DNA of 64,000 nt, from IMG/VR virus record IMGVR_UViG_3300020456_000005. One strand, 5' to 3'. The position numbers were made by a program, and so were the translations under genes. Every line of letters begins with the position of its first letter. Position 1 is the first letter of the stretch. The stretch comes from a virus. The notes beneath the pieces are model-generated. The model saw only the letters and a program-made list of their open reading frames with translations, ran no database searches and was not told where the DNA came from. Shown here piece by piece: positions 1-64,000 of this stretch.

Positions 1-3000
1 GATGACATCCAGATGCTACATTTAGCTACGGATGGCACAAATGTATATTTTGTTGGAAATAGTTATCAGATTGTAAGTGGTGAAAATGTTTATGTTATTG
101 GAGCATATAATATTCAACAAGAGGATATTGGAACTATTGCTTGGGCAAGAACTATAAAGCGTACAACAACTGATACTTGCGTTATTGAAAAGTTGAAGTA
201 TAACGCAACGAGAAATGAATTAGATATTTCTGGATATTCTTATGAGACAAATCAAGAATTTAGAAATAAATCATTCTTCATGTCATTACCTGCAGATGGA
301 TCAGGAATTGGAAGTTATGGAAGTTATAGTTATGAATCCATTAGTTTAATTGTTGATGAACACGTTACGTCTTGGAATAGTGGTTCCCCACCAGCATTAG
401 GTGATTATGAAACTGAAGTAGAAGCAGGAGGTATACAATCAGATTCAACTAAAATTTCTGGTTGGGCTCTACATCCAGGTATTGGTCAAGATGCTTTATT
501 CCTTAAAAATACTGCGCGTAGTACTCCTACAGGAAGTAATTCTGGTTCTTGGAAATGTCCTCTTAATGTAAATTCAGTATCTGTTGTATGTGTAGGTGCT
601 GGTGGCATGGGTACTCAAGATAATAATGCAACTGGTGGCGGTGGCGCAGGCGGCGGTGGACTTGGATGGAAATCTAATATTTCAGTAACACCAGGTACAA
701 ATTATTTTTATTCAGTAGGTGAATTATCAGATCCTCAAGACGGTCAAGATGGTGAAGATTCTTGGTTTGATAACGATGGACTTGTAAAAGGTGGTGGAGG
801 TAAAGGTCAAAGTAGTGGAACTGCATATCAATGGCAAGACGGTGTAGAAGCTTCTGGATGGTCAGCAAGTGATCTTTCAGACTATATGTTTAATGGAAGA
901 ACAGATTTATATGCAAAAGCAGAAACTACAAATACAGATTACCTTGGATGGAGTACTGGATCTTCTCAAGGACAAGCAGAATTTACTACAGCAGGAACTT
1001 ATACATGGACTGCTCCTGAAGGAGTAACATCAGTTTCTGTTGTTTGTATTGGTGGTGGAGGACATGGATATGATCAGAATGAAGGGGGATCTGGAGGATC
1101 TAATGTTCCTGGCGGTGGCGGAGGATTAGGTTGGAAGAATAATATTACAGTAGTTCCTGGTCAAACATATACTGTTAAGGTTGGTGGTCAAAGTTTTGAT
1201 AATTTAGGAATTTTTGATGTTGTTGGTGGTCCCACTGGAAATGGTGGTGGTGATTCATATTTTAAAAACGTTTCAACTGTCTATGGTGGCGGCGGTGGCG
1301 TACTTAATTATAAAGGTGGTGGTTATGTAGGAGATGGTGGTGGTAATGGCGGTGGTGTAACTGCTGCTCAACCTGCTGGATTCTGGGGCGGCGGTGGCGC
1401 TGGTGGATATTCTGGAATTGGTGGTAGAGGTGGTTTTAGTAGTGATGGTGAAGATGGATCTGGAGGCGGCGGCGGAGGCGGCGGTGCTTCAGGATTCCCT
1501 GCTGCTGGTGGCGGTGGTGTAGGAATTTATGGTGAAGGATCTAATGGTGCAGGTGGTAGTGGACTTTCTGGTGGTGGCGGTGGTTCTGGTGGTAATGCTG
1601 GTACTGCTGGAACTGGTGGTAATGGTAATGACAGAGGTAATGGTGGACTCTACGGTGGTGGTGGAGGATGCGGAGGTTCAGGAACCCTCGGTGCTGGTGG
1701 CATTGGAGCAGGTGGTGCTGTAAGAATTATTTGGGGTCAAGGAAGAGCATTCCCAAATACATTAACTACCAATCAAACTACTACAACTGGATCTGGTCTT
1801 CCTGAAATGAGTAGTCCTTTAGATATCTACATTAGATATGCAGATACTGCAAATTATACGTATGAAGTAAATGGTTCATCTGTCAGTCCAACTGTAACTG
1901 GAGCAGGTGAATCTGGTGGTTGGGTTAATATTTCTTCTACGGGAGATGTTTCGCAATTTAGAGTTACAGCTCCTTCTTCTGCTGCTAATGTTCAAATTAG
2001 TGCTGTTAGATCTAATGGAGTAGTATTGACTTCATATGCTGGCACTATTGGTGGCGCTGGTGGAGATTATGTTGGAGATGGTGGAGGTAATGGCGGTGAC
2101 GGCGGATCTGGTGGACCATCATACGAAGGTGGCGGCGGTGGCGCTGGCGGATATTCAGGTGATGGTGGTAACGGTGGAAGTGGAGATGGAACAACTGGTC
2201 CTGCTGCTACTGGTTCTATTAGAAAAGGTGGTGACGGCACTGGAGGTTCTGGTGGTGGCGGAGGATATGGCGGAACCTATACTGGTGGTGGTGTAGGTAT
2301 TCTAGGTTCTGGGACCAGTGGTCTTGGCGGAGAGTATCTTGGAAATCCATTTGGATCTGGAACTGCTGGATCGGATGGATTAGGTGTTGAATATGGAGGA
2401 GGTAGTTCTGGAGCTACTAGTCCTGGATTAGGAACTAGTGGACAGGGTGGTCATGGAGCTATAAGAATTATTTGGGGTGATGGAAGAACATATCCATCCA
2501 CCAATACAAACAATCATGATTCAATAGGTACTCCACCGCCTCAACCAGATAATTGGATGTTGTTCGTTGGAGATAATTATACAACCGATGCTTCTCCAGC
2601 AAATCCTGGATATTTCTATGGAAGTGCTAGTTATATGGCCATGGATATGGATAATCAAAATAATTATCTATTAGGTGGAATTAGGTACGTAGATGCTGGA
2701 GTTTCAAATACAATATTCATTACTAAAGTTAATAGATATGGAAATTTAGTATGGGAAAGATCTCTTACTGGTACTCGTACAGGTGCTACAAATACCAGAA
2801 CTTATATTGAAGATATTAAAGTAGACATTAATGATAATATCTACGTTACTGGTTCAATTGTTACTGATGGTGCTTTGAATGGATTTTTAGAAAAATTAAA
2901 TTCTGACGGTAACACCCAATGGCAAAATCATTGGGCATATCCAAATACAAGTTACACAAATACTGGACATTCAATCCAATTTAATGATAGTAGTGCAGAT

Positions 3001-3966
3001 GATAGCGGAAACCCTGTTGTATTTGGAACATATAATTATACAAGACCATATGAAAATGGTGGTCACTTACAACATGGTATTTGTTACACCTTTGATGCAG
3101 GTACTGGTGCAAGACAGACAGATAGAATGTTTAGTGGTAGTTCTGGTGGATTAGGATCTTGCTATTTCTATGACTCTATAAAATTATCAAATCACTTCTT
3201 CATTCGTATGGCTGGATATTACACGGGAAGTCCATATGTTGGTGGAAGTCATCAGTCTGCAATTATTAAAACTAATTTGGCTTGCGATTCTTTAGTAGCA
3301 ATTCAAAATACATATCTTGGACAGAACACTAATGTATACACTTACGAAGGTATTCAAACTGATGGATCGGATGTCATAGTTGCAACAAGATTAATTGATG
3401 GTACTTCAAACCCAGAAGGTCATTTCCATAAATTTAATACAGATTTGACATGGCAACTTGGATGGAAGTTAACTAATGCGGCAGCTACAGTTCGTGGAAG
3501 TTACAATCGTAATTGGTGTGTTGATGGAAACTTTGTTTATGCAGCAATTTCAACCAATGATGAAACAATACACTTCGTTAAATTCAACATGACTGATGGT
3601 ACTATAGTATGGCAGAATAAGATGGTTGGTGATGTCAATAACAAACTTTCTAGTTCAGAATATAATGAAGGTTATTTACAGAAGGATGCACAGGGTTACT
3701 TGGTGTATCTAAACACAACCAATAAAACTCAACTTTATGCTAATGCTCATATTCTAATATCCTTCCGTTTAGCAGAAGATGGTAGTGGAACTGGAACATT
3801 TGGAAATTATACTTATTCTACATCAACCGATATATCTTTAACTTCTACAACTGCACCAACAGGATCTAACCCAGCAGTAGCTGCTGGAGCTGCTGCTCCT
3901 ACAGATTATGGTAATCCAAATGTAACGGTGGTAGATCCAAATATTCCTCAACTAAGAACTTCCTAA
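1..3966 (+). CDS. Large Gly-rich tail fibre/virion adhesin-like protein with beta-propeller-like terminal domains (5'-truncated; frame open to window start)
   Basis: Frame 1 is open from position 1. Two gp38-adhesin-like Gly-rich domains (VSVVCxGxGG...GGGGLGWKxNIxVxPG...GAxRIIWGxGR); N- and C-terminal domains share a DGSG(I/T)GxxGxYxY motif. Confidence 0.75.
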   Translation, partial: DDIQMLHLATDGTNVYFVGNSYQIVSGENVYVIGAYNIQQEDIGTIAWARTIKRTTTDTCVIEKLKYNATRNELDISGYSYETNQEFRNKSFFMSLPADGSGIGSYGSYSYESISLIVDEHVTSWNSGSPPALGDYETEVEAGGIQSDSTKISGWALHPGIGQDALFLKNTARSTPTGSNSGSWKCPLNVNSVSVVCVGAGGMGTQDNNATGGGGAGGGGLGWKSNISVTPGTNYFYSVGELSDPQDGQDGEDSWFDNDGLVKGGGGKGQSSGTAYQWQDGVEASGWSASDLSDYMFNGRTDLYAKAETTNTDYLGWSTGSSQGQAEFTTAGTYTWTAPEGVTSVSVVCIGGGGHGYDQNEGGSGGSNVPGGGGGLGWKNNITVVPGQTYTVKVGGQSFDNLGIFDVVGGPTGNGGGDSYFKNVSTVYGGGGGVLNYKGGGYVGDGGGNGGGVTAAQPAGFWGGGGAGGYSGIGGRGGFSSDGEDGSGGGGGGGGASGFPAAGGGGVGIYGEGSNGAGGSGLSGGGGGSGGNAGTAGTGGNGNDRGNGGLYGGGGGCGGSGTLGAGGIGAGGAVRIIWGQGRAFPNTLTTNQTTTTGSGLPEMSSPLDIYIRYADTANYTYEVNGSSVSPTVTGAGESGGWVNISSTGDVSQFRVTAPSSAANVQISAVRSNGVVLTSYAGTIGGAGGDYVGDGGGNGGDGGSGGPSYEGGGGGAGGYSGDGGNGGSGDGTTGPAATGSIRKGGDGTGGSGGGGGYGGTYTGGGVGILGSGTSGLGGEYLGNPFGSGTAGSDGLGVEYGGGSSGATSPGLGTSGQGGHGAIRIIWGDGRTYPSTNTNNHDSIGTPPPQPDNWMLFVGDNYTTDASPANPGYFYGSASYMAMDMDNQNNYLLGGIRYVDAGVSNTIFITKVNRYGNLVWERSLTGTRTGATNTRTYIEDIKVDINDNIYVTGSIVTDGALNGFLEKLNSDGNTQWQNHWAYPNTSYTNTGHSIQFNDSSADDSGNPVVFGTYNYTRPYENGGHLQHGICYTFDAGTGARQTDRMFSGSSGGLGSCYFYDSIKLSNHFFIRMAGYYTGSPYVGGSHQSAIIKTNLACDSLVAIQNTYLGQNTNVYTYEGIQTDGSDVIVATRLIDGTSNPEGHFHKFNTDLTWQLGWKLTNAAATVRGSYNRNWCVDGNFVYAAISTNDETIHFVKFNMTDGTIVWQNKMVGDVNNKLSSSEYNEGYLQKDAQGYLVYLNTTNKTQLYANAHILISFRLAEDGSGTGTFGNYTYSTSTDISLTSTTAPTGSNPAVAAGAAAPTDYGNPNVTVVDPNIPQLRTS

Positions 3967-4139
3967 TGTTAATACCAGTCCCAGATGAAATTTTAAAAAA
4001 AGTAGATGAGATATGTGCTGAACATCAGTACAAACCTGGATTAATTGATGGATTTCATGCTGCAGAAATTTATGCTGCTAATCCAGATTTTGATACCTGC
4101 GTTGCTTTGTTAGTAGAAGAAGCAAAACTAGCTGAATAA
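3966..4139 (+). CDS. Hypothetical 57-aa protein (MLIPVPDEILKKVDEICAEH...), not in ORF track
   Basis: ATG overlaps the upstream TAA (TAATG); translated by hand. Confidence 0.6.
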   Translation: MLIPVPDEILKKVDEICAEHQYKPGLIDGFHAAEIYAANPDFDTCVALLVEEAKLAE

Positions 4140-4166
4140 ATAATATTATAATTATGTTTAATCATT

Positions 4167-4337
4167 ATGGATCCCGCTACTCTTAAGTCTGAATTTGAAG
4201 GTCAGCTCAAAGATGCAGAAGCAAAGATTGCTGCAGCAGAAGAGCAACTTACTAAATTGAAAGAATATAAAACTAAACTAGTTGGTGGTTTAGAGACTTT
4301 AGATCTACTTTCAAAAGAAGAACCAAAAGAAGAATGA
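4167..4337 (+). CDS. Hypothetical 56-aa coiled-coil protein (MDPATLKSEFEGQLKDAEAK...), not in ORF track
   Basis: Follows late-promoter-like AATAAATA at about 4135; heptad-like composition. Confidence 0.65.
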   Translation: MDPATLKSEFEGQLKDAEAKIAAAEEQLTKLKEYKTKLVGGLETLDLLSKEEPKEE

Positions 4338-4344
4338 TTCCATC

Positions 4345-4680
4345 ATGGCAGCAATCCCACTAAATCTATTACTGGAAAAAGGAACGGACTTTGATGCCAC
4401 CTTTAATATCCAGAATGAAGATAACACAACTCCTCTTAACCTGACTGGTTATACAGCAGAAGCTAAGATGCGTCGTAGTTATTATTCTTCAGCTGCAACA
4501 GATTTTACTGTTGGGTTTGTTGATCGTTATAATGGAATATTAAAGATCTCAATGACTAATAACACAACTTCTGGATTAGATCCAAGACGTTATGTTTATG
4601 ATATTGTTTTAACATCTCCACAAGGAATTAAAACTAGAGTTATTGAAGGTATTTTGGAAGTAACACCTGGAGTGGTATAA
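4345..4680 (+). CDS. Virion structural protein (small beta-sandwich, conserved in cyanomyoviruses)
   Basis: LEKGTDF...LNLTGYT..A.MRRSY...YVYDIVLT...TRVIEG..EVTPGV pattern. Confidence 0.7.
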   Translation: MAAIPLNLLLEKGTDFDATFNIQNEDNTTPLNLTGYTAEAKMRRSYYSSAATDFTVGFVDRYNGILKISMTNNTTSGLDPRRYVYDIVLTSPQGIKTRVIEGILEVTPGVV

Positions 4681-5405
4681 TGCCAAATTATAACGTCTCA
4701 GTTAAATCATCAAATTATAACGTACTTTCTGATCCTCAGAAAAAATATAATGTAGGTGTTAACTATGAGATTCCCAGTAAGTACTTACAATATGGTAATG
4801 AAATTCTCAATACTACTAACTGGGTATTTGACGGTACGACAACTGGTTATCCTTTAATTGATCAATCAGGAGATCCATACACTCCTATTAATGACCAACA
4901 ACTTATTGTTGCTATTAATGGGTTGGTTCAAGTTCCTGGCATTGACTATACTACAAGTGGTACGGATATTGTTTTTGTAACAGCACCTAATTCAGGTGAC
5001 AATGTGTATGTTGTTGGTCTTTCAACAACAGCTGATTTAACTAGAACAATTAATTTTGTTATTGATGCTGGATCTGCTCCAATGTCTTCTGGAATTAAAG
5101 GAGAGATGACATTAGATGTTACAGGAGAGATACAGTCTTGGACTATCATTGGTGATCAAGATGGTCAGATTCAACTTGATATTGGAAAGGTTGACTATGC
5201 AAACTTTCCAAATTTTGCATCTATATGCGGCACTGAAAGACCGCAGTTAGGAGATATTACAACTAATTCTCTACAAAGAAAGAACACAAATACGACAATT
5301 TCATCTTGGAACAAAGCATTAAATGCTGGAGACCTACTACAGTTTGAAGTTGTCTATGCTATAAATATACAGAGGTGTATGGTTTCCTTGAAACTGGCAC
5401 TCTAA
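4680..5405 (+). CDS. Baseplate/tail-associated structural protein
   Basis: LIVAINGLVQVPGIDYT...IVF..AP repeat unit typical of cyanophage baseplate proteins; coupled to the upstream gene. Confidence 0.65.
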   Translation: MPNYNVSVKSSNYNVLSDPQKKYNVGVNYEIPSKYLQYGNEILNTTNWVFDGTTTGYPLIDQSGDPYTPINDQQLIVAINGLVQVPGIDYTTSGTDIVFVTAPNSGDNVYVVGLSTTADLTRTINFVIDAGSAPMSSGIKGEMTLDVTGEIQSWTIIGDQDGQIQLDIGKVDYANFPNFASICGTERPQLGDITTNSLQRKNTNTTISSWNKALNAGDLLQFEVVYAINIQRCMVSLKLAL

Positions 5406-5411
5406 GCTTTG

Positions 5412-5419
5412 TATAAATA
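5412..5419 (+). promoter_or_regulatory. T4-type late promoter TATAAATA
   Basis: Exact gp55 consensus about 40 nt before the 5460 ATG; a second copy lies at 5360-5367. Confidence 0.8.
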
Positions 5420-5459
5420 ACAATATCATAGGTAAGAAACTCATAAGGAGATCGTTTAG

Positions 5460-6872
5460 ATGGCACTTCTAGTCACAGACCAGGGTGAAATTGATTCGCT
5501 ACGTACACTACTGAATGCGACTCATAAGATTCCCAGGAACTTAGTTCTAAAACTATACACCAGTAATACAACTCCTGCTGAATCGGACGTTCCATCGGCA
5601 GCGAATTATTACGAACCATATAACGCAAGTAATGCGTCTGGATATGGTACTGCACCTTCAACTGGTTATCCAGAAGTGAAGAATAATCGTACCGAAGAAG
5701 ATCAAGACTTTACTGAGCAGTATGGTATTTTACTTAACGGTAACCGTTGGGCAGTTAGCACTACAGTAAATGCTGTTGCTACTACAACGGCAACTGGAAC
5801 CGCTGGAACTTATGCAATTGCTGTTGCAGATGCATCCGACGTTAAAAAAGGAGACTATGCCGAAGGCGCTGGTATTCCTACAAATACTTATGTTGTAGAT
5901 ATTCAAGGAACTGACTTTGAATTGAGTCAGCAACTTTCTGCAGATATGAATACAACTGCAGTATCATTCGGTCGTGGTAGAACCACTGCTTCTTACCCTG
6001 AGCAAGTTTTCACATTCTCCTCCGCTGCTGGTAGCGTTTACGGATATTACCTATCTCGTGCAAACAATATGCCTGTAACTGTACAGGGTGTTGTTGATGG
6101 TGGATCAGTTGCTGCTGGTGCTCAAATCACTAAGTCTGGTTGTAAAGGTGTTATCGGTAATAACTACATCAACCTTCTTGATGTTGATGTAACTCCAAGC
6201 ATTACTTCAGGTGTTTCTGGAACATACGAAATTGCAGTTGACTCTGCAACTAACGTTGCAATTGGTCAAAGAGTTTCTGGTACTGGTATTGCACCACAGA
6301 CTCGTGTTGTTGGTATCTCTGGAACAAACATCTATCTAGATAAAGCACTTACTGGTGCTGCTTCTGGTACTGCAACTTTCAAAGTTAATGTTGCTGAGAA
6401 TCTAACTGTTGGAATGACAGTTTCTCAGACTGCATCTCCAAATGGTATTGCAGCATCTACAACTATTGTTGGTATTGACTTTGAAACTAAGACTGGTGAA
6501 ATCGGTCCTCGTGTATATCTAAGCGAACTACTAGTTGACAACATTCAGGTATCTAACGGTAACGACGCAGTTCTATTTGACTTCTCTATCGTTACTTCAG
6601 ATCCAGGCGGTTCTGCTGTTGATCACAACCTAAATCCTGGTGATGTCATCTACATCGCACAAGGTACTAGCAGCTCTATTCCTGCTGCACACTACACCGT
6701 ATTTGAGACTCCAACGTCTTCAACCTTCACCACAACTCCTGCTCTACAGGGCACTGGTGATGCAACTCTCTATAGCAGCATCTTCTTTGCTGAGAGATTT
6801 ACGAATGGTCCATACGCTATTCAAAACAACGGTGACCAAATCAAAGTTACTCTAAATGTCAGCCTAGACTGA
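5460..6872 (+). CDS. Virion structural protein
   Basis: 470-aa ORF with repeated V.G.GI..T.VV.I modules; late promoter and AAGGAG SD upstream. Confidence 0.7.
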   Translation: MALLVTDQGEIDSLRTLLNATHKIPRNLVLKLYTSNTTPAESDVPSAANYYEPYNASNASGYGTAPSTGYPEVKNNRTEEDQDFTEQYGILLNGNRWAVSTTVNAVATTTATGTAGTYAIAVADASDVKKGDYAEGAGIPTNTYVVDIQGTDFELSQQLSADMNTTAVSFGRGRTTASYPEQVFTFSSAAGSVYGYYLSRANNMPVTVQGVVDGGSVAAGAQITKSGCKGVIGNNYINLLDVDVTPSITSGVSGTYEIAVDSATNVAIGQRVSGTGIAPQTRVVGISGTNIYLDKALTGAASGTATFKVNVAENLTVGMTVSQTASPNGIAASTTIVGIDFETKTGEIGPRVYLSELLVDNIQVSNGNDAVLFDFSIVTSDPGGSAVDHNLNPGDVIYIAQGTSSSIPAAHYTVFETPTSSTFTTTPALQGTGDATLYSSIFFAERFTNGPYAIQNNGDQIKVTLNVSLD

Positions 6873-6911
6873 CCCTATATACTAAAGACCCAATCTTTAG
6901 TTATCTTTTTG

Positions 6912-6941
6912 TGGGGGTTGCAATTTGCAATCCCCATTTTT
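6912..6941 (+). terminator. Rho-independent terminator
   Basis: GGGGGTTGCA-ATT-TGCAATCCCC hairpin followed by ATTTTT. Confidence 0.75.
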
Positions 6942-6952
6942 AATGCTGCGTT

Positions 6953-9900
6953 ATGGCCGTTTATTCCTATAGTACAACAGGAATATTTCCATCAATCATT
7001 CGTTTTAACACGAATGTTGGATTAGGCAGCTTTTCTTATGTTTATGAACCAAGTATTATAGATCTCTATTCAGAGATAGACTATGGTACGTTATCATTTA
7101 ATCCAACTCCAGTAACTACAACCGAAACTGTTGATGTTGATAGTTTAAATGCTACTTTATCAAATACTGTCCTGTCGGATACTGGAACAGGAACAGGAAC
7201 TACTGGTGGATTTAATATTGGTAGACATATTAGATTTAACAGCACAAATTCCCCTAGAACGGTAGAGTTCAGTTTACCAAACGATATCAATTCTTCACTA
7301 ACCTTTGAAGTAATTAGAGGTAATGATACTAACGGTGGAGAAGATCCAGATACTGGAACAGAAAGTTTAAACCTAGAGTATTATGATGGAAGTTCGTGGA
7401 TTTCTATTGATATTGTAGTAGAATACAATGATGCTTCATTCAATACTTTAAAATCTGTAGAGATAACAATTCCTTCTGTAGCGAGAACAGCGGGAACACA
7501 ATTCAGGTTAATTCAACCAGCTCATAGTGGTAACAACTGGGATCATTATGGTTTCAAGTCTCTTACATATACTTACACATATACACCAACACTATCAACA
7601 ATAAATCTTGGTAGTATTACAGATCTCAACGCTACGATAGAAGATCGCGGTAGAGTTGTTTATGTAACTAATGTAGAATCCTTCGGATTTGTTAAGGTTG
7701 TTAGCGAAGCGTCTTGGAAGGCGACTAACACATACGAAGGTACAGGTATTGCGTTTACCTTTGGTAGACAGACTTCACCAGCAGTATACGGTTATATCGT
7801 TGACGGAAAAGTCAAAGGTCTTGGCGGTACAAGTCTGGGGGTATTTTCTGGCAAGCACGATGGTGCGGGAACTACCTCCATACTTGGACAATCGCCTATC
7901 GGTATTGGTGTTGGTATCTTTGGTTCAGGTAATCTATTTACGATTGCAAGTGCAGACGATGCATTCTTGCCAACATGGACCAGTCGCGGATATATTAGTA
8001 AGATTACAGGTGCTGCAAGAGATATTACTCTTGTACACGAAACAGGATTTGGAAATCTATTCACCTTCTCTGGCGGACAGCAACGCGCTACAAATGCGTT
8101 CGCTGGATCAGGTGGACTCAAACTAGTTAGTAGAAAACCAGAACTTTCAGAACTTTCTGATGAGAAACATACTGAAAGATATATCAATGACAGTATTGTT
8201 GAATTCTCCAAGGCTGATTATGGTTATCTAACCATATGTCATCCAAGTGATATTGAAGATGTATCAGGAACATTAGATGGTGAATCTTCTGGATGTATTG
8301 TACGTGTAGGATCAACTGCGAGTGTTGATCTTGGAACAACTTATAGTGTATCTCAAGGTGCTAATTCTCCTAGCAACTTTATTGATTACGGTCTGGTCTC
8401 AGAACCTGCAGCTCCTCAGATAGACTTCGGTCATATCTTAACGACAAGCAATCTTATTCCATTCGGATTATTCACGTTTGATCCACATAATGGTGCAGCA
8501 TATGCATTCAATCCAACGTGGACCAGTCGTGGATATATCAGTAAGCTTACTGGTGAAGCAAGTGTTCCTCTGGATGTATCCGTATTTGGTACAGGAACCA
8601 TCAGGAAACTTGGTGGAGACTCCATCACCAACTTCGCACTGCTGCAACCAGGAGATGGTCTATTTGGATTCCACAGTGAATCTCAGATTGGAATCGGTGT
8701 TGGTATCTTTGGTGATGGATCTATTCCAACTCTCAGTGGTGCTGCAGATTCTGTTACCTATAACCCAGAAGAAAAAGATCTCCTATTCTCTTTCAATGGA
8801 GAAGCAACATCTGCATTCAATCCTAATTGGGTTGGTAGTGGTGTTCTATTCACACTTCAGTCTGCAGTTGAAAGAACTGTATATGACTATGTTGGATCTG
8901 GAAGAATCTTCGGATTTAATAATCTTGAAGAGAAGAAAGTATACGATTACAACTGCAGTTCTATCGTTCCTTTCCCAGAAAACGATTATGGATTCATCAT
9001 CAATACATCAGCAATTACATGTGTTGATGTTGATGGTGTCATTTCATCTAATGAGACACCAACTTCTGGATGTATTAAGGTACTCAATTCATTAACAATT
9101 GATCAAGGTGTTACTTATTCAGTAAGACCTCAGAATACTATTGCAGCAAATACTATAGATTATGGATTAGTACCAGAGAATGCATCTCCTCTTGCAGACT
9201 TTGGACATATTCTTGGTACTCCACGTCTTGGATTACCAGGATGTATTTACGGTCAGATTGATGTATTTGGTGAAGCTCAAGTTGCATTCACACCAAATTA
9301 TATCACTCGTGGATTTATTCATCTCAGTGGAGAAGGAAGAGTTCCATTATTTGCAAGTGAAATTGGTGGTGGTACTATCAAAATTGGAGGAGAAAGTAAG
9401 ACTAACTTCAGTCTTCTCTCTCCTGGTGATGGTCTATTCAGACTTGTTAGTGATATCACTGTTGGTATTACAATTGGTATTAAAGGATCTGGAAATCTAT
9501 TTGCATACTCTGGCGGTGCAGAGTCTACTACTTCAGTTCCTCCAACCGAAGAACCAATCTTCACATTCGTTGGTACATCTGGAGATCCAGGAATTCGTCT
9601 TGCACATGAAGGATCTGGTTCTCTATTCGCAATTAGCGGTGGAGATCTTAGAGTTCAGTATGCATACGAGACTACTGGATCTATTAGTCTCTGTTCCAAG
9701 AAACCAGAACTTAGTGAGCTATCGGAAGAGAAGCATACTGAAGTCTACAGTATGGATCTCTGCATTGATCAACCAGAACTTGATTATGGCAGAATTGTTG
9801 ATCTTAGTGCAACTGTTGTTTGTGTTGATGTTGACGGAAATATCAGCACAAGTACTTCAGCAGGAACTGGATGTACAAGAGTTACACAAGGATCAACCTT

Positions 9901-12700
9901 ATCAATTGATCCTAATGTAACGTATACTTTACCTGCATTTGCAACTGTACCAACATTATTTGAAGATTACGAAGATGTATCAGATCCACAAGATGGATTT
10001 GCTGACTACGGACATATTCTTGATACTACTGGTCTTGTCTGTCCATTCGGTCAACTTGATTCACTCAAGGGTACATTGGTTGAGAAGTATGTACGTAATA
10101 CTTCTATCTTCACTGAAAGTACAGTTATCAAGATTGTTGGAGAAGCATTCATTGTTGTTCCACCTCAATGGAACAATATCTCTCCGCCAATCCCAGTCAG
10201 AGGTTCTGCAGAGACTCCATTTGCTCTACGTACATTTGGTGGTGGATCACTATTCGGATTCTCTAGTGCTACCGAGAGTGTCAGATACTCACCAGACGAA
10301 GTACAACTTCTATTCAAAGTATCTCCTGGTCCTTTCAGCAGATTTGTTACCTACGACTGGCAACCTTCTTGGGTATCCGAAGGTACAATTCCAGTTACTG
10401 GAACTGCAGAACCAATTATCAGAACCAGAGCATTCAATGGATCTGGTTCACTATTTGCAATCAACGGTGCAGCGGAATCAGTATCGTTCAACCCACCAGA
10501 TATCACTACGGATATCAAACTATCTGGTGTTGTCGCAGAGAGCTTTACTATTCCTTATGCAGGAACAGGTAGTCTATTCACACTCAATAATCTGGTTGAG
10601 CGTGTACTTGTTCATCACTTCACTACAGGAACAATTCAAGTTTCTGGTGTTGCAGATACTGATAGAACCAGAGCATTTGTTGGTACTGGTACACTCAGGA
10701 AGTTTGCTGGTGCTTCTGAATCTCTTACTGTTAATCCAGAAGAGAAGCAGATGCTCTTCTCCTTTACTGGAGAACTCAAAGAAGCATTCATTGCAAATCC
10801 ACCAGAAGAAGGAACAGAGATCAAACTTTCTGGAACTACAGAACCAGAAATTCTCACATTTGCAGAGCAACCATTCGGTACAATCTCTGTATTTGGAGTT
10901 GCCAAAACTCATTATGTTCCAAGTGTTGTTGGTACTGGTACATTCAGGAAGTTCTCTGGTGCATCCGAATCTCTCACTGTCAACCCAGACGAGAAGCAGA
11001 TGCTCTTCTCCTTTACTGGAGAAGGAAGCGAGACTCATACCGAGAACTATGTCGGTATTGAGAAGGCAATCAGAATTCGCAGAGGTGCGCTATCTGACTT
11101 TGAGACCTTTGACTGGCAACCATCTTGGGTTACTTCTGGTACTATCCCAGTCAGTGGAGAAGCAAAGACAAACTTCAGTCTACTACACAATGGTTCTGGT
11201 TCACTCAGAAAACTATCTGGAGCAGCAGAATCTCTTACTGTCAATCCAGAAGAAAGACAGATACTCTTCTCGTTCACTGGAACAAGAATTGCAGAGACTA
11301 CATCTGTTGTTGAATTTAGTTCTGGTACTCTATTCGGAATCGGTGGTCTATCCGAATCCTTCGCTGCATCGCCAGAATCACTTGTTAACCTGAAAGTTTC
11401 TGGTGAAGTATTCATCAGATTCGTTCCTAACAATGTTGGATTTGGTAATATCTTTGCTATCAGTGGTGCTGCTGAATCCATCACCTTTAATCCTGATGAG
11501 AAACAGATGCTCTTCTCCTTCACTGGAGAAGCATCCGAATCCTTCAGTGTTGCTGAAGTTAAACAGGTTGAGATTGATATCACTGGTGATGGTGAAGAAG
11601 TCTTCTCCGCAATTTACACAGGTTCTGGATCCGCTAAGGTATCTGGTGATGTATTTGAAAGATTTGTACCAAACTACGTTGGTTTTGGTACACTCAGAAA
11701 GATTTCTGGTGCATCGGAATCTCTTACTGTCAATCCAGAAGAGAAGCAAATGCTATTCTCCTTTACAGGAGAAGGTACAGAAAGAGTTCTCGTCAGAGAA
11801 ATCAGCAAGGGTGGAACATTTACTTTCTCTGGTACATCTGGAGATCCTTTACTATCATTTGCGGAACAACCATTTGTTCAAACAAAGATCAGTGGCAAGG
11901 TATTCTTTACCACTCACCGCAGTATCTTTGGTACTGGTTCACTCTTTGGATTTGGTGGAGCAGCAGAATCTCTTGGAGTTACACCACCTACAGAACAAGT
12001 TCTGTTCAAGGTGTCTGGAGATTCTATCAACAAAATCTCCGTATTGCATGTTGGTTCTGGTTCATTCAGAAAACTATCTGGTGCAGCAGAATCTGCTACC
12101 TTCAACCCCGACGAGAAGCAAATGCTCTTCTCGTTCACTGGAGAAGGAACAGAAAATACTACTGCAAGAGAAGTCAGTCAAGGCGGACTATTCAAGGCAT
12201 CTGGAGAAGCAGGTGTTCTCGTCAGATTTGCACACACTGGAGAAGGAACTATCTCTGTCAGTGGGGATGCACACACTACAAGAGCGAGAGACTTTGTTGG
12301 ATTCGGTACTATTCCAACTCTGTCTGGTTCAGCAGAATCTCTTACTGTCAATCCAGACGAAACTCAGATGCTCTTCTCCTTCCACGGAGAAAGAATTTCC
12401 GAGAAAATTACTGCAAGAGAACTTGGAGTTCCTGGCAAGTTTACAATTCAAGGAACTTCAGGAGATCCATTACTCACATTTGCGGAACAACCATTTGTTA
12501 AGATTGACGTTTCTGGTATTAGTACAATTACCAGAGTCCGCGCATATGATGGATATGGTGTTCTATTCGGATTCCTTAATGGAGATGAAGCATTCGCTCC
12601 TGCTCCACATGTTTCTTCTGGAACAATTAGTATTTCTGGACGCGCACTTGTACAAGTCCAGTTGTTCCAACCACCACGCACTTATGTCTGGATGATTTAA
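6953..12700 (+). CDS. Large repetitive virion structural/fibre protein (1915 aa)
   Basis: Many GxGxLxxxSGAxESxTxNPxEKQMLFSFxGE repeats and DYG motifs; lies in the tail region. Confidence 0.75.
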   Translation: MAVYSYSTTGIFPSIIRFNTNVGLGSFSYVYEPSIIDLYSEIDYGTLSFNPTPVTTTETVDVDSLNATLSNTVLSDTGTGTGTTGGFNIGRHIRFNSTNSPRTVEFSLPNDINSSLTFEVIRGNDTNGGEDPDTGTESLNLEYYDGSSWISIDIVVEYNDASFNTLKSVEITIPSVARTAGTQFRLIQPAHSGNNWDHYGFKSLTYTYTYTPTLSTINLGSITDLNATIEDRGRVVYVTNVESFGFVKVVSEASWKATNTYEGTGIAFTFGRQTSPAVYGYIVDGKVKGLGGTSLGVFSGKHDGAGTTSILGQSPIGIGVGIFGSGNLFTIASADDAFLPTWTSRGYISKITGAARDITLVHETGFGNLFTFSGGQQRATNAFAGSGGLKLVSRKPELSELSDEKHTERYINDSIVEFSKADYGYLTICHPSDIEDVSGTLDGESSGCIVRVGSTASVDLGTTYSVSQGANSPSNFIDYGLVSEPAAPQIDFGHILTTSNLIPFGLFTFDPHNGAAYAFNPTWTSRGYISKLTGEASVPLDVSVFGTGTIRKLGGDSITNFALLQPGDGLFGFHSESQIGIGVGIFGDGSIPTLSGAADSVTYNPEEKDLLFSFNGEATSAFNPNWVGSGVLFTLQSAVERTVYDYVGSGRIFGFNNLEEKKVYDYNCSSIVPFPENDYGFIINTSAITCVDVDGVISSNETPTSGCIKVLNSLTIDQGVTYSVRPQNTIAANTIDYGLVPENASPLADFGHILGTPRLGLPGCIYGQIDVFGEAQVAFTPNYITRGFIHLSGEGRVPLFASEIGGGTIKIGGESKTNFSLLSPGDGLFRLVSDITVGITIGIKGSGNLFAYSGGAESTTSVPPTEEPIFTFVGTSGDPGIRLAHEGSGSLFAISGGDLRVQYAYETTGSISLCSKKPELSELSEEKHTEVYSMDLCIDQPELDYGRIVDLSATVVCVDVDGNISTSTSAGTGCTRVTQGSTLSIDPNVTYTLPAFATVPTLFEDYEDVSDPQDGFADYGHILDTTGLVCPFGQLDSLKGTLVEKYVRNTSIFTESTVIKIVGEAFIVVPPQWNNISPPIPVRGSAETPFALRTFGGGSLFGFSSATESVRYSPDEVQLLFKVSPGPFSRFVTYDWQPSWVSEGTIPVTGTAEPIIRTRAFNGSGSLFAINGAAESVSFNPPDITTDIKLSGVVAESFTIPYAGTGSLFTLNNLVERVLVHHFTTGTIQVSGVADTDRTRAFVGTGTLRKFAGASESLTVNPEEKQMLFSFTGELKEAFIANPPEEGTEIKLSGTTEPEILTFAEQPFGTISVFGVAKTHYVPSVVGTGTFRKFSGASESLTVNPDEKQMLFSFTGEGSETHTENYVGIEKAIRIRRGALSDFETFDWQPSWVTSGTIPVSGEAKTNFSLLHNGSGSLRKLSGAAESLTVNPEERQILFSFTGTRIAETTSVVEFSSGTLFGIGGLSESFAASPESLVNLKVSGEVFIRFVPNNVGFGNIFAISGAAESITFNPDEKQMLFSFTGEASESFSVAEVKQVEIDITGDGEEVFSAIYTGSGSAKVSGDVFERFVPNYVGFGTLRKISGASESLTVNPEEKQMLFSFTGEGTERVLVREISKGGTFTFSGTSGDPLLSFAEQPFVQTKISGKVFFTTHRSIFGTGSLFGFGGAAESLGVTPPTEQVLFKVSGDSINKISVLHVGSGSFRKLSGAAESATFNPDEKQMLFSFTGEGTENTTAREVSQGGLFKASGEAGVLVRFAHTGEGTISVSGDAHTTRARDFVGFGTIPTLSGSAESLTVNPDETQMLFSFHGERISEKITARELGVPGKFTIQGTSGDPLLTFAEQPFVKIDVSGISTITRVRAYDGYGVLFGFLNGDEAFAPAPHVSSGTISISGRALVQVQLFQPPRTYVWMI
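10680..12350 (+). repeat. Intragenic degenerate direct repeats (about 7 copies of the ESLTVNPEEKQMLFSFTGE coding unit)
   Basis: e.g. GAGAAGCAGATGCTCTTCTCCTTTACTGGAGA is identical at about 10742 and 10991; related copies at about 11250, 11500, 11740, 12112 and 12325. Confidence 0.8.
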
Positions 12701-12738
12701 TTAGATAAATACATTTTAGAAAAACTGTGCGTTAAATA

Positions 12739-13197
12739 ATGACCACTCAGGTACAATTTAGAAAAGGCACGACTTCCGAACACGCTCTGTTTACTGGAGC
12801 GAATGCTGAAATTACAGTTGATACTAAAAAGAAGACAGCTGTTGTACATGATGGTAGTGATATTGGAGGTTTTGAACTCCAAAGAGCAAGGTGGGAAGTC
12901 ATCAATACAGATCAACAATTAGTCTGTGGTATTAGATATCTTCTTGATACTTCGTCAGCTCCACTTGCTTTGACCATGCCATATGAGTCTGCAGGTGTTG
13001 TTCCTCATGTGGGAGATATGCTAGAAGTCGTTGACTTCAAAGCAAACTGGGCTATAAATAATGTTACGTTAACAGCTAGTAGTGGACAGCTATTCTTGAA
13101 CAAGTTTGGAAATACGGATAGTGAATTTATTCTGGACGTTGCTGGTTTATATGTTCAGTTTATCTGGGACGGAACTTACTGGAGGATCTTAGCATGA
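12739..13197 (+). CDS. Tail-fibre adaptor: Mtd_N-like N-terminus plus T4 gp34/gp9-like repeat
   Basis: N-terminus VQFRKGTTSEHALFTGANAEITVDTKKKTAVVHDG resembles the Bordetella phage Mtd N-terminal domain; C-terminus has YLLDTS...VGD..EVVD...LDV..V.FIW..W. Confidence 0.65.
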   Translation: MTTQVQFRKGTTSEHALFTGANAEITVDTKKKTAVVHDGSDIGGFELQRARWEVINTDQQLVCGIRYLLDTSSAPLALTMPYESAGVVPHVGDMLEVVDFKANWAINNVTLTASSGQLFLNKFGNTDSEFILDVAGLYVQFIWDGTYWRILA

Positions 13198-13562
13198 GTT
13201 TATATCTCAGCGCAAGTACTGCAACGCAAGAACAAGCAGTTGCAAATTCTAATGACTTTACCGTACACGCTCTGCGAAGAGATAAAGACGGAATGCTTCA
13301 TTATACAAAAGCAAGATCAACGGAGGATAACGTTGTTTTTGATTTCCATAGAACTGATGGAGAAGAATATGAAGATTTTCTCCAAGGAAAAGAGTATGTC
13401 CTTGCTGATGCAGGTGACAAAAAATACACAAACGACCCTGATGATAAATACCAGCAGTTCAGGTTTGACTTCAGACGTATCACCTATTTTATAGATGGTG
13501 ACGGTTACTTAGTCGCAAGGCTAAATAAAGAATATGATCATAACACTCAAGGACCTAAGTAA
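13194..13562 (+). CDS. Hypothetical/structural protein
   Basis: ATGA-coupled ORF with upstream TATAAATA at 13053-13060. Confidence 0.65.
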   Translation: MSLYLSASTATQEQAVANSNDFTVHALRRDKDGMLHYTKARSTEDNVVFDFHRTDGEEYEDFLQGKEYVLADAGDKKYTNDPDDKYQQFRFDFRRITYFIDGDGYLVARLNKEYDHNTQGPK

Positions 13563-13573
13563 GGATTTAAAAA

Positions 13574-16500
13574 ATGGCAGATTTTAGACTCGGCAGACTG
13601 AAGTTTAAGTGGCGCGGTGATTGGGCGGCGTCTACTGCATATGTCATTGACGATATTGTCAAGTACGGTGCAAATGCGTACGTCTGTACCACCAATCACA
13701 CTTCCGCAACTTCGGAGAATTCTTTTTATTCTTCCGACTTAGGGAATTGGGATCTTCATACAGAAGGTCTTAGAAATCGTGGTGACTATCAAACCACTGG
13801 TGTTTGGTACGCTCTAAACGATCTTGTCAAGTATGGCAATACCGTATATCGTGCTACTACGGCACATGTCGGTCCTGCTACCTTTGACTTCACTAAGTGG
13901 GCAGTATATTCTGAAGGTCTGAACTTTGAAGATACTTGGTCCTCCGCAACTGTTTACCAGAAAGGTGACATTGTAACATTTGGTGGTTACACCTACGTAG
14001 CTCAGCAAAACTCTACGAACGTAGCACCAAATACGGACGAACTATATTGGAAGGTTCTTACGACTGGTTTCTCACCACAAGGTGACTTCGTTGATTCTGA
14101 AGTATACGAGCCAGGTAACCTTGTTAAGTATGGTGGTAATACTTACTCTTGTAAAGTAACCACTACTCCCGAGTCATACGCAATTGATAGCATCAGCGGC
14201 GACGGTAGCGAAGTAACCGTTGTATTTGATGTTGCTCAACCTACCGCACCATTTGGTGTTGGTGATCTAGTAACCCTTGCTGGTACATCTGCTGCTCAGT
14301 ATAACACTTCTTTCCGTGTTAAGGCATGTACAACTACTGGGTTTACAATTGAAAGCACTGAAACTGCTGGCGCTACTGGTGGTACTATTGCTTATATCCC
14401 TTATCCAACTAACACAAGATTCTGGGATCTAGTTCTTGAAGGTCTGAACTGGAACGCTGCATGGAACAATGCTAGCGTTTATCAACTAGGTGATGTCGTT
14501 AACAGAAACGGTAACTCCTACGTTTGTATTAGATCCAATACTACTGGTGCAGCAACTGCTCCAGAACTTGATACCAACGCAGTCTATTGGAACTATGTCT
14601 CCCAAGGTGGTGACGCTGCTCAGGTACTACAAGAAACTGGTGACCTACTTTATCAATCTGCTTCAGGTATTAACAGAATTGCACTACCTGCAAACCCAAA
14701 TACTGCAACTGCAGCGGAACTCCGCGAAGCAAGTGGTCAAATCCTAACTGTTGGTGGTTCCCCAATTCTACCAAGATGGGAAAGCAACAACGTATCTAAT
14801 GCTGTTTATTACGTAACCAAAGAAGGTTCTGATTCAAACAGTGGTAGATCAATCTCCAGAGCATTTGGTTCACTAAAATATGCTTGCGATCACATTGCAG
14901 GACTAACTGGTGCTGATGCTGCTTCTGCATCAAACCCAATTGCAATCTATATTAAAGCAGGTGTCTATGAAGAGACACTTCCTATTGTAGTTCCTGAGTT
15001 TGTATCTCTTGTAGGTGACAACCTAAGAACTTCAATGATTAAGCCTAAGTCAGGCTTTAATTCTGAAACTCAAAATATTACACTAGCAACCGCTGCTGAT
15101 AATTTCCAGTATGGTGATATTGTTTTCAACGGTGCTAGAACTAAGAGTGCTAAGGTCCTTGAGTCCGAATCAAATGTAATCACAATCCAACAGGTTACTG
15201 GTGGTGCGTGGAATAGTGCAGATACGTGGACAAATACTCTTTCCAACTCATCTGCTGATGCTGCAAATTTACTTGTAAGCAACAAAGATTTCCTTGCACA
15301 TTATGCATACTATAAGTTTGTTCTTGATCAATCTGCTAATCCAACTGGTGCTGGTGCAGACATCAGAGCAAGACTTGCAGAATTTGTCGTAGAACTTGCT
15401 GCTCAAGTAAGATCTGGTGGTAACGATAGAGTTCATGCATTTGCTGTAGATGTAATTGCTGGCGGTGCTAATGCTATTACTACTGTTGGTTCGGAAGATA
15501 AGACATTACTTGATACTCTCCGTGATGCTGCTGTTAAAGTAGTTAAAAATGAAACTGTAGGAGCTGTTGCTGGTAATACAGAAAACCAAGTTATTGACAA
15601 TACAATTACTCAAGATCCTGCTTTCTGTGCAACTCAAACTGCCGCAGTTGCAACTTTATGTGACTTAGCTGCAGGTTCAATCCTTGCTGGATCTCCTACT
15701 ACAACAGTTAATCAAAATGCTTATATTGCAATAACAACTGCTGCTGGTATTCCTAACCAGGAATCCACAATGTTCTTCCTGTCTTCACACAATACCGTTA
15801 AGGATATGGTATTTGAAGGCATGTCTGGATTCGTTCCTTATGGTCCAGATGATAAGAACACTGATCATGGAACTCTCAAAGGTGTCTACTTCAGACTTAA
15901 TCCAAATTCCCCAATTACCAAGTCACCTTATGTACAGAACTGTGCCGCTATCGGTGGTGCTGCTGTAGGTGTCGTTCTTGATGGTGGTACTCACGAGAAG
16001 TATGACAATGATACAGTCAAGTCAAACAAATCAATGGTGTTTGACTCCTACACCCAGATCCTTGATGGTGGTATTGGTTTCTATGTAACCAGAGGTGCTG
16101 CAACTGAAATTGTTTCTTCCTTCACATACTATTGTCACATTTCTTACACCTCTACACGAGGCGGTAGAATTCGTGCTGTTTCTGGTAACTCTTCTTACGG
16201 TAAGTATGGTTGCGTATCTAGAGGATTTGACGCTAATGAAGTTACCGTTGATGGTAAGGTCAAGGGTGGTCGCTTAGAACTCAACCCTGCTGCTGCTAAA
16301 GATGGCGGATTTACTCCTGGTGAGAGAATCATCGGTGGTACTTCAGGTGCAGTTGGTGAGTTGATCAGTGATCAATCTCCTTCCAACTACCTCTATTACT
16401 TCCCAGTTAAGGGAACCTTCGTACAGAATGAAGTTGTCACTGGACAAACTTCATCTGCATATGTAACTCTCGTTAATAACACTGATGCAGTCACTGGACA

Positions 16501-18265
16501 GAAAGGTTTCGTACTTACTGTTGTTGATCTTGCTGCTGGTCCTGACCAAGGTGGTTCTGTTGAATTGCAGGACAACGGAGTTAATGATGACGCTGGTTCA
16601 TACGTTATCTCCAACTCCAGCTACACTGCTCCAGATGGTAGAGGTTCTCTAACCGTCAACAGAGGTGCTCTAGGATCTACTGCAGCAGCTCATGATGGTA
16701 CTACATCTATTACACACTATCCAGAGAACGCAACTGCTGTAACAACTACATTGAGTGGTGCTATCAACTCAACCTCAACAGGTACTGAAGCAGCACCATA
16801 CATCATGGGTGTTGATAGTGTTACTGGAATGATTGCAAATGGTTACGTTGTTGTTAATCAGGAACTCTTTAAGGTTGTAGCAATTATCGCTGCAGACCAG
16901 ATTGAGGTTGCTAGAGCACAAGACGGAACGATTGCACAAAACCACGCACAAGGCGATGCGGTAACAATTTATCAGACAAAGGTTACTTCTCAGGATGAAC
17001 TGATTGAAGATACAACTGATGCTCAATTGGCCCTTCGTGTTAAGCGTGCAGACCTCAACTTTGAGGCAAATGATTATGTCAAGATTGACAATGAATTCTT
17101 CCTTATCTCTGCAGTAACTCCTGATACTACTGGTATTACTACACTTCTCTTCTCTGATGAGAAAGTAATTGCTGCAGGCGATGGACAAGACTTTAAGATT
17201 CGCTATCGTTATTCACAGGTCAGACTAACTGCTCACGACTTCCTAGACGTTGGTACTGGAAGCAAAGCAAATACTAATTGGCCTGGTCTACCTCTATCAC
17301 CAAACGTTCCTTCATACGAGACTGATGAATCCCGTCCAGGTCGTGTTTACTACGTATCCACGGACCAAGATGGTAACTTCGCAGTTGGTAAGTACTTCAG
17401 AGTTGAACAGGCAACTGGTAAAGCAACTCTAGACGCTTCCGCGTTTGACCTATCTGGTCTATCAAGTTTGAGACTTGGTTCTATCGGTGCTCAGTTGGGT
17501 GCTGCTATTAACGAGTTCTCAACTGACGGCACGATGGCGCAGAACAGTAACGAGAAAGTTCCTACTCAGGCAGCAGTCGTTACTTACATCAGCAATCTAA
17601 GCGGTGTTGATTCTGACTTTAGCATTGGTGGTAACCTCACTGTTAAGGGAACTACAACAACAGTTTCTTCTGTTACTGTTACTTCAAAAGACCGTAACAT
17701 TGAACTTGGTACTGTTGCTTCTGGATCTTTCACTGGTGATATTGCTGCTGGTTCAACTGATATTACAAACGTTAGTGACACCACAAACCTCGCACCAGGA
17801 GTTGCTATTTCACTAACCAGTGGTGGTGGCACAGTTACCATGTCTGGTTCTTATACAGTATCTTCTATCTCAGGAACTACAGTTACTCTAAGTGCTGTAT
17901 TCCAAGGTAGTGGTAGTGCAACTGGTGCATCATTCACTGCTGGTGGACCTTCAGATGTCACTGGCGACGGTGGTGGTATTACTGTAAAAGCTGGTAACGA
18001 CAAGTCTATTTCTTGGTCTGCATCTGGTGATAAGTGGGTGCTTTCCGAGCACGTTGATATTCCTGCTTCTAAGGAATACCACATTGATGGAACCTCTGTT
18101 CTATCTGCAACTGCTGTACTAGGTAAGTCATTTGACAATGATACAACCCTTGGCGCTGGATCTGCGGATGATGCATCTGTTCCTACTCAATTAGCAGTTA
18201 AGACATACGTTGACAGTCAAACTCAAGAAGTAACTGCTATCGGTTATTTCATTGCAGCAATGTGA
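13574..18265 (+). CDS. Long tail-fibre-like structural protein with N-terminal CBM5/12-like repeats and a beta-helix-like region
   Basis: Repeated W...T.Y..xD.V.Y.G..Y.C motifs; YYVTKEGSDSNSG and IYIKAGVYEE..P beta-helix start; C-terminal VPTQxAVxTY motifs. Confidence 0.75.
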   Translation: MADFRLGRLKFKWRGDWAASTAYVIDDIVKYGANAYVCTTNHTSATSENSFYSSDLGNWDLHTEGLRNRGDYQTTGVWYALNDLVKYGNTVYRATTAHVGPATFDFTKWAVYSEGLNFEDTWSSATVYQKGDIVTFGGYTYVAQQNSTNVAPNTDELYWKVLTTGFSPQGDFVDSEVYEPGNLVKYGGNTYSCKVTTTPESYAIDSISGDGSEVTVVFDVAQPTAPFGVGDLVTLAGTSAAQYNTSFRVKACTTTGFTIESTETAGATGGTIAYIPYPTNTRFWDLVLEGLNWNAAWNNASVYQLGDVVNRNGNSYVCIRSNTTGAATAPELDTNAVYWNYVSQGGDAAQVLQETGDLLYQSASGINRIALPANPNTATAAELREASGQILTVGGSPILPRWESNNVSNAVYYVTKEGSDSNSGRSISRAFGSLKYACDHIAGLTGADAASASNPIAIYIKAGVYEETLPIVVPEFVSLVGDNLRTSMIKPKSGFNSETQNITLATAADNFQYGDIVFNGARTKSAKVLESESNVITIQQVTGGAWNSADTWTNTLSNSSADAANLLVSNKDFLAHYAYYKFVLDQSANPTGAGADIRARLAEFVVELAAQVRSGGNDRVHAFAVDVIAGGANAITTVGSEDKTLLDTLRDAAVKVVKNETVGAVAGNTENQVIDNTITQDPAFCATQTAAVATLCDLAAGSILAGSPTTTVNQNAYIAITTAAGIPNQESTMFFLSSHNTVKDMVFEGMSGFVPYGPDDKNTDHGTLKGVYFRLNPNSPITKSPYVQNCAAIGGAAVGVVLDGGTHEKYDNDTVKSNKSMVFDSYTQILDGGIGFYVTRGAATEIVSSFTYYCHISYTSTRGGRIRAVSGNSSYGKYGCVSRGFDANEVTVDGKVKGGRLELNPAAAKDGGFTPGERIIGGTSGAVGELISDQSPSNYLYYFPVKGTFVQNEVVTGQTSSAYVTLVNNTDAVTGQKGFVLTVVDLAAGPDQGGSVELQDNGVNDDAGSYVISNSSYTAPDGRGSLTVNRGALGSTAAAHDGTTSITHYPENATAVTTTLSGAINSTSTGTEAAPYIMGVDSVTGMIANGYVVVNQELFKVVAIIAADQIEVARAQDGTIAQNHAQGDAVTIYQTKVTSQDELIEDTTDAQLALRVKRADLNFEANDYVKIDNEFFLISAVTPDTTGITTLLFSDEKVIAAGDGQDFKIRYRYSQVRLTAHDFLDVGTGSKANTNWPGLPLSPNVPSYETDESRPGRVYYVSTDQDGNFAVGKYFRVEQATGKATLDASAFDLSGLSSLRLGSIGAQLGAAINEFSTDGTMAQNSNEKVPTQAAVVTYISNLSGVDSDFSIGGNLTVKGTTTTVSSVTVTSKDRNIELGTVASGSFTGDIAAGSTDITNVSDTTNLAPGVAISLTSGGGTVTMSGSYTVSSISGTTVTLSAVFQGSGSATGASFTAGGPSDVTGDGGGITVKAGNDKSISWSASGDKWVLSEHVDIPASKEYHIDGTSVLSATAVLGKSFDNDTTLGAGSADDASVPTQLAVKTYVDSQTQEVTAIGYFIAAM

Positions 18266-18266
18266 T

Positions 18267-18274
18267 TATAAATA
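18267..18274 (+). promoter_or_regulatory. T4-type late promoter TATAAATA
   Basis: Exact consensus upstream of 18319; AAGGAG SD follows. Confidence 0.8.
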
Positions 18275-18318
18275 ATCAAAACACTCTAAAGTCCGATCAT
18301 AACAAGGAGAATTAACCA

Positions 18319-18633
18319 ATGGCATCAGGAGTATATGGAAAGGCGGACTTAACCGCCTCTACTTGGACGACACTAGTCGCCGCACCTACATCTGGAACTA
18401 AAGTTTGTACTGTTAACCTATCTAACAGAACAGGATCTAACATTACCGTAAGAATTGCACTCGCATCAACTACTACTGTAACTGATGCTGATTATATTGA
18501 ATATGAAGTAACTCTTCCAGCAAATGGTGTTTTAGAAAGAACGGGTATTGTTCTAGATACCTCAAACGGTATTCAAGTATATGCAGGTGGAACTGGCATT
18601 AGTGCAGTTTCATACGGTATTGATGGTAATTGA
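18319..18633 (+). CDS. Small fibre-tip structural/adaptor protein
   Basis: 104 aa, beta-rich (VNLSNR...YIEYEVTLPANGVLERTGIVL), directly after the fibre gene. Confidence 0.65.
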   Translation: MASGVYGKADLTASTWTTLVAAPTSGTKVCTVNLSNRTGSNITVRIALASTTTVTDADYIEYEVTLPANGVLERTGIVLDTSNGIQVYAGGTGISAVSYGIDGN

Positions 18634-18671
18634 TTCATCATATTGATAACGAACTATAATAGGAAAAACTA

Positions 18672-20219
18672 ATGGCTCGCAGATTAACAACAGCTGGAAC
18701 TGCACTTCAACAGAAAACAATTAATCCATTTTCTCAACCGTGTTTTACAGCATACACCATGAACCACTCTCATGGTGGTGGGTACTATCAGTACGATCAC
18801 AATTTTAACCTAATTGCTGCGGACCATGGTACTGGCGACGGTAGTGGATATGGTACGTTTAGAACGTATACTACTTCTGCTACTGAATTCTTTGAGAGTT
18901 CATCTAGTTATAGTAGTACTCAAACAAACGAAACTTCTAGTACTAACGGTGGTTGGTATGTATCTCATACTCCTATGGTCGGATATTTGGGGCATATGAG
19001 TCATACTCAAAGTGGCGGATCTTCAGGAAATATGGGTGGTTGGATTGCTGCTGGACGTGATAATGGTACTTCCTATAGAGCATATGCTTTCAGGGAATGT
19101 GTTCCCATTGTAGGTGAAACTTCCCAAGACTACGCACTGTTTTTCCCTAACGGTCATAATCAATCAAAACAAGAATTAATCTTAGGTCAAAGATCTGCTA
19201 CAAATTATTATTCATTAAGACGTAACGGTAGATATACTGGAAGAACTTATATCCCAAACACTTGGGAAGACCGTGATGGAAACAGTACAAATTTCTACAC
19301 CACATATGGCGGTGGTTGCTATAACAAGAAACAGAATAAGTTTCTTATTATGTACACGACTACTGATGGACGTTTCAAACCAGTAGTTTATAATAACGTT
19401 CCTGATCTTAGAGAATTCTCCCATAACGCTCAAGCGTTATACAATAATAATTTCACTTCCAGTCAGGATGAGGATAGTAATGCAAACAAATTATACGAGT
19501 ATTTCCACAATACTGCTAATGCTACTGAATATCAGCAGATAACTGGTTGGACTCCTTATAACAATCTTTCTAGTACTAATGAATCTAGATATAGACCTGT
19601 TCCTTTTCTATGTGACAATGGAGACATTCTACTCTTCTCAATGAATCCTAGTTATGGATATAGTATTTGGAAATGGGATGGAACTACAAAAGAGCAAGTA
19701 AGAATAAGTAGTAACGAAAATAATCTTAATCAAAACGGCGAATATTATCATGCATATAATTGGACTACTAACTATGGTCATGAGCAAGCTCATCAATGGG
19801 GTTCAAGATGGCAAGTAAGTACTGATGGTAAATATGCTTGGGCATACTGTGCTTCATACTATTATGGTGCTGGTGCATACTTTATGGTAGTTAGAATATC
19901 TGACGGTAAAATTCTTAAATTTGAAAATACTGATAGTACTTATGGAAGACAACCATGTCCCGTAGGTACTAGTTCTATGGGATGGTTAGAATGTTATAAC
20001 ACAGATGGTGGAGCAGGACTTTATTTCTCATGTCATGATTTAGAATATGAATTTGAGAGAAGAGGTAATGGACAGAACCTTTCTTTAGATGGTAACTACA
20101 TTCATACCCATTTTGAAGCTGGTACTTACAGCACTTCATATCCATGTATTATTCCAGCACATTATGATACTTCACTATTCAATAGTGAACCACACATGCC
20201 CAACTTAGATAACGTATAA
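18672..20219 (+). CDS. Putative receptor-binding/adhesin protein, copy A
   Basis: 515 aa, rich in Tyr/Gly/Asn/Ser; paralogue of 20759..22240. Confidence 0.55.
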   Translation: MARRLTTAGTALQQKTINPFSQPCFTAYTMNHSHGGGYYQYDHNFNLIAADHGTGDGSGYGTFRTYTTSATEFFESSSSYSSTQTNETSSTNGGWYVSHTPMVGYLGHMSHTQSGGSSGNMGGWIAAGRDNGTSYRAYAFRECVPIVGETSQDYALFFPNGHNQSKQELILGQRSATNYYSLRRNGRYTGRTYIPNTWEDRDGNSTNFYTTYGGGCYNKKQNKFLIMYTTTDGRFKPVVYNNVPDLREFSHNAQALYNNNFTSSQDEDSNANKLYEYFHNTANATEYQQITGWTPYNNLSSTNESRYRPVPFLCDNGDILLFSMNPSYGYSIWKWDGTTKEQVRISSNENNLNQNGEYYHAYNWTTNYGHEQAHQWGSRWQVSTDGKYAWAYCASYYYGAGAYFMVVRISDGKILKFENTDSTYGRQPCPVGTSSMGWLECYNTDGGAGLYFSCHDLEYEFERRGNGQNLSLDGNYIHTHFEAGTYSTSYPCIIPAHYDTSLFNSEPHMPNLDNV

Positions 20220-20221
20220 CC

Positions 20222-20719
20222 ATGGCTTTCGTAGGATATAATAAAGAATTTGGCAATGCCACAGGTGTTTATGACACCGAAGCAGAAGCCCTTAAACGTG
20301 GGGGAGCTCGCCCAGAAGATTATATTGTAGTAGAATATGATTGGCAGGAAACCGATTACCTACCGTCAATGACGGTATCAGATGCTGGTGTCATGTCAAA
20401 TAGATTTCCTGGTAAAACAATTGATGAGCAACGTGCTTTAATTGAAGCAGAATCTGAACAAAGACAAATTGACACTGAAATCAAATTCAAAACTGAAGCA
20501 ATTAAACTGCATGCCAGAGTATTACTAGAAGAAATGCAATGGATGGAAACACGAGCTCGTGATACCGATTTAGTTAATGGTAATAATGATGCGATGAATG
20601 CTTATCGTGCAAAAAGAAATTTAGTTAGAACTGAATCAAACGAAGCAGAAGTGAAATTGAATGCATTAACGACTATTGAAGAACTAAGAGCATTTCAAGC
20701 TAAAGACCAATTCAGCTAA
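20222..20719 (+). CDS. Putative tail-fibre assembly chaperone, copy A
   Basis: Helical C-terminus (W..RA...Y....R..SN..E..LNALTTIEELRAF), Tfa/DUF4376-like; paralogue of 22271..22804. Confidence 0.5.
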   Translation: MAFVGYNKEFGNATGVYDTEAEALKRGGARPEDYIVVEYDWQETDYLPSMTVSDAGVMSNRFPGKTIDEQRALIEAESEQRQIDTEIKFKTEAIKLHARVLLEEMQWMETRARDTDLVNGNNDAMNAYRAKRNLVRTESNEAEVKLNALTTIEELRAFQAKDQFS

Positions 20720-20758
20720 ATATAGTTGATTGATATCCCAAGATACTGAGTATTCCCA

Positions 20759-22240
20759 ATGGCAAGAAGTATTAGCACAAAACCCGCAACGGTTAAATCA
20801 AAAACTCAAAATCCATATACACAACCATGTTTTGCTACGTATGCATGCGAACATAGTGTATATGGATGTGGGTATATTTTATTTGATCATAACCTTGAAG
20901 CAATTGGAAAATACGTTGGTGATGGAAACTATCACCAAAATCAATTCAGAACTTATACTTCGTATTCTCCAGAATTTTGGAATAACTATGCAGGTTCTGC
21001 TTACATGGAGACGCAAGGTCATGCAGGTAGTAGCGAGAATTATGGTTCTAATACCTGTAATAATGGTTACTTAGGACATATGGGTCATTATAGCGTGACT
21101 GAATTTGCTAAAACTGCAGGATATAACCGTGGTTGGCCATCAGCACACAATTATAATGCATATGGATTTAGAGATGTTAATTCTATTGTAGGTGATATCA
21201 ATCAAGATTGGGCATGGTTTACTGACAGAGATGGAAGTGGACACAGAATGTTGTTTGGTCAAAGAAGTGCTGCTAAGTATTATCAGAATAGGGTTAGAGA
21301 AGGGATGAACATGGTTAATGTCCCAATTCAATCTCAAGAAGGTCCTACTAGTAGTACTGGAACTACGGATAATAGATTCTATGGTGGTTCCTGCATCAAT
21401 ACCAGAGCTAATAGAGTTTGCTTGATGCAAACAGATGGCAGTGGTTATAAGCAACCCATTGTTTATAACAATGTAAAAATGGATTGGAGAGCATACGCTC
21501 TTCATAATAATCATTTTGCAGGAACAACAGAAGCAAGTGCTGCTAAATCAGATAGTGATTCAAAGATCTATCAGTTCTTTAACAACAGTGCAAACTATAC
21601 TGCATATGATAGAGCAAATCATTCTAATGCAGCATCTTACTCAGGTTCAGGAGAATCTTATTGGAGAACTCAATCTTGTATCTGTGATAATGGAATGGTA
21701 TATACCTTCTCAATGACACCTGGCAACGGTTGTTCATTTGAAAAGTGGAATACGGACGGAACATACGCTGGTGTACAATGGAACGGAACTTGGACCACAT
21801 CATATGGTTATGAGCAAGGTCATCGCTTTGGTTCTAGATGGCAAGTAAGTAGCGATGGTGAGTATTGGTGGGCATACTGTCCTTCATACTATTATGGTGC
21901 TGGTATTTACTTTGCAGTGGTTAGAGTCAGTGATGGTAAGTGGTTGTATTTCCAATCAAATGATAGTACTCATGGAAGATCTTTGGCACCATTAGGTAAA
22001 CATAAAATGGTGTATACATATTCCACCAACAAAGATAATCCTGGTACTTACTACAGAATTATGGATTTTGATTATGAATTCAGAAGAAGACCTAATGGAG
22101 ACAATATCGGTGACTGGGATAGTAACTATTCCGCTTACTTACTTGATACTGCAGGAAACAGTACTGGATATCCATTCATTATTCCAGCGATGTACAACAC
22201 TTCCCTGTTTACTTCTCAGTTAGAGAGTAACGTAGAGTAA
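20759..22240 (+). CDS. Putative receptor-binding/adhesin protein, copy B
   Basis: 493 aa; shares NP(F/Y)xQPCF, GYLGHM, YGG.C and GSRWQVSxDGxYxWAYCxSYYYGAG with copy A. Confidence 0.55.
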   Translation: MARSISTKPATVKSKTQNPYTQPCFATYACEHSVYGCGYILFDHNLEAIGKYVGDGNYHQNQFRTYTSYSPEFWNNYAGSAYMETQGHAGSSENYGSNTCNNGYLGHMGHYSVTEFAKTAGYNRGWPSAHNYNAYGFRDVNSIVGDINQDWAWFTDRDGSGHRMLFGQRSAAKYYQNRVREGMNMVNVPIQSQEGPTSSTGTTDNRFYGGSCINTRANRVCLMQTDGSGYKQPIVYNNVKMDWRAYALHNNHFAGTTEASAAKSDSDSKIYQFFNNSANYTAYDRANHSNAASYSGSGESYWRTQSCICDNGMVYTFSMTPGNGCSFEKWNTDGTYAGVQWNGTWTTSYGYEQGHRFGSRWQVSSDGEYWWAYCPSYYYGAGIYFAVVRVSDGKWLYFQSNDSTHGRSLAPLGKHKMVYTYSTNKDNPGTYYRIMDFDYEFRRRPNGDNIGDWDSNYSAYLLDTAGNSTGYPFIIPAMYNTSLFTSQLESNVE

Positions 22241-22270
22241 TAAATAATAAGAGGAAACTAGAGTAATCAC

Positions 22271-22804
22271 ATGGCACACATCTTTTTTACCACAGAAGCA
22301 GGGGTGATTAAACCAAAAAATATTTGGGATTTAAAACCATTTGAGGACGAGACACTAGAATCTGGTGATTATCTTGTTGAGTATGATTTTGATCCTACTG
22401 TTGAGGAATTTCTATCTTTATCATTGAATGATGCCAAAGATACTGTTGTTAATCGTTTCCCTGGTAAAACATTAGCAGAACAGAAAGCGTTGCTGGCAGA
22501 AGAAACTAAAGCAGAAAGAATTGCATTAGTTAAGGATGTTAAAACTAGAAGAATTAAATCTTTAGTTGCGGATGCTATTGAACCAGTTGAGTGGAGAGCA
22601 GAAAGAGCAATAGAACTAGATGCTATAGAAGGTGATGGTGTTACTACCAGACAAGCAAAAGTTGCTGCATATAGAAAAGCAGCACGTGATGCTAATAATG
22701 CACACGAAGCGGCTTTACTAGCTCTTACTGAAGAAGAAGATATAGTAGCATTTGATCCTAATTGGGTTCCTGCATTTCAGGCAGCAAATCCAATTGATTT
22801 CTGA
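22271..22804 (+). CDS. Putative tail-fibre assembly chaperone, copy B
   Basis: Shares VEYD and NRFPGKTxxEQxAL with copy A. Confidence 0.5.
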   Translation: MAHIFFTTEAGVIKPKNIWDLKPFEDETLESGDYLVEYDFDPTVEEFLSLSLNDAKDTVVNRFPGKTLAEQKALLAEETKAERIALVKDVKTRRIKSLVADAIEPVEWRAERAIELDAIEGDGVTTRQAKVAAYRKAARDANNAHEAALLALTEEEDIVAFDPNWVPAFQAANPIDF

Positions 22805-22818
22805 TCATCATTAGCAAT

Positions 22819-22852
22819 TATAAATACCCTTAGGAAACTAGGGGTATTTTTT
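22819..22852 (+). promoter_or_regulatory. Late promoter TATAAATA overlapping a terminator-like hairpin
   Basis: TATAAATA at 22819-22826; ATACCCTTAG-GAAA-CTAGGGGTAT followed by a T-run directly before the g13 ATG. Confidence 0.75.
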
Positions 22853-23656
22853 ATGGCTCAACCTTCTAGCAGGTCCGAGCTAAGGGACTACTGTTTAAGA
22901 CAATTAGGGTTCCCAGTTCTGGAAATCAACATAGATGACGATCAAATTGACGATGCAATTGATGATGCATTGCAATATTATCGTGAGCGTCATTATGATG
23001 GTGTAGAACGTATGTACCTAAAGCATCTGTTTACTGCTGCAGATGAAACTAAATTTGAAACTTCAAATACCACTACAACAGTTAATGGAGATACATGGGA
23101 AGAAAGAAATAGATACATTTCTATCCCTCCTCACGTCATGGGTATTTCCAGAGTTTTTGGACTTGCAAGTAATGCGATTAGAAATAACCTGTTTGGCATT
23201 GAGTATCAGATTTTTCTAAATGATCTTTATGCTGTTGGTTCACTTGATATGCTTAACTACTTCATGGTTAAGCAGTGGATGGAAACCATTGATATGGTTT
23301 TAAATAATGGTTCTTTTGTTGAGTATAGATTTAATTTACGTCAGGATAGATTATACCTAGATGTAGGTAAAGACATGCTTGATGAAGATGTATATGTGAT
23401 TATTGATTGCTTTAGAGCTCTTGATCCAGATACATTTACTCAAGTTTATAACGATACTTTTGTTAAAAAGTATACAACCGCATTGATTAAAAGGCAATGG
23501 GGTCAGAATCTTATTAAGTTTAATGGTATTCAACTTCCTGGTGGAGTAAGTATGAATGGCAGACAGTTATATGATGATGCAGAAAAAGAAATTGCTGCAC
23601 TAATGGAAAAATCTAGCAGCACATTTGAACTTCCCCCAATGGATATGATCGGATGA
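22853..23656 (+). CDS. g13: Neck protein gp13
   Basis: ELRDYCLRQLGFPVLEINID...KRQWGQNLIKFNGIQLPGG; synteny. Confidence 0.93.
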   Translation: MAQPSSRSELRDYCLRQLGFPVLEINIDDDQIDDAIDDALQYYRERHYDGVERMYLKHLFTAADETKFETSNTTTTVNGDTWEERNRYISIPPHVMGISRVFGLASNAIRNNLFGIEYQIFLNDLYAVGSLDMLNYFMVKQWMETIDMVLNNGSFVEYRFNLRQDRLYLDVGKDMLDEDVYVIIDCFRALDPDTFTQVYNDTFVKKYTTALIKRQWGQNLIKFNGIQLPGGVSMNGRQLYDDAEKEIAALMEKSSSTFELPPMDMIG

Positions 23657-25062
23657 AAAAGGTATACTTTCCTCAGTACGGTGGTAATAAGACTGAACAA
23701 AATCTTGTACAAGATTTAGTAGACGAACAGATTAAACTGTTTGGTCAGGATGTCTATTATATTCCTAGAGTTCAAATTAAAGATAGAACGTTAGGAGAAG
23801 TTATTCAATCTGAATTCAATCAAAGTTATATGATTGAAATGATGATGGTTAACGTAGAAGGTTTTGGAGCAGGCAATGAATTTATCAGTAAATTTGGTCT
23901 TAGGATTACTGATGAAATTACATTTGTTGTTTCAAGAAGAAGATGGGAACAGTCTGCAAATCCTGCTTTAAATTTAGCAGTAGATGGTAGACCCAATGAA
24001 GGAGATTTAGTTTACTTTCCATTAACTGAAGATACATATGAAATAAAGTATGTTGAAAGAGAACAACCTTTCTTCCAGTTGGGGAAACAGTATTTTTATG
24101 TTCTTACTGCTGAGCTCTACGAGCAAGGAGCAGACAAATTTGACACGGGAATTGACGAAATTGACGGTATTGAAAGAGATTTCAGTAACATCACAACCCT
24201 TAATCTTGGTCTTACTACCAGACAGCAAGCAACTGGAACAGTTACCGTTGATTCTAGCGGCAGTATATCTGGAGCAACTGTAACACTAGCAGGCACTGGA
24301 TATAACACTGCTCCAAATGTAACGATAACTAATGCTGGAAATGCATCTGGTGGAATTATTGAATCAACTATTTCTGATGGAGGTGTAGTATCTTTATCGG
24401 TTGTAAATGGTGGTATTAATTTTGATCCATCTAATCCACCAACAATTGTGATTGATGCCCCACCAGAAGGAATTCAATTTATTGCAGATGAGCATGTTGT
24501 TATTGGTGGGATGGTACAGCAGAGTGGTAGTAGAACATGGACATCATCTAATGGTGTCATTGAAGTAACTGCACTTGGTGGATTTGATCCTAACTATGCA
24601 ACTACCACACAGAAAAAATATTACTATTGGAAATTTGAAGATAGTAGAATTTCTTATGTGTACACATTTAATGGTACAGATGCAACAACTGTACCAGGAC
24701 ATTTTTATTATGATTCAACAAATTTAAAGTATGTAATCAATGCATACACTGAGACTGTTACTAGCGGTCAAAGAGCGCAGATGTTTGACCTAGACAGTGC
24801 AACTATTGCTGAGGTTGCAGATTGGAATGGTTCTACTTACACATTAGAAGTTATGAACCGTACTGGAAACTTTATTGATGGTGATTTGGTTCGTGGTGTA
24901 GAATCAAATGCGATATATACAGTTGGATCGTTCTCTACGATTGACAACACAAGCACCGAGTTTGATCAAAATCAATCAATAGAAAGTGGTGCGGATGACA
25001 TTATTGATTGGGGTGAGAAAAACCCATTCGGTGAATTTGGTAATTTTACAGGTAGCTTCTGA
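23653..25062 (+). CDS. g14: Neck protein gp14
   Basis: EQNLVQDLVDEQIKLFGQDVYYIPR, RPNEGDLVYFP, EQPFFQLGK, C-terminal NPFG. Confidence 0.92.
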   Translation: MKKVYFPQYGGNKTEQNLVQDLVDEQIKLFGQDVYYIPRVQIKDRTLGEVIQSEFNQSYMIEMMMVNVEGFGAGNEFISKFGLRITDEITFVVSRRRWEQSANPALNLAVDGRPNEGDLVYFPLTEDTYEIKYVEREQPFFQLGKQYFYVLTAELYEQGADKFDTGIDEIDGIERDFSNITTLNLGLTTRQQATGTVTVDSSGSISGATVTLAGTGYNTAPNVTITNAGNASGGIIESTISDGGVVSLSVVNGGINFDPSNPPTIVIDAPPEGIQFIADEHVVIGGMVQQSGSRTWTSSNGVIEVTALGGFDPNYATTTQKKYYYWKFEDSRISYVYTFNGTDATTVPGHFYYDSTNLKYVINAYTETVTSGQRAQMFDLDSATIAEVADWNGSTYTLEVMNRTGNFIDGDLVRGVESNAIYTVGSFSTIDNTSTEFDQNQSIESGADDIIDWGEKNPFGEFGNFTGSF

Positions 25063-25859
25063 TGTTAGGAACACAATTTTATAACGAGGCAGTTAGAAAA
25101 ACTGTCATATCATTTGGAACATTATTCAATAATATTGAATTGAAAAAAACTGTTGATGGTCAAGTACTTGAGACAGAAAAAGTTCCTTTAGCTTATGGAC
25201 CTAAACAAAAATTTCTTTATAGACTTCAAGGCAATCCAACTGACGGAAGAAAAGTAGCAATTACTTTGCCAAGACTTTACTTTGAAATGTCTAGTATTGA
25301 ATATGATGGGTCTAGAAAAACAACAGCATTACAAAAATATAGAACCGTAATTGATGATAACGGCACAGAAGTTAAGACACAGTATGTTCCAGTTCCATAC
25401 AATATCGGATTTGAATTAGGAGTTATTGCAAAGTCTCAAGATGATGGACTTCAGATTCTAGAACAAATTTTACCATTCTTCCAACCATCATTGAACGTAA
25501 GTATTAAATTTATTCCTGATATGGATGAGATTAGGGATGTTTCTATTGTACTAAACAATATAAATTTTGAAGATGATTGGGAAGATGATTTTACTACAAG
25601 AAGATCTATAACTTATACATTATCATTTACTGCAAAGTCTTACATCTATGGTCCTTACACCAAGGCAGATGTCATTCGTAAGTCACGAGTTATTGAGACT
25701 ATTGGTGATCTTAATGTTAATAAGAGGCATGTTGAATTAAACTATACTCCTAAGGCAACTGTTGATTATAATCAAGATGGACAAGTTGATGCTGCAGACG
25801 ATGCATTTGTAACTGCAGATGATGATTTTGGATTTAACGAAGGAGTTGAATTCTTATGA
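25062..25859 (+). CDS. g15: Tail sheath stabiliser/terminator gp15
   Basis: FGTLFNNI, VPLAYGPKQKFL, QILEQILPFFQP. Confidence 0.93.
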   Translation: MLGTQFYNEAVRKTVISFGTLFNNIELKKTVDGQVLETEKVPLAYGPKQKFLYRLQGNPTDGRKVAITLPRLYFEMSSIEYDGSRKTTALQKYRTVIDDNGTEVKTQYVPVPYNIGFELGVIAKSQDDGLQILEQILPFFQPSLNVSIKFIPDMDEIRDVSIVLNNINFEDDWEDDFTTRRSITYTLSFTAKSYIYGPYTKADVIRKSRVIETIGDLNVNKRHVELNYTPKATVDYNQDGQVDAADDAFVTADDDFGFNEGVEFL

Positions 25860-26269
25860 GTAGTCTAGAAGAAAATATGGAAGACATCCTCAACATAGAT
25901 GCTGAGGTAGTAGAAAGTAAACCAAGTAAACCAGTTCCACCTAAAGTGGACAAGGACGACCGCACAAAAGACTATGAGTATACTCGTGGAGAATTGTACT
26001 CACTCATAGATCAGGGTCAGGAGGCGGTCAGAGGTGCCTTAGAGGTTGCTCAGGAAAGTGGGCACCCAAGAGCATACGAGGTTGCTGTAGCGGCAATGAA
26101 GCACGTTGCAGACATGACTGAGAAACTACAAGACCTTCATAAGAAGATGAAAGATTTAGATGCTGAAGCAAAGAAAGGTCCAAACAGCGTCACTAATAAT
26201 GCTATGTTCGTTGGCAGTACAGCAGAACTACAAAAAATGCTAAAGGAAATGGGCGGTGGTAAACGGTAA
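25856..26269 (+). CDS. g16: Terminase small subunit gp16
   Basis: DYEYTRGELYSL, HPRAYEV, FVGSTAELQKML. Confidence 0.93.
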   Translation: MSSLEENMEDILNIDAEVVESKPSKPVPPKVDKDDRTKDYEYTRGELYSLIDQGQEAVRGALEVAQESGHPRAYEVAVAAMKHVADMTEKLQDLHKKMKDLDAEAKKGPNSVTNNAMFVGSTAELQKMLKEMGGGKR

Positions 26270-26296
26270 ATAAATATCATTGTGAGCAACTAAATT

Positions 26297-27010
26297 ATGG
26301 AATTTCAATATCCAAATGAATTTGATTTTATGGAAGGCATAGATGCCTTTCCTGCATATGTCTATAAAACAAAATTTGATTTTAATTTTAAATCATTTCA
26401 ATCTAAAGTGGATGAATACTTAAAAGCATCAAAAGAACTTTCTACAGAAAGAGGTTGGAAAGATCCTGAGCATGGTGATGCTATTACTGGGGTTCATTTC
26501 AATAACACTGAAGAATTTAAAGTAGAAACAGATTGGGATGTTCCACATAATTGGAAAGAATTTAAAGAATTTTTTGACTTTGTTGAGTACGTAACTCCAT
26601 TCTTAATGAATACATGGTTCAAAGCTCCGCCATGCCATATGCATGTTTCGGAATCTTGGATTAATGTACATAGAAAAGGAGGGTGGACAGAACCACACCA
26701 TCATCAAAATGCATGTATTGCTATTGCAGCTTATCTAGAAGTTCCAGAAAAAAGTGGGAACCTTCTAATTGAAAATCCACTAAGACCATATAAATGTTCA
26801 GAACCTCTAGCTCAAAATAGTACTGATCTTATCTGGGGACCTATTGAAGTAGAGACAAATGATGTTTTATTTTTTCCTGGTTGGTTAACTCACAAAACTG
26901 AATCAAATCCTATTGACAATCCTCGCTATGTTCTTTCAACTAATCTAGCAGTATTGAATGGTTTGAAGAGCAAACCTACTTGGCATTACGAAGGTAGGAG
27001 AGATAAATAA
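26297..27010 (+). CDS. 2OG-Fe(II) oxygenase (TIGR02466-like)
   Basis: WINVH...PHHH, FFPGWLTH, RYVLSTN. Confidence 0.8.
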   Translation: MEFQYPNEFDFMEGIDAFPAYVYKTKFDFNFKSFQSKVDEYLKASKELSTERGWKDPEHGDAITGVHFNNTEEFKVETDWDVPHNWKEFKEFFDFVEYVTPFLMNTWFKAPPCHMHVSESWINVHRKGGWTEPHHHQNACIAIAAYLEVPEKSGNLLIENPLRPYKCSEPLAQNSTDLIWGPIEVETNDVLFFPGWLTHKTESNPIDNPRYVLSTNLAVLNGLKSKPTWHYEGRRDK

Positions 27011-27024
27011 TTAACGGTGCGGTT

Positions 27025-27201
27025 ATGGAAATGAGATTAAATACTTGCGACATTTATCGTCTTAAGCAAGCATGTAAATTGTATCAAGAGAAGACTGGAT
27101 CTGAATGGATGTGGGAACAATATGATGATCTGATTCAAAAACTTCATGTATATCATGAGGAATATTGCGCGGATCAGGAGTGTATGAGGAAAATCTGTTA
27201 A
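27025..27201 (+). CDS. Hypothetical 58-aa protein (MEMRLNTCDIYRLKQACKLYQEKTGSEWMWEQY...), not in ORF track
   Basis: Follows GATAAATA at about 27002; translated by hand. Confidence 0.6.
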   Translation: MEMRLNTCDIYRLKQACKLYQEKTGSEWMWEQYDDLIQKLHVYHEEYCADQECMRKIC

Positions 27202-27425
27202 ATCAATTAAACGCAGAGTGTACTAAACTTTGGTGGAAGTGGCATGAATTGTATTCAAACCCAGAAACCAGAAGATCTTCTGATGAAAAAGAAGCACGAA
27301 AAAACTGGTGTAAATCAGTTGACATACTGAGCGAAGCACTTAGTCTTGAATTCCTAACAAATCCACGGTACGATAATATAAAAGAACAAGAAAGTAGGGT
27401 AAATAGAGATAGATATAATAGTTGA
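27165..27425 (+). CDS. Hypothetical protein
   Basis: ORF track; fills the gap in the operon; start uncertain. Confidence 0.5.
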   Translation: MRGSGVYEENLLNQLNAECTKLWWKWHELYSNPETRRSSDEKEARKNWCKSVDILSEALSLEFLTNPRYDNIKEQESRVNRDRYNS

Positions 27426-27434
27426 ATAATTTTG

Positions 27435-27758
27435 ATGAAATTTATTATTACTTTTCTAGCTACACTATTGTTTGCTGTTCCTGCATGGGCAGTAGATGTA
27501 ACCATGGGTTCAAATGGTAATCTAGTTTTTGAACCTAGCGACATTTCAATTAAAGCGGGAGATACTATTCACTTTGTAAATGGTATGCTTCCACCACACA
27601 ATATTATTGTTGAAGGAAGAGAAGACCTTTCTAGGGAGTCACTTATGTTTTCACCTGGAGAATCACAAGATATTACTTTTGCAGATGCTGGCGACTACGA
27701 ATTCTATTGTGCCCCACATAAGGGTGCTGGAATGGTAGGCACCATTCATGTAGATTAA
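27435..27758 (+). CDS. petE: Plastocyanin
   Basis: Signal peptide, PHNI (His ligand) and YCAPHKGAGMVG (Cys/His/Met Cu ligands). Confidence 0.96.
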   Translation: MKFIITFLATLLFAVPAWAVDVTMGSNGNLVFEPSDISIKAGDTIHFVNGMLPPHNIIVEGREDLSRESLMFSPGESQDITFADAGDYEFYCAPHKGAGMVGTIHVD

Positions 27759-27762
27759 AGTC

Positions 27763-27987
27763 ATGGCTATAGGTCATCGTTTCAAGAAATTACCACCACC
27801 ACCAAATTATGTAACTCGCGAAGAGGTACAGGAGATGATAGATGATGCAATACGACAACATAATCGTAACGCTTCAATTATCAGTTTTTGTGTTGGTTGG
27901 GTTGTTCTTGCACTTTTTGCTGAGGGTCTTCTTAGACTTATTGGAGTGATACCTCCCTTACTTCCATGGCTGAAAATCACACTATAG
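27763..27987 (+). CDS. Hypothetical membrane microprotein
   Basis: EEVQEMIDDAIRQHNRNASIIS followed by a hydrophobic segment. Confidence 0.65.
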   Translation: MAIGHRFKKLPPPPNYVTREEVQEMIDDAIRQHNRNASIISFCVGWVVLALFAEGLLRLIGVIPPLLPWLKITL

Positions 27988-28148
27988 AATGGATATGGGT
28001 TATAACCCTATTCATTATTGGTATAAGTTTATTATGCCAAGGATATTTTATTATGACTGGTAAACATGGATACATCCATCACGAGCGTGAAAAACAAAAA
28101 ATGTATAATGCTCGTAAACAAATTGAAAATTTATTAAAAAACAAATGA
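27966..28148 (+). CDS. Hypothetical membrane microprotein
   Basis: 60 aa with one TM-like segment; ATGA-coupled to gnd. Confidence 0.55.
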   Translation: MAENHTIEWIWVITLFIIGISLLCQGYFIMTGKHGYIHHEREKQKMYNARKQIENLLKNK

Positions 28149-29194
28149 AAGTAGGATTAATTGGGTTAGGTCGCATGGGCGAGGGAATGTCTCGTCGTAT
28201 GATTAAGAAAGGGATTGAAGTACATGGGTATCGCAACAACTATACAAAAGCTCAAGAACAATATGAGAAGGGTTATATCAGTGGATGTACCACTTCTTTG
28301 GAAAACCTTGTTCAAGTAGTACACACTGCAACAGGTGTATTTACTGATACAGCGAAAGTACCAGGAATCTTCATGATGGTTGTTCCTGCAGAAACCGTAG
28401 AGGAAACACTCAATGAGTTATTACAATTTTGTGTGGAAGGCGATATTATTATTGATCATGGCAATTCCAATTTTAAAGACTCTAGACGCAGGGCAGAAAG
28501 GCTTGCTAAACTTGGCATCCAATATCTTGACTGTGGTACTAGTGGTGGTGTTTACGGTCTGGAGCGTGGATACTGTCTTATGGTTGGTGGTGCAAATCAT
28601 GCAGTACAAACCTGTGCTCCAATCTTTAGGGCACTCGCACCAGGCATTGGATCTGCCCCTCGCACAGACCCGCTTAGTCATGAGACATCTTCCGAGTATG
28701 GTTGGTTACATTGCGGACCACCTGGTGCTGGTCACTTTGTAAAGATGGTTCATAACGGAGTAGAGTATGGAATTATGCAAGCGTATGCAGAAGGTTTCAA
28801 CATACTTCATGAGGCTAATGCAGGAAGAGCTTATGTGGCTGAGGGTGATGCCGAAGTGGCTCCCATGGAACACCCCGAAGATTATTGTTACGACATTGAT
28901 ACTGTTGAGGTTGCTGAGTTATGGAGGCGTGGTTCTGTTGTTGGCAGTTGGTTACTTGATCTTACCGCTGATGTACTACGGCATGATCATGACGATCTCA
29001 ACAAATTTGACGGCGGTGTTAGCGATAGTGGTGAGGGTCGTTGGACTCTTCACAGTGCTGTGGATCTCGGTGTTCCCACTCCTGTTATCTCTGCCGCCTT
29101 ATTTGAGAGATTTAATTCTAGGAGACTTGGAAAATATGCCAACAAAATATTGAATGGAATGCGTTATATGTTTGGGGGGCATCATGTTAGGTGA
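28145..29194 (+). CDS. gnd: 6-phosphogluconate dehydrogenase
   Basis: GLIGLGRMG, IIIDHGNS, DCGTSGG, GHFVKMVHNGVEYG, DSGEGRW, MRYMFGGH. Confidence 0.97.
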   Translation: MKVGLIGLGRMGEGMSRRMIKKGIEVHGYRNNYTKAQEQYEKGYISGCTTSLENLVQVVHTATGVFTDTAKVPGIFMMVVPAETVEETLNELLQFCVEGDIIIDHGNSNFKDSRRRAERLAKLGIQYLDCGTSGGVYGLERGYCLMVGGANHAVQTCAPIFRALAPGIGSAPRTDPLSHETSSEYGWLHCGPPGAGHFVKMVHNGVEYGIMQAYAEGFNILHEANAGRAYVAEGDAEVAPMEHPEDYCYDIDTVEVAELWRRGSVVGSWLLDLTADVLRHDHDDLNKFDGGVSDSGEGRWTLHSAVDLGVPTPVISAALFERFNSRRLGKYANKILNGMRYMFGGHHVR

Positions 29195-29312
29195 ATTTCT
29201 ATTATGGATTGCAGCGCCCTTTGTATGTGCCACCCTCGCATTTGGACGACTTAAAGGTGAAAATAACTACTACGAGACAGACAAATATGATGGAAACGGA
29301 ACCGCTCACTAG
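29184..29312 (+). CDS. ndhP: NDH-1 complex small subunit NdhP homologue (42 aa), not in ORF track
   Basis: MLGEFLLWIAAPFVCATLAFGRLKGENNYYETDKYDGNGTAH: a single TM helix, then FG...N.YY..D.Y.GNG(S/T)AH, the cyanobacterial NdhP C-terminal signature. Confidence 0.85.
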   Translation: MLGEFLLWIAAPFVCATLAFGRLKGENNYYETDKYDGNGTAH

Positions 29313-30630
29313 ACGCATAGTTATATTTGGTGCTACTGGAGACCTATGTAAAAAGAAATTAATCCCCGCTCTCTACAAACTTTGGCAGAAAGATCTTTTA
29401 CCAAAGGATATTTTAATAGTTGGTGCTTCTCGTAGAGAACACACTAGAGAATCGTGGTTAAATCATCTTGGTGATTATCCAATAGAATTTACTCATTGGT
29501 TAGACTTTAGATCTTGTGATTTGGATAACCAAGATAGTTTGCATATTCTTCATGATGGAAGTGTAGATACAACTTACTTTTTATCAGTTCCACCAGAAAG
29601 ATATGAAAATGCAATTATCAATCTTAAAGAAGCTGGGTTCTTGGATGACCCAGATCACTCCCGCGTGGTTATTGAAAAACCCTTTGGGCGTGATTATAAA
29701 TCTGCTGATCATCTACAGTCTGTGGTGGAGCGACATCTACGCGAAAAACAAGTTTATCGCATTGACCATTATCTTGGCAAAGATACTGTTAATAGTATAC
29801 TTGCTACTAGGTTTGGTAATATTCTTCTTGAACCACTTTGGAACAGGCAATACATAGAAGAGATTCAAATTTATGCAACTGAGACTATCACATGCGATGG
29901 TCGTTCTCAATACTATGAGACTGCTGGTGCAGTTCGTGACATGCTACAGAACCACATTCTTCAGGTTCTTGCACTCATTGCAATGGAAGCACCCTGTCGT
30001 ATGAATGCTAGGGAAATCAGACGTGAGAAGACAAAAGTTCTTGCTGCGACTAGACTAGGTACAAATATTATTTTGGGGCAATATGATTCTTACCGTACTG
30101 AGCAGGGTGTTGATACTAAGTCTCACACTCCTACCTATTTTGCTGGTTCTCTGTTCGTTGATAACTGGCGTTGGGAAGGAGTACCTTTTAACGTCATGAC
30201 AGGTAAAGCGATGCCTTATGGTTGCGTTGAAGTTGTTATTAAATTAAGAGAACCACCGCTAAAATTATATGAGGGAGAAGTCAAAGATCGTATCGTTATG
30301 CGTTTACAGCCTAATCCTCATCTTGACATCCGTATTGATATCAAATCTCCTGGCTTATCTGATAATCTTGAACGCGCTACACTCACTCACCCGTATCCAG
30401 AAGACAGAGCAATTGACGGATATGAAAAACTTCTCCACGATTCAATCAATGGAAACCAATCCCACTTTGTCCACTCCGAGGAAGTAATGGAATCTTGGAG
30501 AATTGTAGAGGATCTTTTATGTGTAGGTGATCATTGTCCTGTAAGGACGACTCCATACTTATACAAAGAAGGGGTTTGGGGACCATCGCATAAAACGCAA
30601 TTCATAACAAAATGGGATTATCCAGCATAA
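29287..30630 (+). CDS. zwf: Glucose-6-phosphate dehydrogenase (start moved from GTG 29191 to ATG 29287)
   Basis: IFGATGDL, IEKPFG, YRIDHYLGK, RDMLQNH, NWRWEGVPF. Confidence 0.97.
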   Translation: MMETEPLTRRIVIFGATGDLCKKKLIPALYKLWQKDLLPKDILIVGASRREHTRESWLNHLGDYPIEFTHWLDFRSCDLDNQDSLHILHDGSVDTTYFLSVPPERYENAIINLKEAGFLDDPDHSRVVIEKPFGRDYKSADHLQSVVERHLREKQVYRIDHYLGKDTVNSILATRFGNILLEPLWNRQYIEEIQIYATETITCDGRSQYYETAGAVRDMLQNHILQVLALIAMEAPCRMNAREIRREKTKVLAATRLGTNIILGQYDSYRTEQGVDTKSHTPTYFAGSLFVDNWRWEGVPFNVMTGKAMPYGCVEVVIKLREPPLKLYEGEVKDRIVMRLQPNPHLDIRIDIKSPGLSDNLERATLTHPYPEDRAIDGYEKLLHDSINGNQSHFVHSEEVMESWRIVEDLLCVGDHCPVRTTPYLYKEGVWGPSHKTQFITKWDYPA

Positions 30631-30791
30631 AATTTTTTGTTAGAACAGTAATGGAAACTCCTTGGTGCTTAGGTATCATGGGGTTTCTTCTTGTGTTTGT
30701 ACCAATTATTGGTATCAGTTTGATACATAAATATGGTTGGGAACATTGGGAACCTTTTAGTAATGAATCTCATTCTAAGACCCCTAAATGA
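30612..30791 (+). CDS. Membrane microprotein (...VMETPWCLGIMGFLLVFVPIIGISLIHKYGWEHWEPF...), not in ORF track
   Basis: Translated by hand; 59 aa with one TM segment; the start could be the ATG at about 30651. Confidence 0.6.
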   Translation: MGLSSIKFFVRTVMETPWCLGIMGFLLVFVPIIGISLIHKYGWEHWEPFSNESHSKTPK

Positions 30792-30909
30792 TGTCAACGA
30801 TGTAACATGGAGCATTGTTCTGTGTTTGTTGATACTGTTAGCAGGGGTTACGTTTTACATATATACCATCATGCAATACGCTTTCAAGGAATTAGAAGAT
30901 GATACCTGA
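30763..30909 (+). CDS. Membrane microprotein (MNLILRPLNDVNDVTWSIVLCLLILLAGVTFYIYTIMQYAFKELEDDT), not in ORF track
   Basis: Translated by hand; 48 aa with one TM segment; overlaps its neighbours. Confidence 0.65.
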   Translation: MNLILRPLNDVNDVTWSIVLCLLILLAGVTFYIYTIMQYAFKELEDDT

Positions 30910-31102
30910 AGATCAAGAATGGAGTTGTCATCTGGATTTAGGAATTCATGACATTCGCGCATTGTATCAGGTGATTGATTACGCTCTTCAAACATGGCCA
31001 GGATCTCCTGCAAGACCTCCTGAGGAACAGGAATATCTTCATTACATGAAAAAGCAATTGTTTGCCATGATTGCAGACTACACGTTTACAAACGTAAAAT
31101 AA
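30899..31102 (+). CDS. Hypothetical protein
   Basis: WPGSPARPPEEQEYL motif; operonic position. Confidence 0.65.
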   Translation: MIPEDQEWSCHLDLGIHDIRALYQVIDYALQTWPGSPARPPEEQEYLHYMKKQLFAMIADYTFTNVK

Positions 31103-31169
31103 TTCTTATACTTTTGTTACACTTTTTTTACCTACATACGGTATAATATGGTTACCAAGAGTTTTATAC

Positions 31170-31463
31170 ATGGATAACGAATTCTCAGATTTTAAGTTAG
31201 AGAGGAAGGAGTGTGAGAAGTGTGGTGCCACATGGATTAATGGCAAACATGTTTTTCGTGGCACTGGAGCTTCATCTGAAAATAGTGAGCTTGATCTTGC
31301 TGGTCTTGTATGCAATAAGTATGGTAATGAACAATGTATAAATCCCAAGAAAGGGCAAGAGGGTGGTCAGACTTGGGAATACCGTGCTGGATACATTGAT
31401 GGTGTCTTTGCAGAAAAGAAAAAGCAAATGGAAGATATGCGTGATAAATTTGGAGACCTCTAA
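31170..31463 (+). CDS. Hypothetical Cys-containing protein
   Basis: CEKCGATWINGKH...DLAGLVCN...CINP; TATAAT at 31142-31147 upstream. Confidence 0.7.
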   Translation: MDNEFSDFKLERKECEKCGATWINGKHVFRGTGASSENSELDLAGLVCNKYGNEQCINPKKGQEGGQTWEYRAGYIDGVFAEKKKQMEDMRDKFGDL

Positions 31464-31488
31464 ATACTAGTAGTGAACTAGTTTTGTT

Positions 31489-33138
31489 GTGTCATCCAAC
31501 GATATTTACTTGGGGAACCCGAACCTAAAGAAAGCGGGAACCCCAATACAATTTACACAAAAGCAAATTAACGAGTGGATCAAGTGTAAGAATGATCCCA
31601 TTTATTTTGCAATGAATTATATTAAGATCATCTCGCTGGACGAAGGTTTGGTTCCCTTCAGCATGTATGATTTTCAAAAGGACATCCTTAGAGATTTTCA
31701 CAACAACAGATTTAACATTGCAAAACTCCCAAGACAGACAGGAAAGTCAACCACCGTTGTTGCTTATCTACTTTATTACGCTATCTTTTACGACAGTGTT
31801 AACATTGGCATTCTGGCTAACAAGGCTTCAACAGCTCGTGAACTCCTAGGAAGATTACAACTTGCCTATGAGAACTTGCCTAAGTGGATGCAACATGGTA
31901 TCCTAGTATGGAATAAAGGTAATGTTGAACTTGAAAACGGATCAAAGATTCTGGCTGCTTCTACGTCTGCAAGTGCTGTCCGAGGTATGTCCTTTAATAT
32001 CCTCTTTCTTGACGAATTCGCATTCGTCCCGAATCACGTTGCTGAGCAATTCTTTGCCTCTGTTTATCCTACTATTACTTCTGGTAAATCAACGAAAGTA
32101 ATTATTATTTCTACGCCAAATGGCATGAACCACTTCTATAAGATGTGGGAAGATGCTAGACGTGGTAAGAATGACTATGTTACAAATGAAGTACATTGGT
32201 CTCAAGTTCCTGGTAGGGATGCTAAATGGAAAGAGGAGACAATCAAGAACACGTCACCGCGACAGTTTGCTCAAGAATTTGAGTGTGACTTCCTTGGTTC
32301 TGCTGACACATTAATTAGTCCAGCAAAGCTCCAAACTATTCCATTCCATGATCCCATAGCGAGTAATGCAGGACTTGATGTTTATACGAGAGCAGAAAAA
32401 GATCACGAATATATTATTACTGTTGACGTTGCCAGAGGTATCGGTGGTGACTACAGTGCTTTCATCGTGTTTGATATCACCAGTATGCCGTATCAGATCG
32501 TTGCGAAGTACAGAAATAATGAGATTAAACCTGTACTGTTTCCCTCGGTCATCTTCCAAGTAGCAAAGGAATACAACAACCCGTATATTTTAGTTGAGGT
32601 AAATGACATTGGAGACTCTATTGCTGCTACTCTTAATTACGATCTTGAGTATCCCAATGTCCTCATGTGTGCGATGCGTGGACGTGCTGGTCAAGTTGTT
32701 GGTCAGGGATTCTCAGGAAACAAAACACAATTAGGTGTTAAGATGAGTGTAACCGTAAAGAAAATTGGTTGCGCTAACCTCAAAGCAATTATTGAGGAAG
32801 ATAAGTTATTGTTTAATGACTTCCAAATCTTCCAAGAGCTAACTACATTTGTACAGAAGAAACAAGCGTGGGAAGCAGACGAGGGATATCATGATGACCT
32901 CGTAATGTGTATGGTTCTCTTTGCATGGTTAGTCATGCAAGAATACTTTAAAGAAATGACAGACCAAGATATAAGGAGAAGAATTTATGATGAACAACGT
33001 AATCAAATTGAGCAAGATATGGCTCCCTTTGGTTTTATTGATGACGGCATGGGTGATGATACCTTCGTGGATGGAGACGGAACCGTTTGGGAGTATGGAA
33101 CGACACAGGAAGAAGTATCATACATGTGGAACTACTGA
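31489..33138 (+). CDS. g17: Terminase large subunit gp17
   Basis: YLGNPNLK, PRQTGKST (Walker A), FLDEFAF, ISTPNG, HDDLVM. Confidence 0.97.
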   Translation: MSSNDIYLGNPNLKKAGTPIQFTQKQINEWIKCKNDPIYFAMNYIKIISLDEGLVPFSMYDFQKDILRDFHNNRFNIAKLPRQTGKSTTVVAYLLYYAIFYDSVNIGILANKASTARELLGRLQLAYENLPKWMQHGILVWNKGNVELENGSKILAASTSASAVRGMSFNILFLDEFAFVPNHVAEQFFASVYPTITSGKSTKVIIISTPNGMNHFYKMWEDARRGKNDYVTNEVHWSQVPGRDAKWKEETIKNTSPRQFAQEFECDFLGSADTLISPAKLQTIPFHDPIASNAGLDVYTRAEKDHEYIITVDVARGIGGDYSAFIVFDITSMPYQIVAKYRNNEIKPVLFPSVIFQVAKEYNNPYILVEVNDIGDSIAATLNYDLEYPNVLMCAMRGRAGQVVGQGFSGNKTQLGVKMSVTVKKIGCANLKAIIEEDKLLFNDFQIFQELTTFVQKKQAWEADEGYHDDLVMCMVLFAWLVMQEYFKEMTDQDIRRRIYDEQRNQIEQDMAPFGFIDDGMGDDTFVDGDGTVWEYGTTQEEVSYMWNY

Positions 33139-33359
33139 TGAATATAGAGGATCAGTTCTCACTAGACCATCTGATATTTACCGAAAGGAAATGTAGAACC
33201 TGTGGTGTAACTAAAGAATTGATAAACGATTTCTATAAGATAAGAAAAAATAGAACTACTCCGTCAGCATATTCATATGAATGTAAAGAATGCACCAAGA
33301 AAAGAGTTCTAAAACGTAGAAAAACTGACAGTCAAAGATGGGAGTATCCAGACTGGTAG
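33138..33359 (+). CDS. Small Zn-ribbon protein (CxxC...CxxC)
   Basis: RKCRTCG...YECKEC; ATG overlaps the g17 stop. Confidence 0.65.
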   Translation: MNIEDQFSLDHLIFTERKCRTCGVTKELINDFYKIRKNRTTPSAYSYECKECTKKRVLKRRKTDSQRWEYPDW

Positions 33360-33444
33360 TGAGTTCATGCATCGTTTCCCCTCTGAAGAAACCCTTTTGG
33401 ATAAATAATTTCAGGTAAAATCGGAATTTCTAAGGAGATAAAAG

Positions 33445-35667
33445 ATGGCAAGTCAAGTCTCGCCTGGTGTTGTTTTAAGGGAACGCGACCTCACAAATAC
33501 TACCATTGTGGGCAATTCAGCTCTAACAGCAGCTTTTGCATCATCTTTCCAGAAAGGACCAATCGGAGAAATCACATCTGTTTCATCTTTGAAAGAGTTT
33601 GTTGGTATCTTTGGTACTCCTTCGGAAGCAAATGCAGAAGACTGGTTAGTTGCATCTGAGTTCCTAGGATATGGTGGTAGACTAGCAGTAGTACGTGCTG
33701 AGTCCGCTGTCCTTAACGCAACTTCAGATGGTTCAGCAGTATTAATTAAAAACGAAGCAGACTACACTTCAGGTGTTGGTGGTGCTGAAGTATTTGCAGC
33801 AAGGACTGCAGGAACTTGGGGTAACTCCCTTAAAGTTGTAGCAGTTGACCGTGGAGCGGATCAAATCCTAACACTAGCATCTGCACCAGCTACTACTGCA
33901 ATGAATACTGCATTCACTACCGTAAGTGGAAAGGCAGGAAGAATTTATTCTTGGGATGCTGCTACAAGTGAATTGGCAGTCATTCTTGACAACCCAGCAT
34001 CACTCCTTACATCCGCAGAAGTTTTTGATGAACCAGGTGATGGTGTTGTTGCAGGAGTTACCCCAGCTGCATATGCAGGACAAGGTTCTCAAAATGGATC
34101 TCATGTCGTAGATCCAACTGGTGGAACTGGAACGGGTCTAAGACTACAAGTTATCATTGATGTTGGTGGAAGCGTCACCAGTGTTACCATTGTTAATGGT
34201 GGTACAGGTTATGCTCAGGGCGATTCAGTTACATGTCCTGCTGCAAACTTAGGTACAGGAGCTGTTGCTGATCTAACAGTTAGTGTTGACTCCGTATCTA
34301 ACGATAACATCGCTATCACTTCAGTAAAAGATTGGTACACCAATACAACTATTGCAGGAACAACTTTAAAACTTTCTGCTATTGGTCCACGTCCTGGTAC
34401 ATCACAATTTGCTTCTGATAGAGGTATTTCATATGATGAAATTCACCTAGCAGTTATTGATGTTACTGGTAATGTTTCTGGTGCTGCAGATACAGTTCTA
34501 GAAAGACTAACATATCTTTCTAAACTAACTGACGCTAAGAATCCAGAAGGAGCATCACTATACTTCAAAGATATTGTTAATCTAGAATCTGAGTATATCT
34601 TTACTAGTGGAGCACTTGCAAATCTAATTGAACCAACACAAGGTGGTGGAGGAGAAGCATTAGGACAAGCATCTACTGCAATTTCTTCTGGATCTAAGTT
34701 GCTTCTAACAGCAGATAACATCTCCAATCTTTCTGGTGGTGCTGATGATTATGCATATACTGCTGGCGAAGTAAATGGTGCATATGATCTATTCTTAGAT
34801 ACTGAAGCAACTACAATTGACTTCATTCTAATGGGTGGTTCAATGGGTAGTGAAGCAGATACTCTAGCAAAAGCACAAAAGGTTGTTGCTGTTGCAGCTG
34901 GTCGTAAAGATGCACTAGCATTTGTTTCACCACATAAAGGAAACCAAATTGGAACTGGCGGATCTGCACTCACTGCTGCTGATCAAAGAACTAACACCGT
35001 TAACTTCTTTAACGCAATTTCATCTACTTCATTCGCTGTCTTAGACAGTGGTTATAAGTACATGTATGACCGTTTCAATGACAAGTATCGTTATGTTCCT
35101 TGCAATGGTGACATTGCTGGTCTTTGTGTTAACACTTCAGAAACAGTCGCTGATTGGATTTCACCTGCTGGTATGAATCGTGGCGGTCTCCGCAATGTAA
35201 TCAAACTTGCATTCAATCCAAACAAAGCAGATAGAGACGAACTTTATCAGAACAGAATTAACCCAGTCGTTACCTTCCCTGGTAGTGGAGCAGTTCTATT
35301 CGGTGATAAGACTGCACTTGCTGCACCTTCCGCATTTGATAGAATTAATGTTCGTCGTCTCTTCCTTAATATTGAGAAGAGAGTTGAAGAACTTGCTAAG
35401 GGTGTTCTATTTGAAATTAATGATGAAACAACTCGTGGTGGATTCCTATCAACAATCACTTCATATCTTTCTAGCATTGAAGCGCAGCAAGGAATTACAG
35501 ATTTCCTAGTTGTTTGTGATGGAACTAACAACACAGCTGATGTAATTGACCGCAACGAATTTGTTGCAGAACTATTCATCAAACCTGCTCGCTCCATCAA
35601 CTATGTTTCAGTAACGTTTACTGCAACGAGAACTGGAGTTTCGTTCAGCGAAGTCGTTGGACGCTGA
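33445..35667 (+). CDS. g18: Tail sheath protein gp18
   Basis: SPGVVLRERDLT, SPAG.NRG, FDRINVRRLF, IKPARSINY. Confidence 0.97.
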   Translation: MASQVSPGVVLRERDLTNTTIVGNSALTAAFASSFQKGPIGEITSVSSLKEFVGIFGTPSEANAEDWLVASEFLGYGGRLAVVRAESAVLNATSDGSAVLIKNEADYTSGVGGAEVFAARTAGTWGNSLKVVAVDRGADQILTLASAPATTAMNTAFTTVSGKAGRIYSWDAATSELAVILDNPASLLTSAEVFDEPGDGVVAGVTPAAYAGQGSQNGSHVVDPTGGTGTGLRLQVIIDVGGSVTSVTIVNGGTGYAQGDSVTCPAANLGTGAVADLTVSVDSVSNDNIAITSVKDWYTNTTIAGTTLKLSAIGPRPGTSQFASDRGISYDEIHLAVIDVTGNVSGAADTVLERLTYLSKLTDAKNPEGASLYFKDIVNLESEYIFTSGALANLIEPTQGGGGEALGQASTAISSGSKLLLTADNISNLSGGADDYAYTAGEVNGAYDLFLDTEATTIDFILMGGSMGSEADTLAKAQKVVAVAAGRKDALAFVSPHKGNQIGTGGSALTAADQRTNTVNFFNAISSTSFAVLDSGYKYMYDRFNDKYRYVPCNGDIAGLCVNTSETVADWISPAGMNRGGLRNVIKLAFNPNKADRDELYQNRINPVVTFPGSGAVLFGDKTALAAPSAFDRINVRRLFLNIEKRVEELAKGVLFEINDETTRGGFLSTITSYLSSIEAQQGITDFLVVCDGTNNTADVIDRNEFVAELFIKPARSINYVSVTFTATRTGVSFSEVVGR

Positions 35668-35706
35668 TTTTTCGTTAAATACTAATAGAAGGAGTAACTT
35701 AGAAAA

Positions 35707-36285
35707 ATGGCAATTACTAGCAACGTTTCAACTTTTTTAACACAGGTGAAGCAGGGTGTTAGACCTAATATGTTTGAGGTGGACATTTCGTTCCCCTCTG
35801 AGATTGCAGGAGACACATCACTTACAGGACTACTTTGTAAGTCAGCTGCATTACCTGCTTCAAACGTAGGTGTTATTGAAGTTCCTTTCCGTGGTAGAAC
35901 TGTAAAGATCGCTGGGGATAGAACCTTTGATAACTGGACTGCAACCTTTATCAACGATAAAGACATGGCAACCCGCGCACGTTTTGAAGAGTGGTTGAAC
36001 CTAATCAATACACACAAAGCAAATACAACTGCAGAAGCAGATCCAACCGAATATTCAGCTTCAGTAATCATCAAACAACTTGAAAAAGATTCTACCGATG
36101 GTGGTAAAATTCTAAGATCATATAAACTGTGGTATGCATTCCCAACTAGTGCATCTGCAATTGATCTTGCATATGATAGCAATGATCAGATTGAAGAATT
36201 TACAGTTGAATTCCAGTATTCATACTGGACTGTTGGAGATGATACTGAGACTACCGCTGGAGATAGCAATGCTGCGATCCTATAA
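35707..36285 (+). CDS. g19: Tail tube protein gp19
   Basis: RPNMFEV, VPFRGRTVKIAGDRTF, IEEFTVEFQYSYW. Confidence 0.96.
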   Translation: MAITSNVSTFLTQVKQGVRPNMFEVDISFPSEIAGDTSLTGLLCKSAALPASNVGVIEVPFRGRTVKIAGDRTFDNWTATFINDKDMATRARFEEWLNLINTHKANTTAEADPTEYSASVIIKQLEKDSTDGGKILRSYKLWYAFPTSASAIDLAYDSNDQIEEFTVEFQYSYWTVGDDTETTAGDSNAAIL

Positions 36286-36288
36286 ATA
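36281..36288 (+). promoter_or_regulatory. T4-type late promoter TATAAATA
   Basis: Exact consensus overlapping the g19 stop, upstream of g20. Confidence 0.8.
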
Positions 36289-36316
36289 ATAGGAAGCGTA
36301 CAGTTGAAAAATTATC

Positions 36317-38020
36317 ATGAGTCAGTTATTTGGCTTTCAAATTAATCGTAAGGAGGGTCAGAAGGGTCAGTCCCCTGTCCCTCCTTCTGCTGACGAGCCA
36401 GTCTCTATTGCCGCAGGCGGTTATTTTGGAACATATGTAGACACAGACGCTACTGCAAGGAATGAGTTTGAACTCATTCGTAGGTATAGAGACATGTCTC
36501 TACACCCAGAAGTAGACTCTGCTGTAGATGAAATTGTGAATGAATTTGTGGTTAGCGATGCTAATGACAGTTGTGTTGAGGTTGATCTTAACAACTTAGA
36601 AGTTGGAGCGGGAGTTAAGAAAAAAATTCGTGACGAGTTTGACAAGATCAAACAGATGTTGAATTTTGACAATCGTGCTCATGAAATTATTCGTAGTTGG
36701 TATATTGACGGAAAGTTATTTTATCATAAAGTAATTGATTTAGATAATCCAAAGAAAGGTATTACTGAACTTCGTTATATTGACCCACTAAAGATTCGTA
36801 AAGTAAGACAAAAACTCAGTAAGGGTTCTGATGACCCTAGAGTAAATAGAGCATTGAAAGGTACTGCACTGGAGTATGAATGGGGGCAGTACATTGACTA
36901 TTTCCTATACAATCCCAAAGGATATCTAAGAGGCGGAGCACTCGGTCCTATTGGAGATATGTCCAACTCCCAAGGAATTAAGATTGCTGCAGATTCAATT
37001 GCATTCTGTTCCTCTGGAGTTCAAGATCTTAACAAGAGAATGCATTTGAGTTTCCTACACAAAGGAATCAAGTCACTCAATCAACTTAGAATGATTGAGG
37101 ATGCTCTGGTTATTTACAGATTGTCACGCGCACCTGAGCGTAGGATTTTCTATATTGATGTAGGTAATTTACCTAAGGTAAAAGCGGAACAGTATCTCCG
37201 TGATGTTATGAGTCGCTATCGTAACAAGCTAGTGTATGACGCAAACACTGGTGAGATTCGTGATGACAAAAAACACATGAGTATGCTAGAGGATTTTTGG
37301 TTGCCTCGTAGAGAGGGTGGTCGCGGAACTGAGATCACTACACTGCCAGGTGGACAAAACCTAGGCGAACTCAAAGATGTTGAGTATTTTAAGAAGAAGC
37401 TTTATAACAGCCTCAATCTTCCTCCTTCCCGTCTCACCGACGATAATAAAGGATTCAACCTCGGTAAAACCACTGAAGTCCTTAGAGACGAACTTAAGTT
37501 CACAAAGTTCATCGGTAGACTACGTAAAAGATTTGGTGAACTCTTTCACGATATTCTTAAAACGCAACTCATTCTTAAAGGAGTAATTTCTCCTGAAGAT
37601 TGGGATGATATGAAGGAGCATATTCAATATGACTTCTTGTTTGATAACCATTTCAATGAGTTAAAAGAACAAGAACTAATGACACAGCGCATTGCTCTTG
37701 CAACTCAGATGGATCCATTTGTTGGTAAGTATTTCTCAATTGAACATATTCGTAGACAAATTCTACAACAGAATGAGAAGGAATATAAGGAAATTGAAAA
37801 ACAAATGAAGAATGAAATTGATGCTGGTCTAGCAATGAATCCATCTGATGTTAATACATTTGACATGATGGATCGCCAGAATGCTGCATTTGCTCCTGAA
37901 ATTGCAGCGCAACAAGCTGATGACTCTCACGAACGAGAGCAAGAAAAAGCAGACGACGCGCATCAAAAACAATTGCAAATGGCGAAAGCGCAACCTAAAC
38001 CTTCTTCTAATACTAAATAA
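36317..38020 (+). CDS. g20: Portal vertex protein gp20
   Basis: IYRLSRAPERRIFYIDVGNLPK, EDFWLPRREGGRGTEI, RDELKF. Confidence 0.98.
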   Translation: MSQLFGFQINRKEGQKGQSPVPPSADEPVSIAAGGYFGTYVDTDATARNEFELIRRYRDMSLHPEVDSAVDEIVNEFVVSDANDSCVEVDLNNLEVGAGVKKKIRDEFDKIKQMLNFDNRAHEIIRSWYIDGKLFYHKVIDLDNPKKGITELRYIDPLKIRKVRQKLSKGSDDPRVNRALKGTALEYEWGQYIDYFLYNPKGYLRGGALGPIGDMSNSQGIKIAADSIAFCSSGVQDLNKRMHLSFLHKGIKSLNQLRMIEDALVIYRLSRAPERRIFYIDVGNLPKVKAEQYLRDVMSRYRNKLVYDANTGEIRDDKKHMSMLEDFWLPRREGGRGTEITTLPGGQNLGELKDVEYFKKKLYNSLNLPPSRLTDDNKGFNLGKTTEVLRDELKFTKFIGRLRKRFGELFHDILKTQLILKGVISPEDWDDMKEHIQYDFLFDNHFNELKEQELMTQRIALATQMDPFVGKYFSIEHIRRQILQQNEKEYKEIEKQMKNEIDAGLAMNPSDVNTFDMMDRQNAAFAPEIAAQQADDSHEREQEKADDAHQKQLQMAKAQPKPSSNTK

Positions 38021-38030
38021 AGAATAAGTC

Positions 38031-38252
38031 ATGGAAAACAAAATGGATCAGGCAAACCCTGAAGCGGAAGTGATGAATATTGTAACTGCTATTGCAGACA
38101 ATGAAAGGTCTAAAGCAATTGATGCCATCCAAGATTTGCTTTATGCAAAGGCATCAGAAACTCTGTCTACTTATAAACAGGGTGTAGCAAAGACTTACTT
38201 TGATGAACCAGTAGATACGGAAACTAATGAAACTGATAACGGAACAGATTGA
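38031..38252 (+). CDS. Small prohead core-type protein (between g20 and g21)
   Basis: Acidic 73-aa ORF at the syntenic position of the T4 g67/g68 region. Confidence 0.55.
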   Translation: MENKMDQANPEAEVMNIVTAIADNERSKAIDAIQDLLYAKASETLSTYKQGVAKTYFDEPVDTETNETDNGTD

Positions 38253-38871
38253 AGATGTACATGTCATCACCGAAGGAACTGGTGATGATAAAAAATTGTA
38301 CATTGAAGGTGTCTTTCTTCAGTCCGAACTGAAGAATAGGAACGGTCGTGTATATCCATTTCAAGTTCTAGAACGTGAGGTTGGACGTTACAATGAAGAG
38401 TATGTTAAAACTAAGCGTGCTCTCGGTGAGTTGGGTCATCCTGATGGTCCTACTGTCAACCTTGATAGAGTTTCCCACAGAATTACCGAACTTAGAGCAG
38501 AAGGTAATAACTTTATGGGCAAAGCCCAAATCCTAGACACACCTATGGGAAAGATTGCAAAATCTCTCTTAGGTGAAGGTGTACAACTTGGTGTATCATC
38601 ACGCGGAATGGGAAGTATTGACAAACGTGAAGACACCGCGTATGTCATGGACGACTTCATGCTAGCAACAGCAGCAGATATCGTTGCAGATCCTTCTGCC
38701 CCAGACGCTTTCGTCAATGGAATTATGGAAGGTAAAGAGTGGGTTTGGGACAACGGAATCCTTAAGGAGTCCGAGGTTGCTAAATATCAACGTTACATGA
38801 GTGATTCTACTCGTAAAAACCTAGAGGAGAGAACGCTTCAAGTGTTCCAAAACTTCCTCGCAGGTTTGTAA
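38227..38871 (+). CDS. g21: Prohead protease gp21
   Basis: KNRNGRVY, ALGELGHP, GVSSRGMGS, DIVADPSAPDAFV. Confidence 0.96.
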   Translation: MKLITEQIEDVHVITEGTGDDKKLYIEGVFLQSELKNRNGRVYPFQVLEREVGRYNEEYVKTKRALGELGHPDGPTVNLDRVSHRITELRAEGNNFMGKAQILDTPMGKIAKSLLGEGVQLGVSSRGMGSIDKREDTAYVMDDFMLATAADIVADPSAPDAFVNGIMEGKEWVWDNGILKESEVAKYQRYMSDSTRKNLEERTLQVFQNFLAGL

Positions 38872-38920
38872 TTTAATAAATAAACAATAGATAATCATAA
38901 GATTTACGGAAGGACTCAAA

Positions 38921-40093
38921 ATGTCAGACATGTTAAACGAAAAGTTTGAGGAGTTTCTGAGCGGACAGCAAGTCGTTATGGAAGCGGGAGCGGATCCCAT
39001 GCCTCGTGTATCTGCTTCAGTAATTCCTGGTACAGGCTCAGATCCCTCGGCAGTTTCGGGTGATCCACAACAACGTGGAAGTGGTAAAGATGAACCATCT
39101 GGTTCTTCACCAACTGTTCCACCTTCAGTTGCTAACGGACAGTCAGTAACAGATCTCGGTGGTTCACAGTCCGAACCTCTTCATTCTAATAAAGAAGAAG
39201 GCGAGGAGAATCCTGGCGCTAAAGCAGCAGCACCCGTCTCACAAGATGGTAGTGTTACTTCAACATCAGGCAAGCCTGGTGACGAAGCAGGTGCTAATTC
39301 CCTAGGCGCGGAAATCGCTTATGGAACTGGCAAAGGTCCTGATGTTTCTTATCCTATCAAACCAGCATTTGAAGAGCTGGATATGTCCTCCGACATTAGT
39401 GCCCTATTAGAAGGCACTGAACTCTCCGAAGAATTTGCAGAGAAAGCAAAAACCATCTTTGAGGCAGCAGTCAAAGCAAAGATCTCCGAAGAGTATGACA
39501 AGCTTGTAGAGCATTTCGGTAAAGAATTAGAGAAGCAACTAACATCTGCTAAAGCAGATCTCTCTGAGGAAGTTAACGGAACTGTAAACTACGCAGTCAC
39601 TCAATGGCTAGAAGAAAATCAAGTAGCTGTTGATCGTGGCATCAGAAATGAGATCACTACAGACTTCATTGCAGGTCTTAAAGGTCTCTTTGAAGAGCAC
39701 TACATCTCTATCCCCGACGACAAGGTTGACGTGGTAGAGGGTATGGCTGAATCTATTCGTGAGATGGAAGAGCGCCTAGACGAACAGGTCAAGGCAAATG
39801 TGAAACTACAAAATCGTCTTAATGAGTCTGCCAAACTCAATATTCTGTCCACTGTGTCAGAAGGACTCGCAGATACTCAGAAAGAAAAACTCGCAGCACT
39901 TGCTGAGGGTCTTGAGTATGTAACTGAAGAGGACTTTACCAAGAAGGTTAAAACCATCAAGGAGTCATACTTCAAAGAATCAGTTGCTACTCCCGCAGCA
40001 GAAGTTGCAGATGAAACTCCAGTTGAAGGATTAAGCGAAGAGGTAACACCAGCAATGGCACAATACCTCAGCGCACTCAATCGCTGGAAGTGA
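38921..40093 (+). CDS. g22: Prohead scaffold/core protein gp22
   Basis: LSEEFAEKAKTIFEAAV, FIAGLKGLFEEHYI; synteny. Confidence 0.93.
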   Translation: MSDMLNEKFEEFLSGQQVVMEAGADPMPRVSASVIPGTGSDPSAVSGDPQQRGSGKDEPSGSSPTVPPSVANGQSVTDLGGSQSEPLHSNKEEGEENPGAKAAAPVSQDGSVTSTSGKPGDEAGANSLGAEIAYGTGKGPDVSYPIKPAFEELDMSSDISALLEGTELSEEFAEKAKTIFEAAVKAKISEEYDKLVEHFGKELEKQLTSAKADLSEEVNGTVNYAVTQWLEENQVAVDRGIRNEITTDFIAGLKGLFEEHYISIPDDKVDVVEGMAESIREMEERLDEQVKANVKLQNRLNESAKLNILSTVSEGLADTQKEKLAALAEGLEYVTEEDFTKKVKTIKESYFKESVATPAAEVADETPVEGLSEEVTPAMAQYLSALNRWK

Positions 40094-40130
40094 TTATTAT
40101 CAAACCCTATTTTTCCAAACGGAGCTAAAA

Positions 40131-41516
40131 ATGTTTAATGCAGAAGCTCTAACAGAAAAGTGGAAACCTGTTCTAGGTCATGAGAGCGCAGGCGCTATCA
40201 AAGACAATTATAGAAAGGCTGTTACCGCTGTTCTGTTAGAAAACCAAGAAAGATTCATGCGCGAAGAGCGTGGCATGATCAACGAAGCAGGTGGTGCAGC
40301 AGGTAACTCTGTTGGCGCTATCGGCGGCAACGCTCTTTCAGGTTCAGGTCTAACCACCCAAACTGGTGGTCTTGCTGGATTTGACCCTGTAATGATCAGC
40401 CTCATCCGTCGTGCAATGCCTAACCTCATTGCTTATGACATCTGTGGCGTTCAACCAATGTCTGGTCCTACTGGACTAATCTTCGCAATGAAGTCTCACT
40501 ACGAAGGTCGTGACGGTGCTGAAGCACTATACAACGAGCCTGACAGCGACTTCTCTGCAGGATACGATGCAACTGCAAATGCATACGATACTGCTAATCC
40601 AGTTGCAGGCAGCAATCCTGGTCTTCTTAATGACTCTGGCACTTACGACCGTGGCGTTAAGCCAATGGCACGTGAGGACGCTGAGGCACTAGGAGAAAGC
40701 GGAAAGCTGTTCAGAGAAATGTCATTCAGCATTGAGAAGACTGCTGTGACTGCACAGTCCAGAGCTCTCAAAGCAGAATACACTCTAGAATTGGCACAAG
40801 ACCTCAAGGCAATTCATGGTCTTGATGCTGAGCAAGAACTTGCTAACATTCTGTCTAGCGAGATCCTTGCTGAGATCAACCGTGAAGTTGTTCGTACTGT
40901 ATACACCATCGCTAAGCCTGGTGCTCAGAACAACACTGCTAACGCTGGTCGCTTTGACCTTGACGTTGACTCCAACGGCAGATGGTCAGTTGAAAAATTC
41001 AAGGGACTTATGTTCCAGATTGAGAGAGATGCAAACGCAATCGCTCAAGAGACTCGTAGAGGAAAGGGCAACTTCATCATCACTTCTGCTGATGTTGCTT
41101 CTGCTCTCGCGATGTCTGGTACACTAGACTACACTTCAGGTCTAACTGGTGCTGGTGGTCCTTCCATCGGTGAAGTTGATGACACTGGTAACCTTCTAGT
41201 TGGAACCATGAACGGACGCATTAAGGTCTTCGTTGATCCTTACTCTGCTAACGTTTCCAACTCCCACTACTACGTAGTTGGTTATAAGGGTACTTCCCCT
41301 TATGATTCAGGTCTGTTCTATTGCCCATACGTACCTCTCCAGATGGTTCGTTCCATCGGTCCTGATACCTTCCAACCAAAAATTGGATTCAAGACCCGTT
41401 ACGGCATGGTCGCTAACCCATTCGTCCGCAAGGCAAATGGTGATCCTGATGCTGAGGCACTTACTGCTTCACGTAACCAGTACTACAGAAGAGTCAAGGT
41501 TGAAAACCTTATGTGA
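40131..41516 (+). CDS. g23: Major capsid protein gp23
   Basis: LIRRAMPNLIAYDICGVQPM, SRALKAEYTLELAQDLKAIHGLDAE, FQPKIGFKTRYG. Confidence 0.99.
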   Translation: MFNAEALTEKWKPVLGHESAGAIKDNYRKAVTAVLLENQERFMREERGMINEAGGAAGNSVGAIGGNALSGSGLTTQTGGLAGFDPVMISLIRRAMPNLIAYDICGVQPMSGPTGLIFAMKSHYEGRDGAEALYNEPDSDFSAGYDATANAYDTANPVAGSNPGLLNDSGTYDRGVKPMAREDAEALGESGKLFREMSFSIEKTAVTAQSRALKAEYTLELAQDLKAIHGLDAEQELANILSSEILAEINREVVRTVYTIAKPGAQNNTANAGRFDLDVDSNGRWSVEKFKGLMFQIERDANAIAQETRRGKGNFIITSADVASALAMSGTLDYTSGLTGAGGPSIGEVDDTGNLLVGTMNGRIKVFVDPYSANVSNSHYYVVGYKGTSPYDSGLFYCPYVPLQMVRSIGPDTFQPKIGFKTRYGMVANPFVRKANGDPDAEALTASRNQYYRRVKVENLM

Positions 41517-41537
41517 TCAATTCACGACAATTCTTTC

Positions 41538-41564
41538 GGGGACCTGCAAGGTCCCCTTTTTTTT
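41538..41564 (+). terminator. Rho-independent terminator after g23
   Basis: GGGGACC-TGCAA-GGTCCCC followed by T8. Confidence 0.9.
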
Positions 41565-41594
41565 GCTTAAATAGTATTAGTTACGAATGAATAC

Positions 41595-41759
41595 ATGGGA
41601 CGTGGGAGACTGCTAAAGATTGACATTCAAGCAAGAGTACTTAAATTAAAAAACGAATTACACGAAGGTAGATATCATGGTGCAACCAAAGAATGGATGG
41701 AGGGATCTCACTATCAATTAAATCAAGTTCTGAACATTATAGAAGAGTATAGCTGTTAA
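41595..41759 (+). CDS. Hypothetical 54-aa protein (MGRGRLLKIDIQARVLKLKNEL...), not in ORF track
   Basis: Follows TTAAATA; TAATG-coupled to the next ORF. Confidence 0.6.
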   Translation: MGRGRLLKIDIQARVLKLKNELHEGRYHGATKEWMEGSHYQLNQVLNIIEEYSC

Positions 41760-41926
41760 TGAACCCAGACGATAAGAGAGAATTTTATAAAGGTCTACGG
41801 GAAAGAATTAAACAACTGAGGATGGGTCACCTTTTTGAAGAACCCTGTCCTCTATACGAACCAGAGTGGGAGGAAGACCATTGCTGGGATTGTAGATTAA
41901 CTTACGATCAAGATGACGACGAATGA
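41759..41926 (+). CDS. Hypothetical 55-aa protein (MNPDDKREFYKGLRERIKQLRMGHLFEEPCPLYEPE...), not in ORF track
   Basis: Coupled at both ends (TAATG, ATGA). Confidence 0.65.
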   Translation: MNPDDKREFYKGLRERIKQLRMGHLFEEPCPLYEPEWEEDHCWDCRLTYDQDDDE

Positions 41927-42135
41927 AATCACAATACACACTAATACTTTGTTTTACACCACTAGTAGTCATCTACATAGTGATGAAATTTGCTGTATGG
42001 ATGAGTGCCGTAAATGTTGAGGCGGATTATGTCAGAAAAGAACCTCTACGAAAACGAGGACCCTTTGTGGAGAACCCGTATGAAGACGTTGATGAAGAAG
42101 AAGAGGAATATGGAGATCGCACAGATTATAGATGA
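41923..42135 (+). CDS. Hypothetical membrane protein
   Basis: N-terminal TM segment, acidic tail. Confidence 0.6.
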   Translation: MKSQYTLILCFTPLVVIYIVMKFAVWMSAVNVEADYVRKEPLRKRGPFVENPYEDVDEEEEEYGDRTDYR

Positions 42136-42256
42136 AGCATTAGAAGAACATTATGCAGAGTTAGGACTTCCAGTTCCTGTTTGGAAGAGAGAGAAAAATC
42201 CTCAGTGGTGGGTTGAATATCTTATTGAACTAGGTCTTGATCCAGAGAACCCATAA
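42110..42256 (+). CDS. Hypothetical protein (MEIAQIIDEALEEH...)
   Basis: GAGGA SD before the ATG at 42110. Confidence 0.6.
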   Translation: MEIAQIIDEALEEHYAELGLPVPVWKREKNPQWWVEYLIELGLDPENP

Positions 42257-42280
42257 ATACTTATAGCTTGGGAAGTTGAC

Positions 42281-42796
42281 ATGCCTGCTGAATGGTATAA
42301 AGAACAAATTGTTAATCGCAATTTTTTATCCCCCGTTGGGTTTAAGTTAGATCTTGAAATCTTTCGCGGGGTAGATTTCTTTTGCCAATCAGCAAGTATT
42401 CCAGAAATCTCAATGCCATTTGCTGAAGTTCCAACTCCATATAGAAACATTGCTATCACTCCAAGTGGTGGAGTTTCTTATGGCGATTTGAACGTACGTT
42501 TTATTATTGATGAGGAGTTAGTCAACTACCTTTCAATTCATAATTGGATTACTGAGTATGGTTTAGCTGACGGTAGATCTACTTCCGCTGACCAGTATTC
42601 TTCAGCTAGACTATTTGTTATGACTTCTCATAATAATGCTAATCATATTGTAGAGTTTAAAAACCTATTCCCAGTCTCCTTGTCTGGTGTTCCTTTTGAT
42701 GCTACAGTAGGAGATGTAGAATATTTACTAGCAGACGTAACATTTAAGTACGAAAAATATACTATACGTGATACAAACTTTAAAGAACGTACATGA
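42281..42796 (+). CDS. g3: Tail tube terminator/completion protein gp3
   Basis: NRNFLSPVGF, FFCQSASIP, FIIDEELVNY..IHNWI, FPVSLS; CATAAATA upstream. Confidence 0.88.
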   Translation: MPAEWYKEQIVNRNFLSPVGFKLDLEIFRGVDFFCQSASIPEISMPFAEVPTPYRNIAITPSGGVSYGDLNVRFIIDEELVNYLSIHNWITEYGLADGRSTSADQYSSARLFVMTSHNNANHIVEFKNLFPVSLSGVPFDATVGDVEYLLADVTFKYEKYTIRDTNFKERT

Positions 42797-43266
42797 ATTT
42801 TGAAACTCTTCGTAATAAATTTGAAAAACTGAGAGAAGATTGGGCAGAAGATTCTGCAGTTGACTTTCAATTCAAGAACAAACAATATAGCACAGATCTG
42901 GGACAACTCGCTTTAGACATCCCTTTTCAGCATAATAAATACTTAAACCACTACACTGACATTCAGCAGATCAAAACTTCTTTAGAGTTTGAGATCCGTA
43001 AAACGGTAAGAGAGAAGCGTGAGTATTACTCTGGCGAGGCAGACGCTAAGACATACGCCGCTAAACCATTTGGATCATCTATTAAGACTTCTGAAAAAAT
43101 GAAAGTTTATCTAGAGTCTGATGAGGAAATCATCAACCTAGAAGCAAAAATTAAATACTTAGATCAGATGCTTTACTGGTTAGATCAAGTTATGAAACAA
43201 ATCTCTAATAGAGGTTTTCAAATCAAGAGTGCAATTGAGTGGGAAAAATTTGTTAATGGACAGTAA
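42793..43266 (+). CDS. uvsY: Recombination mediator UvsY
   Basis: W.EDS, EYYSGEA, ISNRGFQIKSAIEWEKF. Confidence 0.9.
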   Translation: MNFETLRNKFEKLREDWAEDSAVDFQFKNKQYSTDLGQLALDIPFQHNKYLNHYTDIQQIKTSLEFEIRKTVREKREYYSGEADAKTYAAKPFGSSIKTSEKMKVYLESDEEIINLEAKIKYLDQMLYWLDQVMKQISNRGFQIKSAIEWEKFVNGQ

Positions 43267-43832
43267 TGAAATTTGGTAATCCTCTTGTTAAATTTAAATT
43301 GAATGATCACGATCTTTCAATTCTTGAAAATGCGATTCACACACATTCACTGATGCCAGGTGAATCAAGTCATCAGGACTTAAGAAAATGTGAGATTGAT
43401 TGGATTGAAAATTTAGATCTTAGAAATTTATTATTAACTCTTTGCCATCAGGCAAATGTAAATGCGGAATGGAATCTTCAAATTTTAGGAGCTGAAGGTT
43501 TACAGTATACAGTCTACAATGAAGGAGATCATTACAATTGGCATGTTGATTGTCAAGGGCATCTAAGATCTCAAATGATGGGTATGTGTCCAGATACTCC
43601 TATCAGAAAAATAAGTCTTACAGTATTTTTAAATGACCCTGAAGAATATGAAGGTGGTGAATTAGAACTAGAACTCTATGGACCTTTAGCGGAAGAAAGG
43701 AGTGTAAAATTTAAAGAACCTAAAGGAACAGTTATATTTTTTCCATCAGATACTTGGCACAAAGTTAATCCAGTAACTTCTGGAGTTAGAAAATCGTTAG
43801 TAACTTGGTTTGGCGGAAGTCCGTATGTCTAA
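43266..43832 (+). CDS. 2OG-Fe(II) oxygenase (PKHD/prolyl-hydroxylase-like)
   Basis: YNWHVD, RKISLTVFLN..YEGGEL, FFPS..WHKV.PV..G.RKSLV.W. Confidence 0.88.
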   Translation: MKFGNPLVKFKLNDHDLSILENAIHTHSLMPGESSHQDLRKCEIDWIENLDLRNLLLTLCHQANVNAEWNLQILGAEGLQYTVYNEGDHYNWHVDCQGHLRSQMMGMCPDTPIRKISLTVFLNDPEEYEGGELELELYGPLAEERSVKFKEPKGTVIFFPSDTWHKVNPVTSGVRKSLVTWFGGSPYV

Positions 43833-45294
43833 TCTAATTGTAAAAAAGAAGAACGAAGTTTACATTACTATCAATTCAAAAGAACCTCATGTCCATCATG
43901 AGTTAGCAGACTACTTTACATTTGAAGTTCCTGAAGCTAAGTTCTTAAAAAAGAATCCCAGATACAAATACTGGGATGGAACTATCAGATTGTATTCTCC
44001 TGGTACAGGTGAATTGTATCATGGTCTTATGAGACACTTACAAGTGTGGGCATATGAAAGACAATACAATATTGAATACGAAAAGAATGAATGGTACGGA
44101 GAAGTTGAAGATACTAATGATTTTGTATCTCCTGCTGGTATCAAAACTTTTATGGATAAAATTATCCGTACAGAAATTAAACCAAGACCTTATCAATATA
44201 AGGCAGTATACGAAGCTATTAAATATAATCGTAAACTTTTACTTTCGCCTACGGGTAGTGGAAAATCTTTGATGATCTACTCCCTCGTGAGATACTACAC
44301 TGCTACCAGCAAGAAGACGCTCATCATCGTCCCTACTACGTCCCTCGTGGAACAGATGGTCAATGACTTTAATGATTACGGGTGGAACGCGGATGACCAT
44401 GTGCATAAAATTTATTCGGGCAAGGATAAAAATACGGATAAACCAATTATTATTTCAACCTGGCAATCAATCTATAAGTTCCCCAAAAGATACTTTGATG
44501 ATATTGACTGTGTTATCGGTGATGAAGCACACCTGTTTAAGTCAAAATCCCTCACGGGAATCATGACCAAATTACACAACGCCAAGTATCGTTTTGGTTT
44601 TACTGGAACATTAGATGGAACCAAGACTCATAAATGGGTACTTGAAGGATTGTTTGGTGATTGTGAGCAAGTCACGAAGACAGATGATCTAATCAAGTCA
44701 GGTTATCTATCTAAGTTTAGGATTAAAATCCTACTTTGTAAACATGCTCCTCAGCATTTTGACACATATCATGATGAGATGGAGTATCTTGTAGGACATA
44801 AAGGTAGAAACAATCTGATTAAAAATTTAGTTAATGATATAAAAGGCAATACCCTTGTTCTTTTTAACTACATTGAAAAGCATGGTGAACCTCTTCATGA
44901 TCTAATAAATAATACTGTAGATTCCAAACGAAAAGTCTTTTTCGTTCATGGCGGAACTGATGTAGAAGATAGGGAAGAAGTTCGTCAAATCACTGAAACT
45001 GAAGACAATGCTATAATCATTGCTTCTTACGGAACCTTCTCTACAGGAATTAACATTAAAAGATTGCACAATATTATTTTCGCCTCGCCAAGTAAATCAC
45101 GTATACGTAACCTTCAATCTATTGGACGTGTTCTAAGAAAAGGTGATGGCAAAGACATGGCAACATTATACGATATCGCTGATGACATCGGCGGTCAAAA
45201 TTACACCTTGAGACATCTTAATGAAAGAGTCAACATTTATAATGACGAAAACTTTAAGTATGAGGTTATAAAAGTAAACCTTAGAGCAAATTAA
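43825..45294 (+). CDS. uvsW: RNA-DNA/DNA helicase UvsW
   Basis: SPTGSGKS, GDEAH, GFTGT, QSIGRVLR. Confidence 0.96.
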   Translation: MSNLIVKKKNEVYITINSKEPHVHHELADYFTFEVPEAKFLKKNPRYKYWDGTIRLYSPGTGELYHGLMRHLQVWAYERQYNIEYEKNEWYGEVEDTNDFVSPAGIKTFMDKIIRTEIKPRPYQYKAVYEAIKYNRKLLLSPTGSGKSLMIYSLVRYYTATSKKTLIIVPTTSLVEQMVNDFNDYGWNADDHVHKIYSGKDKNTDKPIIISTWQSIYKFPKRYFDDIDCVIGDEAHLFKSKSLTGIMTKLHNAKYRFGFTGTLDGTKTHKWVLEGLFGDCEQVTKTDDLIKSGYLSKFRIKILLCKHAPQHFDTYHDEMEYLVGHKGRNNLIKNLVNDIKGNTLVLFNYIEKHGEPLHDLINNTVDSKRKVFFVHGGTDVEDREEVRQITETEDNAIIIASYGTFSTGINIKRLHNIIFASPSKSRIRNLQSIGRVLRKGDGKDMATLYDIADDIGGQNYTLRHLNERVNIYNDENFKYEVIKVNLRAN

Positions 45295-45296
45295 AT

Positions 45297-45707
45297 ATGG
45301 AAGAAGAATTCCTAGCAACTATGAAATTAGTTACTGGAGAAGAAATAATTTCAAAAGTTTCTTACATGCCAGATGACGACAGTCTTGTACTAGAAAATCC
45401 TATGGAAGTTACGTATGTAGATAATCAAAGAAGGAATATAAAGGTACAAGGATTTTCTTTAACTGAATGGATTAAATCTACTTTTGATCATATGTTTGTT
45501 TTACCTAAACAACACATCATTACAATGACAGAAGTTGAAGACAAAAGAATTGAAAAGTTTTATACTGAATCAGTTAGAAGACATATTACACAACTAAATT
45601 CATTTAGAGAATCGTTTGAACCTCAAAAGTTTTCCCGCCAAATGGGGCACCTAGGTTCTATCAAAGAAACTAAGACCAAACTAGAGGATCTGTTTAAGAG
45701 AAGCTAA
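45297..45707 (+). CDS. Conserved hypothetical protein (Sm-like fold predicted)
   Basis: KLVTGEEIISKV...LENPM...W...F.L....IIT pattern. Confidence 0.65.
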   Translation: MEEEFLATMKLVTGEEIISKVSYMPDDDSLVLENPMEVTYVDNQRRNIKVQGFSLTEWIKSTFDHMFVLPKQHIITMTEVEDKRIEKFYTESVRRHITQLNSFRESFEPQKFSRQMGHLGSIKETKTKLEDLFKRS

Positions 45708-45740
45708 AAGCTACAACTTCTCTTGAACCCTTACAGAGTT

Positions 45741-45769
45741 AGTCTACTGGGTTTATCAGGTCTTGTCAA
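45741..45769 (-). promoter_or_regulatory. Divergent antisense sigma70-type promoter
   Basis: Minus strand TTGACA (45769-45764)-17 nt-TAGACT (45746-45741). Confidence 0.6.
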
Positions 45770-45771
45770 GC

Positions 45772-45800
45772 TTGACATTTTTTGTATGTTGAATTACAAT
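45772..45800 (+). promoter_or_regulatory. Sigma70-type promoter for g55
   Basis: TTGACA-17 nt-TACAAT. Confidence 0.85.
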
Positions 45801-45822
45801 AAAATCATCACACAAACCTCTC

Positions 45823-46311
45823 ATGAAGAAAAAGACAGAATACTATGTCAATAACAAGGAGTTCTTAGAGGCGATCACTGTTTATCGTAACCGCGTCCTC
45901 GCGGCTAAGGAAGACGGTAAAGATAGACCTAGAGTTCCTAATTATATTGGAGAGTGCTTTTTAAAGATTGCTACACACTTATCATACAAACCAAATTTTG
46001 TCAACTACATGTTCCGTGAGGACATGATTTGTGATGGCATTGAGAACTGCCTTCAGTATATTGATAACTTTAATCCAGAAAAGTCTTCCAACCCATTTGC
46101 ATACTTCACTCAAATCATTTACTATGCATTCCTTCGCAGGATTCAGAAGGAGAAGAAGCAAATGGAAATTAAAAATAAAATCTTAGAAAGATCTGGTTAC
46201 GATGAAGTTATGCATACTGATACCTACTCTGGTGATATGCAAGGAATGAACGCTTCATCCTCAGACATGGGCAGTATTAAAGAAAATATTGAAATTAAGA
46301 TGAATCGCTGA
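45823..46311 (+). CDS. g55: Late-transcription sigma factor gp55
   Basis: YVNNKEFL, YIGECFLKIA, DMICDGIENC, NPFAYFTQI..AFLRRI.KEK. Confidence 0.96.
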   Translation: MKKKTEYYVNNKEFLEAITVYRNRVLAAKEDGKDRPRVPNYIGECFLKIATHLSYKPNFVNYMFREDMICDGIENCLQYIDNFNPEKSSNPFAYFTQIIYYAFLRRIQKEKKQMEIKNKILERSGYDEVMHTDTYSGDMQGMNASSSDMGSIKENIEIKMNR

Positions 46312-46481
46312 TGCCTGATCCGAATGCCTTATATGATGACATGGAGAAATTAAATGCTCTCTATGAAGAACTCTGTTGGGACCATGATGATGAACTGGTC
46401 TTTACTCATGATGGAGTTGAAGTTATAATTTATAATAAGACTAAAGAAAATGAACGAGCACCCCGAAATCGCAGAACATGA
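46311..46481 (+). CDS. Hypothetical 56-aa protein (MPDPNALYDDMEKLNALYEELCW...), not in ORF track
   Basis: TGATG-coupled to g55. Confidence 0.6.
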   Translation: MPDPNALYDDMEKLNALYEELCWDHDDELVFTHDGVEVIIYNKTKENERAPRNRRT

Positions 46482-46695
46482 ATGGTTTGAAACACCCTAT
46501 GGAACTTTCCGTGTTGAGGAAAAACGATTTGGAACGTGGACTAGCTATAGTAAGGAAGGTGAGGGACTCGTCACCGCACTTACGAGGGAAGTTTGTATTT
46601 CAGGAACGAAATTCCACTTGGAAGGTGTCGCAACCAACTGGGCAAATGCTAGATCGTCTAAACCTTTTGACGGAACAGTGGGAGGAAAGCTATGA
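46450..46695 (+). CDS. Hypothetical protein
   Basis: Ends in GTVGGKL; ATGA-coupled to g47. Confidence 0.7.
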   Translation: MNEHPEIAEHEWFETPYGTFRVEEKRFGTWTSYSKEGEGLVTALTREVCISGTKFHLEGVATNWANARSSKPFDGTVGGKL

Positions 46696-47732
46696 AGATA
46701 GCACTAATAACTGATCAACATTTAGATGGAAGAAAAGGCAACATCAATTTCTGGAACTATTTTCAAAAGTTTTATGACAACATCTTTTTTCCTACACTTG
46801 AGAAAGAAGGTATCAGCACCATCATTGATTTGGGTGACACTTTTGATAACAGAAAGTCTATGGACTTTAATACTTTTAATCGTATTACTGAAAATTATTT
46901 CAAGAGATTAGAAGACTATAAGGTTCATATGATTCTGGGTAATCATTGTACGTATTATAAAAATACTAACAAGATCAACTCTCCAGAACTACTACTAGAG
47001 CAGTACAAGAACATCAATATCTATGCTTCACCTGAAGAGATTACTCTTGGTAGCAAAAAGTTTTTGTTGATGCCATGGATTAATAAAGAGAATAAAGAAG
47101 AGTGTTTGGAATTGATTGCTAACAGTCAAGCAGACATTATGTGTGGTCACCTTGAGTGTGATGGTTTTGAAGTTACGCCAGGCATGAAGTTTGAAGGGGG
47201 ATTCAAAGTCTCTGACTTTAAGAACTTTAAACGTGTGTGGTCTGGACACTTCCATCACAAATCAAAACATGGTAATGTTCAATACCTAGGCAACCCTTAT
47301 CAGATGTTCTGGAATGATTATAAGGACACTCGCGGATTCCATATCTACGATACTGAAAGTGACAAGCTTAAGTATATCAAGAACCCGTATGAAATCTTTG
47401 AGAAAATCTTCTATGACGACGCCAGTGTGGACTACAACAAACAAGATGTGTCTAATTATAAAGACAAGTTCATCAAACTTATCGTTGAAGAAAAACGAGA
47501 CTACCAAATGTTTGAAACATTGGTTGATCGTCTTTACAACGTAGGTGTTCATGATGTTAAAATTGTAGAAACATTAGTTGACACAGAGGATCTAGATGAT
47601 GTAGAATTAAACATAAAGGATACTCTAACTTTGTTGAGTGAATATATTGATGAGATTGATCTTGCGGTAGATAAAACCGATCTCAAGAAACTAATGCAAT
47701 CTCTCTACATAGAGTCATGCGAAGCAGTTTAA
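46692..47732 (+). CDS. g47: Recombination endonuclease subunit gp47 (Mre11-like)
   Basis: ITDQH, LGDTFD, ILGNH, SGHFH. Confidence 0.95.
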   Translation: MKIALITDQHLDGRKGNINFWNYFQKFYDNIFFPTLEKEGISTIIDLGDTFDNRKSMDFNTFNRITENYFKRLEDYKVHMILGNHCTYYKNTNKINSPELLLEQYKNINIYASPEEITLGSKKFLLMPWINKENKEECLELIANSQADIMCGHLECDGFEVTPGMKFEGGFKVSDFKNFKRVWSGHFHHKSKHGNVQYLGNPYQMFWNDYKDTRGFHIYDTESDKLKYIKNPYEIFEKIFYDDASVDYNKQDVSNYKDKFIKLIVEEKRDYQMFETLVDRLYNVGVHDVKIVETLVDTEDLDDVELNIKDTLTLLSEYIDEIDLAVDKTDLKKLMQSLYIESCEAV

Positions 47733-47735
47733 TGA

Positions 47736-47999
47736 ATGTTGTACATCATCACTTTACAAGATCAACCGTCTGGTATATACTCTGTTTTTACCGATGATGG
47801 CAGTCGTATCATACCTTTGTTTGAGCAGCAAGACGATGCTATGAGGTATCTTCTTCAGTTAGAGGAGGTTGATGATACTCCAGATCTTGAAGTTGTGGAA
47901 GCTGAGAATGATCTCATTATTGCTGCATGTAGAACTCAAGGACAAAGATTTTCTATCATTACATCTGACGATTTTATAGTACCACCATCTGACCGATAA
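47736..47999 (+). CDS. DUF3110-like protein
   Basis: GIYSV...LFEQQDDAMRY...C...IVPP pattern. Confidence 0.6.
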   Translation: MLYIITLQDQPSGIYSVFTDDGSRIIPLFEQQDDAMRYLLQLEEVDDTPDLEVVEAENDLIIAACRTQGQRFSIITSDDFIVPPSDR

Positions 48000-49744
48000 T
48001 GATTATTTTTGAAAAAATTCGTTGGAAAAATTTCCTCTCTACTGGAAATGTTTTTAACGAAATTGATATTGAAGCGGGTAGAACAAATTTAATTGTAGGA
48101 TCAAATGGATCTGGTAAGAGCACCATTCTAGATGCTCTTACTTTTTCTTTGTTTGGAAAACCTTTCCGTAAAATTAATAAAAGTATGTTGGTCAATAGTA
48201 TCAATGAGAAAGATACTATTGTTGAAATTGAGTTTCGTATCGGTAAGCAACAGTATAAAGTTGTTCGTGGTATTAAACCAAATAAACTTGAGATCTATGC
48301 TAATGGTAAACTTTGGAATCAGGAAAGTAGTTTAGCAGAACAACAAAAGAATTTTGAGGCGAGTGTTCTAAAGATGAACTACAAGTCATTCACACAAATT
48401 GTGGTACTTGGTTCTTCTACATTCGTTCCATTTATGCGTCTTCCGACTACACAACGTCGCGATATTATTGAAGACATTTTAGACATTCAAGTATTCTCTA
48501 CAATGAATGTTCTTCTAAAAGATAAGAACAGAGAAAACTTAGATGAGATACGTGATATTGAATATCAACTTGATCTTATCAGAGATAAAATTGAGATTCA
48601 AAAGCAACACATGTTGACTTTAGAGAAACGTACTCAAGAAGAAATTGACAGGAAAGAAGAAAAGATTTTTGCATATAAGAAAACTGAACTTCAGGGTGCA
48701 GAAGATGTGGCACTCCTGACAGAGCAAATCGGAAATCTTAATAAAGAAATGCAGGACTATCAAAGTTCTAATGAAAAACTCAAGAAGTTGAACACGTTCT
48801 TGATCAAGGTGACACATAAACTAAACACATGCAAGAAAGAGCATGAGTTTTTTGAAAATAATCATGTGTGTCCAACATGCACACAAGAACTATCAGAAGA
48901 GTTTCGTAGTGAAAAACTAGAAGCGGGTCAGTCAAAGGTTGACGAGATGACCATGGGTTATGAAGATTTAAATAATGCGATTCTAGAAGAAGAGAATAGA
49001 TTTTCTAAGTTTACTGAGTTATCTACTGAAGTCAACAATATCAATACTACTATCTCTCAAACTAATTTTCAGTTGATGACAATTCGTAAGCAAGTAGAGA
49101 CACTTCAGGATGAAATCAAAGAACTGCAAGGTGATAATGTTGACAAGAAAGCGGAGTTTGATAAACTACAAACACTTGTAAACGAAAAGAAAGATCTTGG
49201 TAAGCAGCATGCTATTCTCAAAAAAGATCGTGACGTTTTAACAACAGCAAGTCAACTCCTTAAAGATAATGGTATTAAGTCTAGAATTATCAAGACTTAT
49301 CTTCCTACCATGAATAAGTTAATTAACGATTTCTTGCAAAGGATGGAGTTCTATGTCAATTTCACCCTAGATGAGAACTTTGAGGAGATAATTAAATCTA
49401 GATACCGTGATGTATTTTCCTATGAGTCTTTTAGTGAAGGAGAGAAAGCTCGTATTGATATATCTCTTTTGCTTACTTGGCGTTCTATCGCTAAGCTTAA
49501 GAATTCTGTGGATACTAACTTACTCATCTTAGATGAAATATTTGATGGATCGCTTGACCAATCGGGCACATCTGATCTAGGATGGATCCTTCGCAACTTT
49601 GATGATAGTACCAAAGTGTTTGTAATCAGTCACAAGCAGGGATTAGACGATAAGTTTGACAGAACAATTACGGTTGACAAAACAAAAAATTTCTCGGTGC
49701 TAACTGAGACAGTTAACGAAGTGACACATGGACTGGTCGGTTGA
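47999..49744 (+). CDS. g46: Recombination endonuclease subunit gp46 (Rad50-like)
   Basis: KNFLSTGN, GSNGSGKST, CPTC hook, FSEGEK, LILDE, VISH. Confidence 0.96.
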   Translation: MIIFEKIRWKNFLSTGNVFNEIDIEAGRTNLIVGSNGSGKSTILDALTFSLFGKPFRKINKSMLVNSINEKDTIVEIEFRIGKQQYKVVRGIKPNKLEIYANGKLWNQESSLAEQQKNFEASVLKMNYKSFTQIVVLGSSTFVPFMRLPTTQRRDIIEDILDIQVFSTMNVLLKDKNRENLDEIRDIEYQLDLIRDKIEIQKQHMLTLEKRTQEEIDRKEEKIFAYKKTELQGAEDVALLTEQIGNLNKEMQDYQSSNEKLKKLNTFLIKVTHKLNTCKKEHEFFENNHVCPTCTQELSEEFRSEKLEAGQSKVDEMTMGYEDLNNAILEEENRFSKFTELSTEVNNINTTISQTNFQLMTIRKQVETLQDEIKELQGDNVDKKAEFDKLQTLVNEKKDLGKQHAILKKDRDVLTTASQLLKDNGIKSRIIKTYLPTMNKLINDFLQRMEFYVNFTLDENFEEIIKSRYRDVFSYESFSEGEKARIDISLLLTWRSIAKLKNSVDTNLLILDEIFDGSLDQSGTSDLGWILRNFDDSTKVFVISHKQGLDDKFDRTITVDKTKNFSVLTETVNEVTHGLVG

Positions 49745-49763
49745 CCAGTTTCTTTGTTATGCT
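49708..49763 (+). promoter_or_regulatory. Composite early-promoter motif, copy 1
   Basis: GACAGTT-N4-AAGTGACACA, 29-nt spacer with hairpin ACTGGTC-GGTT-GACCAGT, then TATGCT. Confidence 0.65.
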
Positions 49764-49786
49764 GTATACATCAGCAACAGAGACAC

Positions 49787-51907
49787 ATGCAAACCCAACA
49801 AATCAAAGGAAACCTCGCAAGACTTCTTGCTACTGAGAACCTAGTTGTAGAACATCGCAAGGTTCCTACTGCTTCCTTTGATGTGGACCGTCGTGTCTTG
49901 ACCCTGCCAATGTGGGACAAAGCATCTGGTATTGTATACGACATGCTTGTGGGTCATGAAGTTGGTCATGCTTTGTTTACTCCTAATGAAGACTGGAGAG
50001 ATACTGTAGATTGTCCTAAAGATTTTATCAACGTTATTGAAGATGCTCGTATTGAGAAACTTATGAAGCGTAAGTTTCCTGGTCTTCGTAAATCTTTTGC
50101 TGGTGGATATAAAGAATTGAATGATAAAGATTTCTTCAGTATTATTGGAGAAGATCTTAATAACTTTAGTTTGATTGATCGCATCAACCTTCACTTCAAA
50201 ATTGGTGCTAGTGCAATGATTCCTTTTGGAGCATCTGAACTAGTATTTGTTGAGCGTACTGAGAATGCAGAAACCTTTGAAGAGGTATTGCAGATTGCTG
50301 CTGATGTTTTTGAGTTTAGTCAAACTGAAAAAGTAGCAGAAGTTTCTGCAGCACCAAATGCTGAGCAAGGAGATACTGAAAGTGAAGAGACCACTGAGTC
50401 TACTCAAGAATCTGATGAAGATCAACCTCAGGTAGTACCTCAGTCTGGATCAAACATTCCTTCTGGTATGGATGAAGAAGAGGAAGATGATTGGGATGAT
50501 GAAGAAGAGGAAGAAGATGCTGGTGATAATGGAGGAACAACTTCTCAAACTCAACGTGCATTTGATGATTCTGCAGAGAATCTTTCTTCTCGTCAAACTG
50601 GTAAAAATCCTATCTATGTTGAGATTCCAGAGTCTGTTGATCTTGAAAAGCATGTTGTAGATTGGACTGAAGTTCATGACTGGATTGATAGTCAAGCATC
50701 ATCTAATCCAGAAGTTTATGAGTATGTTGATGCAAGGTATTATGAGTTCCGTAAAAGTTCTCAAAAAGAAGTTAACTACCTTGTAAAAGAGTTTGAGTGT
50801 AAGAAATCTGCTGATGCTTATGCTCGTGCAGGTCAATCAAAAACTGGTGTTCTTGACACTGCTAAATTGCATACCTATAAGTACAACGAAGATCTATTTA
50901 AAAAAGTAACTGTAGTTCCTGATGGTAAAAATCATGGTTTGATTTTTCTTCTGGATTGGTCTGGTTCTATGGCAAATGAATTGCTTGCCACAGTAAAACA
51001 ACTTTTGAATCTTACTGCTTTCTGTAAGAAAGTTCAGATTCCTTTTGAAGTATATGCTTTTACTAATGATTGGTTCGTTGTTAATCGCATTAAAGAAGGT
51101 AATAATGATACATATCATGACCATGACTATTCTGATGTTAAAAAGAACATGGTTTATATCAATGGCGAATGGTTCCATTTGATGAATATGGTTTCATCTC
51201 GTTCTAATTCTCGTAATTATGAGCGTATGTCTAAGAACTTGTTCCGTGAAGCATCTGCATACAGAGGTGGTGGATACCATCCTACCCATGGTCTTAGTTT
51301 GTCTGGGACACCTTTGAATGAAGCAGTTATTATGTTGAACTATATTATTCCCCAGTTCAAACAAGAGAATGATCTTCAGAAAGTTAATGTTTGCATTCTT
51401 TCTGATGGTGAAGGTAGTTGCGCTGCTTATGGTCATGAAATTTATCTTGATCATAAGGATGAGTATTCAGTTCGTCCACGTCGTCTTGATTATTATCAAA
51501 TCCTTCGTGACCGTAAAACTGGTCGTACCTACGAACAGTTTGAATATGATAATGTAACTAACATTTTCATTAAGCAAGTTCGTGATAGAAATCCTGATGT
51601 AAATGTTCTTGGGTTCCGTGTTCTTCCAGGTTCTGCACTTCAAAATTTTGTTGGACGTTATGCAACTTATGAAGGATATAGTGAGATTCAAAAACAGTGG
51701 AAAAAAGAGAAGTCTGCTGTAATTAAAAACCCTAAAGCATTCACTGCTTTATATGCTATCTCTAACAATGCATTGAATGAAACTGCTGAGTTCAATGTTG
51801 AGTCTGGTGCTAAGAAGGGAGATATCTCCCGCGCATTCAAGAAAATGTTGGGCAATAAGTCCACCAACAAAAAACTCCTTAGTTCTTTTGTTGAGTATGT
51901 CAGTTGA
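49787..51907 (+). CDS. HExxH metallopeptidase-like plus VWA-domain protein (CobT-like partner of the AAA+ ATPase)
   Basis: HEVGH, NVIEDARIE, acidic linker, LLDWSGSM (MIDAS), GTPL, LSDGE. Confidence 0.8.
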   Translation: MQTQQIKGNLARLLATENLVVEHRKVPTASFDVDRRVLTLPMWDKASGIVYDMLVGHEVGHALFTPNEDWRDTVDCPKDFINVIEDARIEKLMKRKFPGLRKSFAGGYKELNDKDFFSIIGEDLNNFSLIDRINLHFKIGASAMIPFGASELVFVERTENAETFEEVLQIAADVFEFSQTEKVAEVSAAPNAEQGDTESEETTESTQESDEDQPQVVPQSGSNIPSGMDEEEEDDWDDEEEEEDAGDNGGTTSQTQRAFDDSAENLSSRQTGKNPIYVEIPESVDLEKHVVDWTEVHDWIDSQASSNPEVYEYVDARYYEFRKSSQKEVNYLVKEFECKKSADAYARAGQSKTGVLDTAKLHTYKYNEDLFKKVTVVPDGKNHGLIFLLDWSGSMANELLATVKQLLNLTAFCKKVQIPFEVYAFTNDWFVVNRIKEGNNDTYHDHDYSDVKKNMVYINGEWFHLMNMVSSRSNSRNYERMSKNLFREASAYRGGGYHPTHGLSLSGTPLNEAVIMLNYIIPQFKQENDLQKVNVCILSDGEGSCAAYGHEIYLDHKDEYSVRPRRLDYYQILRDRKTGRTYEQFEYDNVTNIFIKQVRDRNPDVNVLGFRVLPGSALQNFVGRYATYEGYSEIQKQWKKEKSAVIKNPKAFTALYAISNNALNETAEFNVESGAKKGDISRAFKKMLGNKSTNKKLLSSFVEYVS

Positions 51908-51954
51908 CAAACTGGTCCAAGGTGGTCCCAAACGACCACCTTTCACCTTATACT
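51899..51954 (+). promoter_or_regulatory. Composite early-promoter motif, copy 2
   Basis: GTCAGTT-N4-AACTGGTCCA, 29-nt spacer with hairpin AGGTGGTC-CCAAAC-GACCACCT, then TATACT. Confidence 0.65.
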
Positions 51955-51978
51955 ATATTCATACAACACACACATCAC

Positions 51979-53073
51979 ATGCCTTTCGCTCCCGTTCCTG
52001 TTTCAACTGAAGATCTTGTTTCTTATCTTACCGACAAATGCGGTACAGAAGTTAATACGAAGCAATTGTTTGAAGCATCTGAGCACTACAACTGCTCTCT
52101 CGCTACTGTTAAAAAGCGTCTTAAATCTTATAAGCAAGGAATTGGTAAGTGGAATCTGACTGTTCAAGAAAAACTTGAGCAAACCTACCAAGCACCTTCT
52201 GCTGCTCCTGCTGTTGAGCAAAATTTGATTCCTTCTAAGGATGATAACTATGTTCCTTTCGGCAACTTTGCTGATGTCAAGAAAATTATCCAGTCTGGTG
52301 TTTTCTATCCTACTTTCATTACTGGATTGTCAGGAAATGGTAAGACCTTCTCTGTTGAGCAAGCATGCGCGACTCTAAATAGGGAATTGATTCGTGTAAA
52401 CATTACCATTGAAACCGACGAGGATGATCTTATTGGTGGGTTTCGTCTTGTTGATGGCAACACTGTTTGGCATAACGGACCCGTCGTGGAAGCTCTTGAG
52501 AGGGGAGCTGTGCTGCTTCTAGATGAAGTGGATCTCGCCTCTAACAAAATCTTGTGTCTTCAATCTATTCTTGAAGGCAAAGGTATCTTCTTGAAGAAGA
52601 CTGGTCGTTATGTTCACCCTGCTAAAGGATTCAATGTTATTGCAACTGCAAATACTAAAGGTAAGGGGTCTGATGATGGAAGGTTTATTGGTACAAATGT
52701 TCTTAATGAAGCTTTCCTTGAGCGTTTCGCATTGACATTTGAGCAAGAGTATCCTACTCCTGCTACTGAAACTAAAATTCTTCTTCGTGTTGCTGCAGCA
52801 CTTGGTAAGCATGATGAAGAGTTCTGCACTAACCTTGCTAACTGGGCAGACATCATCCGCAAAACTTTCAAAGATGGTGGTATTGATGAAGTGATTTCCA
52901 CTCGTCGTCTTGTTCATATCATGAGAGCATATGCTATCTGGAACAACCGTATGAAAGCAATTAAAGTTTGTGTAAATCGTTTTGATGAAGAGACCAAGCA
53001 ATCTTTCATTGAATTGTATGATAAGATTGATGCAGGAGTTCAAGTTAACGAGGAGGAAACTGAAGATGCCTAA
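51979..53073 (+). CDS. cobS: CobS-like MoxR-family AAA+ ATPase
   Basis: GLSGNGKT, LLLDEVD, ATANTKG, NEAFLERF, ISTRRL. Confidence 0.88.
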   Translation: MPFAPVPVSTEDLVSYLTDKCGTEVNTKQLFEASEHYNCSLATVKKRLKSYKQGIGKWNLTVQEKLEQTYQAPSAAPAVEQNLIPSKDDNYVPFGNFADVKKIIQSGVFYPTFITGLSGNGKTFSVEQACATLNRELIRVNITIETDEDDLIGGFRLVDGNTVWHNGPVVEALERGAVLLLDEVDLASNKILCLQSILEGKGIFLKKTGRYVHPAKGFNVIATANTKGKGSDDGRFIGTNVLNEAFLERFALTFEQEYPTPATETKILLRVAAALGKHDEEFCTNLANWADIIRKTFKDGGIDEVISTRRLVHIMRAYAIWNNRMKAIKVCVNRFDEETKQSFIELYDKIDAGVQVNEEETEDA

Positions 53074-53233
53074 AGTAGGAGATTGCACCTTTATCGGTAG
53101 TATCATCCACATTAGTGGAATGGGATCTGCAAGAGTTACAAAGGTAGTTGATGACATTATTACAGTCATCAACCTTGACGGCGAAAGTCAAGAGTGCTAT
53201 TATGAAGATATTGAATACGTATGCATGCCGTGA
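53066..53233 (+). CDS. Hypothetical protein
   Basis: GGAGG SD; overlaps its neighbours. Confidence 0.55.
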   Translation: MPKVGDCTFIGSIIHISGMGSARVTKVVDDIITVINLDGESQECYYEDIEYVCMP

Positions 53234-53517
53234 CTTACAAATATAATGAAGAAGAGCTCCTCACGGAGCTCCGTGATTACATCACTGGAACTTACAAACA
53301 ACACTACTCTGCTGGAAATGATCAAATTCAAACGTTAGATTTGATTGAAGCATGTGGTGATGCTGAGGCATTTTGCCGAAGTAACATCCTAAAGTATGCT
53401 TCCCGATACGATAAAAAGGGAACTGCCCGACGTGATATCATTAAGATTCTACACTACGGCATTCTTCTTCTCCACTTCTCTGATAAAACTAACGTTACTG
53501 AAACCTACAATCAATGA
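53221..53517 (+). CDS. DUF3310-like protein
   Basis: HY...IQT.DLI...FC..NILKY.SRY.KKG...DI.K..HY. Confidence 0.7.
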   Translation: MHAVTYKYNEEELLTELRDYITGTYKQHYSAGNDQIQTLDLIEACGDAEAFCRSNILKYASRYDKKGTARRDIIKILHYGILLLHFSDKTNVTETYNQ

Positions 53518-54185
53518 GCAAAGTTACACTTTCAAAAAACACGCTAGATGTCCTCAAAAATTTCTCAACGATTAACTCATCAATCGTATTCCGCAAAGGA
53601 TCTACAGTTAGGACTATCTCCAATGCAGAAAACATTCTGGCAAAATTCACTGGCGAAGAAGTATTTCCTGTGGACTTCGCGATTTATGATCTCAGTCAGT
53701 TTCTTTCTGGGATCTCTCTGTTTAACGATCCTCAGTTGGAATTCACATCTGGCGATTTTGTCAGCATCCGTGGCGGTCGTCAGTCTGCTAAGTATTATTT
53801 TTCTGATCCAGAAATTACACTCAAGAGTGCTCCAGAAAAAAATGTAAAATTTCCTGGTGCAGACATTCAATTCAATCTAACTGAATCTGATTTGATTGCA
53901 TTGCAAAAAGCGTCTGCTGTGTATAGTCTTCCTGACTTGACCTTCCAATCTGAGGAAGAATCTGATACCATTAAAATTATCCTTAGGGACAAAGAAAATG
54001 ATACCAGTAATACTTACGATATCACCGTGGCGGGTTGTTCTACTGGCACCTATTCTCTTGATCTTAAGATTGAAAACATTCGTGTCCTACCTGGTGACTA
54101 TACTGTTAAAGTATCTCAGCATCTAATTTCTGAGTGGACCAATACTAACACTGACCTTACTTATTACATTGCCCTTGAACCTTGA
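53514..54185 (+). CDS. g45: DNA polymerase sliding clamp gp45
   Basis: LKNFSTINSSI, FAIYDLSQFL, YYIALE. Confidence 0.95.
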   Translation: MSKVTLSKNTLDVLKNFSTINSSIVFRKGSTVRTISNAENILAKFTGEEVFPVDFAIYDLSQFLSGISLFNDPQLEFTSGDFVSIRGGRQSAKYYFSDPEITLKSAPEKNVKFPGADIQFNLTESDLIALQKASAVYSLPDLTFQSEEESDTIKIILRDKENDTSNTYDITVAGCSTGTYSLDLKIENIRVLPGDYTVKVSQHLISEWTNTNTDLTYYIALEP

Positions 54186-54697
54186 ATATATTCGTTACCG
54201 ACCTCAGTCCAATAAAGTCTGCTCAGGTATTACCTGACAAACATATTGTCAAGATGCCTTTAGAAACATGTCAAATGTTATCTATTGTGGCATCTGAAAA
54301 ATGGGGTCGTGGTTTTGGCGAATTACCTAAACTTGATGGTACACCATACAAAACAGATAAGGGTGCTTTTCGTAATCACCCATGTACTATCTGGGCACAA
54401 CATCGTTGGTCATGGTTGATACGTCATGGTCTAGCATTATGTGAAGAGTACACATACAGGTATGGTAAAATACACAGTTGTGAGAAAACTATTCTCCATG
54501 CTGAGAAGATTTTTCCATTTCAATATCTCGGATCTGTGGCAGACGAGACTTGGGAATTTGCTAGAGCAATGCCTGATCAATGGAAGTATGATAAAACCAT
54601 TGATGATATTACAGCATACAAAAGATACATTGCGTCTAAACCTTGGGTGAAAGATAATTACCTTCGCAAACCAGAACGCAAACCTGATTGGATTTAA
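54182..54697 (+). CDS. Pyrimidine-dimer DNA glycosylase family protein (DenV-like)
   Basis: MNIF...DKHIVKM.LE..QMLS, HPCT.W, L..EY..RYGK.H, AMP...AY.RY. Confidence 0.75.
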   Translation: MNIFVTDLSPIKSAQVLPDKHIVKMPLETCQMLSIVASEKWGRGFGELPKLDGTPYKTDKGAFRNHPCTIWAQHRWSWLIRHGLALCEEYTYRYGKIHSCEKTILHAEKIFPFQYLGSVADETWEFARAMPDQWKYDKTIDDITAYKRYIASKPWVKDNYLRKPERKPDWI

Positions 54698-54699
54698 TT

Positions 54700-55644
54700 A
54701 TGAGTAAAGAGTTTTTGTGGGTGGAGAAATACCGCCCCAATAAAGTTGATGATTGTATTCTTCCTGACACTATTAAAGAAGTGTTTAAGGGATTTGTTAA
54801 TCAGGGAGAATTGCCTAACCTTTTGTTGAGTGGTACTGCAGGTGTTGGTAAGACCACCATCGCTAAGGCACTGTGTGAGGAGATTGGTGCCTCTTACATC
54901 GTGATCAACGGATCGGATGAAGGACGCTTCCTAGACACCGTGAGGAACCGTGTGAGGCAATTTGCCACTACGGTATCCCTGACTTCTGGAGCGTCCCACA
55001 AGGTCGTTATCATTGATGAGGCAGACAACACCACTAATGACGTGCAACTGTCCTTGAGGACTGCTGTGGAGGAGTTTCATGGTAACTGTAGATTTATTTT
55101 TACCTGCAACTTCATTAACAAGATCATTGAACCATTGCACTCACGTTGCACAGTTGTTGATTTTAGGATTAAAAATGATCAAGCAGTAAAACTTCAAGGT
55201 GAGTTTTTTACACGTCTTAAAACTATTCTAACAAATGAGAATGTAGAGTATGAAGACAAAGTTCTCGCTAAACTTACGAAACGGTACTATCCTGACTGGC
55301 GTCGTCTTATTAATGAGTGTCAGCGTTATGCTGCCACTGGAAGTATTAATTCTGCTATTCTTGTTGACGTTGCCGATGTTAACTTGGATAGTCTCCTTAG
55401 TGCTTTAAAGAAGAAGGAGTTTACTACAGTTAAGAATTGGGTTGTCCAACATATGGACAATGATCCTACTATGGTAATGCGTAAGATTTATGATAGTCTG
55501 TACAACGTATTGAAACCTGCTTCTATTCCTGAGGCAGTTCTTATCATTGCCAAATATATGAACAGCATTCCTATTGTTCCTGATCAAGAAATTAATTTAC
55601 TAGCATGTTTAACAGAAGTTATGATGAGTTGCGAATTCCGTTGA
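54700..55644 (+). CDS. g44: Clamp loader large subunit gp44
   Basis: WVEKYRP, GVGKTT, IIDEAD, PLHSRC. Confidence 0.96.
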   Translation: MSKEFLWVEKYRPNKVDDCILPDTIKEVFKGFVNQGELPNLLLSGTAGVGKTTIAKALCEEIGASYIVINGSDEGRFLDTVRNRVRQFATTVSLTSGASHKVVIIDEADNTTNDVQLSLRTAVEEFHGNCRFIFTCNFINKIIEPLHSRCTVVDFRIKNDQAVKLQGEFFTRLKTILTNENVEYEDKVLAKLTKRYYPDWRRLINECQRYAATGSINSAILVDVADVNLDSLLSALKKKEFTTVKNWVVQHMDNDPTMVMRKIYDSLYNVLKPASIPEAVLIIAKYMNSIPIVPDQEINLLACLTEVMMSCEFR

Positions 55645-55904
55645 ATAAAAAGACAACTCCTGAAAATGTAAAAGAAGCTCATGAAGGACTTTTTTATGCT
55701 ACAATGAATCTACCTACCGCAGCAAAACATTGCGGTATGACCCAGAAGGAGTTGAAAATGACATTCTTTGAATACCTTAAGTACAATGCCCCAAACTTTG
55801 AAATCACTGAAGACACCCCTGAGGTACCCAGGCGGCAAGAGCAGGGCTCTGGCAAACCTGTTCCGATTCCTCCCAGACCTTTCCCAGGTAACAGAGTATC
55901 GTGA
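55641..55904 (+). CDS. Hypothetical protein
   Basis: TTG overlapping the g44 stop; MNLPTAAKHCGMT motif; 3' end overlaps dam. Confidence 0.55.
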   Translation: MNKKTTPENVKEAHEGLFYATMNLPTAAKHCGMTQKELKMTFFEYLKYNAPNFEITEDTPEVPRRQEQGSGKPVPIPPRPFPGNRVS

Positions 55905-56625
55905 ACCTTTCTTGGGCGGCGGTAGTGTCGCCCTTGAGGTTACTAAAAGATATCCTAGACTGAATATTTGGGTCAACGATTTGTATGAACCGTTGACTAA
56001 TTTTTGGAAGACTTTGCAGGACGATGGGTACAACATGTACAAACGTCTTCAAGAACTAAAGTCTAGGTATCCAGATCAAGAATCTGCACGTGGATTGTTT
56101 GAAGAAGCAAAAGATCTTGTAAATGATTCTGACACTTCTCATCTATATCGTGCTTGTGCTTTCTATGTTATTAACAAGTGTAGTTTCTCTGGTTTAACTG
56201 AGTCTTCATCATTCTCTAAGCAAGCATCTGAATCTAATTTTTCAATGCGTGGAATTGAAAGATTGCCAGCATATACAGAACTAATTGAAAATTGGAAGAT
56301 TACTAATGGTCGCTACCAAGAACTCCTTACTGATGACAAAAACATATTCACCTACCTTGATCCACCCTATGAAATCGGATCCAATTTATATGGTAAGCGT
56401 GGAAGTATGCACAAAGGATTTGACCATGATGGGTTTGCTACTATTTGTGACCGTTTTGTCGGTCCTCAACTTATATCTTACAATTCGTCTCAGATGATTC
56501 GTGACCGTTTTAAGGAGTGGACAGTTGCGGAATTTGCACACACTTACACCATGCGCTCTGTGGGGAGTTATAATATAGATCAAGCGTCTCGTAAGGAACT
56601 AGTCCTTTTTAATTATGAAATGTGA
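55786..56625 (+). CDS. dam: DNA adenine methyltransferase (Dam/D12 class)
   Basis: LRYPGGKS, EPFLGGGSV, VND, YLDPPY. Confidence 0.92.
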   Translation: MPQTLKSLKTPLRYPGGKSRALANLFRFLPDLSQVTEYREPFLGGGSVALEVTKRYPRLNIWVNDLYEPLTNFWKTLQDDGYNMYKRLQELKSRYPDQESARGLFEEAKDLVNDSDTSHLYRACAFYVINKCSFSGLTESSSFSKQASESNFSMRGIERLPAYTELIENWKITNGRYQELLTDDKNIFTYLDPPYEIGSNLYGKRGSMHKGFDHDGFATICDRFVGPQLISYNSSQMIRDRFKEWTVAEFAHTYTMRSVGSYNIDQASRKELVLFNYEM

Positions 56626-56755
56626 AGTCACCCTCTACGTAGCAGGAACCGTTTTTAAGGAGCAGGTTCATGCTCGTGATTATCAAGAAGCACGTCAAGT
56701 TGCTCTTGCTCGCAACCCCAATGCGAAAATTGTTGGAGTCACTGCTAAATTCTAA
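56615..56755 (+). CDS. Hypothetical 46-aa protein (MKCEVTLYVAGTVFKEQVHARDYQEAR...), not in ORF track
   Basis: Overlaps the dam end; TAATG-coupled to the next ORF. Confidence 0.65.
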   Translation: MKCEVTLYVAGTVFKEQVHARDYQEARQVALARNPNAKIVGVTAKF

Positions 56756-56967
56756 TGTGGCAAATTTGGAAATACGCATTAGGTAGTTTCAGTGACGACA
56801 AGACAGCTCCTTTTGATAATTACGTTGCTATCATACGCACCGTTATTTTTGTTAGTTACATGGTCACTAACGCTTTTATTATATTTGGAGTAATTAGACA
56901 CTGGAATGACGTACCAACTGAAAGACTATCTCTACAGTATCAATCAATCAAAAAAGAGTATTCTTGA
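56755..56967 (+). CDS. Hypothetical membrane microprotein
   Basis: WKYALGSFSD...GVIRHW; one TM segment. Confidence 0.6.
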   Translation: MWQIWKYALGSFSDDKTAPFDNYVAIIRTVIFVSYMVTNAFIIFGVIRHWNDVPTERLSLQYQSIKKEYS

Positions 56968-57298
56968 TGGCGACCTTGATGCTGAGCGAGGTTATCCTCC
57001 TTACATTATTAACAGGTGCCTCAGCTCTTTTACGGATACTGTCTTATTTTCCAATGAGATGAATAAGAACCCGCATCTACCAAAGAAGATGCAGTATGAC
57101 TTTTTTATAAATAGTGTGAAGCCAAGGAAGCGTTTCTCTCCTTGGGCTCGTAAAGATTCTATTGATTATCTTGAGTTAGTAAAAGAGTATTATGGTTATA
57201 ATGACGATAAAGCACTCCAAGCTCTTAGGATTCTCACTAAGGATCAACTAGATCATATTAAAAAGGCATTGAGCAAAGGTGGAAAACATGAGCGGTGA
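56906..57298 (+). CDS. g62: Clamp loader small subunit gp62
   Basis: YPPYIINRCLS, QYDFFIN, KRFSPW, EYYGY...A..AL.IL. Confidence 0.93.
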   Translation: MTYQLKDYLYSINQSKKSILDGDLDAERGYPPYIINRCLSSFTDTVLFSNEMNKNPHLPKKMQYDFFINSVKPRKRFSPWARKDSIDYLELVKEYYGYNDDKALQALRILTKDQLDHIKKALSKGGKHER

Positions 57299-57713
57299 AA
57301 CTGAGATCCAGTGGAAACAAAATGATATGGTAGAAGTGGTTCTTAGTGAACCTGATGATTTTCTAAAAGTGAGAGAAACGCTAACAAGGATTGGTGTTGC
57401 ATCACGTAAGGAAAAAAAGATCTATCAATCTTGTCACATCCTGCATAAGCAGGGAAAGTATTATATTGTACACTTCAAAGAGTTGTTCGCTCTTGATGGA
57501 AAGAATACAAATTTCTCTTTAAATGATTTTCAGAGGAGAAATAGAATTGCACAACTCCTTTCTGATTGGGGTTTAATTTCTGTTGTTAATAAAGAAAAAA
57601 TTGAAGATCTTGCTCCATTAAATCAAATCAAAGTACTTGCTTTCCGTGATAAGGAAGCTTGGACTCTTGAATCTAAGTATAATATTGGTCGTAAGAAACA
57701 GGAAACCGAATAA
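57288..57713 (+). CDS. regA: Translational repressor RegA
   Basis: DFLKVRETLTRIGVA, QSCHILHKQGKYYIVHFKELF; TATAAATA at 57106-57113 upstream. Confidence 0.97.
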   Translation: MSGETEIQWKQNDMVEVVLSEPDDFLKVRETLTRIGVASRKEKKIYQSCHILHKQGKYYIVHFKELFALDGKNTNFSLNDFQRRNRIAQLLSDWGLISVVNKEKIEDLAPLNQIKVLAFRDKEAWTLESKYNIGRKKQETE

Positions 57714-57721
57714 TATCTTTC

Positions 57722-57850
57722 GGTTTATACACCATATAAACCAAGGCTACCACTATAAATACCTCCGTAAGAGGTGTGGGACTGCGGTCCCCCTTTTACT
57801 CCAAGTATGATGCCGTATGGGTCATACACTTAATGTTGCTTACGAGGACA
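57722..57850 (+). promoter_or_regulatory. Late promoter (57754-57761) and multi-hairpin leader of hsp20
   Basis: Four inverted repeats, TATAAATA and a GAGGA SD. Confidence 0.65.
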
Positions 57851-57855
57851 CAATC

Positions 57856-58260
57856 ATGGTAGACTTTCAATGGGAAACCTATACCCCATATTCAATTGGA
57901 TTCAATGAAACATTCAGCAGACTTGAAGCTCTTGCAGGAGGTGGAAAGAATTACCCTCCTTACAACATCGTTAATGGAACTGATGGTAGAACCACTTTGG
58001 AAATCGCTCTTGCTGGATTTTCAAGAGGAGATATTAAGGTTGAGACAGAAAGGAATGTTCTAACAGTCTCTGCTGAAAAGAGTCCAGAAACAAAAGACAG
58101 GGAATATACACACCGAGGAATATCTTATAAAACATTTGCAAGAAACTGGCAAATGGCAGATGATGTAGAGGTTGAATCAGTTGATTACGAGGATGGTCTT
58201 CTCACCATCGTACTCAAAAAAGAACTCCCCGAACATCAGAAAAGAAAGACTTGGTTTTAA
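57856..58260 (+). CDS. hsp20: Small heat-shock protein
   Basis: NYPPYNI, LEIALAGF, HRGI...F.R, DGLL.I.L...PE. Confidence 0.94.
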   Translation: MVDFQWETYTPYSIGFNETFSRLEALAGGGKNYPPYNIVNGTDGRTTLEIALAGFSRGDIKVETERNVLTVSAEKSPETKDREYTHRGISYKTFARNWQMADDVEVESVDYEDGLLTIVLKKELPEHQKRKTWF

Positions 58261-58269
58261 ATTAACATA

Positions 58270-58295
58270 AAGGGGACTTGACGGTCCCCTTTTTA
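58270..58295 (+). terminator. Rho-independent terminator after hsp20
   Basis: AAGGGGAC-TTGACG-GTCCCCTT followed by TTT. Confidence 0.85.
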
Positions 58296-58306
58296 CTTGC
58301 TATACT
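58278..58306 (+). promoter_or_regulatory. Sigma70-type promoter embedded in the terminator
   Basis: TTGACG (hairpin loop)-17 nt-TATACT with an extended -10 TG. Confidence 0.7.
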
Positions 58307-58326
58307 ACTAGAAACGTTTTTAAACT

Positions 58327-58728
58327 ATGGCTGAATCTATTGATCATAATGTCCGTATCATTCATCTGATGACTGGTGAACATGTTATCTGTAACTTCAC
58401 TCAGATTAGGGAAGAAGATAAGTTTGTTGCATATCAAATGCTTTATCCTCTTACCCTTACTCTTTCCCAAGAGGATGGAAATGTTGAAGCTTACAACGTA
58501 ACATATCGCAGGTGGAATCCTTTCACTCCTTATGAGGATCATCGGGTATCTCCTACTGCAGTGGTTACTGCAATGCCACCTTCTGGTGAGATCCTTCTTA
58601 ACTACGTGACTAAATTAAAAGAGGCAGGTGTTGATCTTGCTTTCCTACCTAATAATGGAGATGATATCCTTGGAAAAACTACTGAAAGTGCTGTTACTGA
58701 AGGACCAGTGGCTGCTGGCGCAAGTTGA
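58327..58728 (+). CDS. Conserved hypothetical protein (Sm-like fold predicted)
   Basis: IIHLMTGEHVI...YP...W.PF......V....VVT...P. Confidence 0.7.
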   Translation: MAESIDHNVRIIHLMTGEHVICNFTQIREEDKFVAYQMLYPLTLTLSQEDGNVEAYNVTYRRWNPFTPYEDHRVSPTAVVTAMPPSGEILLNYVTKLKEAGVDLAFLPNNGDDILGKTTESAVTEGPVAAGAS

Positions 58729-58936
58729 AGAAATTGAAGATGTAACGTTTGGTGATCCAGACTGCATCTTAGTTGATCCTATGCTGATTGATGGGGACCA
58801 GTTGACAGACTGGCTCCCTTTTGCCACTAAAAAGGAGGCAGTCATCCGATCTTCTGATATAATTACATTTGTTGATCCGAGTAGCGACATGATTACTCGG
58901 TACTATGGTGGAAAACCCGCACTGCTTACTGAATGA
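58661..58936 (+). CDS. Conserved hypothetical protein (Sm-like fold predicted)
   Basis: GDPDCILVDP...WLPF...IRSSDIITFVDP; ATGA-coupled to g43. Confidence 0.7.
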   Translation: MISLEKLLKVLLLKDQWLLAQVEEIEDVTFGDPDCILVDPMLIDGDQLTDWLPFATKKEAVIRSSDIITFVDPSSDMITRYYGGKPALLTE

Positions 58937-61422
58937 AGTTTTATACTAATGTTGAACAGGCAGGCAACCGCCTGCTGGTCCGTGGTTATGAAGGTGGTCA
59001 ACCTTTTTCATACAGGGTATCTTTCAGTCCTACCCTGTATGTCCCTACAAAGAATTATTCTGAGTGGAGGACACTAGAAGGTAACTGCGTTGAACCTCTT
59101 AACATGGGTTCTATTAACGAAGCGAAAGAGTTCATCAAAAAGTATAAAGAAGTTGAGGAGTTTCCTATTTACGGAAACAGCAGGTATCTGTATCAATATA
59201 TTGCTCAAGAGCATCCCGAAGAAGAGATTCGTTATGACGTTTCTAAGATTCGTGTGTTTACTATTGATATTGAAACCGCAGCAGAGAATGGTTTTCCCGA
59301 CATTGAAACTGCAGACCAAGAGATCTTAGCGATCAGTATCAAAGATTCATATACTGGTCGCATTGTTGTCTTTGGAGCTCGTCCATTTGACAACAAAGAT
59401 TCTATGGTTGATTACATGCATTTTAATTCTGAAGAGTCAATGCTTTCAGCATTTCTTCAGTATTGGAATGAAAATTGTCCTGACGTTGTTACAGGTTGGA
59501 ATGTTCAGTTGTTTGATATTCCCTATATTGCTAGGCGTATTGATAGGGTACTTGGTGAGAAGTTTACTAGGACTCTTAGCCCTTGGAAACTTATTTCTTC
59601 TAGAGAGATTTTCATTAAAGGAAGAAAGCAGGTCGCTTATGATCTACCAGGAATTTCTACGCTGGATTATTATGACTTGTATAGGAAATTTACCTATCAG
59701 AATCAAGAGTCTTATAGGTTGGATCATATTGCCTTTGTTGAACTCGGACAAAAGAAATTAGATCACTCTGAGTACGATACATTCAAAGAGTTCTACGAGA
59801 ACGATTGGCAAAAATTCATTGAGTATAACATCCACGACGTACGTCTGGTTGATAAACTTGATGATAAAATGAAATTGATTGAACTTGCATTTACTATGGC
59901 ATATGATGCCAAGGTAAATTATGAAGATGTGTTCTCACAAGTTCGTATGTGGGACAACTACATTTATGTGGAACTTCTGAAGAGGAAGATTGCAATTCCT
60001 CCTAAAAAAGAAGCGACAAAAGATGCAAAATACGCAGGAGCATATGTCAAGGAACCGAAACCAGGATTCTATGATTGGGTTGTTAGTTTTGACCTTAATA
60101 GTCTGTATCCTCATCTTATCATGCAGTACAATATCTCGCCAGAAACACTCAGGGAAGCTAGACATCCCAGCGCGAGCGTTGAGGGGATTCTAAACAAACA
60201 AGTTGAACTAGATCCTGAGTTTTCTACGTGTGCTAATGGAGCACAGTACAGAAAAGATGTTCATGGATTCCTACCCCAGATGATGCAGAAGATGTATGAC
60301 TCTAGGGTTATTTTTAAAAAGAAAATGATTAAAGCGAAGCAGGAGTATGAAAAAACTCCTACTGTTGAACTCATGAATGAGATCGCTCGCTGTAATAATA
60401 TTCAGATGGCAAAGAAGATTTCTTTGAACTCTGCTTATGGTGCCATTGGTAATGAACACTTTAGATATTATCGTCTTGCTAATGCTGAAGCAATCACATT
60501 GAGTGGTCAGGTTTCAATTCGCTGGATTGAGAACAAAATGAATGAATATCTAAATAAACTACTCTCTACTGATAAGGTTGATTATGTTATCGCATCTGAC
60601 ACCGACTCAATTTATCTTAACCTCGGACCTCTTGTTAATAAATTTTTTAGTGCTAAGTCTGGCGACAAAGCAGCAATTGTGGACATACTTGACAAGATCT
60701 GCCAAGAGAAATTGGAACCTTTTATTGAACGTTCATATGAAGAACTTGCGTCGTACGTATCAGCGTATGACCAAAAGATGCAAATGAAGCGTGAGAACAT
60801 TGCAGACCGTGGCATCTGGACTGCAAAGAAGCGTTACATTCTTAATGTTTGGGATAGTGAGGGAGTTAGATATAAAGAACCCAAGATGAAGATCATGGGT
60901 CTTGAAACAGCAAGGAGTTCTACTCCTGCGTATTTTAGAGACAAGTTGTATGCAGCATTTAAGATTATTATCGGGAAAACAAATGATGAGCTTATCAATT
61001 TCATCAATGACGTGCGGTCGGAAACCCGAATGCGACCATATGAAGAAGTTGCTTTCCCGCGAGGAGTTAATAACCTTGCAAAATATCGCCACCCAAACGA
61101 AATATACTCCAAAGGGACTCCAATCCATGTGCGAGGAGCATTGTTGTATAATCACTATGTTAAAAAACACGGAGTAGAAAACAAACATCCTCTCATCCAA
61201 GAGGGTGAGAAGATTAAATTCATGTATTTGAAAACACCTAATCCAATCCATGAAAACTGTATCAGTTTCTTTGGGCAATTACCTAAAGAATTTGGTATTG
61301 AAAAGTATGTGGATTATCAGACACAGTTTGAGAAATCTTTCTTGGAACCATTAAAAAATGTGTTACAATGTATCGGATGGACCCATCAAAAAACTGTGTC
61401 AATTGGGAGTTTCTTTGAATGA
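58933..61422 (+). CDS. g43: DNA polymerase gp43 (family B)
   Basis: DIET, SFDLNSLYPH, KISLNSAYG, SDTDS, KKRY. Confidence 0.98.
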   Translation: MKFYTNVEQAGNRLLVRGYEGGQPFSYRVSFSPTLYVPTKNYSEWRTLEGNCVEPLNMGSINEAKEFIKKYKEVEEFPIYGNSRYLYQYIAQEHPEEEIRYDVSKIRVFTIDIETAAENGFPDIETADQEILAISIKDSYTGRIVVFGARPFDNKDSMVDYMHFNSEESMLSAFLQYWNENCPDVVTGWNVQLFDIPYIARRIDRVLGEKFTRTLSPWKLISSREIFIKGRKQVAYDLPGISTLDYYDLYRKFTYQNQESYRLDHIAFVELGQKKLDHSEYDTFKEFYENDWQKFIEYNIHDVRLVDKLDDKMKLIELAFTMAYDAKVNYEDVFSQVRMWDNYIYVELLKRKIAIPPKKEATKDAKYAGAYVKEPKPGFYDWVVSFDLNSLYPHLIMQYNISPETLREARHPSASVEGILNKQVELDPEFSTCANGAQYRKDVHGFLPQMMQKMYDSRVIFKKKMIKAKQEYEKTPTVELMNEIARCNNIQMAKKISLNSAYGAIGNEHFRYYRLANAEAITLSGQVSIRWIENKMNEYLNKLLSTDKVDYVIASDTDSIYLNLGPLVNKFFSAKSGDKAAIVDILDKICQEKLEPFIERSYEELASYVSAYDQKMQMKRENIADRGIWTAKKRYILNVWDSEGVRYKEPKMKIMGLETARSSTPAYFRDKLYAAFKIIIGKTNDELINFINDVRSETRMRPYEEVAFPRGVNNLAKYRHPNEIYSKGTPIHVRGALLYNHYVKKHGVENKHPLIQEGEKIKFMYLKTPNPIHENCISFFGQLPKEFGIEKYVDYQTQFEKSFLEPLKNVLQCIGWTHQKTVSIGSFFE

Positions 61423-61595
61423 GTAAGAAAGTCTTTGTGGTAACATGGACAAATCACGTAGTCGGTCAAATTGGATCTGAAGACATCAAATGTTTTGAAG
61501 ACTACAAAACTGCTCTTGCGTTTGCTAAACTAATGCGAGACAATTATACTTATGTAAACTTTTATGAGGATGAAGCAACACAATGGGATTTTTAG
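61419..61595 (+). CDS. Hypothetical 58-aa protein ([18 protein letters not shown]...), not in ORF track
   Basis: ATGA-coupled to g43; overlaps the uvsX start. Confidence 0.65.
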
Positions 61596-62596
61596 ATACT
61601 GTAATTAAAGATAGTGGAAACGAATTTGCTGGTTTGGTTAGTGAAGGAGTTGCTGCTGGCGACATTACTAATTACGTTGATACTGGCAGTTATATCTTTA
61701 ACGCCTTGGTTAGTGGTTCGTTGTTTGGAGGCTTGCCTTCCAACAAAGTTACAGCCTTGGCAGGAGAATCAAGCACGGGCAAGACTTTTTTTGCTCTCAG
61801 CGTCGTTCGTAATTTCCTTGACGCTAATCCTACAGGTGGCGTCATTTATTTTGAAACTGAATCCGCCATTTCCCGTGACATGATTGAGTCTCGTGGCATT
61901 GACAGTTCTCGTATGGTACTGTTCCCTGTTGCTACCATTGAGGAGTTCAGGACACAGGCATGCAGGATCCTTGACAAGTATCTTAAGGAACCAAAGGAGA
62001 GCAGACAACCAATGATGTTTGTGCTAGACTCTCTTGGTATGCTTTCAACCAATAAAGAGATGGAAGATGTTGCTAACGACAAACAAGTTCGTGACATGAC
62101 CAAATCACAGTTGATCAAAGGTGCCTTCCGTGTGCTAACATTGAAGCTTGGTCAGGCACAAGTCCCTATGATCGTCACAAACCATACCTATGATGTGATC
62201 GGTTCCTATGTCCCTGCAAAGGAGATGGGAGGCGGTACAGGTCTTAAGTATGCTGCATCTACTATCATCTATCTTGGCAAGAAGAAGGAGAAAGATGGCA
62301 CTGAACTGGTGGGTAACATCATCAAGTGCGAAGCAAAGAAATCTCGTCTAACCAAGGAGGGTAGTAAAGTTGAAACTCGTCTATTTTTTGACGACCGTGG
62401 ACTTGACAAGTATTACGGGCTACTGGAATTGGGTGAACAGTACGGAATCTTCAAGCGGGTGGGGAATCGCATTAAGTTTGGTGAATCTTCTGTTTATCCT
62501 AAATCTATTCTCTCTAATCCTGAGAAGTATTTTACCGAAGAAGTAATGGCAAAACTAGAAGAAGCTGCCAGAGAAGAATTTACCTACGGAAACTAA
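61583..62596 (+). CDS. uvsX: RecA-like recombinase UvsX
   Basis: [33 protein letters not shown]. Confidence 0.96.
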
Positions 62597-63285
62597 TGAA
62601 CTATTCTGAATTTATTACTAAGTACAAAACTATTAAAGAAAAGGGATTTATTAAATCTCAACGTAAAGGTGATGGTGCTGTTGGTAATACATTTGAAGAT
62701 GAATTGGGACTGCAAGAAAATAACATAGCAGGACCAGACATTGAAGGTAACGAATTAAAAGTTAAGCGAGCAACTGCTAGTGGACTACAAACTCTCTTCA
62801 ACAAAGAAGGTGAGTGGCAAATGACACAAATTGAATTTCTTGAGGGATATGGATTCCCACATACCAAATATGTTGGTGAAAAAACTGCTCAATCTACAGT
62901 TAAAAAAACACCTAACAAGAGAGGGTATTATTTTGAAACTGATGAAGAGCATCTCTATGTTAAATGTAAAGATGTCACCATTGTAAAATGGAATTGGACT
63001 CAGTTGGTAGAGCAATTTGGTAAGAAATTTCCTAATTGTATTAAAGTATTAGCAGAGACAAAAAAGATTGGAGGTGTTGAATACTTTCATTATAATAAAG
63101 CATACTTGTTTAAAGGAACTACAAAAGAAAAGTTCAAAGAGTTAATTGAAGAAGATGTAATTTCTATTGACTTCAGACTTTACACTCAGTATAATAAAGG
63201 TAAGGGAGTAAGAAATCGTGGTACTGCTTTTCGTATCCGTCACGAAGATATGGATAAATTATTTGTTAAGGAGACTCTAAATTGA
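62596..63285 (+). CDS. MvaI/BcnI-family restriction endonuclease
   Basis: RKGDGAVGNTFEDELGLQENN...PD....ELK..R (PD-(D/E)xK), TLF, FLE.YG, I.IDFRL, RNRGTAFRI. Confidence 0.85.
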   Translation: MNYSEFITKYKTIKEKGFIKSQRKGDGAVGNTFEDELGLQENNIAGPDIEGNELKVKRATASGLQTLFNKEGEWQMTQIEFLEGYGFPHTKYVGEKTAQSTVKKTPNKRGYYFETDEEHLYVKCKDVTIVKWNWTQLVEQFGKKFPNCIKVLAETKKIGGVEYFHYNKAYLFKGTTKEKFKELIEEDVISIDFRLYTQYNKGKGVRNRGTAFRIRHEDMDKLFVKETLN

Positions 63286-64000
63286 AGGACACAATTCTCT
63301 TTGGTGATTGTCGTGAAACATTAAAAGAGTTTACTGGTAAGGCGAGGATGTGTGTAACATCACCGCCTTATTATGGTTTGAGAAACTATGGTGGTGAACA
63401 AGATCAAATTGGTCTGGAACAAACACCAGAAGAATATGTTGACAATCTCGTAAAAGTATTTCGTGAGGTAAGAAATTGTCTTACTGATGATGGAACATGC
63501 TGGGTTAATCTTGGTGATAGTTACTATAACTATAGACCAGGTAAAGGACAAGCAATTCATAAACAATCAGTATCTAAAACTAACCAAGATTTACCTAGCA
63601 CATGTGCTAGACGAGGTAACAAACTAGAAGGTCTTAAAGAAAAAGATCTTATTGGTATTCCTTGGATGTTTGCTTTTGCTATGAGAGCAGACGGATGGTA
63701 TCTAAGACAAGATATTATCTGGAATAAACCTAATCCTATGCCTGAAAGTGTACGAGATAGATGTACTAAATCACATGAGTATATCTTTTTGTTTAGCAAA
63801 AGTCAGAATTATTATTTTGATGTTGATGCTATCAAAGAACCAACTGTAGATGGTAAAGGATTGAAGCGTAAGAAAACTGTGTGGGAAGTTAAAACCAAAC
63901 CATATAAAGGAGCACACTTTGCTGTGTATCCACCAGAACTAATTGAACCGTGTATTAAATCTGGAAGTGAAGAAGGTGACATTGTATTAGATCCTTTTAT
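63282..64000 (+). CDS. N4-cytosine DNA methyltransferase, beta class (3'-truncated; not in ORF track)
   Basis: TTG start overlapping the REase stop; GDC, VTSPPYYGLRNYG..QIGLE, NLGDSY, KDLIGIPW, IIWNKPNPMPESV, HFAVYP, DIVLDPF at the window edge. Confidence 0.92.
   Translation, partial: MKDTILFGDCRETLKEFTGKARMCVTSPPYYGLRNYGGEQDQIGLEQTPEEYVDNLVKVFREVRNCLTDDGTCWVNLGDSYYNYRPGKGQAIHKQSVSKTNQDLPSTCARRGNKLEGLKEKDLIGIPWMFAFAMRADGWYLRQDIIWNKPNPMPESVRDRCTKSHEYIFLFSKSQNYYFDVDAIKEPTVDGKGLKRKKTVWEVKTKPYKGAHFAVYPPELIEPCIKSGSEEGDIVLDPF

What the first reader, a model, noticed from the sequence alone, without database searches (positions are those of the whole stretch)
62596..64000. Phage-encoded type II restriction-modification pair inserted in the replication operon after uvsX
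Seen: uvsX stop overlaps the endonuclease start (TAATG), and the endonuclease stop overlaps the TTG start of a methyltransferase the ORF track missed. The endonuclease keeps the PD...ELK catalytic motif. The MTase has SPPY before VLDPF. Established: MvaI (CCWGG) and BcnI (CCSGG) are monomeric REases paired with N4-cytosine MTases. SPPY beta-class enzymes with GLRxYG..QIGLE resemble M.SmaI/M.Cfr9I. In T4-like cyanophages uvsX is normally followed by helicase g41, and orphan MTases are far more usual than REase+MTase pairs. Inference: this lytic phage carries its own R-M system, co-expressed with replication genes. It could digest host DNA for nucleotides, exclude co-infecting phages, or spread selfishly via UvsX-dependent recombination.
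Basis: partly seen in the sequence, partly recalled or inferred. Interest (0 to 1): 0.85.

Follow-up and report, generated by a model that had tools for sequence, protein, structure and literature searches.

The report
Restriction-modification gene pair in marine cyanophage
A lytic T4-like virus of marine cyanobacteria carries an intact DNA-cutting enzyme and its protective methylase between two replication genes, and this pair belongs to a mobile, phage-specific lineage seen so far only in uncultured cyanophages.

Summary
uvsX (61583-62596) overlaps by one base a 229-aa ORF (62596-63285). That ORF is a full-length MvaI/BcnI-family endonuclease: Pfam 2.4e-46, all four catalytic residues, and a predicted fold matching BcnI and MvaI at TM 0.81-0.83. 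Its stop overlaps by 4 nt the TTG start of an SPPY beta-class methyltransferase cut by the window end. Contigs 99% identical show that methyltransferase complete at 283 aa and followed by g41.

Residue mapping points to CCWGG rather than CCSGG. The window has 62 CCWGG sites and no CCSGG site. Published marine metaepigenomes report m4C at CCWGG in myovirus-like genomes.

The endonuclease is absent from 50,697 GenBank phage records except one single-cell virus contig, and absent from PHROGs. It forms a phage-only clade of 39-99% identity, paired with this methyltransferase in 44 of 45 clade loci, at five or more genomic contexts. The methyltransferase alone is far commoner.

The uvsX|g41 junction is polymorphic: empty, M only, or R+M with two endonuclease alleles only 54% identical. 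R and M trees disagree.

It is a real, probably functional, mobile type II R-M cassette. Whether it serves host DNA breakdown, phage-phage competition or selfish spread is untested. Other first-stage notes of this scan flagged the same arrangement on other DNA.

The parts
61583..62596 (+). uvsX (RecA-like recombinase), the upstream core gene. Its stop overlaps the REase start by 1 nt (TAATG at 62594-62598).
   Evidence: ORF; Pfam RecA 2e-12; 87-100% aa identity to uvsX of cyanomyoviruses.
62596..63285 (+). 229-aa MvaI/BcnI-family type IIP restriction endonuclease, predicted to cut CC/WGG.
   Evidence: Pfam PF15515 2.4e-46, full length. PDB MvaI 1e-16 and BcnI 2e-12. AlphaFold pLDDT 93.7. Foldseek BcnI-DNA TM 0.83 and MvaI-DNA TM 0.81. 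PADLOC REase_II. dN/dS 0.09-0.28.
62695..62760 (+). Catalytic core codons E34, D48, E53, K55 (P-D-x4-E-L-K).
   Evidence: They align with MvaI E36/D50/E55/K57 (PMC1874612 abstract). Invariant in 39 homologues of 33-87% identity.
63169..63234 (+). Recognition-lobe codons D192, R194, R206, R208, R213. They correspond to MvaI D207, R209, H223, H225, R230.
   Evidence: Alignment mapped onto the contacts listed in PMC1874612 section 25. R194, R206 and R213 are invariant; D192 and R208 are nearly invariant.
63167..63195 (+). Sigma-70-like promoter match (TTGACT-17-TATAAT, 11 of 12) inside the REase 3' end, 87 nt before the MTase start. A possible independent MTase promoter, unproven.
   Evidence: The same hexamers occur in L003, L001, L004, L017 and L019 but not in L011, L014 or L022. 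They overlap the conserved D-x-R-L-Y-T-Q-Y-N codons, so the conservation is confounded.
63268..63285 (+). R/M junction: Shine-Dalgarno-like AAGGAG (63268-63273), an 8-nt spacer, then TTGA, in which the MTase TTG start and the REase TGA stop overlap by 4 nt.
   Evidence: Sequence. The 4-nt overlap is present in all 32 REase loci where the MTase start is held. TTG starts 12 of 15 distinct R-linked MTases and 0 of 48 orphans.
63282..64000 (+). First 239 codons of a 283-aa beta-class SPPY (N4-cytosine type) DNA methyltransferase, cut by the window end. SPPY at 63360-63371; VLDPF (start of motif I) at 63984-63998.
   Evidence: Pfam PF01555 3.1e-42. 237/239 identical to the complete L007 MTase. PADLOC MTase_II 2.4e-108. 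phrog_67.

Best explanation
This is an intact and very probably active type IIP restriction-modification cassette carried by a lytic T4-like cyanomyovirus.

The parts. The first gene encodes a monomeric MvaI-like endonuclease predicted to cut CC/WGG. The second encodes a small beta-class methyltransferase predicted to make N4-methylcytosine at the same site.

Expression. The cassette sits between uvsX and g41 with no intergenic DNA. The uvsX stop overlaps the R start, the R stop overlaps the M TTG start, and in full-length relatives the M stop abuts the g41 start. Both enzymes would therefore be made from the replication-gene mRNA, and M translation would be coupled to R translation.

Inferred mechanism. 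Virion DNA enters already methylated. Newly replicated DNA is hemimethylated, and in MvaI a single inner m4C blocks cutting of both strands, so the phage genome stays immune. Any unmethylated CCWGG in the infected cell is cut. That includes the GC-rich host chromosome and any co-infecting phage lacking the methylase.

Evolution. The cassette is mobile. It was acquired from lower-GC cyanophages, it sits in an insertion hot-spot, and the endonuclease gene is gained, lost and swapped upstream of a much more widespread methylase.

Shown versus inferred. Shown: gene identity, intactness, conserved active-site and DNA-contact residues, purifying selection, distribution and mobility. Inferred: enzymatic activity, CCWGG/m4C specificity, timing, and which DNA is the biologically relevant target.
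For: Identity and intactness:
- Pfam, PDB, fold and PADLOC hits.
- The catalytic residues E34/D48/E53/K55 and the DNA-contact residues are invariant across 33-99% identity.
- dN/dS is 0.09-0.28 for R and 0.03-0.14 for M.
- All 33 REase copies examined are 228-236 aa and intact.
- The same uvsX-R-M-g41 arrangement occurs on at least 24 independent metagenome contigs, the longest 199 kb.

Specificity:
- The five MvaI side-chain major-groove contacts (T68, T102, D207, R209, R230) are conserved, including R209, which reads the central T.
- The two histidines by which BcnI reads central C:G (H77, H219) are N69 and A211 here.
- The window has 62 CCWGG sites but 0 CCSGG sites, so only CCWGG would require a protective methylase.
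- m4C at CCWGG is reported in marine Myoviridae-like viral genomes (PMC8919816) and CCWGG methylation as unique to viral MAGs (PMC9516812).

Self-protection logic: MvaI methylation rules, PMC1874612 section 26.

Cognate pairing: 44 of 45 cyanophage-clade REase loci in IMG/VR have this MTase family immediately downstream or run off the contig.

Mobility:
- Cassette GC is 0.30-0.36 against 0.40-0.45 in uvsX and g41.
- The junction has four states.
- Between L007 and L022 the MTase is 90-97% nt identical while uvsX is about 86%, g41 about 80% and the REase 50-70%.
Against: - No enzyme activity, methylation or expression data exist for this phage.
- Specificity is inferred from about 25-30% identical structures. 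The minor-groove contacts (MvaI N28/T29) are D26/G27 here, as in BcnI. MvaI H223/H225 are Arg here.
- No cultured cyanophage carries the endonuclease, so nothing is known about phenotype.
- The methylase would also methylate host DNA, so the balance between cutting and protecting host sites is unknown.
- One relative (L221) has the endonuclease with no detectable methylase on a 127-kb record that is about 70% complete. This is either an incomplete record or evidence that the nuclease can be tolerated without this MTase.
Confidence: 0.8

Rival explanations
1. The cassette, or at least the endonuclease gene, is mainly a selfish element that confers no benefit on the phage. The REase would persist because it can invade only genomes that already carry the protective MTase. 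It would then spread in mixed infections by cutting unmethylated relatives, with recombinational repair copying it in, as with homing endonucleases of T-even phages.
For: - Sporadic distribution: 45 cyanophage-clade REase loci against at least 592 MTase loci in IMG/VR.
- At least 5 gains or losses of the REase on the MTase tree.
- Precise presence/absence of the REase ORF between L007 and L031.
- Two REase alleles only 54% identical sit upstream of 94%-identical MTases, and monophyly of the junction REases is rejected (AU p = 3e-6).
- The same junction holds an HNH endonuclease in another lineage.
- Empty-site relatives have CCWGG sites 139-640 bp from the junction in most loci.
Against: - Strong purifying selection, and a clade spanning 39-99% identity, imply long retention under selection for activity. 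A purely parasitic gene that has to stay active to spread could show the same pattern.
- Homing normally needs a rare target at the empty site. Here the target occurs every 0.6-1 kb, so cleavage would shred a competitor rather than convert it.
- This is not exclusive of the best explanation: a selfish origin and a competitive benefit can coexist.
Confidence: 0.3
2. The nuclease is not a restriction enzyme. It would be a MutH-like strand-nicking enzyme that uses the methyl mark for phage replication, recombination initiation or mismatch repair, which would explain its position next to uvsX, g43 and g41.
For: - The MvaI/BcnI family is structurally related to MutH (PMC1874612 abstract), and MutH appears as a weak fold match.
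- Family members cut one strand at a time.
- One relative (L221) also sits in the replication module, between regA and g43.
Against: - The fold match to MutH is far weaker (E 0.08, TM 0.40) than to BcnI and MvaI (E 1e-18, TM 0.8).
- Most pairs lie outside the replication module: next to CP12, 2OG-Fe(II) oxygenases, a ResIII helicase or pyrE. Linkage to uvsX is therefore not conserved.
- The uvsX|g41 junction is a generic insertion hot-spot.
- In MvaI, hemimethylated inner-m4C sites are not nicked at all.
Confidence: 0.05
3. The endonuclease gene is an inactive relic and only the methylase matters, acting as anti-restriction protection against host enzymes as in cultured cyanophages.
For: - Orphan versions of this MTase are the rule in isolates.
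- Cyanomyoviruses strongly avoid other short palindromes (CCGG, GGCC), which shows pressure from host restriction.
Against: - All catalytic and DNA-contact residues are invariant.
- No frameshift or internal stop occurs in any of 33 copies.
- dN/dS is 0.09-0.28.
- No close relative of this REase exists in picocyanobacteria or any other cellular genome: identity is 42% or less apart from two mis-binned phage contigs.
Confidence: 0.04

Closest known systems
R.MvaI / M.MvaI (CC/WGG, Cm4CWGG) type IIP system
   Same: - Same Pfam family.
- Predicted fold TM 0.81 to the MvaI-DNA complex.
- Catalytic E/D/E/K quartet conserved.
- All five side-chain major-groove contacts conserved, including the Arg that reads the central T.
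- The GTAFR loop is identical.
- The partner is an SPPY-type (m4C-type) methylase.
   Different: - Only about 25-30% identical.
- Minor-groove residues N28/T29 are D26/G27 here.
- H223/H225 are Arg here.
- Encoded by a lytic phage inside a replication operon, in the order R then M, with translational coupling and a TTG start.
- M.MvaI itself could not be compared because no sequence was at hand.
R.BcnI (CC/SGG) monomeric REase
   Same: Best fold match (TM 0.83 to 2odi). Same family. The D-G at the minor-groove contact position is as in BcnI.
   Different: - It lacks both histidines (H77, H219) by which BcnI reads the central C:G pair; these are N69 and A211 here.
- The phage genome window contains no CCSGG site at all, so a BcnI-like specificity would need no methylase.
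Chlorovirus R-M systems (e.g. PBCV-1)
   Same: - Lytic dsDNA viruses of phototrophs with about 40% GC genomes infecting GC-richer hosts.
- Adjacent R and M genes.
- Only a minority of viral MTases have a companion REase, and orphan MTases are thought to be leftovers of lost REases.
- The REases are implicated in rapid host DNA degradation (PMC7019647).
   Different: - Eukaryotic host.
- m5C and m6A chemistry with 2-4 bp sites.
- The REases are packaged in virions, which is unknown here.
- There the REases were found not to cause mutual exclusion of co-infecting viruses.
Orphan 'dam / cytosine' methyltransferase of cultured cyanomyoviruses (P-SSM2, P-SSM4, P-HM1/2, S-SSM4, S-SSM5, P-TIM68 and others)
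   Same: Same MTase family at 64-75% aa identity. In uncultured relatives the REase sits directly upstream of the MTase at those same canonical positions.
   Different: The isolates have no REase. Orphan MTases start with ATG or GTG, never TTG.
Free-standing homing endonucleases of T4-like phages (Seg/Mob/HNH)
   Same: - Sporadic presence between conserved core genes.
- Precise presence/absence polymorphism.
- An HNH gene occupies the same uvsX|g41 junction in another lineage.
   Different: - The target is a short frequent site rather than a long rare one.
- Self-immunity comes from methylation, not from disruption of the target.
- Different nuclease family.

Membership tests
MvaI/BcnI restriction endonuclease family (Pfam PF15515) | Full-length match to the family HMM above the gathering score | tested here: met
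   159 bits against a cut-off of 25; profile positions 1-227 of 227.
MvaI/BcnI restriction endonuclease family (Pfam PF15515) | PD-(D/E)XK active site: MvaI E36, D50, E55, K57 | tested here: met
   E34, D48, E53 and K55 align with them and are invariant in 39 homologues.
MvaI/BcnI restriction endonuclease family (Pfam PF15515) | Two-lobe fold of MvaI and BcnI | tested here: met
   AlphaFold model pLDDT 93.7. Foldseek gives 2odi TM 0.83 and 2oaa TM 0.81, both with E about 1e-18.
MvaI/BcnI restriction endonuclease family (Pfam PF15515) | Recognition of CCWGG (MvaI) or CCSGG (BcnI) through defined base contacts | tested here: inconclusive
   MvaI T68/T102/D207/R209/R230 are conserved and BcnI H77/H219 are absent, which favours CCWGG. 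However H223/H225 are Arg and N28/T29 are D/G here. There is no cleavage assay.
MvaI/BcnI restriction endonuclease family (Pfam PF15515) | Monomer that cuts the two strands sequentially | not testable with these tools
   Needs biochemistry.
Beta-class N4-cytosine DNA methyltransferase (Pfam PF01555 N6_N4_Mtase) | HMM match, and beta-class motif order: motif IV, then the target-recognition region, then motif I | tested here: met
   145 bits in the window. 195-199 bits for the complete relatives L003 and L001. SPPY at residues 27-30 and VLDPF(MGSGTT) from residue 235.
Beta-class N4-cytosine DNA methyltransferase (Pfam PF01555 N6_N4_Mtase) | SPP(Y/F) rather than DPPY in motif IV, the signature of m4C enzymes (established knowledge) | tested here: met
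   TSPPYYG in the sequence. The chemical product is untested. m4C at CCWGG is reported in marine myovirus-like genomes.
Type II restriction-modification system | Adjacent, co-oriented REase and MTase genes that co-occur consistently | tested here: met
   A 4-nt overlap in all 32 loci where both genes are held. The MTase follows the REase, or the contig ends, in 44 of 45 cyanophage-clade loci of IMG/VR.
Type II restriction-modification system | The MTase modifies the REase's site and blocks cleavage | not testable with these tools
   Needs expression and a cleavage/protection assay.
Homing-endonuclease-like mobile nuclease gene | Sporadic, phylogenetically discordant presence at a fixed intergenic site among close relatives | tested here: met
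   Four junction states. At least 5 changes on the MTase tree. The REase and MTase trees are discordant.
Homing-endonuclease-like mobile nuclease gene | The nuclease cuts the empty allele at or near the insertion site, and repair copies the gene in | tested here: inconclusive
   CCWGG sites lie 139-640 bp from the junction in most empty-site loci, but the site is frequent everywhere. No genetic test has been done.

The most novel reading that the evidence does not exclude
Marine cyanomyoviruses fight each other with a restriction enzyme. The MvaI-like REase would be an inter-phage weapon that destroys co-infecting genomes unmethylated at CCWGG. The widespread and long-puzzling 'orphan' m4C methylases of cyanophages would then be immunity genes against it, not only against host enzymes. 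The REase gene would hop, homing-element-like, among genomes that already carry the immunity.
Probability: 0.25. Interest if true: 0.85.

Novelty: new member of a known kind. Interest (0 to 1): 0.62.

Why it matters
T4 tells its own DNA from the host's by replacing cytosine. Cyanophages use ordinary cytosine, so how they degrade host DNA while sparing their own, and why so many carry 'orphan' cytosine methylases, has no clear answer. A phage-borne endonuclease cognate to that methylase family offers a concrete, testable self/non-self mechanism. It also offers a candidate explanation for the m4C CCWGG marks seen in marine viral metaepigenomes.

The polymorphic uvsX|g41 junction (empty, M only, R+M with two REase alleles) is a natural experiment for studying gain, loss and swapping of restriction genes in lytic phages. 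It provides PCR-addressable markers for finding such phages in seawater. The enzymes themselves are small and may be useful reagents.

Tried and rejected
- No whole genome is held for the window, so downstream sequence came from near-identical contigs.
- NCBIfam gave no REase model hit. PHROGs gave none either; this is used as evidence of absence from catalogued phage families.
- Literature searches pairing cyanophage with MvaI, and several on phage-encoded R-M, found no description of this system.
- The EcoSal R-M review mentions cyanophages only in an author biography.
- The genome-contig scan with the broad alignment A2 failed for lack of a conserved stretch. It was repeated with the closer alignment A3.
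- One region fetch was too short to be useful.
- The metaepigenome paper's supplements are not held, so CCWGG methylation could not be tied to contigs carrying this MTase.
- Considered and rejected: pseudogene (intact, under purifying selection); assembly chimera or host DNA (same arrangement on at least 24 contigs from different samples); BcnI-like CCSGG specificity (the two histidines are missing and the window has zero sites); functional linkage to uvsX (the pairs mostly lie elsewhere and the junction is a general hot-spot).
- The promoter-like site inside the REase could not be separated from codon conservation.
Full report
**1. What is in the window**

The last 5 kb of the window reads g43 (58933-61422), a 58-aa ORF, uvsX (61583-62596), a 229-aa ORF (62596-63285), and a frame starting with TTG at 63282 that is still open at base 64000.
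- The uvsX stop and the 229-aa ORF's ATG share one base (TAATG).
- The ORF's TGA lies inside TTGA, whose TTG starts the next frame.
- AAGGAG lies 8 nt upstream of that TTG.

The flanks identify the source as a T4-like cyanomyovirus.
- g43-uvsX is 80-83% nt identical to Synechococcus phages Sf-CH1b, ACG-2014h, ACG-2014j, S-H9-1, S-RSM4 and S-WAM2.
- In every one of these the similarity stops at the end of uvsX.
- In those isolates uvsX is directly followed by, and overlaps, g41.

**2. Identity of the two genes**

The 229-aa protein is a full-length member of Pfam MvaI_BcnI (2.4e-46, 159 bits, profile 1-227 of 227).
- Against PDB sequences it finds only R.MvaI (1e-16) and R.BcnI (2e-12).
- An AlphaFold model built on 39 homologues has mean pLDDT 93.7.
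- That model matches the BcnI-DNA and MvaI-DNA complexes at TM 0.83 and 0.81 (E about 1e-18). MutH is far behind at E 0.08.
- E34, D48, E53 and K55 align with the MvaI active-site residues E36, D50, E55 and K57 (PMC1874612).
- These four residues are invariant across homologues down to 33% identity.

The second protein matches N6_N4_Mtase (3.1e-42).
- It has the beta-class motif order: SPPY near the N terminus and VLDPF(MGSGTT) near the C terminus.
- SPP(Y/F) in motif IV is the usual signature of N4-cytosine enzymes (established knowledge).
- PADLOC's type II models hit both proteins: REase_II at 1e-19 and MTase_II at 2.4e-108.

**3. The methylase is complete beyond the window**

A REase cluster 99% identical to the window's is found on at least 24 contigs from different samples, the longest 199 kb.
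- Four of these were fetched (L007-L010). They read g43 - 58 aa - uvsX - REase - MTase (283 aa) - g41 (461 aa) - tryptophan halogenase - MazG.
- The window's 239 MTase residues are 237/239 identical to L007's.
- A more distant IMG/VR contig (L003; REase 87%, MTase 93%) has the same order with a 284-aa MTase. Its stop overlaps the g41 start.

The 'frameshifted MTase' refutation therefore fails.

**4. Predicted specificity**

The MvaI-DNA structure paper lists the base contacts (PMC1874612 section 25). Mapped through the alignment:

| MvaI residue | Role | Here |
|---|---|---|
| T68, T102, D207, R209, R230 | side-chain major-groove contacts | T66, T97, D192, R194, R213 (conserved) |
| H223, H225 | contact guanine O6 | R206, R208 (Arg is also a guanine reader) |
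| N28, T29 | minor-groove contacts | D26, G27 (as in BcnI) |

R209 reads the central thymine and the adjacent guanine.

BcnI reads its central C:G pair with two histidines, H77 and H219 (PMC3089477). Here those positions are N69 and A211. MvaI has T and A there, and the GTAFR loop is identical to MvaI's.

Site counts in the 64-kb window add to this:
- CCWGG occurs 62 times, close to the 57 expected from composition.
- CCSGG occurs 0 times, because CCGG is totally absent.
- A CCSGG enzyme would therefore need no methylase here, whereas a CCWGG enzyme would.

Two marine metaepigenome studies provide independent support:
- m4C at CCWGG as a recurrent motif of Myoviridae-like viral genomes (PMC8919816).
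- CCWGG methylation as unique to viral MAGs (PMC9516812).

I put CCWGG at about 65%.

**5. How common it is, and where**

tblastn of the REase against 50,697 GenBank phage records finds a single record, the single-cell virus contig AG-345-L05 (77% aa). PHROGs has no family for it.

The MTase, by contrast, has 64-75% identical orphan homologues in about 40 cyanomyovirus records, including P-SSM2, P-SSM4, P-SSM7, P-HM1/2, MED4-213, S-SSM4/5, P-RSM4, S-TIM4, P-TIM40 and P-TIM68.

In metagenome protein collections the REase has more than 100 clusters at 90% identity.

Every context examined, down to 39% identity, is a cyanomyovirus, with the MTase directly downstream:

| Upstream neighbour | Loci |
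|---|---|
| uvsX | this window and relatives |
| ResIII helicase (pyrE follows the pair in L001) | L001, L017 |
| 2OG-Fe(II) oxygenase | L004-L006 |
| CP12 | L011-L013, L019-L020 |
| Small-ORF region | L014-L016 |

In IMG/VR an alignment-based scan found 86 relatives.
- 45 belong to the cyanophage clade (45% identity or more).
- 44 of those 45 are followed by this MTase or run off the contig.
- The exception, L221, has the REase alone between regA and Hsp20/g43. No MTase was detected on its 127-kb record, which is about 70% complete.

R+ genomes are therefore under about 8% of M+ genomes. The scans are pattern-based, so these numbers are rough.

Among one genome each of 185,579 prokaryote species, only two contigs hit above 45% identity. 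Both are in marine MAGs and both are cyanophage DNA.
- L259 is a 14,985-bp contig with the same REase-MTase hits as IMG/VR contig L192, which has the same length.
- L260 matches cyanophages.

Genuine cellular homologues are 42% identical or less, and none is from picocyanobacteria. This is therefore a phage-resident lineage.

**6. The genes are under selection**
- All 33 REase copies extracted are intact at 228-236 aa. The 4-nt R/M overlap is present wherever the MTase start is held.
- Pairwise dN/dS is 0.09-0.28 for the REase and 0.03-0.14 for the MTase.
- R-linked MTases start with TTG in 12 of 15 distinct sequences. Orphan MTases start with ATG (41) or GTG (7) and never with TTG.
- These counts are not phylogenetically independent. 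The pattern still fits MTase translation that depends on ribosomes terminating the REase frame.

**7. A polymorphic junction and discordant histories**

In relatives with 82-96% identical uvsX, the uvsX|g41 junction occurs in four states:
- **A:** direct uvsX-g41. This is the majority and includes all isolates.
- **B:** uvsX-R-M-g41 with no intergenic DNA. This is the window.
- **C:** uvsX, then 78 nt holding a terminator-like hairpin and a TTGCAC-N17-TATAGT promoter-like site, then a REase only 54% identical to the window's, then an MTase 94% identical, then g41.
- **D:** uvsX-M-g41 without a REase. L031's MTase is 93% identical to L007's (283 aa; 237/239 identical to the window's), and its first codons are those of the ancestral g41 start.

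More distant lineages carry a 2OG-Fe(II) oxygenase or an HNH endonuclease at the same place.

Further evidence of mobility:
- Between L007 (B) and L022 (C), nucleotide identity is about 86% in uvsX, 50-70% in the REase, 90-97% in the MTase and about 80% in g41.
- L031 differs from L007 by a clean absence of the REase ORF.
- On the MTase tree the state B, state C and some state D sequences form one clade with 100% SH-aLRT support, and REase presence needs at least 5 changes.
- On the REase tree the B and C alleles fall in different clades. B groups with the ResIII- and oxygenase-context REases, C with a CP12-context REase.
- Forcing B and C together costs 214 log-likelihood units (AU p = 3e-6). 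The group was defined from gene context, but after I had seen the identity values.
- A second, distinct MTase lineage also occupies the junction, always without a REase.
- Cassette GC is 0.30-0.36 against 0.40-0.45 in uvsX and g41.

Together these results show horizontal movement of the cassette. They also show turnover of the REase gene upstream of a more stable MTase.

**8. How it most likely works**

Shown: two intact, conserved, translationally linked genes for a CCWGG-type endonuclease and an m4C-type methylase, embedded without a promoter of their own in the g43-uvsX-g41 replication cluster.

Inferred steps:
1. Packaged DNA is fully methylated.
2. After injection, R and M are made together with the replication proteins.
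3. Daughter duplexes are hemimethylated. For MvaI, m4C on the inner cytosine of one strand blocks cutting of both strands, while m5C (Dcm-type) does not protect (PMC1874612 section 26). The phage genome is therefore immune throughout.
4. Unmethylated CCWGG elsewhere in the cell is cut.

Two kinds of DNA in the cell would be exposed:
- The host chromosome. From base composition, a marine Synechococcus chromosome of 55-60% GC would carry roughly one site per 300-400 bp (my estimate, not measured).
- M-less relatives. Sf-CH1b has 79 sites in 50 kb.

Both would be shredded. The data do not decide which target matters.

The closest precedent is the chloroviruses. There about a quarter of viral MTases have companion REases, orphan MTases are suspected relics of lost REases, and packaged REases start host DNA degradation within minutes. 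Those REases did not explain mutual exclusion (PMC7019647).

The sporadic, swapped and hot-spot-located REase equally fits a selfish or weapon-like element.

**9. Novelty**

R-M systems, the MvaI/BcnI family and virus-borne R-M are all known, so this is a new member of a known kind.

What I could not find described:
- an MvaI-like REase in T4-like cyanophages;
- its cognate link to the well-known orphan cyanophage methylases;
- the phage-only clade;
- the R/M discordance at a polymorphic core-gene junction.

One metaepigenome paper counts R and RM genes in viral MAGs in bulk without describing them. Other first-stage notes of this scan flagged the same arrangement on this stretch and on another genome; the latter includes the state C promoter, which I saw independently in L022.

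Noticed in passing
window 1-64000: Extreme avoidance of short palindromes. CCGG occurs 0 times (about 94 expected from composition, 50 by Markov model). TCGA occurs 0 times (227 and 94 expected). GGCC occurs 6 times (94 expected). AGCT is at half the expected count. CCGG and GGCC avoidance is shared with Sf-CH1b and other relatives. The complete absence of TCGA is peculiar to this lineage, since Sf-CH1b has 126 in 50 kb.
   Followed up: partly
window 55768-56625 (+): A second DNA methyltransferase, D12-class (Dam-type, Pfam 5e-29), lies between gp44 and gp62 of the clamp-loader genes. GATC is not avoided (286 observed, 227 expected). A homologous gene is present at the corresponding place in Sf-CH1b.
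   Followed up: partly
window 54182-54697 (+): A pyrimidine-dimer DNA glycosylase (denV-like, Pfam Pyr_excise 8e-15) lies between gp45 and gp44.
   Followed up: no
L007 8920-10497 (just beyond the window's end in near-identical contigs): A 525-aa tryptophan-halogenase-family gene (Pfam 1.8e-102) is inserted between g41 and MazG. Its GC is also low (about 0.34). Sf-CH1b has g41 directly followed by MazG.
   Followed up: no
L133 2156-2641; L143 4474-5067 and about 19 similar loci: The same uvsX|g41 junction holds an HNH endonuclease in one lineage and a 197-aa 2OG-Fe(II) oxygenase in a group of more distant cyanomyoviruses. It is a general insertion hot-spot.
   Followed up: partly
L221 3001-3693 (IMG/VR contig of 126,920 bp): A solitary MvaI/BcnI-type REase (47% identical) lies between regA and Hsp20/g43 of a T4-like phage. 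It has no adjacent MTase, and none of this family was detected on the record, which is about 70% complete.
   Followed up: partly
L231/L232, L235/L236, L239-L241 (IMG/VR, not cyanophage-like): Several viral contigs carry two MvaI/BcnI-family ORFs in tandem, 24-33% identical to the query.
   Followed up: no
L259 (MAG 'Rhodopirellula sp. NAT69') and L260 (MAG 'Euryarchaeota archaeon TMED129'): Contigs in two public marine MAGs are cyanomyovirus DNA carrying this R-M pair, which suggests mis-binned phage sequence.
   Followed up: partly
L225, L226, L237 (IMG/VR): In distant, non-cyanophage T4-like contigs a 29-32% identical MvaI/BcnI-family gene lies downstream of a RecA/UvsX-like gene. In L226 it also lies upstream of a DnaB/g41-like gene, a loosely similar neighbourhood.
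   Followed up: no
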